A DNA stretch of 53,816 bases from Saccostrea cucullata (taxonomy: Eukaryota). The notes under the pieces were generated by a model. That model was not told the origin of the DNA. It worked only from the letters and a program-made list of their open reading frames with translations, and did not search any database. The position numbers were made by a program, and so were the translations under genes. Shown one piece after another: positions 1 to 53,816 of the stretch. The first letter of the stretch is position 1; each line of letters starts with the position of its first letter. Where the stretch lies: the NCBI RefSeq assembly GCF_032062105.1, contig NW_026938165.1, positions 62,001 to 115,816 of the forward strand, written 5' to 3'.

Positions 1-599
1 AATGAATGAAACAAAGGTGCAACCAAATGAAACATCAATACTAATACATTGTAATTCCATTGTAACATTATTTTTTTTTGTTTTTTTTATTTATTTTTTT
101 TATTTCTGCATTAAAAAAATATATTGCAATTATGTGTTATGTCACTCTGCAAACTGATTGTTGAAAAAAAAATCATATTATACAAAATCAAATTAATCTT
201 GATAACTTTATATCAAATTCATTTGAAAATAAAGAGCTGGTCATCCAGTAATGAAGTGCTTTGACAGACAATAAATTACAATTAAGAGAATAAGAGAAGA
301 GAGATCTTTAATTCTTGTGCCTGATTCCCAGGAGATTACACATGGTTGATAATGAGATGCCTTAATGTTCAACTTCCCACACCAAACTCATTAATTTATC
401 TTTAACTGGATGCATGTCCAGTCATTATTCCCAAGAGACAAATGAATTTACATTATCTTCAGTGTAATGTAAAAACTGTTTTCAACACTTGATGATGTTT
501 CTTTTTTTTAAAGTTTATATGAGTAGTTTTAAGCTGTAGTATTTTTGTACAGATATTCTAGATTCTATGTCTCAAACCATAATTATACATGAGCCCAAA

Positions 600-1005
600 A
601 TGAACAAGTCAATTAAAATAAAAAATAAAACCTGTAAAATGCAAAAAAATGAACAAAAAGAGTTGAAAATTCCAATTACACACCTTCATATGGTGAATAA
701 TAAGTGTACAAATTTTCAGATTAATCCTTGCAATAGTTTCTGAGAAACGGTACGGACAAAACCACAAAATAAAAATGAAAAAACACCTGTAAAATTCAAA
801 ATAATAATCGAATCAAGGTGAAAATATCAGGTGCACAACTTCACATGGTGAATAATATTTGTACAAATTTTCAGACAAATCCTTCCAATAGTTTCTGAGT
901 AATGGTCCGAACAAAATCTCGTCTACAGACAGACAGACAGACGGACAGACGGACATGGTGATTCCAATATACCCCCCCTAAACTTCGTTTGCGGGGGGTA
1001 TAAAA
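600..1005 (-). mobile_element. Non-autonomous Helentron-like (HINE/pearl-type) element remnant
   Basis: Two ~156-bp repeat units (caca.cttca.atggtgaataa at ~678 and ~834), a (CAGA/CGGA)n microsatellite at ~926-955 and a terminal hairpin atacccccccta...gcggggggtat (~968-1001). A near-identical end occurs at 40380-40447. Confidence 0.7.
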
Positions 1006-1496
1006 ATCTATTTTATGTAAATTATCTAATAAAAATTTGAAAACTAGAAAGAATGCCTACCTACCTACCCAGTCTAAAAATTATAGGTTGGCAACTGCAA
1101 ACAAAGAATTTTTTAAGCTTGGCCTGATACTAAAATGTGTACAAGTTTCCAAATTAAATGTGAGTTACATATCAGTTGTAACTTCATACTTGTATTTTAG
1201 AAACTTTAAACATTAATTCACTGCACCTACAACTTTTCTGCCAAGAAAAATACCCCCCTTCATGCAACGAACAGGATGACATTGTGTAATGTCAAATCTT
1301 TAAATTTATAATATGTATGTTTGCAGGAGGAAGTACGTAAAATGTAAGATTCTTAAAGAACACTTATGACTTAACTTGATATTTTTAAATGGGTGTAAAT
1401 ACATGATTTAATAAAATTAGTGATAGAGGCACTTAAACTATACAACAAGTTTACATCAAGTATTACATCAGATGTTACAGACGTGTTTTAGAGGGG

Positions 1497-1765
1497 GGTA
1501 GTAATGGTACAGTTACCGTACAGTTATTTTCATTACCATACATTTTGATTGAAGGAAACAAATTGAAATTTTTATCATGTCTAATATAAACTATTATTTC
1601 AGTAAAAACAGAAATTCTCCTCCTTCTCAATATGATAATTTAAATATCATACAATTTTTTCAAGGTATTAATGGCACAGTTATTTTCATTACCATACATT
1701 TTGATCGAAGGAAACAATTTTTTTCACATCTAATATCTACTAATGTTTCAGTAAAAACAGTAATT
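1497..1765. repeat. Local imperfect tandem duplication, period ~156 bp
   Basis: acagttattttcattaccatacattttgat.gaaggaaaca...ttcagtaaaaacag occurs at ~1520 and ~1676. Confidence 0.6.
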
Positions 1766-2518
1766 CATGAAAAATGACTAGAAGAAATTGATTAAATAAA
1801 TTGACAGTTTAGCATATTTTAACAAATGCTAAACCTGACTGAATAACAATTGAAACAAATTGAAAATAAAGATTTTGTAAAATATGTATCAAATAGAAAA
1901 AATACCATGGTGAAAATGTGAAATGATACTGATCATGTAAACAATTTCACCCCATATGTGTTTTAGCAAAATGCAGACAGGAATTTATTCTATTGTCAGT
2001 TTGTTCAAATTATTGAACCCTTTTTCAAAGCCAAATGGGAGGTGCTCTGATCATCTTTCGGATAATAAATACATACGATTGTGCTTGCCCCAATGGTATT
2101 ACCATCAAACATAAGATGCCGATGGTGCAACCGTAAATTGATGTAGCATGAGAGAACCGAGTAAGCAGCAAGAGGCATTTGCTTTGCATTGTTGGTCTTG
2201 ATTTAACTACATAAAAAAATTCATTTGAATCATTTTAAATTAGTCTTCACCCAGGTATTGTGGTTAGAACTCGCAAAGCGAACAGTAAACTCAGCGAGAT
2301 GGATAGAGACCAAAACTTTAGTCTCTACCCATCTCGCTGAGATTATGCGAGCAGCATACTGTGCTCTCTATTGATAAAAAATCTAAGTGAATGGAAATCA
2401 GCACTGTAAGAGTATAATATGACACACATGATCAAAACCTTCTTTAAACATGGTCATCCCTTATGGTTTGCTTTATAAGTATATCTAATATTTTAGTATC
2501 ATTCAAAAAATGTGACAC

Positions 2519-2780
2519 CTGTTGGAGCACTATCCACAATTCTTAAGTCAAATGCTCCTGCACATCTGTAATTGGCTGCTGTTCCATTGTCCCATACAAC
2601 AACGACTTCCTCTGGGGACTCAAAATTCCTCACTGTCCCGACATGCCCCTCACCCCCGTCTTGTTTCCCCCATTTCCAGTCTGGCCCTCGTACAACCCGA
2701 GCTCCCACGCCCTCTACCATATTTACACGAGCTACTCGATTAGTCGTGCTAATATTTGGATCTATATTATCAGCATTCAT
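2519..2780 (-). CDS. MIB1: E3 ubiquitin ligase mind bomb 1, first coding exon (MIB/HERC2 domain); gene continues off the left end
   Basis: MNADN...[68 protein letters not shown] is nearly identical to the MIB1 N-terminus. Phase-1 GT donor at 2518-2517. Confidence 0.95.
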
Positions 2781-2970
2781 TTTCACTGATTGTCTATATC
2801 TTCTCAAAAGGGAGAAATTTAACAATATTTCATCGATGTAAACATTTTCTTCTCTGTCTGTCAAATGGCTGAATTAAAGTCTCGCGAGAAATGCCGAAAT
2901 CTCGAGGTCTTTCGGAAGTTAAAAAAAATCTATCGGAATGCCTCTTCAATTTTCTCATTCGTTACTTAGT
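2781..2970. promoter_or_regulatory. Bidirectional promoter region between MIB1 and CABLES
   Basis: Only 190 bp separate the divergent ATGs. Contains YY1-like AAATGGC (2863-2869), palindrome TCTCGCGAGA (2880-2889) and ETS-like CGGAAGT (2913-2919). Confidence 0.7.
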
Positions 2971-5900
2971 ATGGCGACAGCGAGCATGAAACAACTGAAG
3001 AGGAGATCGAGAAGAAGAATCGCTGCTGTGAATTTTTTATCAAACATTTCTTTAGATGGTACATATAGGGATACAAAACATGCTCTATTTAATCCCAAAC
3101 ACCAGCGTTTGAAGGATGATATCGTGGAAGAAGTGGAAAATAATGTCAACAGATCAGGTGCAGAAGACCTTTGTGGTGATGATGAAAATGAGTCCAATTT
3201 AGAAGGAACTAAGAAAGTGACCGCTTTGTCAGCGGTTGAAAACATTGTGTCAGTGAATAAATCCGTCCAGAATAATGAGAATGGGACAGTGTTACAACGG
3301 AGACTGTCCAAGGGAAAACGAGGAAGGTAGGTTATGAGGATGCAGGTCATTGGAAGTAAAGATGGAGGTCACTGGACCACTGGCAGGAGTGATCAGTGGT
3401 CAGTATCGATTTCCGATAATATAAAAATGTTCCCAGAAAAATGATACTTACTGTATATCTGCACTGAACTATCAATTTTTTTTATATATATATGGTATAA
3501 TGAGGATTTCAAAATTTATTATTTTTTGTCTGAATCTCACTTTATGTAACAAATAAAATTTTATGATATTAAAATAATTATGTATTTAAAATGTTATCGG
3601 TAAATTATTAGGAGAAGTAAAATCTATGAATGGGTGTACTTACAAGGAAATGTTTTTTTTTTAATATGGCATATCAAAAGTATAAATCTGAAAGTTTTCC
3701 CGTGATAGATTATAAAATGGTCTAAATTGAGTAAATTCATATGACAGTGATGACTGTCACTAAATATGTTTTTTCATAGATATTCAAAAATAAACTTGTA
3801 TCACTCAAAGAGGAAATAAGTTTGGTGCAAACCTATGAATATATGTGGGAAAGTAGAGTTGTTCATTTGTCAAAGATGACAGTACGTTGACAGATTTACT
3901 AATACTTCTTTGGCCATAACAACTAATCTTTCTCCATAGGACAGACCACAATAGAAATTTTCAACAGTAAAAAAGTAACATTTTTACCAACATGAATATC
4001 AGATTTATTTTTTCTGCTCTAATTTTAAGGGTTTGCTTCAAAAATTTGAAATTTAGTTTGTGAGTCTTTGAAGAATTTTAGTTCCATCATTTAATGTATT
4101 TTTATTATATTTTTTGAAAAACAATTAATTAATGAAATAGAGTTGGTCATTCTAAAATGAGAATATGGCCATATGAGACCAGAATACACATTTTTATTAA
4201 TGTCAATACACTGAACTTCTAACAGCATCAGACCATTGACACAAGTTAGCCCCAGGGTTTACAACACATACTGGTCAGTAAACTGAGTCTAGACTGTTAT
4301 TCCTCTTTGCATAACACCTTCATGGGTCGTCACACCCCCTTGTTCTGTTGTGTAAACAAGCAGTGTTAATTTCAACCTATATTGTATATTTCCTGCTCTA
4401 AAAACCCATTTACTGTATTAAAAAAAAAAGTGGTTCAAGGTAGAGAACATTAAAGCATTCATTATAAATTTTGCAGTTTTATTACTTTATTATTCAACTT
4501 AGCACAGATTTAAATTAGTTTTCAAGGTTTTTTTTGTTGTTATTGTAAAGTAATTTCATGATTCAATTTTCTAGAGAGAATTAAGTAATGACGAGGATGT
4601 GTACATTATGAAAGCTTTGAGTACTCCACCCATAAAAATCCATTCTTACTGAATTATTGATAAATAATTCAGGACAAGCTGTTCTAACTGTCCTTGGAAA
4701 ATCAATGGATTTAATCATTTACAAATTGTTTTCTGACTTTTTTAATTAAAATTTTGAATTCATGAAATAAAACTATAAATTATCTATAGTTGTTGAATAT
4801 AAAAAAGGCCTACTTAACTTTATGTCACTTCAAGGAGGATTTTAATTTATGGATAAATGCAGTGGCTAAGTTGTGTGTTCCACTTTTCGAGGATTTTACG
4901 CAATGCTACATGTATTTGCAAGAGGCAAACAAAAAAACAATTAACTGAAGATATTGATATTCTTATCTTTTCTGTGTTATTGACCTAAGAATGAGAAACA
5001 TTAGCCTTATGACATATTTTAAACTTTGTTAATCATGTTAATAGTTATTGATCATATAATTATAAAAGTGGAATATACAGGTAATTATTTTTTGATATTA
5101 TTGACTTCTGAATTTCATTTCATTCCATTAATTAACAGTCCATTGTCACAGTGACTCATAAATTTTTATTTTTTTTTTCCTATGTGAATCATATGTTTTA
5201 TTTATCCTAATAAATTAAGTGATATGGCGGACAGGGGATTTGCATAATTATACATATAGACAGCACTTACGTCAATTAACTCTCATAAATTAATTACAAC
5301 TATCCAGAGACAGAACTTTTCCTTTTGATTCCGTCACTTGCGTCATTTGATCAGGTGTCTTAAATCGAAAATTTGAAATTCCTTGTTGTACCTTGGATGT
5401 CAGTGTCAAATTACAAAAAGAACGAAATTAGGCTTGTCTTGTTATTATTTAAATCAGTTTGTATTAATAGAAACTTTTGATTAATTTTTTTCCAATGCAC
5501 AAAAATTCTGAATATTTTAAGTCATTAAAATTGTGTGCTATTTAAAAAAAACATGTGATACCAAGATTTTTTTTTGATGTAAGGATTTATATGCCTCAAC
5601 CATGTCAAATGTTCAATGCATATGTTTACACAAATTCGGGGGGAAAAAATCTAAAAGGAAGGAAAAAATTTACAGTATGTCAGAAATTGCATTCAGTGGG
5701 TTCAGTTTGTTCTGTTTTCTATTAATTAAAGAGAAGTCCACTTGACATTTTATAGATGTAATAATAGTTTTATCAGGATTAAAACCAATCACGTTTACAC
5801 AATACTTCAGTTTGTTGTAAACATAAACCTATAGAGGGGGTTGGCCTTTAAAAATGACCTTGACTGTCTGCCAGAAAATTGAGAACAATACACAAATGTT

Positions 5901-8900
5901 GATATAACTTAGATTTGTAAGATTACAAGATCAAATAAACTCTTCAAAAGGAATCTTTTCAATTGAAAAATTAATCAGCAGTTTATAGCATTGCATTTTT
6001 AATAGTTAATCAATTTTTTGAATAAGAACATATTATTATTTGGATATAATTGATGCAGGGTACATTGTATGTAATATGATTCAATTTGTTAAGCTTGTTG
6101 ATATCAAAGTTGTATAGATTAAAATTGAATGTAGGTCATTCATGTGTACAAAATCATGTTTACAAGTATGTATTGACCTAGTTGAGAATGTAGGAGTAGT
6201 ACTTGATCCTTGAGGATTTATGTCATTTGATTTATAAACAAATGTTTTCTTGTTTTTAATTTTCTGATACATTGTATATTTTGCCTTTGAAAATTATTTA
6301 AATGCTGTATTCATGAATCGATCTACAACTAAATACATTGTATGTATTACTAACAGTAGAACATGAAAATTAACATTTACAAACATGCAATCATTAATTA
6401 TAAATTTCCATGCAGTTTTGAGAATCAGTTAAGCACTGTCTTCTCAAGAACTACTGGACCAGAATAGCTGAAACTTATGTGGAAGTCCCCTGAGTTAGAG
6501 TTATAATATAATTGTTCAGATCATTACCCCTTGGGGTTACAGTGTGACCACAATAGGGAATCGAAGTTTTTCATCGAAATATAAGGGAAAAATAAACTTT
6601 AAAAATTTACTTATATAACTTGGAATATACGGGGCTGGGAATGCTGGTGAAGAACAAGTGTACACTGTGGTCCAGGGGCCTCTTGTTAAAGCTACATTTA
6701 CATTTAAATTTACTAGTTGAGTAAACCTTTTGCCAGGGGAAATGATGTGAAGTTGACAAAATCGATAAATCAGAGTGCTCTCAGAACAGCACATCACTGA
6801 ATTCTGGTAAGAGAAGATAATGTACATGTACGTACGTCTTTAATGGATTTAATTAATTGTAATGTATCCTCTTACAGTATCACAGTCAGCATCACGGAGG
6901 AAAGAGAGAGATTGAGAAGAGAATCGGGATTTGGCAATACACAAGCATGTCAGAAAGACATTCTTGAAAGACCAGGTTAGTTTCAGTTCGTCTTATTTAC
7001 TCTCAGGCCATACTATGGTGTATGAGGTACATGAAAATATTCAAGTAATTAATTTGTAATGAATCAACATTCATGGTAGACATTAGAATATTGAATTTAC
7101 GAGTACCATATATGAGCTCAACTGAAGTTAAAAGTGGTCACTTAATGAAATAGAAGGATTCATCAACAAGCAGTCTAGAGTTTTTCTCAATAAAGAACAT
7201 ATTCTTACAAGTCAGATTGGATGTCTTAGGTTACAAATCTAAATTTTGTGAATTTGTATCATAGATCTTTAGGAAGTTTACTGAGGCACATTTATAGTCC
7301 AATGCTCTTCTTAAAAATCATGATATTTAAAGCTGAACATGAGTGGTAAATAGGCATACACCATATTCGATTATACTATCTAGTCTACCCAGCACTGGGT
7401 ATACTCTTCGCATTCATTGCACCTGAATGCTTTATTGACATGGTTATCAACATGGAATGGTGACATGTTGGTGCTGGTTATCTTGCATTGCCTTTGTTTA
7501 TTTTTGTAATTGCAGTTACATGTATTTGTGTTTGTTTGTATACTGTACTGACCTGTGCAATTGAACATTGTATGTTTCTTTGATATCTTTCTCTCTTGCC
7601 ATTGAAGCAGTACAGTTATTTTCTGTCGCTACGGAGAGCTATGTAGCATATGAACATCTGTTGATACAAAGTGACAACTGATGAAATGATTACACTAAAC
7701 ACTGTCTAAGTGAGTGGCTTATATAGAGGCCCTTAGATAAAGAGAGTGAATAAAGAAATATGGTGGAAAAATTCTTCTGTAGGAGTCGTGTTCAGCTTTA
7801 ATGTGTTACTTTTCATGAATGAGTCTTGTAAAAAAAAAATGATTTATCAAGTAATATTTACATTTCCAATGTCTTTGTCTGAGATAAAATTACAAATAGT
7901 AAATGTACTTTATTTCCCAATCAATGTATTGGCGCGGTTCAAAAAAAAAACAAGTGCAGGGCGGAACAAACAGCTAGACAGAAGCAGGGCTTGGAGCACG
8001 TGGATTGGTGGAATCAAAGCATATAAATATAAGGAATAACTGTCAGATTTTTCAATTTCATGACGATGATCAATCGATTGGGTTGCGTGATAATTTGCAT
8101 AAACACAGAAGGCGTTTATGCATAAAATTATCACGCAAGCCAATCGATTGATCATCGTCATGAAATCGAAAAATAAGACAGTTATTCCTTAAGTAAATAC
8201 TACACAAAAGCTAAATTATTCATACATTTAGCAAACCACAGGAGATAAAGTATTCCTGAGTTAAACATTTCAGCTATGGATGCATAAATGAACCTTCAGA
8301 AAAGATTTAGTTTTATAAAGGAGTGGTACAATATTAAATGTTTAGCTGTTCTGTCAACATCATTGTTGCAGTATTTCAGACTCAACAGCCAAAGATTACC
8401 GAGCTAAGAGATTTGTTTTATATCAGAAATTGTACCAGAAACAATTATTTTACCATAGCAACCAATCGGCCTAGAAATATATTGAGGGTTAATTACATCT
8501 TATTTGTTCGGCATCCTGTCAATTGGTGTTTATGGTGAACATGTGAGTTAAATAAATGATGTACTGTTTCAGATGAGAAGTCTCCGAGACGAGATGGAAT
8601 TGCCGTTTTCCAAGGGAAGGACTTTAGGCAGCTGAGTGCTGAAAATAGAAAACACCTCGCAAATGAACGGTATGTTTTTCATAGATTTGTCACTGCTGAG
8701 CATCTTGTTTGATCTGATAGTCTTATTTGGGTTTTTTTTGTAATATTTCTTCCTATTGCATCGATTTTTCGGATTCTTGAATTTTTTTGCATGTCAGAGA
8801 TAAATTGATACGTATCTTGCAGATGTGTCGAAGGCATTAGCATTAACATGGTTGATTTATACTTTGAAATCATTTGTCTTTTTCCTTCTTTGGTGAATTT

Positions 8901-11900
8901 AAAAAGGAGTGCACTTGGCTGATCAATACATGTTGTATGTGAAATTCTATGAAAAAAACTCACAATTGAAAATATACAATATATGTTGTAAAATTAATTT
9001 CTAAAAATAAGTACAGGATAATTTTGTGACATTAATTTTCTTTTACTGTATTTATAGTACACATTAAATAATGGCTGTTGCTATTTCAAATTTTGTAGAG
9101 TTAGGTTTATAATCATAAGGATGTATGATTAAGGCATAAGTATTTATAACTAGGTTTCTGACCTGTAAACACTTAATAAATAGACAAGCAATCTTGAATC
9201 CTTGAACTGCTTGCATAACATTGTCAATTACTAGCCACTAATATTTTTAAATAGAATGAATAATCTTACATCCTACTTCAAGCAAGAGGCAAGGGTCAAT
9301 GATTTACCTCATTTGAGCTGATTTGCCATTAATTTACATTACATGTACTAAATCTTGTCATAATCTATCATCTTATACATGTTTAACTTTGGTTCTTGAA
9401 GCAGAGAGAGAAAAAAATTATTAATATCATTAATAAGAGAGCTTTATATTTATTTGAAGCTTTTGTTCATTTATATGTTCATTAACAGAATGTGGTACAC
9501 ATGCCACCTTGCTAATAAATAGCTATCAAAATTTTCAATGAAATTATTTTGTGAAAATTGCAAAATAATTTAAGTCAGAGTCCTTTAATGAAGAGCTTGA
9601 TTAGGGTTAATTTGAAAGAAAAAAAAATAAAATTAATGACAGTTCTAGACAGGTGTACAGCATAAGCCTTACAAGCTATTCATTTCTTACTTTTCAAATC
9701 TGATTTTTTTTTTCGCAAATTACAAAAAATCTGAACAGTGAACACCATGAAAAAAACCTTTCATTGATATTTTTCTGCATGCAATAAAAATTTTCTAACT
9801 GTGTGCCAGAGTTGTACCCAGATCTTTATATCATCTCTGATTTCTCTCTACGCATGCTTTATTTGCAAGGTTGATGATTGTGTCAAAAAAGAAAAACCCC
9901 CTCGTTTTGTCCTCCACCTTGATGTACAGTCGTAAAGCCCAGATTCGAAGGTAAGGTTATCCTTAGGTCAAGGTCGTTAAAGTGTTGAAATATCATAGAA
10001 TTTTTATAATGTAAAGGATTTGCTAGTAATGCATCATTAATAAATTGTCTGTTCATCGTACACAATGTATATAAAACGTAATTATTCTAGTTGCTAAGAA
10101 ACTGATAACTTAATTAAAATAGATTGCTATTACATGTATTAGACATTTCTCTGCATTTTTTAACCTGCATTTGATGTATAAATGCTTGGTAAGCAATAGC
10201 TTTGAGAAAATTAATGCACATCATTACTTATAAATGTCTTGCTTTTACTTACTTTGCTTTTTTGATAAATAAATATTTCTTTAATTTTCACGTAAAAATT
10301 AAGCTTTTAAAGTCAGCTAAGCTTAAAATGTGCATATTTGGAAACAAATCCTGTATTGATTGAATTTTACAAATAAAGTATAGCTAGGACTAGGGCTGGG
10401 CAAAAATATCGATATTTTGATATATTGCAATACCTTTATAAAAAATATTGTAATACCGTAAATCTGGAAATTTTTACGTCGATTTTATTTTGCGAATTCT
10501 GGTCAAAATGCTGTTGATTAATTTTTACGTTTCAAAATTTTGAGAATGACCACTGCTTTGTTTACATTTTCTTATTGGTAATTTATTTTTAAGAAAAATA
10601 TTTTTGCGAATGCAATGAACTGGCAAATTTGCTAAAATTTTATCTACAGCAAAAATTGTCAGATTTACGGTATTACCGGGTATACGTTTTTGTAATATTG
10701 ATAAACCGGAAAAATGCTTAGACTAAGGAATTTAATTTTTACATGTAAATATAAAAATGATTGAAGAAAGGTTTGTTTTTAAGCCCAACAAGTAAGACAG
10801 AAGCTGTTTTATGGATGATTAACTTTAATAAAATCAACAAGATTTTTATCCTTTTGATTACATAGAGAATATTACGTATCCAACATTTACATGATACCAC
10901 CTTATTATCATGTCAATAAACCCATGCCACGTGATGTACATTGAATGGAATTAATCTTCTATATCATATATTTAAAATACATAATATGCGAGTTCACATT
11001 TTAAAATAGGATTTTTTGAAATAACATTATTGCTTTTGAATTTAATAGATGTAAAGAAATTTTTAAGACCACAAATGTCCAGTGAATTATTTTATATGAA
11101 TGTTTAAATAAAATGTAAATTAACTTTTATTACATTACTGTAATAACGAACCCCACTCTCCACGCCCATACTTAGAATATTAAACATTGTGGAAGAGCCA
11201 TCTAAACTCGTGTCCACAGAATGGATATTGTGACCTCCTGGTCTGGTGCTAATGTAAAGCTTGTATTTACAACCGAGTATATGCATTAAATGTATTTATC
11301 AGTCCACTGTGACTTGAAATTAATATTATAATTTAATTTTCATTGAAGATATTGCAGTGCATATTGCAATACAGTGAAAAATCATTTTCATTACCAGCAA
11401 ATTAAGCAAAACATTCAGCTACATCAAAGAGCTGTTAGAAATATGGAAAACAACATTATTTAGATTCTCTTAAGTGTGTCAGCATATATTGGTAGACATG
11501 AGGGGAGGTTGACTTGAGATTATGACACCATTAGACTTGAAATCACCAAACACGGTTGTGGAGTACCATGCCCGAACAAAGAAAGAATACCTCATCCCTT
11601 GTTTCAATGTTTGGCCTAAAATGCATAAAAAAGACATTTTTTAAAAGATGAACGTCTATATGAGAATTCAATAAGATGTTTCTTTCCTACACCTTAATGC
11701 AAATCTGACCTTTCTTGGTGGTGAATGTCATTTGCGTGATGGACGCCGCGTCATGCCACACCAGTTCTGTGGACGCATCATAGACGCCTTCTGGGGTGTC
11801 TTCACTTGAATACCCGACACTCCATTGATACCTAATTAACATTTGTTGTAATGCTTACTTATTATTTTAGATAAGTTACTCCGAATTTTAAATAAGTACA

Positions 11901-14900
11901 TGAACTCCCAATTTTTAACAACGTAATACTGTTTGGAAAGAAAGATTATAGGTATTTATGCCTGGTGTTCATAATGATATTTTAACTAAACAGGCTGAGC
12001 CTCGTGGATCCCTAAGATAATCATTATGCTGTTTACCATATGGGTTTGTATCCTTGATTAAGGGTAATCACCCAAGAACCCTGCAACACTGTATCTGATG
12101 GTGTATATTCTACGTCACTTGATCCGAAGCCGAGCTGATCTGTCACCATGACAACACTGTGTGAACCAGCTTACAAGAGAGGAAAAAATCATTTTTGAAA
12201 AACCTTTTATCATGTTCTCTTTTCCTTATATCATTTAGCACAATGACTATGATATTATTTCCGTCGACCTCCAATTGGACCTACGTAGTTACGAATGAAA
12301 TTTGTACAAAAGGGATTAATTTGATTGTCATTAACATACTTGCTGTATCACTAACACATGTAACAGGAGTTGTGATTGGACATTTCTCATCCTGGACCGC
12401 ACAGACACAATGGCCCTCACAAGTGTAAGCGTCACAGCGCCGTACCAAATGGAGAGGCCCGCCAGCCTCTTTCTTAAACATGAAATGAATGATGGCACTT
12501 TTCAGACCAGCCTGTGGAAAAAATGCAATATTTTTCAGTCAATCATTAATTGATAGCATTAAAGATTGAATTGGACAACGTAAATTTGAAGTATTATACC
12601 ATATTTTCTGCCCACATGTGAACATAGACATATCTATGACGAGTGAGACTCTGAGTGGGGATGATACTGGTTTGAACAACACCCTCCCCGCCTTTGTTTA
12701 TCCCCGTATCGTTGTGAGAGGTAACGAAAGGAATTCCTGGTTCCTATGGAATAAATCATATCCCATTATATAAACACATTTCTTTGTTTCAATCATTTAA
12801 TTCCACTGATATGTTTATTTTATAATTTATCCTTTTTAATTTGACAGACCTGATTTAGGTCCGATAAAAAGAAGGAGGACCCTATGTTGATGCTGTAATG
12901 GCGAATGTTCGAATGGCTATCATCGAACCCTATCCAAGCAAGGAGAACAGACACCGTCTTTTTATAGGTCCATGTCATGTGACCATCAACATGGCGCGAG
13001 AGATTTGCGGCATGGTCAGTCTGGACTGCAAACATTCCTGGAATTGGAAATGAAATTTGTGTAAGGGCCATATTCTCTAATATTCATTCTCTCCATACGA
13101 ATGTTTCAATTCCATAGCTAAAATCTTTGCAATGTGTACCTTTGTTATAAAAAAAATCATTATGAATTATAAGAAAGAAATTGTTTGAGAAAATCTGTAT
13201 CTGTACAAAATGTTACCTTTTAAAACCGGAAAAAACATTTTCATTGAACTAAAATTTATCGAAAAAATATTGAAGAAATGATAGCTATACTGGTATAGTC
13301 TGTAACACTAGGTCTTCCAGCAATCTATTGAAATTCACGTTGGTAACAATTGCGCACCGTCATTAGCAGACCTAGTAATATCATAAATTTTCAATCAATA
13401 TATACAGTGTCACACGAATAAGTTTACATTTAACATGCTGTGGCCTCCATATTGGACATTTATGTATCAAGAAGATGTAAATTAACAATTATTATTATTA
13501 CAATTATAATTGATTTAGATTATATATTTATCATGGTGAATGTTGACATCAGTGTTTTCAGACAGGTTTAAATTTTACATGCAAAAACGTCATGGCATTC
13601 GAACAACCAAGCCCTATGATAATTGTGATTTTTAAAATTTAATTGTATTTTGTAAAACAAGCATGTAGCATATTTTTTCATTACCAGCATAAACACAAAC
13701 TTATACATCTCTCACGTTAATATGAGAAGATATTATTTTACCGCCATGGCAATGTATTCTAAAACGAAGTTCCTGACAAACAAGTTGATGAAACGAATTG
13801 GTTTCTTTAAAGGGGGGCACCATTTCGTAATTTCGTTGGTCCATTCAATGCTTTTGTCAGCAAATACAATTGATCATTGATTCATATATGCTGACTGACG
13901 TTAATCATACTAAATCTGAGGCCATTATTTACACGCTGAATTGTTTGACGGATTTTTCGAGTTATTTGAAATGACAATTTTGACAAATTTTGTACTGCAG
14001 AGTTGTGAATGTTGTCGGCAATTTCTATGTAATTTTAAAAAGAAACATGATGCAATCAACTAATTTGTATTGTTTAATGGACATTAACATCCAAATAGTC
14101 AATTAATACTTTTTCATTTACAACAGATAAGTGAAGGCAATTTTAACATAGGTCAATCATTATTATTTAAAAAAATAAAAACAAGCATAATCATGCATAA
14201 TTGTGTCCGAGATAGAGATATAGGTTGCTAGCTGCATACAATCGATATATTTAGCTTTTTAGACATTATATATAATTAATTAAATATTTATTAGATTATT
14301 TTTTTAAAAATTATCTGTGTTAAAACGAATGTATCCGACAAAATATTGTTAGGATTTAAAAGAATTTCAACCAAATTATCCATGAAATAATACATTGAAT
14401 ATGTCATAGGATATCAATATTGATACAAATGACATTCATTAGTGCTGGGAAGTGGTGTCCAGTCCATATCACCGTAGTGAAAATGGTACACATCAGATCA
14501 GAATTTTAAAGATGTCAACTTCCGTCTGTGATGATTATTGTTCCGAAAAAATATGAAAAACTACAAGAACAAATGACGTAAAACATTGCGAAGACCCCAG
14601 AAAGTGAATGTTTCCAAAGGAAGTGCGACAGGATTGGAATTGAAATTATAATTGTCACTGAAATCTATCAAATATCTATAAACATTTACATCAAGGAGGT
14701 ATTGTAAAGCATAATCAATATAAAAAATGTCTGTGTTTAAGCAGTTTTTGTCTCAGTAGATGTATAGTCACGTAAATGACGTAATACATGTCAGCTGTTT
14801 GTGAGGTATATTTTAAAAGAATTTTTCATTAAAAACAACTTTCAAGAAAAAAAAACAACTTATCTTGTTAGAAACCTAATCTCGCTTTCTAATGGTAATT

Positions 14901-17900
14901 CGGGAACGACACACCTAACTCTGTAAAAAAAAAATGCAGGCAGTAGTGACGGTGCCCACACGACACAAAATAACATTAGTTTCCGTATATTAATAACATA
15001 CCTGTAACTGCAAAAGTGTCTCAATATGTGTCTCATCTATTTTTAGATTAAGTGTTTTGTTATTCTGCATTTCAATTATTTGTATTTTGCTTCATTTAAA
15101 TAGAAAAATATATGGGGGGGGGGGGGAATTTTATCAAGATGTACAATTATGACTACCAATGAACAAGTTTATATCAAGAATTTAATTTCAAACTAGAGAC
15201 AGTCCTTTCCTATTTTCTGTTGATCTCCTCTCGACTTTGACCGTTGGTAGATCGTTTACAGCCGATATCAACGCATGTGACTGCGCATTGCTTAGAAAAC
15301 AAAACGCACAGACTTCTATAGCTGAGGTGGATAAACTATGTAAATCATACACATAACATTACAATATAGTATAATAATTATTTCTACAAGTCTAGGAAAT
15401 CATGCCTGTTAGACAGTACTACTACATTGAACTACTAAATTCTGGGATCCCTTCCCGGAAATTCGTGTTTTTTACCTCCCGCTTGAAAATCAGGAGGGTT
15501 ATAGTAATCCATATGTCCACCCGTCTGTCTGTCTGTTACGCTTTAAGGGTACCCGTCTGTTATCCGCATATCTTATTATACCACTGAATGAAAGAGCCAT
15601 AGCTGCCTTACCGACGACTCGGCCTACTCGAGTATTTAAAAGGAAATCACCTGTTTCTATTTATAGATACATGCACCTTTTCAATTCAAAATCAAACTAC
15701 ATGTATATGTAATCATTTGTGAACCAGTGTTATATTTTCATAGTTGCAAGTTTGTAGCATGACAGTAATTTTACTTGTCCAATACTCTTATTCTAAACAA
15801 GATTGTTTGAAAATTTTGAAGATAAAACAGGCTACCTGCTATGACTTTGGGTCATTAAAATAGTTTAAGACTGTTTTTCCCCATAGATACTTTCAATGTG
15901 TTATGTTGCATTATATATCTCTTTTAAAAATTATTTATACATGAATTATAAAATAATAAAAGAAAACATATGAAAATGCACACACAGAAAAAAAAAATCG
16001 TAAGTAAGTAACACGCACTGTACTGTGAGACTCGAACTCACGATCATTATGTCTTCAATCCAGCAATCATACCACTACGCCACGAAGTCATTGTAATCAA
16101 TTGGATAAAATGAAGACAGATTGTTGAATTGTGAAATAATTTTAGAAGAAAAATTAAATACATATTTTCAACATTTTCAATATGAAGACAACCTTTAACC
16201 AAAATTATCTAGATGTAATGAAGTGCAGTCATATCCAAACAAAATTATTCAGAATTTGTTTTTCTGGTTAAGGATGGTCTTCTCCTACAGTTTGTCATTG
16301 TTTAGGGGGATACCTCAGTGTTTACTATATTTTCCATATAAACTGAACGATTTTTATAACTATCATATGAGGGAACTATTAATAATTGGGTATTATTTTT
16401 GTGTGAGTTGCTTTAAGGCATGTATAAACAAACATTGTATGACAAAGTTTTGGTTAAACAAAGAATTTAAAAAATCACTACTAGAGTAGGCGAAAGTGAC
16501 TATCAAATGCGCTATGGCTCTTCAATGAAACTTTCACAGAATCTTAATAACAAATTGCCATTGTGCACCTTTTATTTTACTTTTTGATCAGACACATGTT
16601 TTGGGTTTCTAACGGCAAAACATAAAAGAGAGGTACCCCCAAAGCGAAACAGACGGACAGACATCCCGATCACTATATACCCTCCCACTTTTCAACCGAG
16701 GGTAAAAATCTAAAATCAAAGAAAATTGAAGGAGGCATATCATATAACCCCAAAATAGGGAGTAATTAATATGTTCATAAAAAGACCCAACACGTATAGG
16801 GCTGTCATTTGTTGGAATGAAAGGGGGAGATCTGCTTTTTCATTGCCAAAAAAAATTGCCAACTTCATAAACTATACGTTCAATTTTTTAAGTACTCACC
16901 TCATTTCATCTGGATGAATAAAGTTTCGTAGACTAGCGTGTTTGCTGCAATCGTTTGTCAAAAAATTATATATTTCTGAAAATTATTAAACTATTTCAAA
17001 CTATCAACGATGTATGATGAATTGAAAGATAGTTCAAAATGGTTTACTGGAATATTTGCAGGATTAAGTAAATAGTTCTCGGTTAAGAGAATTTACAGTT
17101 TTCATTTCACGTAACGTTAAAATCAGTAACGTCGTGATGACATCGTTACGTCAAAAGTTGTAATTATTGAAGAAAATGCACCATTTTCCCAAACCTCTGG
17201 TGGAAAAACGGTAAGAGATAATTCCAAAAAATAAAATGATTTTGAAAGGACACATCGTGGGCATGTTTGTAAAAAACTTCAATCAAATTTAGAGACAGGG
17301 CCGCCTCGTTATATATACCGTACCCAGTTCTTTGTTAAAATATCTGTTATGTTCATCGTACATTTTAAAACTATTTAGGAATGAAATTATTTTTTTTTCC
17401 AAAATATAATATAAACTTAGCCTCTTGTTTTCATGTATATAGAATTAATCAATGATCATGTGGGATAAGGAACTGCTAATACCCTCCCACAAATGATATA
17501 AATGTATTAGGGTATAAGCATATAAAGGAAAAGTAAAAAGTCATTTGCTATATTTTGCTATTTTACTTAATTGCTTTGATCTGTGAAACCTATGGAAAAT
17601 ACAGACTAAAATATAGTACATTGTAATTGTATTGTCAGCTGTTACAATTTTTTTTTTTGGATGCCAATTTTACAAAATATTCCACAGCTAGTACATATAT
17701 AAATAAAGATCATTTCAGACTCTATATAACTGAGTCTTAAAGTTGATGCACTGACTAGCAAGTAATGGATTTGCTAATAACATGCACTTTACACACAATT
17801 ACAGAATTATATAATGCAGTGTCAATTCTTCAACAGATTTATGTAAGAATAACAAAATATGATTTAAGAATATTATTCTTGTACTTGATTAATATTTATA

Positions 17901-18084
17901 CAGAGGCGTAGTCACAAACTTAAAAGTGGGGGGGCTCAACTCCAGAAATTCTTTGACAAGCAAAAAAAAAAAAAAAAAAAAAAAATTAAAAGTGGGGGGG
18001 CTCAACTCCAGAAATTCTTTGACAAGCAAAAAAAAAAAAAAAGAAAATTTAATTGAAAGTTCCACAAACTCGAAAATCCTATTT

Positions 18085-18120
<36 letters not shown>

Positions 18121-21100
18121 GAGGCGAACTTTTTTAAAGGCAAGTTACTTTCAATTCAATGAATATTTCCTATAGTAAAGGTAATGTTGGGGAAAAATTG
18201 CTGTGATTTTTTTCTTCTTTAAAAAGTGGGGGGGCACAGACATACTCTTGCCCCCCCAGATCTGAAAGTGGGGGGGCTAGTGCCCCCGCTGCCCCCCCTG
18301 TGACTACGCCTATGTTATAACTGATTTCATATAACTACACATTAGCGAAGAAGAAAAACTTGTTTTACATAAGGAATGATAAATGAATATAATAGCTACC
18401 CAAATAATACTGTATAACCTGGTTTGGGGTAGTTTATGCTTTATAAACCAAGAAGCGGTTGATAAAAAAAGAGTAAACTGTTCCAACCCAGGGTATTCCA
18501 GTTCAACTTGGTTAGCAATTAAAAACATTCTTTATAAATTACATCTTTAAAGAATAACATTATAAGCTGAATAAGACATCTTTAACGTAAGTCATTGTGA
18601 CATGAGCAACCTAGCTGGTATATAATTTAAATTTAATCTTTTATCCAATCAAATGACAATTTGCAACCAAAATTAATTTATATTAAAATAATGGTGATTG
18701 TGCATTGACTAAAATTTTTAATTATTACACGTTATGTGAATTTTTTAAAATTTTTGATGAATGTGCATGTACACAAGGACTACATGTACATGTAACTGAA
18801 ATTCCTACAAAAGCTTACTTATTGAAACATAGCTTAAGATGTTATTTTTTTTGTGATTTTTAAAATTGATATGTTTATATCATCTGTCCTTAAATTATTA
18901 AAAACACACCACATCATCTGTGAGCAAATATAAATGTACAAGTGAAATCTGACAGGTCGGGAGCTGGCTCGGAGTAGGTCACATGACCCCAATCTGCTCC
19001 TACATCGACCCTCCAACGCCCCCTCTCTGGAGAAAGGTATCAGAGTAGTGGACAGGTGCTAACAGATCTTCTTGTCTGGGGAAATACATGTACCATTCAA
19101 AATGTTCCCACGCTTGAAAATGACCCTAAATCATGTGAAAATTTTAAGGAGAGGAAATTATCAATTTCAAGAATATCAGGAAATAAAAAAAATAAATACC
19201 GGTAATCCAAATAATTATTTTGAGATTTTAAATCATGAATCCCAATATAGAGGCCATTGACTTTCATTCATAGTAGTGTTTTGACCATACAAGAAGATCT
19301 GCAGGGTTTAGTGTGCTTTCATTTGCTTTTGTAGACCTGCCTTCCTGTAGTCCATGTATTTAGTTTTTTCTGGGTTCTTTTATTTTATTTTATTTTAGTC
19401 CTTACGTTTTTAGCTCTACTGGTCAGAGACCAGAAGAGCTTATGCGATAGTAATGTGTCCGTCGTCCGTCCGTCTGTCTAGCTGTCTGTCTGTCCGTCTG
19501 TAAACAATTTTTCAAAACACTACTCCTCCTTCAGTTTTTGTCTGATTTCAATATAACTTGGCACACAAGTAGACTACATTAAGATACATAATTCTGTGTA
19601 TTGGTTTTTGATTTCGATGAACGGTGTTGCGGTGGTTACTAAAAATAGAAATTTTTGTGAAAATCCTTTAAAATGCTACTTCTCCTACAGTTTAAGTCTG
19701 ATTTCAATATAACTTGGCACAAAAGTAGATTACACTAAGATACATAATTCTATTTATCGGTTTTTGATTTCGATGAACGGTGTTGCCGTGGTTACTAAAA
19801 ATAGAAATTTTTGTGAAAATCATTCAAAATGCTACTCCTCCTACAGTTTTGGTCTGATTTCAATATAGCTTGGTACACAAATAGACTATACTAAGATACA
19901 TAATTCTGTATATCGGTTTTCGATTTCGATGAACGGTGTTGCCATTGTTACTAAAAATTTGTGAAAATCATGCAAAATGCTACTCCTCCTACAGTTTTAA
20001 CCTGATTTCAATATAACTTGGCACACAAGTAGACTACACTAAGATACATAATTCTATTTATCAGTTTTTGATTTCCATGAACGGTGTTGTCATGGTTACT
20101 AAAAATTGAAATACATTCAAAATGCTACTCCTACCACAGTTTTGGTCTGATTTTAATATAACTTGACACACAAGCAAACTACACTGAGATACATAATTAT
20201 CAGTTTTGTGTTTTGGATTTTGATGATTTATGTTGCCATAGTAATTTAAATTGAACAATCTGTAAAATTTTATGAAAAGCTTCTCCTACAGTTGTAGTCT
20301 TATTGCAATCTTGCCTCAAAAAGAGACTTAATCAAGGATCATTAATCTATTTATTGCTCTAGCTTGTAAAGTTTTAAGTCCCACCTGCTACTTTTCTCTT
20401 TCTTTATTATAAGTACAAACCAGTAGAGCTACATTCTCGACAGAGACTTCTGTTTAGCTTAGTGTGCTTCTGATTAAAACAAAAAAACTTCATTGTTTAT
20501 GTTTATTTAGTTGAAAATTAACTAGTGAAAGCGTAAATAATTATGAAAAAAGAAGTTTTTCCTTATACTTGAGTTGTGATGTTCTTTATAATTTGTTAAT
20601 CATTTTAGTAGAAGTTTTTGCAGCTAACTATGCATATATACCTTTAAATGTATTATAAAATTATATCATGACAAAACTCTAATATTTCTCCCCTTTAATT
20701 GTTTGAAGTTATATCTGTAACACATAACAACACTAGTAATGTACAGGATTAGTTGTAGATTTAATAAATTTACTGATAGATGTATGGTGCAGTAGATTCC
20801 AAATTATACGCGAGGAATCAATTATAATTGTGTAATTGCTTGAGAAGCATCACTGGTGAAATAGAATATTGTGCTTTTATTTTTATGATGCTGAAATACA
20901 TGTAAATTCTCTAGATCAACCATCCAATCATGAAATATTATTCTCATGTTTTGCTGTTCAATAGCTTTTTCGTGAGAAAAAGTACTTGCGAAAAATAAGG
21001 AATCTACAGTACTCTAATGTTAAGAATTTAAAAATAATGAACTCTTTATAACTTTATGCATAAGCTACATGTACAATGTAATTCTATGCATATTTTTGTA

Positions 21101-22783
21101 TCTCCTTAGGAATGTGTATAAACTATGACATTTGAAATTTTTCAGAGCACTGCCATCTCAAATTCATGCGTATAAATTTTAGATCATGATTGCAAATAGT
21201 TCCTGCGCTAGATTATAATGAGCAAGCACAGACTGCTTACATGTTATATGTGCATGTGTCAGCAATTCATATTGTAAATAAAAGATTATTCATTGAATGC
21301 AACAGAGCATTTTGAGATTGAATAAGCTGGTTATTTATTGCCTGTGTTTGTTTTCTGTCTTTTCATTTTCCTGTATTTATTTTTCCAGTTCCAGAGGAGG
21401 CCACCCCCCACCCTGACTGGTATGACCCAAACATTCTTGATGACCGAGAACTCCAGTGTGGGAGCTACAAGACTCTTCTTACATTTTCATCTTATGTGGT
21501 GAGTGGATTTTCTGTATTTGGAGTGAAATTGATGCTTGAACCAAGGATGAATGGACATACTTGCATTCAGGTTTCTGTTGAAAGTTGTTAATTTTCCCTA
21601 ACTGGATAGAAAAGTTCAAATCAACTGCATCTTCTGCCCACATACTGCTTATTTTTTTCCTATCTGATTTTAGAACCAATGACATTTTACTCCAAAGCTT
21701 AAAATAATTTTAAAAATATTTTAAAATACTACTTCAAGATTTCTTTGTACTGCAGTATATTTCCTGCCATATGTTTATCTTGAAATATGAAGCGTTTTTT
21801 CCACCTATTTTTAGACATCGGTGATAGACTATGTGAAACCTTCAACACTTAAGAAAGAAATTAATGAGAAGTTTAGAGAAAAGTATCCAGCCATTCAGTT
21901 GACCTTGACTAAATTGAGAAGGTCAGTCCATCATATTTTAATGTTGTATTACAATGTAAATGTTAAAAAACAAATGTATTTCATTACAAAAACATGTTAA
22001 GATTCCAATTGCTTTTCAGCCTTAAAAGAGAATTAAAAGTGATAGCAAATACAAAGGTAAGTATACCTGTACATTAGAATCAATTGTTATGTAAATGAAC
22101 TCGTTTATCTGAACTGCATTTGTTAGATTTCTTGAAAACAAAAAAAATTCTCCCCAAGTCAAATTATCAAAGTAAACATGTTTGTGAATGTAGGCATTAA
22201 TTCTTCATTATGTCATATTTTATTTTTCCAGTGTGGTTTGGACCTGTGGATCGTTGCCCAAGCTTACGTATATTTTGAGAAATTGATCTTGAAGGTATGT
22301 AATCATTATTAAAAAGTGATTCCCAATTGGAGGATTTTTTTTTTATTGAAAGTATTCACCATTTGTTCTTGGTCTATTTCAGCTGATGATTAATAAACAG
22401 AACAGAAAGTTATGTGCTGGAGCCTGTCTTCTATTGGCTGCCAAATTGAGTGACATCAAGGGGGCGGAGCTAAGTAAGCTCATAGAGGTGAGTAATTTTT
22501 TTAAATATATGTAAAACATAATAATGAAACATAATTTATTTTTATTTTTGCAGTAAGGCAAGAATTCTCACAGAAGGGGAACATTTAAGCTTTTTGAGAT
22601 GATACATTATACATTTCTTGACAAAGTATTTTCTTTTTTCAGCAAATTGAGGAAGATTTTCGATTACACAGGAAGGAGCTGCTAGTGTTTGAGTTTGCCT
22701 GTCTGGTGGCCCTGGAGTTCTCCCTACATATCCCAGACACAGAGGTGTTTCCCCATTATCAGAGACTTCTCTACCAGTCATGA
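2971..22783 (+). CDS. CABLES1: CDK5 and ABL1 enzyme substrate (Cables1/2 ortholog), multi-exon
   Basis: Exons 2971-3326 ([20 protein letters not shown]), 6878-6975, 8573-8669, 9870-9950 ([20 protein letters not shown]), 18956-19036, 21389-21498 (YDPNILDD), 21815-21921 ([18 protein letters not shown]), 22020-22056, 22232-22294 ([11 protein letters not shown]), 22383-22487 ([18 protein letters not shown]), 22643-22783 ([18 protein letters not shown]). All GT-AG. There is a phase mismatch between 9950 and 18956 (see findings). Confidence 0.92.
6430..6690 (+). mobile_element. Degenerate HINE/satellite-unit remnant
   Basis: tcttctcaagaactactggaccaga...aaactt unit start and a 3' end gtggtccaggggcctcttgtt typical of oyster Helentron-derived elements. 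Confidence 0.45.
8030..8191. mobile_element. ~160-bp palindromic (foldback) MITE
   Basis: taaggaataactgtc...gacagttattcctta ends, with internal arms atgacgatgatcaatcgattgg / ccaatcgattgatcatcgtcat. The whole element folds into one hairpin. Confidence 0.75.
10391..10453 (+). mobile_element. Left end of hAT-like non-autonomous element (TAGGGCTGGGC terminus); matching right end not found
   Basis: tagggctgggcaaaaatatcgatattttgatatattgcaatac resembles common hAT-MITE ends. Confidence 0.4.
10456..10670. mobile_element. Tc1/mariner-type MITE, 215 bp
   Basis: TIR CCGTAAATCTG ... CAGATTTACGG flanked by TA on both sides (10454-55, 10671-72). Confidence 0.8.
11137..11270 (-). pseudogene. Isolated coding fragment of an FN3-like repeat protein
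   Basis: [16 protein letters not shown]...[13 protein letters not shown] has the same repeat character as the 11479-13037 exons, but no clear splice sites. Confidence 0.5.
11479..13037 (-). CDS. Nested antisense six-exon fragment (~298 codons) of a large FN3-like repeat protein; partial duplicate or captured gene
   Basis: Exons 12850-13037, 12600-12743, 12340-12511, 12037-12169, 11710-11831, 11479-11615 are all GT-AG with consistent phases and one open frame. Motifs [61 protein letters not shown]. Confidence 0.7.
15467..15640 (+). mobile_element. Short HINE-type element
   Basis: tttttacctcccgcttgaaaatcaggaggg subterminal hairpin, GTCT microsatellite, 3' catagc...gcctactcgagt. Confidence 0.55.
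16023..16084 (-). mobile_element. tRNA-derived SINE head / tRNA-like relic
   Basis: Minus strand has A-box TGGCGTAGTGG and B-box GTTCGAGTC at tRNA-like spacing, but no intact acceptor stem. Confidence 0.5.
16480..16710 (-). mobile_element. Short HINE-type element (same family as 15467-15640, opposite orientation)
   Basis: Reverse complement reads tttttaccctcggttgaaaagtgggagggtata...gtctgtccgtctg...catagcgc...gcctactctagt. Confidence 0.6.
17901..18314. mobile_element. Non-autonomous TIR DNA transposon with poly-G/poly-A tracts and internal duplication
   Basis: TIR CAGAGGCGTAGTCACA ... TGTGACTACGCCTATG (15/16 match); ttata on both flanks; internal ~66-bp duplication at 17920-18040. Confidence 0.75.
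19407..20456 (+). mobile_element. HINE element carrying ~5 tandem satellite units of ~145-156 bp
   Basis: 5' ttttagctctactgg..ccagaagagct, GTCC/GTCT microsatellite, units ctactcctcctacagtttt.gtctgatttcaatataacttggcacaca at ~19520, 19676, 19832, 19980, 20124, and 3' ccagtagagcta inverted to the 5' end. Confidence 0.85.
20790..21009. mobile_element. Degenerate mariner-type MITE
   Basis: Ends CAGTAGATTCC ... GGAATCTACAG followed by TA. Confidence 0.55.
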
Positions 22784-23055
22784 CCCAGGTCTCCTGACCC
22801 GTCACCCCGGGGCAGTGACCTGACCTATCACCTTGAGACAATGCCCCAATACATCACATTATCAGAGACTTCTCTACCAGTCATGACCCAGGTCTTCTGA
22901 TCCGTCACTCTGGGACAATGCCCTGACCCATCACCCTGAGACAATGCCCCGATACATCACATTATCAGACTTTATCTGTGATGACTCAGGTCTCCTGACC
23001 CGTCCGGGACAATGCCCCAACCCATCACCACTGGGTCAGTGCCCCGATTCATCAC
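22754..23055 (+). repeat. ~103-bp tandem repeat (~3 copies) spanning the CABLES stop codon
   Basis: cattatcagagacttctctaccagtcatgacccaggtc at 22754 and 22857; degenerate copy at ~22959. Confidence 0.85.
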
Positions 23056-38680: not shown

Positions 38681-39204
38681 CAATGAAGCGCATTGAAGTG
38701 GTAAAATTTTCCGTTCGAATGGAACGTTTTGAGCTATATTTAGAGTGTTTATTGTCATCTTTTGACACGCCCATTTCTTTAGAAATTGATAAAACGGTCA
38801 AGTTGTTTCTTCAAATACCTGTAGAACAGGTTTTCCATAAATATAATAGCCAATCAAATTGAGGATCTAAATAAACACCGAGTAAACACGTGTTCGACCG
38901 AAACATGCATGTTGTAATAACTTCAATAGACATGATAAGTTCAAAAATATGTACATATTCGTTGCAATTTGTGTTTAACAGAAGCAGGGAGTCTCTAACT
39001 CCCTCTTCTAATTTTTTTAAGGCTCCATTTCAGTGTAACTCATGATGCTTGTCGCGAAGAATGGGATGTCCTAAAACTACGACAAATATTACTTTCTCGT
39101 TTCTAAAAATATGGGCGTGTCATTATGTTATAATTGACCTTCAAAACATGACTCAGAACTTTTCATCCAAACGGAGAATTTTACCACTTCAATGCGCTTC
39201 ATTG
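38681..39204. mobile_element. Mariner-type MITE (524 bp) inserted 12 bp after the Kazal stop codon
   Basis: 28-bp perfect TIR CAATGAAGCGCATTGAAGTGGTAAAATT (imperfect to ~50 bp); TA on both sides. Confidence 0.88.
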
Positions 39205-39414
39205 TAGTTTCGATTAAATAAATGTCGTTTTGAAATGGGACTGTCAGTTGATCTTTTTTCTTCTTTGATTTATATTTGTTCAACAACAAAACGATGCATT
39301 TGTTTGACTGGATTAATAGTCAGTTGTCCTTCACATTGACAGGATGAAAAATTGTAATGTATTGTACAGGCAGACTCACGGATAAACAGGTAGTTGACAT
39401 CAGATTTGAATAAA

Positions 39415-40447
39415 AACTAGAACTGTCCAAACGGGACAAAATACCCCCCACTGGGTTTTTCAGAAGGAAGTTTTTCCATAATAAAGATATGTATCACACA
39501 TGAATTATGAAACTTTTCTTCCAGTGACCTTGAAGTTCCCAAATGACCTTGGGTCAAGGTCATGACATACCCTTGGGTTATGGGCAATCTTTGTGTGGAA
39601 TGACAACCTACCAAGTTTATCCATAAGAAAGATATGGACCGGACACAAATTATGAATTTTACTTCCAGTGACCTTGAACTTCCCCAAATGACCTTGGGTC
39701 AAGGTCATGACACACCCTGAGGTCATGTGCAATCTTTGTGTGAAATGAAAACCTACCAAATTTATCCATAAGAAAGATATGGACCGGACACTAATTATGA
39801 AACTTTTCTTCCAGTGACCTTGAAGTTCCCCAAATGATCTTGGGTCAAGGTCATGACACACCCTTGTGTCATGGGCAATCTTTGTGTGAAATGAGAACCT
39901 ACCAAATTTATCCATAAGAAAGATATGGACCGGACACAAATGAAATTTTTCTTCCAGTGATCTTGAACTTCCCCAAATGACCTTGGGTCAAGGTCATGAC
40001 ACACCTTTATGTCATGGGCAATCTTTGCATGAAATGATAACCTACCAAGTTTATCCATAAAAAAGATGTGGACTGGACATGAATTATAAAATTTTTCTTC
40101 CGGTGACCTTGAACTTCCCCAAATGAACTTGGGTCAAGGTCATGACACACCCTTGGGTCATGGGCAATCTTTGTGTGAAATGAAAACTTACCAAGTTTAT
40201 CCATTAGAAAGATATGGACCGGACACAAATTATGAATTTTTCTTCCAGTGACCTTGAACTTCCCCAAATGACCTTGGGTCAAGGTCATGACACACCCTTA
40301 GGTCATGGGCAATCTTTGTGCGGAGTAGTAGATTTTAACGTCCCTCCGTAAGAAAGATATGGACCGGACACGTTTGCACAGACAGACGGACAGACCGACA
40401 AGGTGATTCCTATATACACCCCAAACTTCGTTTGCGGGGGATATAAT
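39415..40447 (-). mobile_element. HINE element with ~6 tandem ~145-bp satellite units
   Basis: Units ccagtgaccttgaa.ttccccaaatgaccttgggtcaaggtcatgacac at ~39521, 39665, 39811, 39954, 40100, 40245; CAGA/CGGA microsatellite and terminal hairpin ccccaaacttcgtttgcggggg. Confidence 0.88.
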
Positions 40448-40595
40448 GAATCCTACCATATGAAATGCCCCAGCAAAGAATGTGCTAAAATTTCAAGCAT
40501 CTGCAATGAGTAGTTGCTGAGAAATTTGGAAGAAAGGACAGACAAACAAGGGTAAAACAGTATACCCCCCTATCCTTCAGAGCAGGGGTGTAATT
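40448..40595 (-). mobile_element. Second truncated HINE end adjacent to the array
   Basis: gacagacaaacaagggtaaaacagtatacccccc...caggggtgtaat hairpin end. Confidence 0.5.
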
Positions 40596-41807
40596 AGCAG
40601 CTTGAAAGGTCATTAAACCACTGAGCTGAGCAAGGCTACTTGTCATGAAAAATATTGCATTTTAATGAATCTTCTATGCATGATCATGAAAGCTGCATGA
40701 AAATTGTCACAAATCAACATTTCAGGTCCTTGAAGACATCTTTTATAACTTTTACCCTGACAGACCAACGCTCATTTGTCATTTGAGGGGCCAAAATTAA
40801 CCCACCACATGTTCACTGCAACATGGTAATTCCAGTTTTTAGCCCTATAAAGCACATTTGAAATTCAAAAATTACAAGACAGAATTATGTATAAATATTG
40901 ACATTTTATTCTCATTCATCCTAAACATTCAAGTTTACAAACAGAAACATTCATGCATCTTCAACAGAACTGCAGATAACTGTAAAACGGCCTGTCAAAA
41001 CACAGTCCTGAAAACAAAATTTTAGGGTTGCTGAACATTACAAAACAGACTCTTACAGTTCTTTACAACAAACATCCTCAAAAATAAATTGATTCCTAAC
41101 ACAACAAACTGATAACATATACACCCAGGCTTTCCTAGAGTAGCAGGACATTTATAAATATTAAACATAGTAGGATGTCATTGTCTGAATGTTGACTGAT
41201 TACAAAACGAAGCAGATACAGTAGTTTTTTCCTACCATCTTTTACAGATAGACAGAAACATATGCCAAATAACTGATAAAATATACACTAGGAAAATTGT
41301 TTTATTAGTACTTGTGTCTGCTTTGATAAATTTTATTTGGTGAAAAAATGATGAACACTTCTCATGGTGTCAAGCGTGTTATAAGTAACAACTGGTAACA
41401 AATACATTAGGGGAAAAATAAATTGCTGAAGCTCTCTAATGCACATAATGTTTCTCAGTTTCTTTTTTATAATATACACCCATTTTTAAGGTAATTTTTT
41501 ACCTTGCACAATTCTTTCCTTCAAAATCAATGGAATTGAATGAAAAAGCAATTCATAACAACATTTCAGATGGAAAAAACGATGTCGTCTTGCAAACGTT
41601 TAAAAAAAAAGACGAACTATGCATTAAAAATTGCTGACAGGATTATCACAAAGAGCTGCCTTCTCCCTGATGGTAGGAGCTGGCTTTTTTTTTTCCAGTT
41701 GTCAATCTCAATAACTTTATATATAAGAAATTTGATGTCTCTCTCTCTGTGGAAAGTTTGATGGACTTGCCGTGTTCACCATTTCTCTCTGCTGTGTGCT
41801 ATGTGAT

Positions 41808-44724
41808 TTAGTTAATGTACTGAGCTAGCCAGCGGAAGCCTTCCCCATACCCTTGTCTTTTCAGAACACTACACATAAATAACTCCATTGGACGGCCAGG
41901 AAGCTCATTTCTGGACACAGTTCCCTAAATAGGAAAAGTAAGATTTTAGCAAGAATTAAGTAATATTTTTAACATGTCCTACCTTTACTCTTAGTGGACA
42001 CAAGACACCAAAATGGACATAATTATCTTCTAATAAATATAATTATTTTACTCTTTTTTAAAAATTTATTTTTAGTTATTTATATATTTTTTTCCTCAAA
42101 TCAAAGAAGAGTTTTCATACTTAAAATAATTACATTCTTTAAATCTAGTTGAGCTTTAAAAATCACAAAAAATCTAAGTGTTGTCATTGCCTCTATCATG
42201 TATCTCTTCAGCATTCACCTCTTATATACAAAGATTCATCAGAGACCTATAATTCTTACCTTTCCTGTGGTTTGTCCGTGTAACCCTAACCAGTGACGAA
42301 TCTCGTCTTCACTTGCAGCACCAGCCTTGTCGATTTTGTTACCTAGAACAAGAACAGGGGCACTGGCCACTTGTTCATCTGTCAGTAAACTCTGAAATAC
42401 AACATGAGAAAAATTAATACTCTTTCTTTTTATACTACATTATAGGTCTTGACTGCTCTTATTTTATTGTGTTATGCTGTACCTACATCTAATTCTGCTT
42501 TTGCCTCAGCAAATCTCTGTCTGTCGCATACATCTACTAAGAACACAATACCATCAACTGCTGGAAAATACTCCTTCCACACTCTTCTGGCTGTTAATAC
42601 AAAGGTACATTTTGTAATTCTTTCATTAAATTCCGCATGGAAACCACAAAAAAATCATTTACCAAATACAGCATACACTGTAATCTATCCTGTATATTGA
42701 GGATCCACCTTCTTTACAGAGCTTTGTTTTGCTCTGATAATTTTTAAAGAAAAAGAAAACCTTATTTTTAAGAGCCGTATATGTATTTATTTACCTTGTT
42801 GATGACCTCCAAGGTCAAAGGTTGTGAACCTCATTCCTCCCATTGATAATTCTTCTGAAGCTAAAATTTATGCATAACATGGAATTAAAACAACTCAGTT
42901 TGACAATGAATTATGCTATTTCTTCATTAACAAATACAATAATAAAGGCAGCATCAGAAACAGGTCTTACATTAATTATATTAATTTGTAAGTATGTAAA
43001 AAAAAAAAAAATGCAGTTTTCCAAATAAATTTAAAGTTTTGGAAATTGCACCACTTTACATCATCTTTACATTTAATTAAGTCAAAGGATGAACACATTT
43101 GTTGTCAACATTTGTGCAGTAGTTGTAATTTCATGACTTGGAGAGTTTTTTAACATAAACATAATCAAATAAATTTAAAGTCTTGGAAATTGCACCACTT
43201 TACATCATCTTTACATTTAATTAAGTCAAAGGATGAACACATTTGTTGTCAACATTTGTTCAGTAGTTGTAATTTCATGACTTGGAGAGTTTTTTAACAT
43301 AAACATAATCAACATTGAAATCCCAAAGTTAACCTGTGGTTTACCAATTAAAAACACATTATTACTCAGTAAAAATTTGAAATCCTCTCTGATGTTTAAA
43401 GCTGGAAACACTTTTATGCCTCAGAAAAATACATTAACAAGGTATCCCATTTCCAAGTGAACAATATAAGCTCATGCTTACTTGGGTGGAGTGTGGGGAC
43501 ATGCTGTGCCATCCTGTCATCTTTTAACATGTGAAGCAGTGTTGTCTTTCCAGCATTGTCTAGACCAAGGAACACAAGCTTACCAGACTTTTTATACAAT
43601 CCTAAAATATAAAGCCATGCCGTTTAAATATCATGCAGTTTGCCATACTTACAGTTTTAGAGGGTTCAAATCACGCTCCACTCGTATAGGAAAATACATA
43701 TGTACCTTAAGTACATTTCAGGTTCACACAAAAGTTATGAATAAACACACATATTTAACATAGAGCACATTATTTCTGGGAAAGCCAATAATTTCATTCT
43801 GCAGCTTAGTGCAATACATATTGTAGAGTTATAACACATTATCTTTTTCCTTTTTCTTTTTATAAATTAGCGATTTTTAAATTTTAGATTATCTTGTTTT
43901 ATGTACGGTAATATGTGTAACCGAAGTGAATATTTTACCATTTCCTTTCTTAAAATGAATTGATTTACATTTTCTCGTCAACTCAAGTATATTTATTACT
44001 CTATTTTAATACTGTTCAATAATTCTTGATAATTCAATCAAATTTTCAAATTTTTTTTCCTTCAGTTGTATCACATCCCTCACCAACTAAATTAAGATCA
44101 TACTTCCTTTCTGTTGATCAGTGGTCACCCAACCAACCAACAAAGCTATCTAAATGCTGTAGTAATGCATACAGTACAAAGTGTATGAATCCACCTTGCA
44201 TATTTAGCATTTAATTATACAGAATGATATAAAACTTTTGGTATGTATATCAATCAATTAGTATTAACATATGTGGTGATTGGCCAGTGCAAACCATTTA
44301 GTTAACAAATATATGAAACTATTTTATGGATGCATAAAAATGCACAAGTTCTTTCAAATCTAGGTATATGTCCATGATGCAACACAGAGGACAAACTGGC
44401 TTGCGAGCATATTATCGGCAGCTTACTTGGGTGTAGTGTAGGCACAGGCTGGATGATATGGCCTGCTTTCAACACACTCAGCAGTGTTGTTTTTCCAGCA
44501 TTGTCTAACCCCAACAAGAGAAGCTTGCCAGATTTTTGACGCAATCCTCATATATAGAAATATACACATTTATAACAATAACCTGTTTATAACTGGCTTA
44601 GCCTAGTTTTTAAGATTTCTTAATAATATAACAAAGGATACATTTTTTCCTATTAAAGTAGAATGAAAATGTTGCTCTTACCTAGATAATTTAAAATGCC
44701 GGCAAACCAGTCCCACAAAAACAT
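41808..44724 (-). CDS. SAR1: Small GTPase Sar1 (COPII), 193 aa
   Basis: Exons 44682-44724 ([15 protein letters not shown]), 43482-43601 ([18 protein letters not shown]), 42795-42860 (FDLGGH), 42487-42590, 42260-42391 (GNKID), 41808-41924 ([22 protein letters not shown]). Total 582 nt. Confidence 0.97.
43022..43312. repeat. Near-perfect ~144-bp tandem duplication in SAR1 intron
   Basis: caaataaatttaaagt.ttggaaattgcacc...aaacataatcaa occurs twice (43022, 43166). Confidence 0.9.
44427..44546 (-). CDS. SAR1: Duplicated alternative SAR1 coding exon 2 (P-loop/switch I variant)
   Basis: 120 nt, phase 1-1, [40 protein letters not shown]. Donor GTAAGC is identical to the canonical exon; acceptor is gAG. 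Confidence 0.75.
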
Positions 44725-44956
44725 CTTTCAAATCTATATAGAAGACCTGCAGCTGAAAATACAGAAGACACACACCCATTACATGAAATATTATGCAAGA
44801 CAAAGAACTTATCACTATTCACATACAGCATGTTTTGTAACATACATATCCTGATCTGGATACATTGTGTGCTAAGAATAATTGGTGTTTTTTTATATTC
44901 TGTGAGTGAATAAATAACCTATTCTAATTTCATAATAAGAATGCAAGGAATGTAAC

Positions 44957-45436
44957 TAAGGCTATCTAAATTTAATTCCCTGGTTCTCAGGCCTATTTCC
45001 TCCAAAACAGATGCGGGAGGGCGGCATTTTATTTTTCATTTTATTGGCAATAAAGTAGATGAGGGAGGTATTTTTTTAAATTTTAATTTCCGAATTTTCT
45101 TTAACATAAAGATATTTTTTTAATCACAGATATACTTTCCATTTCTGGTCAAAATTTCTGCTTATCCATTGCTTATCAGCGTGTAAACATCGTAGGTAAT
45201 GTCCTCGAATGTATTTTCAAACGAAGTAGCCAAAATCTCATTGTAAATGGCTACCGGAAGTGATATTTGAATACTAAACTACGAAACAAATGAGGTCGGA
45301 ATTTTTTTTCCCGGATTGGTCTCCGCAATACGAACTTTTTATTTTATCAAAAATTCAATAAAATCGGCAATGCGGCTACCTCAAAACGGATGCGCGCGGG
45401 CCTGAGAACGAAGATTTCATATTTTATATGGCCTAA
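44957..45436. mobile_element. Degenerate TIR element (Kolobok-like ends)
   Basis: taaggctat...gttctcaggcc ... ggcctgagaac...atatggcctaa inverted ends. Confidence 0.6.
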
Positions 45437-45540
45437 GTAGTGTCAGATGTAGAGCGTATTTTTGTCAACTATCGTGAAAGAAAACAGTATAACGAGCCCC
45501 ATGAATGCAAGAAAGTTCTTGGTGGAAATCAAATGTTATT

Positions 45541-46018
45541 CAGGTCCAGTCCAAAGACTATTTCTACCTACATAGCTATTAATAGCTATGTAGGTATTTA
45601 AACCTACCCAGAGTAGCTATTTTTACCTACTTTCTGCTTTACTTGCATTTTATGGCCAAATTCAGGAACGGCGCAACATGGTGAGCTCAAAATTCCTTGA
45701 TACAGTCACACTGATGATGGATATGACAAAAATTTGGCCAAAAAATGATTACTTCGTACATTATCTATTTCGCATTGAATCTAATGTAAAATTGCTGATT
45801 CATGAAGTAATTATTTTTTGGCCAAAATTTTGTCTTATTCATCATTAGTGCGACTGTATCAAAAAATATGGTATTCACCATGTTGCGCCATTCGGTCTTT
45901 TGGCCACAAAATGCAGATTAAACAAAAAGTAGGTAAAAATAGCTACTTTAAGTAGGTTTAAATACCTACGTAGCTATCAAAATCTACCTAGGTACAAATA
46001 ATCTTTGGACTGAACCTG
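45541..46018. mobile_element. ~480-bp foldback element (long imperfect palindrome)
   Basis: caggtccagtccaaaga...tctttggactgaacctg, with arms of ~215 bp matching throughout (e.g. tagctatttttacctacttt / aaagtaggtaaaaatagcta; ggcgcaacatggtga / tcaccatgttgcgcc). Confidence 0.85.
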
Positions 46019-49008
46019 TTAATTGTTTTGTTTAAAAACTATTGCAAGATTTTAAAAAATTAGTTTTTACCGGAAATATTCACTTGCCGGATCAGATAAG
46101 TACATTGGCAGTTTAACTTGGGAACATACTAAAGACCAATCTCAAAATTTACTGGCCTTGAGCAATTGAAGTTCTTTAAACAGCAGTTAATGTCGATCCC
46201 TGCTCTGTTTTGGGAGTTTGTTAGGACTGTTTGAAGAGATGAATACAAAAAGAAAACTGAATACTCATCTGGACTCACTCTGATAGTCTAACTAGTGATA
46301 TATAAGAGTTTTCAACATTATACTGGATCTTAAGTTGGAGGATTTTGTTTGTCTGTTGTGTTTGTTTTTTTAAGAACCAGTTCAACAGGTTCAAGATCAA
46401 ACCCACACTGCCCCAATGTATTTGAAAAAAAATAACAGTTTTAGAATCATCATTTCTCCCAACCGTTGCGAATCTTGCATAAAAATATACTTGGAAAAAT
46501 TCTTCGTATATGAAAGTGAATCATAGTCACAGATTCACAAAATATCATCATCAGTTCAGAGGTTATGGTCCCAAAAACAGATGTTCTAGAACACAAAAAT
46601 CGTGGACTAAGTAGCAATGGGCGCCGCCGCTAGGTGGCGCTGGCGGTAAGTTTTCCCGCAATCACGAAAAGTTGACCTCGTTGCGCTTGGGATTTTTCCC
46701 GGTCTTGTATGATAAAACCTGAGGCTAAAATACGAAAGTAATGGTGCGAAACTAAAGTCAGGAGTTCTAATTTGACGTATATGATATTTATAGAAAGCAC
46801 ATGGTAAGAAAATGGCAATTTATCGATATTTAAAGTGAAAAAATAGGTGGGAAGACTAGAAATCGGCAATATACGCAGATTTTACGGTCATTTTTGAGTA
46901 ATTTGATCTTTTTTAAGCTTAAAACAATACGAGGATAATAAGTATTTGCTCCGATAATAATGTAAAATCGATGTTCAATCCGGTAGGGTCAAACGAACAA
47001 GAACGATAACTCTAATGTTTTTAAATCCGAGGAAAATAAACAAGGCATTTAATCGCCGATTTTTTCCTGTTCAGTAAGTTTTCCTGTTTTTATCCTCGAA
47101 AAATATATTATTTTTGATTTATAAACACATGAAAATATGTCATTCTCTCCTTTAATGACATTATTTTGCAAACTGTAAAGACCGACAATTCTGTGTATCT
47201 CAAAACTCTTGCACTTGCAAAGTTGCAGAACGATATGTCTTTGTCAATTTATTTTGAAAGTTGAATCACAGGAAGAACTTCAAGACACTTAAGTCAGTTA
47301 TGTGTAGCTTACAACTTTGTCATAATAAATTTCTATATGCTCTGCAAATTGATAAATTATAAATATAATTTAATTAATTTAAACATGTTAAATGCTAAAG
47401 TTAAAGTTGAATAAATCTAATTCATATGCAAAATATTTTAAATTAAAATGTCAAGTAAACTGTAATTGCAGACCACTTTTTAAAATTCTTTTTTAGGAAT
47501 TTATTGAGAAAAATCAGCCAACTCCTGAAACTAGTGAAAGTCCTTTACTATTTTTCATTGTGATTTTTTAAAAATTTTATTTCAAATTTAGCACAAGCCC
47601 TCATACTAAAGTTGAGACATTCCAATAAATATGGATATCATTTTAAGAAGATAAAGAAAACATTTTCTTCTACACTTGAGAATAATAATTATTCTTTCAA
47701 TACCTTTTAATCATTTCTTTTTCAAATTTTAATTGTTTTGTAAATAGAGGATCTAGAGGAGATGTATAAAGAGAGGACAGTGGTTCTAAAAGAAGTATAA
47801 TAAATGTAGATTTTATATAGTGTTAAATTTGATAAAAACACAGTTTTATAAACCACAATTTCATAAACCTTTTCATCAATGTCAGGGATTGTGAACATAA
47901 ACATAATGAAACTGTGTAGACTTTAATACAAGAATATAATGTAACTTTCCATGTATGGTAGACAGTGTACGATAGAGTTCTTCAGAGTACTGAAGAAAAG
48001 TTGTGTATTTTAATATAGTTAGACTATTTATGTATATACAATTTGATTTAACAGTATATTAAAATATATTTCAACATTTGTCCCAAATATTTGTTTATTT
48101 AGCAATATTTGGACAAGGAAGCAACATTCATGATTGAATGCAATGAACAGATGATGGTTATAAACACCCCAATCTTATTTACTATTTTGTTTCAGACTTA
48201 TTAATTTCAACTAAATCTTGTTTATCAAAAATTAAATTAATTGCATTACATAAACTTTAATATTTTTCACATTAACAATGAAACATTTGAAGTTTGATTA
48301 GATCAAGATCAGGATCAAACCATAAGATAAACCAATGTAAACCGTAACCTGAAATCAAAAATTAAAATAACTTCTAAAATAAGGAACACATACACATTTT
48401 ATTTAAATATATGTTAAATATGTTAAACCAATGTTGAAAAACATACAAAAAGCAGTTTTACTGCATTTAATTATAAAATTTTACTAGCGTACTCTAAAGT
48501 ACTCTATCTTACAAGCGTACTCTGTTTTGTAGGACAGTAAGGTGAAAGAGGGTAGGTGTGTTTATTAGTATTCTAAGGCTATAAAAATTCTCATTTTCAA
48601 TAAATTAAGTTCATATTTAGATTAAACACACCCAAAAAAGGTTAAATAGACATTTAGTTATCTTTTATTTGATAAATTTTCATCAGTATAATGTGAGGTC
48701 AGATATTTTTAAAAGTCAGAAAATTAGCCAATTGAAATTGCGTGGGGGGTACCCATGTTTGCCAGTTAATTGTGATGCAATGGAAAGAGATACAATGAAA
48801 TGGTTGTCAATTTTGAAATCAGCATGCTCAAATTGAGAGGAATGTGAGGAAAAAATCTGAAAAAATACTGTTTTTAAAAATCACCCCCTGATGCTAGACT
48901 AAGGTCAATCAATCTGAACATCTGAAGTTTCTCAGCTGAAGAAAATATGTTCAAACGTTCACCACACTCTAAACTAAATTACAATTTTGTTCTCATGCTA
49001 AGAAATAC

Positions 49009-49203
49009 ACTTACGAATAAATTCCACAGTCTCCGTACTTTGTACACGACGCAAAATGGCAGTCTACGTTGCACAACTGTAACAAAACGAAATGTCAATT
49101 GGTCGACATTCCAAAGATTAGCCAATGAAATACAAGCTTACAAAGCTGCACTAAAGGTGATTGTATCACGCGAGTAAATGTTAACAACCACGGAGAGCTG
49201 AGA
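49009..49203. promoter_or_regulatory. Probable SAR1/MRPS24 bidirectional promoter with SAR1 non-coding exon 1
   Basis: Minus-strand donor GTAAGT (acttac 49009-49014), YY1-like CAAAATGGC (49052-60), CCAAT (49122), TCACGCGAG (49166-74), MRPS24 ATG at 49204. Confidence 0.55.
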
Positions 49204-52200
49204 ATGGCAACTCTCTCACAGGTAAATTTTATCTACAGTAGCGAATGTTAAAATAAATTGTTATGCTTGTGCAACGTGTATGTCAATTCAATTCACATTA
49301 TTCTAAATCTTTTTCATATTTAATATTGTAATGTTTTTTTCTGTTTATATATGTAAATATGCTACAGTTGTTTATAAAATAGGAATAGTATTTTTGTTTA
49401 TTTGATAAGCCCTAACCATGGTACCTGATTAGCGCCCTTATCTTGGAAGTCTAATTAGTGTCCTAATTAATATGGCGCTTATCAGATGCTAAATATATTA
49501 AGTGTCTTGACACCTAACAATGGTGCAGAGGCCCTAATACTTGGAGCCGATTGCCCTAATACGTGCCCTAATGATGGAGCCGATTGCCCTAACAGGGTGC
49601 CCTAATGATGGAGCCGATTGCCCTAACAAGTGCCCTAATGATGGAGCCTAACGCCCTAACGAGGTGCCCTAATTCACGTTAGGTGTCAGGCAGGGTATAT
49701 AAGGAGAGAGAGTCAGTGAGCAGATATACTAGAGATACATTGCTTGTACTGGATTGTAAACTACGTTTGGATATTAATAATACACTTGTTGAAACGAACT
49801 TTGTCGTTGTTCTGATGTTAGATCTATAAAGATCTAAAGTTCCTATCTTCTACACGGGATCCACAATATTTTGTGACGCGGGTAACAACAAACAACCCAT
49901 AGAGAGAAAAACGTTACAATTGGTGGCAGCGGTGGGATCCAAAGAAATTATTCTATGTGTAACACAGGAACGAGACAGCACAAAGTTTGAAATGGAGACA
50001 CCCATCGTAAAGAGGAGAATTACGCCTAGAAAGGTAGGACAGTACTTCGACAGTCCGGCTCCTCTGAATGACTCTGGAATAGAGGTCGATGCGGGGTGTA
50101 GAACAAGCTTGCAGCCCACAAGTCGAGTAATGCCAGACAATCCTAACTTTCAGGAGTTCGGGCAAAGCTCGCAGGGCCTTGCTGTTCAAAACGAGTACAA
50201 TCCAAGTCCAAGCTTAAAGAGAATCCTATTTATTTGGGTACTCTTTGCTTTGATAGGATGTTCCCTGATGGTGATGACCTGGATCTATTTTCCAGAGAAT
50301 GAGATCGTGCAGGAATCTAGAGAAAATGCAGTATTTTCTCTAATATCGATAATAAGTATGATATTGCTTGTTACGGTAATCAGCGTATTATGGAAGCATG
50401 GATCCGGTCTGCTGATTGCCAGTAAGAAAAGGGAAATTTCTTTGACACCTAATGATACACCCTATACTGGTCATAGTGCACTTAATGCCCCTACAGGTAC
50501 CTATCAGGAACCTAAGGTTTTTGGGCAATCTGGACGCACTACTCCTCATTTGGGCAATCAGTCCCCTCAGGGACTCGGGTGCAATTTTGAATTTCCTATG
50601 GCTGACGGAACACCTACAAACAGTCCTATGACAACAAATGCTGGTCAACGAACCAATGAATACCCAGTAAGGAGGACTTTCTCAGGGGCCAATGATGATG
50701 TTTGGGATGAGTTCCTACAATATTTTGGAAACATCTCAGAATTAAACTCATGGGGACCTGAGAAATCTCGCAGAGTCTTACTTAGCACCTTGCGAGGGCA
50801 GGCCGAGAGTTATGCCTATGGAATGCCCCTTACTGTACAGAAAGACTATGAGGAACTAAAAGAGAAAATGAATCAAAGATTTGGACATTCTGCAATGAAA
50901 GAAAAATATATTGCAGATGTCAAATTAAGGAGAAGAAAACCTGGCGAGTCCCTGCGAGATTTAGGACAGGCAATCGAAGATCTGTACCGAAGGGCCTATC
51001 CAGGAAATCCAGATTTAGTGGAAGAAAATGCTATACAGTCCTTCCTAGATAAGTGTGGACAATCTGAGGATTTCCGACTTGCAGTGAAACGGACCAGACC
51101 CAGGACACTCCAGGAAGCAGTTCTTAACGCGATGCAAGAAGAGTGCTTGCGGATTGGAGAAAAAGAATTGCCAAAGGAGACAAAACCAGGCTATAGGCCT
51201 GTGTATGAGATTGAAGTTGGGGAATTGAACGATGAAATAGCAGCTGCAGATACTGCCAAACCTCCAAGCGCGGGTGACGGATTCAACAGTATCTATAAAA
51301 ACATAAGAACCCCGAGTACATGTACTAGTGCAGGACCAGGGAGGAGGGGACGCCCTTACAACCCATGGAACCAGAGAGAAAGAGGAGGATTTATATCAAA
51401 TAACAGTTCTCGAGACCATAACTGTGTTGAAAAGAGAACTGTAAGGAATTATATTAACTAAGATGACTGATGCCGCAGGTCAGGTGTCAGTCAACCTTAC
51501 ACGGCCTATAACCTAGGGAGGAAAAGCCTATATTAAAAAAAGTGAAGAGAAAATGTTGAAGAAAAAAAGGCCAGGGAAATCCAAATGTGAAGCTACCAGT
51601 GTGATGAACATTTTTTTTTTATCTAGTGACATTTTATTTGATATAATTTTGTTGTTTTACTTTTTGTCTTTTTATTGATTGTTTGGCTTTTGTGTAATTT
51701 AATTTTACGTATAATTCATGTTCATGTTTTAAATATTAATGACAATGGAAGTCATGTTTCAAAAGGAGGGACCATTGTAATGTTTTTTTCTGTTTATATA
51801 TGTAAATATGCTACAGTTGTTTATAAAATAGGAATAGTATTTTTGTTTATTTGATAAGCCCTAACCATGGTACCTGATTAGCGCCCTTATCTTGGAAGTC
51901 TAATTAGTGTCCTAATTAATATGGCGCTTATCAGATGCTAAATATATTAAGTGTCTTGACACCTAACAATGGTGCAGAGGCCCTAATACTTGGAGCCGAT
52001 TGCCCTAATACGTGCCCTAATGATGGAGCCGATTGCCCTAACAGGGTGCCCTAATGATGGAGCCGATTGCCCTAACAAGTGCCCTAATGATGGAGCCTAA
52101 CGCCCTAACGAGGTGCCCTAATTCACGTTAGGTGTCAGGCAGGGTATATAAGGAGAGAGAGTCAGTGAGCAGATATACTAGAGATACATTGCTTGTACTG

Positions 52201-53816
52201 GATTGTAAACTACGTTTGGATATTAATAATACACTTGTTGAAACGAACTTTGTCGTTGTTCTGATGTTAGATCTATAAAGATCTAAAGTTCCTATCTTCT
52301 ACACGGGATCCACAATATTTTGTGACGCGGGTAACAACAAACAACCCATAGAGAGAAAAACGTTACAATATGATAAAAAATGACACTCATGCCGAATTTC
52401 CTCAGTACTTTAGTGAAAATAGTAGTATTCCCTATATAAAAATTCTGGTGTATGATCAGGATCTTGCATATTTATTTTCCATACTGGTGAACCTTTTAGA
52501 CTTATGTTTACTTCTGTCTGTTCTGGCCCTTCTGGGGCATTTTGTATATGCATTCAAAATGTTCAAGGTTTCATTGAATTTCAAGCAGTTGTAATAGTGC
52601 AACAACCCTTATCTTCTTAAGAATTGTATTGGCTTAAAAATTGAGGTAATGAAAAGCATTGCAAAGCACTGCCTGTCACAGCAAGTGGCACAATTAAAGC
52701 AGGGTTCGTCACCGAGTTCTTCAAAGCAGAGGAGTTTTGATCCAATTAATTTTTTTTCGCAGTTTCCTCTGCGCCCACAATCCATAGTGAAATGCATGTT
52801 GCCAAAAACTAGGTTCTCCTAATAATTAATAAATCATAGCAACAAAAGTTCAACAAAAAATAAAATATATTTATATAACCTTTATTTAATGGATATTGCA
52901 GATAAATACTAGTAAATAGTAGATTAAATGTTCTATAAAGTGAAACACTGTTTAGTTCAGTCTTGGTTTTGATAATGCAACTTCTTTCTTTCCTATATTT
53001 GAAAAAAAAAGCTGCAAAGAGAAGACTCTACAGAAGTGTGAGAGATGTCAAGATTTAAGAAAGAAACATTTAATTTTATTAGTTTTTTTTACAAAAATTT
53101 TTCAGAGAGTGCTTTGTTGTTCATCAAGATATAAAAGTCTTTCAAGGACATTTTGTACATCAGCTCAGCTCTGCAAAAATCTCAGATCCGGTAAAAAGCA
53201 GTATCCAAAGAAAGGAGAACACAACTTTACTTATGAGGAAATCAACCCTCCTTACACAATAGGAGTTAGAAAATCATGGAACTCATGGAACACAAGTAAG
53301 TATTTAAAGAGCTTGCAGTGAGTTTAAAGAGATATCGATGGTTTGTCCAATTAATAATAGTGACTCTTTTCTCATTAGAAAAGAGAAATGAAATTTTTTG
53401 GTATTTAATAAATCATGTAGTACAGTTTTTGAAGAGAAGGAAACAAATGAAACTCATGCAGATGTAGTGTATAATGGAAATTAAGAATACCAAATGAACC
53501 AAATAAAGCATAAATCATATGGGGCAAGTTTGGAGAGTATCATCATGGAATGTTATATACATGTAGAAGAAATTTCTCTTACATAAATTAATATTTCATA
53601 CTTACTGATTGTTTAATATGTATATTTTTCTGTTGTAGCTAATCTTCATGGAGAGACAGGAGCACCACAGATAATATTCGAAGATATTTTCATCCGGAAA
53701 TTCCTCGCAGGAACTTTTCCTTTAGTGTATGAGCCAGGGACTGAAATAATGATCAGAAGGAGACAAAATCTTATTGATATTACCATGGTGACAAAAGAAA
53801 CAACGAGGATGGGAAG
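49204..53816 (+). CDS. MRPS24: Mitochondrial ribosomal protein S24 (uS3m), runs off right end
   Basis: Exons 49204-49221 (MATLSQ, phase 0, tentative), 53106-53295 (..FTYEEINPPYTIGVRKSWNSWNT), 53639->53816 (NLHGE..FEDIFIRKFLAGTFP..IMIRRRQN). Confidence 0.88.
49327..49918 (+). repeat. 5' LTR
   Basis: TG...CA ends; TATA box gggtatataagg ~49693-49704; ~34-bp internal tandem repeats 49531-49675. Confidence 0.95.
49921..49938 (+). promoter_or_regulatory. Primer binding site, tRNA-Leu
   Basis: TGGTGGCAGCGGTGGGAT is complementary to the 3' end (ATCCCACCGCTGCCA-CCA) of animal tRNA-Leu(AAG/TAG) and lies 2 nt after the 5' LTR. Confidence 0.88.
49992..51461 (+). CDS. gag: Gag-like protein (489 aa from first ATG) with two N-terminal hydrophobic helices and a retrotransposon capsid domain; no zinc knuckle
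   Basis: Capsid-like FSGANDDVWDEFLQYF..LNSW..LLSTLRGQAESY..YEELKEKMNQRFG..RRRKPGESLRDLGQAIEDLYRRAYP..F..PRTLQEAV; hydrophobic segments at ~50223-50291 and ~50328-50393. Confidence 0.88.
   Translation: METPIVKRRITPRKVGQYFDSPAPLNDSGIEVDAGCRTSLQPTSRVMPDNPNFQEFGQSSQGLAVQNEYNPSPSLKRILFIWVLFALIGCSLMVMTWIYFPENEIVQESRENAVFSLISIISMILLVTVISVLWKHGSGLLIASKKREISLTPNDTPYTGHSALNAPTGTYQEPKVFGQSGRTTPHLGNQSPQGLGCNFEFPMADGTPTNSPMTTNAGQRTNEYPVRRTFSGANDDVWDEFLQYFGNISELNSWGPEKSRRVLLSTLRGQAESYAYGMPLTVQKDYEELKEKMNQRFGHSAMKEKYIADVKLRRRKPGESLRDLGQAIEDLYRRAYPGNPDLVEENAIQSFLDKCGQSEDFRLAVKRTRPRTLQEAVLNAMQEECLRIGEKELPKETKPGYRPVYEIEVGELNDEIAAADTAKPPSAGDGFNSIYKNIRTPSTCTSAGPGRRGRPYNPWNQRERGGFISNNSSRDHNCVEKRTVRNYIN
51761..51772 (+). 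promoter_or_regulatory. Polypurine tract
   Basis: aaaaggagggac immediately upstream of the 3' LTR. Confidence 0.75.
51776..52367 (+). repeat. 3' LTR
   Basis: Same sequence and length as the 5' LTR (constant offset 2449 at both ends). Confidence 0.95.

What the first reader, a model, noticed from the sequence alone, without database searches (positions are those of the whole stretch)
43482..44546. SAR1 has two tandem versions of the P-loop/switch-I exon: candidate mutually exclusive splicing of a COPII GTPase
Seen: 44427-44546 and 43482-43601 are both 120 nt, phase 1-1, indel-free, with the same GTAAGC donor. By hand alignment 11 codons differ synonymously and 12 residues differ. [11 protein letters not shown] and VPTLHP are untouched, while [12 protein letters not shown] becomes [12 protein letters not shown]. 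Known: this segment leads into switch I, which contacts Sec12 and Sec23, and is highly conserved in Sar1; vertebrates diversify Sar1 by gene duplication (SAR1A/B). Inference: silent divergence with preserved motifs indicates selection, so one gene may make two Sar1 isoforms with different partner or cargo behaviour. Caveat: the variant exon has a weak gAG acceptor.
Basis: partly seen in the sequence, partly recalled or inferred. Interest (0 to 1): 0.8.

Follow-up and report, generated by a model that had tools for sequence, protein, structure and literature searches.

The report
Ancient alternative switch-I exon of Sar1
The gene for Sar1, the switch that starts protein export from the ER, carries a second version of its nucleotide-binding/switch exon that molluscs, an annelid and spiders have kept, so these animals very probably make two Sar1 proteins from one gene; fruit fly and a sea cucumber lack it, which may be why it has gone unreported.

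Summary
SAR1 (minus strand) has two 120-nt, phase 1-1 copies of exon 2: variant A (44546-44427) and canonical B (43601-43482); each gives a 193-aa ORF. The order exon1-A-B recurs at DNA level in scallop, apple snail, an annelid, a spider and, degenerate, a stick insect. A-to-A dN is 0.10-0.24 with near-saturated dS. Automated RefSeq models hold A-only isoforms in a chiton, six gastropods and two spiders. One animal has an A-only gene copy with a spliced sequence. Drosophila erecta and a sea cucumber have one copy only. The RBFOX motif GCATG is enriched just after A and just before B (16 vs 3.5 expected; repeated in a held-out locus), the FGFR2 IIIb/IIIc layout, which suggests a tissue-specific swap to a minor isoform. 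Switch I does not contact Sec12 in the solved complex. Seven literature searches found no report. The scan had not noted SAR1 elsewhere.

The parts
44682..44724 (-). SAR1 coding exon 1 (43 nt from ATG; N-terminal amphipathic helix); probable acceptors near 44753/44747
   Evidence: same 43-nt exon in all related loci
44427..44546 (-). Variant exon 2A (120 nt, phase 1-1): end of N-helix, beta1, P-loop, helix 1, switch I with the [12 protein letters not shown] segment; weak gAG acceptor
   Evidence: orthologous exons; dN/dS
43482..43601 (-). Canonical exon 2B (120 nt, phase 1-1), 39/39 identical in protein to scallop and Paralvinella
43632..43637 (-). TGCATG (RBFOX-type site) about 35 nt upstream of the exon B acceptor
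   Evidence: matching sites before B in scallop, L011, spider, stick insect, L025
43616..43620 (-). GCATG 19 nt upstream of the exon B acceptor
43473..43477 (-). GCATG overlapping the exon B donor (+5); same position in scallop
42795..42860 (-). SAR1 exon 3 (66 nt; interswitch, DLGGH)
42487..42590 (-). SAR1 exon 4 (104 nt)
42260..42391 (-). SAR1 exon 5 (132 nt; NKxD)
41808..41924 (-). SAR1 exon 6, coding part to the stop codon
53184..53799 (+). MRPS24 exons, head-to-head neighbour as in Paralvinella and Pomacea (locus orthology)

Best explanation
An ancient tandem duplication of Sar1 exon 2, most simply in a protostome ancestor, left two alternative exons. Most cells splice exon1-B-exon3 and make ordinary Sar1 (inferred: the molluscan transcript-like sequences seen are B-type). 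Exon A has a weak acceptor and is skipped by default (weak acceptor shown). In cells with an RBFOX-family factor, (U)GCAUG sites after A promote A and sites just before B and on its donor repress B, giving exon1-A-exon3 (motif layout shown; binding and tissue inferred, neurons or muscle most likely). The product is a 193-aa Sar1 with intact amphipathic helix, P-loop, switch-I threonine and switch II but a rebuilt helix-1/switch-I surface (human numbering H43 to S/G, H53 to P in 21/21, A51 to T/I/V/L/S; in lophotrochozoans also M44V, D48G, R49H). It should still be loaded by Sec12 but differ in switch-I dynamics, GTP hydrolysis or Sec23/31 engagement (inferred). Step odds: A is functional 0.95; A replaces B in mRNA 0.8; RBFOX-type control 0.6; altered COPII biochemistry 0.6; single protostome origin 0.8.
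For: Exon1(43)-A(120)-B(120) in the same order and phase in scallop L012, L011, L013, Paralvinella L014, Pomacea L018, spider L017, L025; 108-nt degenerate A in Timema L016. Window A vs other A: dN 0.10-0.24, pS 0.66-0.93. Window A is closer in protein to the five lophotrochozoan A exons (28-35/39; spider A 26/39) than to its own B (27/39). All 21 A exons fall on one side of one branch from 17 B exons and outgroups (83/75, 90% of bootstrap trees). A-only models: XP_064601537.1, XP_050391097.1, XP_025097842.1, XP_013073226.2, XP_059177297.1, XP_076438255.1, XP_035212656.1, XP_055933472.1. Intronless Logan contig L015 joins exon1-A-exon3 and matches, exon by exon (81-93% nt), an intron-containing gene L023 with A and no B. 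GCATG: 16 in the 100 nt after A plus 100 nt before B against 3.5 in shuffles (p<0.0005), top of all 5-mers (7/8 loci), 10.9/kb against 1.2/kb at 33 constitutive flanks (Fisher p 8e-6); held-out L025 has sites at +53, -41, -22. Position rule and FGFR2 precedent: PMC2777236. AlphaFold2: a natural A-only protein gives the Sar1 fold (pLDDT 77, pTM 0.78); a natural A+B model leaves residues 3-54 below pLDDT 50.
Against: No junction reads from this species. RefSeq isoforms are automated models whose support I could not inspect. A+B models exist and are in frame. In this genome the 100 nt after A hold no GCATG; the sites are at B only. The motif was noticed by eye before testing (Poisson p about 1e-3 after correcting for 1024 5-mers), and related species are not independent. 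GCATG is also enriched after B (5 vs 1.2), which could favour B. An RBFOX gene was not located here (uninformative). The tree has 39 columns and weak support. AlphaFold confidence follows the alignments given. L015 is a paralogue in another, unnamed animal.
Confidence: 0.72

Rival explanations
1. Exon A is a cassette mostly included together with B, giving a 233-aa Sar1 with a 40-residue insert between the membrane helix and the G domain (a spacer, competing switch-I decoy or dominant-negative form).
For: A+B is in frame; 232-233-aa RefSeq models in Pomacea, four arachnids and others; insect and shrimp A copies have lost the P-loop consensus and appear in gene models only ahead of B.
Against: In lophotrochozoans and arachnids A keeps every P-loop residue and the exact length, expected of a replacement and not of a spacer; A-only models exist in the same species; an A-only gene exists; the A+B model is poorly ordered.
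Confidence: 0.15
2. The exon pair is real, but A arose separately in lophotrochozoans and in arthropods, and the shared residues are convergent.
For: Arachnid A keeps D48/R49 and differs from lophotrochozoan A; branch support is weak; some single-copy Sar1 genes also have P at 53.
Against: Same upstream position, shared loss of H43 and A51 plus P53, one-branch split in 90% of bootstrap trees, same GCATG layout in spider and stick insect.
Confidence: 0.15
3. Exon A is a relic that is no longer spliced in this species.
For: gAG acceptor, no clear branch-point match, no reads seen; lost in Drosophila.
Against: Open frame, intact donor, no substitution between haplotypes, dN about 0.1 against annelid and snail A with near-saturated dS; weak acceptors are usual for A.
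Confidence: 0.04

Closest known systems
Mutually exclusive homologous exons from tandem duplication under Fox-1/RBFOX control: FGFR2 IIIb/IIIc, C. elegans egl-15 5A/5B, alpha-actinin NM/SM (PMC2777236)
   Same: Two homologous same-phase exons in one gene; (U)GCAUG sites upstream of the exon to be repressed and downstream of the one to be promoted.
   Different: Here the swapped unit is the P-loop, helix 1 and switch I of an essential small GTPase; both-in and both-out keep the frame; regulation is inferred from motifs only.
Vertebrate SAR1A/SAR1B paralogues
   Same: Two Sar1 proteins in one animal.
   Different: Whole-gene duplicates that are nearly the same across this exon, whereas A and B differ at 12 of 39 residues, 8 of them in helix 1 and switch I.
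Alternative splicing of COPII parts: Sec16 (PMC4980449), SEC31A exon 24c (PMC12265942)
   Same: Splicing tunes ER export by tissue or cell state.
   Different: Those are cassette exons in scaffold or coat proteins of mammals; this is a homologous exon swap in the GTPase, old and seen only in protostomes so far.
GNAS/GNAO1-type and Rac1b splice variants of GTPases (own knowledge, not checked here)
   Same: Splicing alters a G domain.
   Different: GNAO1 swaps C-terminal exons and Rac1b inserts 19 residues after switch II; neither replaces the P-loop/switch-I exon.

Membership tests
Sar1 GTPase (isoform A) | P-loop GxxxxGKT and switch-I threonine; best match Sar1 rather than Arf | tested here: met
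   best PDB hits SAR1A/B (E 4e-10), Arf1 weaker (E about 1e-5)
Sar1 GTPase (isoform A) | N-terminal amphipathic helix, DLGGH, NKxD in the same ORF; Sar1 fold | tested here: met
   local splice check; fold of the natural Pomacea A-only protein
Sar1 GTPase (isoform A) | Sec12-dependent loading and COPII coat recruitment | not testable with these tools
   Needs biochemistry
Mutually exclusive homologous exons | Tandem homologous exons of matching length and phase with intact splice sites | tested here: met
Mutually exclusive homologous exons | Both exons conserved under purifying selection | tested here: met
Mutually exclusive homologous exons | Each exon occurs alone in mRNA | tested here: inconclusive
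   A-only and B-only database models in other species and spliced A-only L015 (a paralogue); no reads for this species
Mutually exclusive homologous exons | Exons are not included together | tested here: inconclusive
   A+B automated models exist; no steric or frame-based block
RBFOX-regulated exon | Conserved (U)GCAUG in flanking introns in the known positional pattern | tested here: met
   in this genome only the B-side sites are present
RBFOX-regulated exon | Binding and response to RBFOX level | not testable with these tools
   could not locate the gene (search had no working control)

The most novel reading that the evidence does not exclude
Protostomes evolved, before molluscs and arthropods split, an RBFOX-switched neuronal or muscle Sar1 isoform with its own switch-I chemistry that changes COPII coat lifetime or cargo range; later lineages kept it (molluscs, annelids, arachnids), split it into a separate gene (L015/L023, perhaps the C18156 paralogue here), turned it into a P-loop-dead regulatory segment (shrimp, many insects) or lost it (Drosophila).
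Probability: 0.3. Interest if true: 0.82.

Novelty: new member of a known kind. Interest (0 to 1): 0.66.

Why it matters
Sar1 is among the most conserved trafficking proteins and invertebrates are usually taken to have one form of it (own knowledge). A second helix-1/switch-I sequence held across molluscs, an annelid and arachnids is a natural variant of the switch that sets COPII assembly and GTP timing. It gives a direct test of an open question, whether cell types tune ER export at the GTPase itself: two proteins that differ in 12 residues can be compared in budding and GAP assays, and public Aplysia, Lymnaea, Biomphalaria or Parasteatoda tissue data can show where A is used. It also explains a recurring annotation error risk (232-233-aa 'double P-loop' Sar1 models).

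Tried and rejected
Word shares (at most 0.15) cannot tell A from B. The joined spliced model was never used as a search query: exons were searched by reference, and full-length queries were database proteins (P0123, alignments A4-A6); the joined translation was only a local frame check. A 39-aa query was too short and was re-sent as the open frame with a region. Assembly artefact or collapsed paralogues: rejected (haplotig, divergence, conservation). Recent duplication: rejected. Pfam Fox-1_C search uninformative. tblastx for neighbours found nothing, the family search then found MRPS24. Third protein search added no A+B model outside protostomes; plant double hits are fused tandem genes. Seven paper searches for a prior report found none; subscription journals and exon databases are not covered. 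Bi et al. 2007 was not held, so the Sec23/switch-I contact rests on own knowledge. The costly representative search was not run: 50% clusters would merge A and B forms.

Full report
Observation. The window holds a six-exon SAR1 gene on the minus strand with two candidates for exon 2: A at 44546-44427 and B at 43601-43482. Both are 120 nt, phase 1-1, AG/GT-bounded, 87/120 nt identical, with 16 identical, 11 synonymous and 12 non-synonymous codons. Either gives a 193-aa ORF; including both (233 aa) or neither (153 aa) also keeps the frame. Introns are 135, 825 and 621 nt. B matches human SAR1A/B residues 21-59 almost exactly, and A still hits Sar1 first. The genome has an allelic haplotig with both exons unchanged while introns differ at 43 of 1502 sites. 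The animal is a mollusc, probably a bivalve (inferred: exon 1 and exon B peptides equal the scallop's).

Conservation. Searching with exon A alone returned about 18 clusters with S/G-V-L-K-E/A-G-H-x-x-Q-P-x-P-T. Fetched loci show exon1(43 nt)-A(120)-B(120) in Mizuhopecten, two unnamed ENA genomes, the annelid Paralvinella, Pomacea, the spider Stegodyphus and a JGI contig. MRPS24 lies head-to-head with the gene in this window, Paralvinella and Pomacea. Database proteins extend A to a chiton, Patella, Sinanodonta, Biomphalaria, Physella, Lymnaea, Aplysia, Babylonia, Nucella, Batillaria, several spiders, a scorpion and a pseudoscorpion. Shrimp, cockroach, cricket, stick-insect, beetle and wasp gene models carry a diverged A-like segment ahead of B, in insects without the P-loop consensus; only Timema was checked in DNA (108-nt exon, 67 nt before B). 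Drosophila erecta and Holothuria have a single exon 2 even with a profile that detects the Timema copy. Window A against other A exons has dN 0.10-0.24 and pS 0.66-0.93. On a 39-column tree all 21 A exons are one side of a branch (83/75): one origin is allowed, not proven.

Is A spliced in place of B? Indirect evidence: A-only 192-193-aa RefSeq isoforms sit beside B-only ones in Liolophura, Pomacea, Babylonia, Stegodyphus and Argiope. An intronless Logan contig (L015) joins exon 1, an A-type exon and exon 3 and corresponds to an intron-containing gene (L023) that has A and no B, so an A-type Sar1 is made as a full protein in at least one animal, from a paralogue. The molluscan transcript-like Logan/JGI proteins I saw are B-type, so B is the major form. 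A+B models of 232-233 aa also exist, so exclusivity may be leaky or the models may be over-joined; nothing steric or frame-based enforces it in this genome. AlphaFold2 folds a natural A-only protein as Sar1 and leaves the extra segment of a natural A+B protein unordered, weak evidence because it follows the alignments. The joined model of this window was left out of all searches.

Regulation. Exon A often has a poorer acceptor (gAG here, aAG in L011 and L025, pyrimidine-poor tracts in scallop and Paralvinella). GCATG is the most widely shared 5-mer in the 100 nt after A and before B: 16 copies against 3.5 in shuffles, 7 of 8 loci, 9-fold over 33 constitutive flanks, none upstream of A. A locus found later repeats the pattern (+53, -41, -22). 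In this genome the sites lie at -35 and -19 of B and on its donor. Fox-1 family proteins repress an exon from upstream sites and promote it from downstream sites, and act so on FGFR2 IIIb/IIIc (PMC2777236). RBFOX-positive cells, usually neurons and muscle (own knowledge), would then switch from B to A. Caveats: post hoc motif, related species, some enrichment after B too, one such site upstream of the single Holothuria exon, no binding data.

Effect on the protein. In human numbering A keeps G32-T40, K46, Q52 and P55-T56 and changes H43, A51 and H53 in all 21 copies; lophotrochozoan copies mostly add M44V, D48G and R49H; Y22/K23 at the end of the membrane helix vary. [quoted passage not shown] The likelier effect is on switch-I conformation, hydrolysis and the Sec23-bound state (own knowledge and inference).

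Comparison and novelty. It works like a tandem-duplicated, RBFOX-steered alternative exon pair; the structural tests for that class are met, the transcript tests are inconclusive. COPII splicing is known for Sec16 and SEC31A (PMC4980449, PMC12265942); the latter mentions tissue-specific SAR1A splicing in humans without detail in the passages read. Seven searches found no report of this exon pair, although the isoforms sit unremarked in automated annotation. Verdict: real, selected, probably protostome-wide, apparently undescribed; a new member of a known kind; interest 0.66.

Noticed in passing
G000:C18156 about 92986-94903 (L009 4987-6904): A second, divergent Sar1 gene with the same intron positions and a single exon 2 bearing A-like residues (S43, G48, I51); exons 2-6 read open, exon 1 not found. 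May be a duplicate that kept only the A-type exon; its long branch is unplaced.
   Followed up: partly
L023 561-2653 and L015 190-765: A Sar1 paralogue in an unnamed animal with exon A only and a spliced counterpart: possible splitting of the two isoforms into separate genes.
   Followed up: partly
L016 2133-2240 (Timema) and insect proteins P0132, P0135, P0445, P0458, P0468, P0206: Insect exon A copies keep a hydrophobic strand, a broken P-loop and a P-x-P/Y end; some beetle copies are longer. In Timema the A-B intron is only 67 nt. Possible pseudo-GTPase or regulatory use.
   Followed up: partly
window 43311-43024: 144-bp tandem duplication in the intron after exon B, single-copy in the haplotig; a roughly 470-bp stretch at 45432-44960 is also missing from the haplotig.
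   Followed up: partly
window about 49100-49015, minus strand: Probable non-coding first exon of SAR1 ending in a GTAAGT donor, with a GCCATTTT (YY1-like) motif; not tested.
   Followed up: no
   Followed up: no
window 44380-44372, minus strand: GCATCATGG about 47 nt after exon A is also present after exon A in scallop; may be a second intronic element.
   Followed up: no
window about 45540-46020: Inverted-repeat element (MITE-like) upstream of exon 1.
   Followed up: no

Follow-up and report, generated by a model that had tools for sequence, protein, structure and literature searches.

A predicted two-helix membrane anchor in the Gag protein of a lineage of bivalve LTR retrotransposons

Can the capsid protein of an LTR retrotransposon carry its own integral membrane anchor, and if so, is this the accident of a single insertion or the property of a lineage? 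The question is raised by a locus in the oyster Saccostrea cucullata (contig NW_026938165.1), for which the original prediction, made from the letters of the DNA alone, proposed a gag-only LTR element whose Gag bears two transmembrane-like helices. We analyzed this locus within a stretch of 53,816 nucleotides (hereafter the window, to which all positions refer). The observation itself holds: the window contains a 3,041-bp LTR element at 49327-52367, with a single intact ORF encoding a 489-residue Gag with two strongly hydrophobic segments. Its anatomy is as follows:

49323-49326, no strand: target-site duplication, left copy (ATAT), the same four bases flanking both ends of the element.
49327-49918, plus strand: 5' LTR, 592 bp, with TG..CA ends; its terminal ..CGTTACA resembles the LTR ends of relatives.
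49542-49673, plus strand: 33-bp tandem repeat, 3.9 copies with 90% matches (Tandem Repeats Finder), in the U3 part of the LTR, repeated at 51991-52122.
49696-49702, plus strand: TATA-like box, TATATAA, in the LTR, its function being inferred from the sequence.
49921-49938, plus strand: primer-binding site (PBS), the PBS-like TGGTGGCAGCGGTGGGAT starting at 49921.
49992-51461, plus strand: intact gag ORF, 489 codons plus stop.
49992-50222, plus strand: polar leader (residues 1-77), predicted to be disordered (pLDDT below 50), with a conserved METP start and a DSG tripeptide.
50223-50291, plus strand: hydrophobic helix 1 (residues 78-100).
50292-50327, plus strand: short acidic loop (residues 101-112).
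50328-50393, plus strand: hydrophobic helix 2 (residues 113-134).
50394-50651, plus strand: Pro/Thr/Gly-rich linker (residues 135-220), predicted to be disordered (pLDDT below 55).
50652-51167, plus strand: capsid (CA) domain, predicted to be all-helical with two lobes (residues 221-392).
51168-51458, plus strand: basic R/G-rich tail (residues 393-489), predicted to be disordered, with no CCHC knuckle.
51464-51493, plus strand: stem-loop just after the gag stop.
51761-51771, plus strand: polypurine tract (PPT), 4 nt upstream of the 3' LTR.
51776-52367, plus strand: 3' LTR, 592 bp.
52368-52371, no strand: target-site duplication, right copy (ATAT).

The two LTRs are identical, with no mismatches over 592 bp, and the exact repeat run extends over 49325-49920 and 51774-52369. 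Together with the TG..CA ends, the target-site duplication, the PBS and the PPT, this is the anatomy of an integrase-type LTR retrotransposon, and the identity of the LTRs points to a very recent insertion. The same 18 nt of the PBS follow the 5' LTR in five related elements recovered in this study (designated L001, L002, L003, L005 and L014), whereas L004 differs by 1 nt and L015 by 2 nt; no tRNA gene that might identify the primer was found within the window. The gag ORF is the only one of 100 or more codons between the LTRs, no pol-derived sequence follows it, and no other copy or solo LTR of the element is present in the window.

In the encoded protein, Kyte-Doolittle (KD) windows of 19 residues peak at 2.53 and 2.71 for the segments at residues ~78-100 and ~113-134, as against the usual threshold of 1.6. 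AlphaFold2 models both as helices (75-99 and 104-142), albeit with moderate confidence (pLDDT 72-82), and draws them as a tight helix-turn-helix. The downstream domain at residues 221-392 is modeled confidently (pLDDT above 90), and a Foldseek search with it returned the PNMA2 capsid as the closest match (8uyo, E 7.7e-5, TM-score to target 0.52), followed by Arc, dArc1/2 and MLV CA, indicating a retroviral-type two-lobed capsid fold. By sequence the matches are only weak: identity to these structural matches is only 13-20%, the Pfam Retrotrans_gag model is matched weakly and in just 5 of 65 relatives, and the window protein itself has only a weak hit to DUF1759 (E 0.007). This last hit first suggested a BEL/Pao affiliation, which we rejected once autonomous relatives were seen to possess pol families of the Ty3/gypsy type. 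Pfam, PDB sequence and profile searches gave no significant match for the N-terminal module, including none to any matrix (MA) family.

We next asked whether the hairpin is peculiar to this copy. The original prediction regarded it as a fusion maintained in a freshly inserted copy for its transposition, and in this form its interpretation is only partly supported. It was right that the element is a recently inserted gag-only one, that the helices have basic flanks and an acidic loop between them, that the capsid is of the Ty3/gypsy type and that the tail lacks a CCHC knuckle; however, the hairpin is ancestral to a lineage of bivalve Ty3/gypsy elements, with Mytilus and Magallana being the only hosts identified by name among the homologues. 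Of 125 homologues with at least 120 residues upstream of the capsid, 88 have two hydrophobic segments, and among those with at least 35% HSP identity the figure is 77 of 94. The hairpin is alignable almost without gaps in 65 homologues. It also occurs in autonomous elements of 8-9.5 kb in Mytilus and in metagenome contigs: L001, L002 and L005 (Mytilus edulis) carry it upstream of a pol with protease, RT, RNase H and integrase in that order. These have the Pfam families RT_RNaseH, Integrase_H2C2 and Integrase_p58_C, with no chromodomain detected, which is consistent with Ty3/gypsy. The window element, lacking pol, belongs to this group by descent, as a non-autonomous derivative. A one-off capture of a host membrane-protein exon by this particular element has nothing beyond the unusual architecture to recommend it, is contradicted by the above distribution, and is very unlikely; single-sequence and profile searches with the N-terminal module found only members or fragments of the same family and no independent host protein. 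Likewise, the absence of the CCHC knuckle (no C-x2-C-x4-H-x4-C motif in the window protein) is a trait of its whole subclade, including autonomous members, whereas the knuckle is present in 38 of 64 aligned relatives, all from the more distant subclade.

The descent from a gag-pol ancestor is also recorded in the stem-loop just after the gag stop. It has a free energy of -18.5 kcal/mol (z -4.45), and is homologous to the frameshift-stimulating hairpin of autonomous relatives, with ten conserved pairs, three of them with compensatory changes, across six sequences. In the autonomous relatives this stem-loop follows a GTTAAAC or TTTAAAC heptamer, with pol in the -1 frame (L003 excepted) and a 19-nt gag/pol overlap in L001, L002 and L005. 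Gag-only derivatives recur in at least three genomes. L014 in M. edulis is 92-99% identical to the autonomous L005 over the 5' UTR to early capsid and has the same PBS, and both forms co-occur in this species; the 5' half and the capsid half of its gag have different histories relative to L005, revealing a mosaic history. L015, in another assembly, has LTRs that share a 490-nt exact run, and its protein cluster has 16 members.

Several features indicate that the hairpin is under constraint. Its length is 57-69 residues (median 61), as against 37-117 for the leader and 20-154 for the linker, while the capsid shows a mean pairwise identity of 57% in the family. The loop is 8-18 residues long (median 12). 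Conserved positions include Trp at the columns of residues 75 and 82 (the latter in 60 of 65 sequences), an aromatic cluster at 97-100, Pro at 101 (54 of 65), Glu at 111 (48 of 65), Ser/Thr at 127 (53 of 65) and Lys/Arg at 131 (56 of 65), where the window copy has Ser. The window copy departs from the family at three or four of the most conserved hairpin columns (75, 78, 127 and 131), and may not be fully typical. Whether the hydrophobic region evolves neutrally had been set beforehand as a test of the proposal: in the four pairs of family members for which dS could be estimated, dN/dS of the hairpin is about 0.13-0.31, although dS is close to saturation in these pairs and the ratios are rough. 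Exact look-ups of the window protein in the sequence collections found no match, so these values pertain to the family without same-genome sister copies of the window element. The close pair L005/L014 has only 1-3 changes in the hairpin (1 amino-acid and 2 synonymous in one comparison, 1 synonymous in another with slightly different bounds), which gives it no power for dN/dS, and a metagenome scan yielded only 8 loci, too few and too distant for selection tests.

With respect to topology, the flanks are more positive than the loop in 55 of 65 sequences, and the window copy reads +1 before helix 1, -3 in the loop and +2 after helix 2. This bias is modest at the family level, with a mean net loop charge of about 0 and 10 of 65 sequences that do not fit, and like hydropathy and helix prediction it is indirect evidence. 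One might consider that the helices do not cross a bilayer but form a monotopic (re-entrant) hairpin in one leaflet, for instance on ER or lipid-droplet surfaces, or a hydrophobic oligomerization core, with Gag being peripherally attached or self-associated. The very short loop with a near-invariant Pro at the turn, the hydrophobic residues at the columns of 105-106, the tight turn in the model, and the basic residue at 131 that shortens helix 2 to about 18 residues in most family members are compatible with this. On the other hand, both segments are long and hydrophobic enough to span a bilayer (KD 2.5-2.7; ΔG-type hydrophobicity sums are only indicative), aromatic residues cluster at both ends of helix 1 as at membrane interfaces, and the loop carries conserved charged and polar residues (Thr/Ser at 109, Lys/Arg/Gln at 110 and Glu at 111) that would be costly to bury. 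We hence consider this alternative possible but unlikely.

It is also conceivable that the anchored form is a minor or regulatory isoform, with the particle-building capsid being a soluble product of a downstream start, splicing or cleavage, reminiscent of the two Gag forms of murine gammaretroviruses. An in-frame Met at 50598 does lie just before the capsid domain and is kept by the close Magallana relatives, and the differing histories of the two halves of gag in L014 could be read in this light. However, the start at 49992 has the better context (G at -3 and G at +4, as against C at -3 for 50598), 15 ATGs in all frames lie between the two, relatives share the METP start, the internal Met is not conserved in more distant members, and a single uninterrupted ORF is seen throughout the family. 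Thus, translation most likely starts upstream of the helices, and the isoform reading appears doubtful; cleavage in the linker, for its part, is compatible with the explanation we favor below.

A further alternative is that the gag-only copies are host-serving or interfering genes, such as a domesticated capsid or a Gag-derived restriction factor, rather than mobile parasites of an autonomous element. Many intact gag-only genes, seen in gene tables that do not reveal their LTR status, sit next to host genes in one assembly with no long pol ORF called beside them; Gag-derived restriction factors occur in other systems, and Ty1 CA-CTD restriction factors appear among the weak fold hits. Against this, the window copy, L014 and L015 each have paired LTRs with a PBS beside the 5' LTR, the window copy also has a target-site duplication and a PPT, a PPT-proximal stretch was matched for L014 and a purine-rich tract read for L015. 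The identical LTRs of the window copy and the 490-nt exact run of L015 are the signature of recent retrotransposition and not of a fixed host gene. We regard this possibility as improbable.

Taken together, we interpret the element, with reasonable though not full confidence, as a recently transposed gag-only derivative of a bivalve Ty3/gypsy lineage in which Gag begins with a lineage-specific membrane module, namely a disordered polar leader followed by a two-helix hydrophobic hairpin. The anatomy of the element, its intact ORF, the capsid fold, the presence of the hairpin in autonomous and gag-only relatives and the purifying constraint on it rest on the analyses presented here, whereas membrane insertion, topology and all that might follow from them are inferred. 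We posit that helix 1 acts as a signal-anchor and helix 2 as a stop-transfer, so that Gag would be inserted co-translationally into the ER or another cellular membrane, with only the ~12-residue loop on the far side and both the leader and the linker-capsid-tail facing the cytosol. In this view, the hairpin would do the job of a retroviral matrix domain, but as an integral rather than a peripheral anchor, concentrating Gag, and probably its own mRNA, on a membrane surface where particles assemble. The partner's protease might then release the capsid from the anchor within the variable linker. Having no pol, the element must in this view rely on RT and integrase from an autonomous relative in the same genome; none is visible in the window, but the element shares its PBS and LTR-end motifs with the autonomous relatives recovered from other genomes. 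The suggestions of the original prediction that a tethered capsid could bud into vesicles, transfer RNA independently of env or hijack the particles of an autonomous partner likewise remain inferences.

Individual aspects of this system find parallels elsewhere. The RLG_Quinta/RLG_Cereba pair of wheat (PMC11302176) documents a gag-only Ty3/gypsy element with LTRs, PBS and PPT that derives from a gag-pol ancestor, shares PBS and LTR-end motifs with autonomous relatives and shows signs of sequence exchange between the two forms, all as in the present family; the present element differs in its animal lineage, its Gag with a predicted membrane hairpin, and in that its own partner was not seen in the window. 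The retroviral MA domain is similarly an N-terminal module preceding a flexible linker and the capsid, which brings Gag to a membrane, as proposed here; but it binds peripherally via a myristate on Gly2 and/or a basic patch, whereas here residue 2 is Glu, the leader is predicted to be disordered and attachment would be by two integral helices. The glycosylated Gag of murine gammaretroviruses is an integral membrane protein, but it is an alternative isoform from an upstream start with one span that places the capsid part on the far side; in the present case, compared by architecture rather than by sequence, the anchor is in the only ORF, would have two spans and should leave the capsid in the cytosol. 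Ty1 Gag of yeast provides a precedent for the SRP-dependent, co-translational targeting of a retrotransposon Gag and its mRNA to the ER, which nucleates assembly sites (PMC3945221), though Ty1 is a Ty1/copia element whose Gag has no hydrophobic hairpin and is reported to be translocated and returned rather than anchored. The capsids of Ty3/gypsy origin, PNMA2, Arc, dArc1/2 and Ty3, are the best structural matches to our capsid domain, but these are soluble proteins, and PNMA2 and Arc are domesticated genes without LTRs. Finally, env-carrying Ty3/gypsy elements (errantiviruses), found also in molluscs, engage membranes through a separate env gene with a large ectodomain (PMC13524379), and the paper describing them does not mention membrane spans in Gag. 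By contrast, the extramembrane loop here is of just 12 residues, and the autonomous relatives have no env ORF and no hydrophobic segment in pol. We found no published description of membrane spans in a retrotransposon Gag, though our searches of open-access papers matched words rather than meaning, making this absence of evidence. More speculatively, and less likely than not by a wide margin, a whole lineage of env-less Ty3/gypsy elements in bivalves might have replaced peripheral membrane binding with an integral two-span Gag anchor, using it to assemble on, and leave cells within, host membranes. This would give retrotransposons a route between cells, or even between individuals, without any envelope gene, with the abundant gag-only derivatives riding in the same particles.

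Gag proteins of retroviruses and LTR retrotransposons are known as soluble or peripherally membrane-bound proteins, and a conserved, selected, integral-membrane Gag would be a third solution to where and how particles assemble. The recurrence of gag-only derivatives in several genomes, with identical LTRs in the window copy, also gives an animal counterpart to the autonomous/non-autonomous Gag-sharing pairs of plants. Marine bivalves, a group with known horizontal spread of retroelements, would therefore be a natural system in which to look. If the anchor functions as we infer, it would also show that an MA-like function can arise independently in an env-less retrotransposon, and it bears on how retroelements acquire membrane association on the way to virus-like behavior.

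A direct repeat with an offset of 2,449 bp delimits an LTR element of 3,041 bp in total, the components of which, along with smaller features within it, are as follows (positions of the window):
49327-49918, 5' LTR, 592 bp, beginning TG and ending CA
51776-52367, 3' LTR, 592 bp, with no mismatch to the 5' LTR
49542-49673 and 51991-52122, a 33-bp tandem repeat (3.9 copies, 90% matches) in the U3 part of each LTR
49696-49702, a TATATAA downstream of the first of these repeats
49815-49829 and 49955-49990, two short upstream ORFs (4 and 11 codons) in the presumed 5' UTR, the second ending one base before the gag ATG
49992-51461, + strand, the gag ORF, 489 aa from its first ATG
50070-50078 (aa 27-29), an Asp-Ser-Gly tripeptide in the leader of Gag
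51464-51493, a stem-loop following gag

The four bases ATAT flank both ends of the element as a target-site duplication, an 18-nt PBS-like sequence starts two bases after the 5' LTR, and an 11-nt purine tract lies four bases before the 3' LTR. The tandem repeat in U3 may be an enhancer-like array. The gag ORF is the only one of any size between the LTRs, no stretch after it resembles pol, and the window holds neither a second copy nor a solo LTR. The original prediction was correct in both the position and the description of a gag-only element, and the identical LTRs indicate a very recent insertion. The rest of the window has almost no long ORFs and is 28-36% G+C; one ORF of 232 aa (30842-31540, + strand), which is presumably an exon of a host gene, has a match to the calcineurin-like phosphoesterase (Metallophos) family at E 2.9e-8.

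Kyte-Doolittle hydropathy of the Gag protein in 19-residue windows peaks at 2.53 and 2.71 for aa ~78-100 and ~113-134, respectively, far above the usual threshold of 1.6. An AlphaFold2 model built on a 65-sequence alignment predicts helices at aa 75-99 and 104-142 with a pLDDT of 72-82, disorder for aa 1-71, 143-220 and 411-489, and a confident all-helical domain at aa 221-392 (pLDDT above 90). Against solved structures, this modeled domain matches the PNMA2 capsid (E 7.7e-5), followed by those of Arc, dArc1/2 and the MLV capsid, whereas against predicted viral structures it matches a fungal metavirus ORF1, caulimovirid coat proteins and retroviral Gags. Sequence models are only weak in comparison: DUF1759 was recovered at E 0.007 in the window protein and Retrotrans_gag in 5 of the 65 relatives. 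The tail is R/G-rich and has no CCHC motif. As residue 2 is Glu, N-terminal myristoylation in the retroviral manner is excluded. More generally, the hairpin-bearing Gags split into two groups, of which one has a single CCHC knuckle, while the other, which includes the window copy and the Mytilus autonomous elements, has an R/G-rich tail instead. In the latter group, the Gags often end in Leu-Asn just before the frameshift site.

The interpretation in the original prediction was partly supported: the two-helix module is not a one-off of this copy but a family trait. A protein search returned 126 homologs, of which those with a named source are all from Mytilus species and Magallana gigas, and an exhaustive search of representative sequences returned 3,756 hits at E up to 0.001, most of them through the capsid domain. 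Counting hydrophobic segments among hits with at least 120 residues upstream of the capsid indicates that the anchor marks a sub-lineage of a larger Gag family, whose outgroups mostly lack it.

Table. Hydrophobic segments in hits with at least 120 residues upstream of the capsid, grouped by HSP identity.
35% or more: two segments, 77; one, 10; none, 7; total, 94
Below 35%: two segments, 11; one, 3; none, 17; total, 31

Autonomous elements carry the anchor as well. First, the element L001 has a 581-aa Gag with the hairpin, followed by an 1,804-aa pol with RVT_1, RT_RNaseH, Integrase_H2C2, rve and Integrase_p58_C domains. Second, the element L002 has the same layout, plus aspartic-protease matches that fall below or just under the Pfam cut-offs, with its pol called as two ORFs. 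Third, L005 from the Mytilus edulis genome is a ~9.5-kb element with ~725-bp LTRs that are 96-100% identical across the aligned segments, a 542-aa Gag with the hairpin and an 1,801-aa pol ORF. Pol of these relatives (L001 3441-8855; L005 11653-17058) is about 1,800 aa and extends ~470 residues beyond the integrase C-terminal domain (pol aa ~1340-1804 in L001), with only a sub-threshold C2H2 zinc-finger match in this extension. It has no chromodomain and no hydrophobic segment, and there is no env ORF. Judged by domain content, the order and families are those of Ty3/gypsy elements.

In the 65-sequence alignment, the hairpin segment (aa 74-134 of the window protein) is 57-69 residues long, with a median of 61, and occupancy stays at 64-65 of 65 sequences from aa 74 to about aa 139. 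In contrast, the leader ranges from 37 to 117 residues and the linker from 20 to 154. Specific columns are conserved within the hairpin, and the aromatic residues at both ends of helix 1 are what one expects at membrane interfaces.

Table. Conserved columns of the hairpin, numbered on the window protein, with the number of sequences out of 65.
aa 75: Trp, 59
aa 78: Phe, 50
aa 82: Trp, 60
aa 97-100: cluster of Tyr/Trp, Tyr, Phe
aa 101: Pro, 54
aa 111: Glu, 48
aa 127: Ser/Thr, 53
aa 131: Lys/Arg, 56

The window copy is itself atypical at the columns of aa 75, 78, 127 and 131. Synonymous sites are saturated in most pairs of the seven genes compared at the DNA level; however, in the four pairs for which dS could be estimated (1.2-1.65), the hairpin has a dN/dS of 0.13-0.31. 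Hairpin dN is 0.20-0.42 in these pairs, while capsid dN across all pairs is 0.05-0.18. Thus, although the ratios are rough because dS is near saturation, the hairpin is under purifying selection, albeit weaker than that on the capsid.

In the window protein the net charge is +1 before helix 1, -3 in the loop and +2 after helix 2, and in 55 of 65 family members the flanks are more positive than the loop. By the positive-inside rule, this favors an inferred topology with both termini in the cytosol. One alternative raised in the original prediction, namely that translation starts downstream of the helices, was examined by comparing initiation contexts. The ATG at 49992 has G at -3 and G at +4, the two short upstream ORFs have weak contexts, and fifteen ATGs in all frames lie between 49992 and the in-frame Met at 50598, whose -3 base is C. 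Further, relatives, including autonomous ones, start with the same METP residues and share the Asp-Ser-Gly tripeptide, which is invariant in the otherwise poorly conserved, disordered leader of 11 close relatives. This tripeptide occurs in the leader of 25 of the 65 family members, and in 18 of the 65 a Ser or Thr follows 2-4 residues later. Translation from downstream of the helices is therefore unlikely as the main mode, although, in the absence of RNA or protein data, additional isoforms cannot be excluded.

The origin of the gag-only form is suggested by the gag/pol junction of the autonomous relatives (L001 3405-3456, L002 1764-1815, L003 1709-1760, L004 1938-1989 and L005 11617-11668). 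Here, gag ends with GTTAAAC or TTTAAAC followed by TAG. Pol lies in the -1 frame in L001, L002, L004 and L005, with a gag/pol overlap of 19 nt in L001, L002 and L005 and of 70 nt in L004, whereas in L003 the downstream ORF is in the gag frame and does not overlap. A stem-loop of 10 bp with an 8-nt loop follows a few bases later in most of the loci and shows three compensatory pairs among six sequences. This is the standard layout of a -1 ribosomal frameshift signal, comprising an X XXY YYZ heptamer, a spacer and a structure. The window element keeps the stem-loop at the homologous place (51464-51493; -18.5 kcal/mol, z -4.45), but the heptamer there does not fit the pattern and no pol follows. 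So, it descends from a gag-pol element that lost the whole of pol (one gene missing). The retention of the stem-loop in the window copy may simply reflect recent derivation, or the structure may have a second role in the RNA; the Mytilus gag-only element L014 has lost it. The PBS is identical in the window element, L001, L002, L003, L005 and L014, and differs by 1 nt in L004 and by 2 nt in L015, a gag-only element from another assembly. The LTR ends are similar too. These are the criteria used to pair non-autonomous with autonomous LTR elements in wheat (PMC11302176).

Gag-only elements recur in other genomes. In M. edulis, L014 has paired LTRs about 3.1 kb apart with only a 528-aa hairpin-bearing gag between them. 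It is 86% identical in DNA to the autonomous L005 over PBS plus gag, and again near the PPT, while the LTRs differ. The relationship between these two elements of the same genome (L014 5207-6940 against L005 9932-11680) is a mosaic: identity is 92-99% over the 5' UTR, leader, hairpin, linker and early capsid, falls to 83-85% and then to 52-61% in the tail, with a dS of 0.05-0.1 in the 5' half against 0.7-1.4 in the capsid and tail. This suggests recombination between the two forms and is what template switching between co-packaged RNAs would give, though we only infer such a process. L015 has LTRs sharing a 490-nt exact run with only a 437-aa hairpin-bearing gag between them, and its 90% protein cluster has 16 members on different megabase contigs. 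In a further assembly, four hairpin-bearing gag genes with a CCHC knuckle have no long pol ORF beside them; on this evidence from gene content alone, they are putative further instances.

While the anatomy of the element, the family-wide distribution and constraint of the hydrophobic segments, the features of the gag/pol junction and the recurrence of gag-only forms are shown by the analysis, membrane insertion, its topology and the mechanism that follows are inferred. We posit that helix 1 would act as a signal-anchor and helix 2 as a stop-transfer, which would put Gag into the ER or a downstream membrane with the leader and the capsid-tail in the cytosol. The membrane would then be the assembly platform, a role played in retroviruses by the peripheral matrix domain. 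Co-translational targeting would also bring the element's own RNA to that site, as reported for Ty1 (PMC3945221). In this view, the variable linker is the natural place for cleavage by a partner's protease, the R/G-rich tail would replace the zinc knuckle in RNA binding, and the gag-only element would supply its own Gag and borrow RT and integrase. That particles additionally bud into a lumen or leave the cell is possible but, on present evidence, unlikely.

Several facets of this system have precedents. Gag-only non-autonomous LTR elements are known, such as RLG_Quinta and RLG_Sabrina (PMC11302176), and membrane-engaging Ty3/gypsy elements are known through their env genes (PMC13524379). Murine gammaretroviruses, in turn, have an integral-membrane Gag isoform. 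However, in keyword searches confined to open-access text, we found no description of a retrotransposon lineage whose only Gag is an integral two-span membrane protein, as predicted here. The element as such is an ordinary non-autonomous Ty3/gypsy derivative, and it is the predicted architecture of its Gag, shared by the lineage, that is the unusual part.
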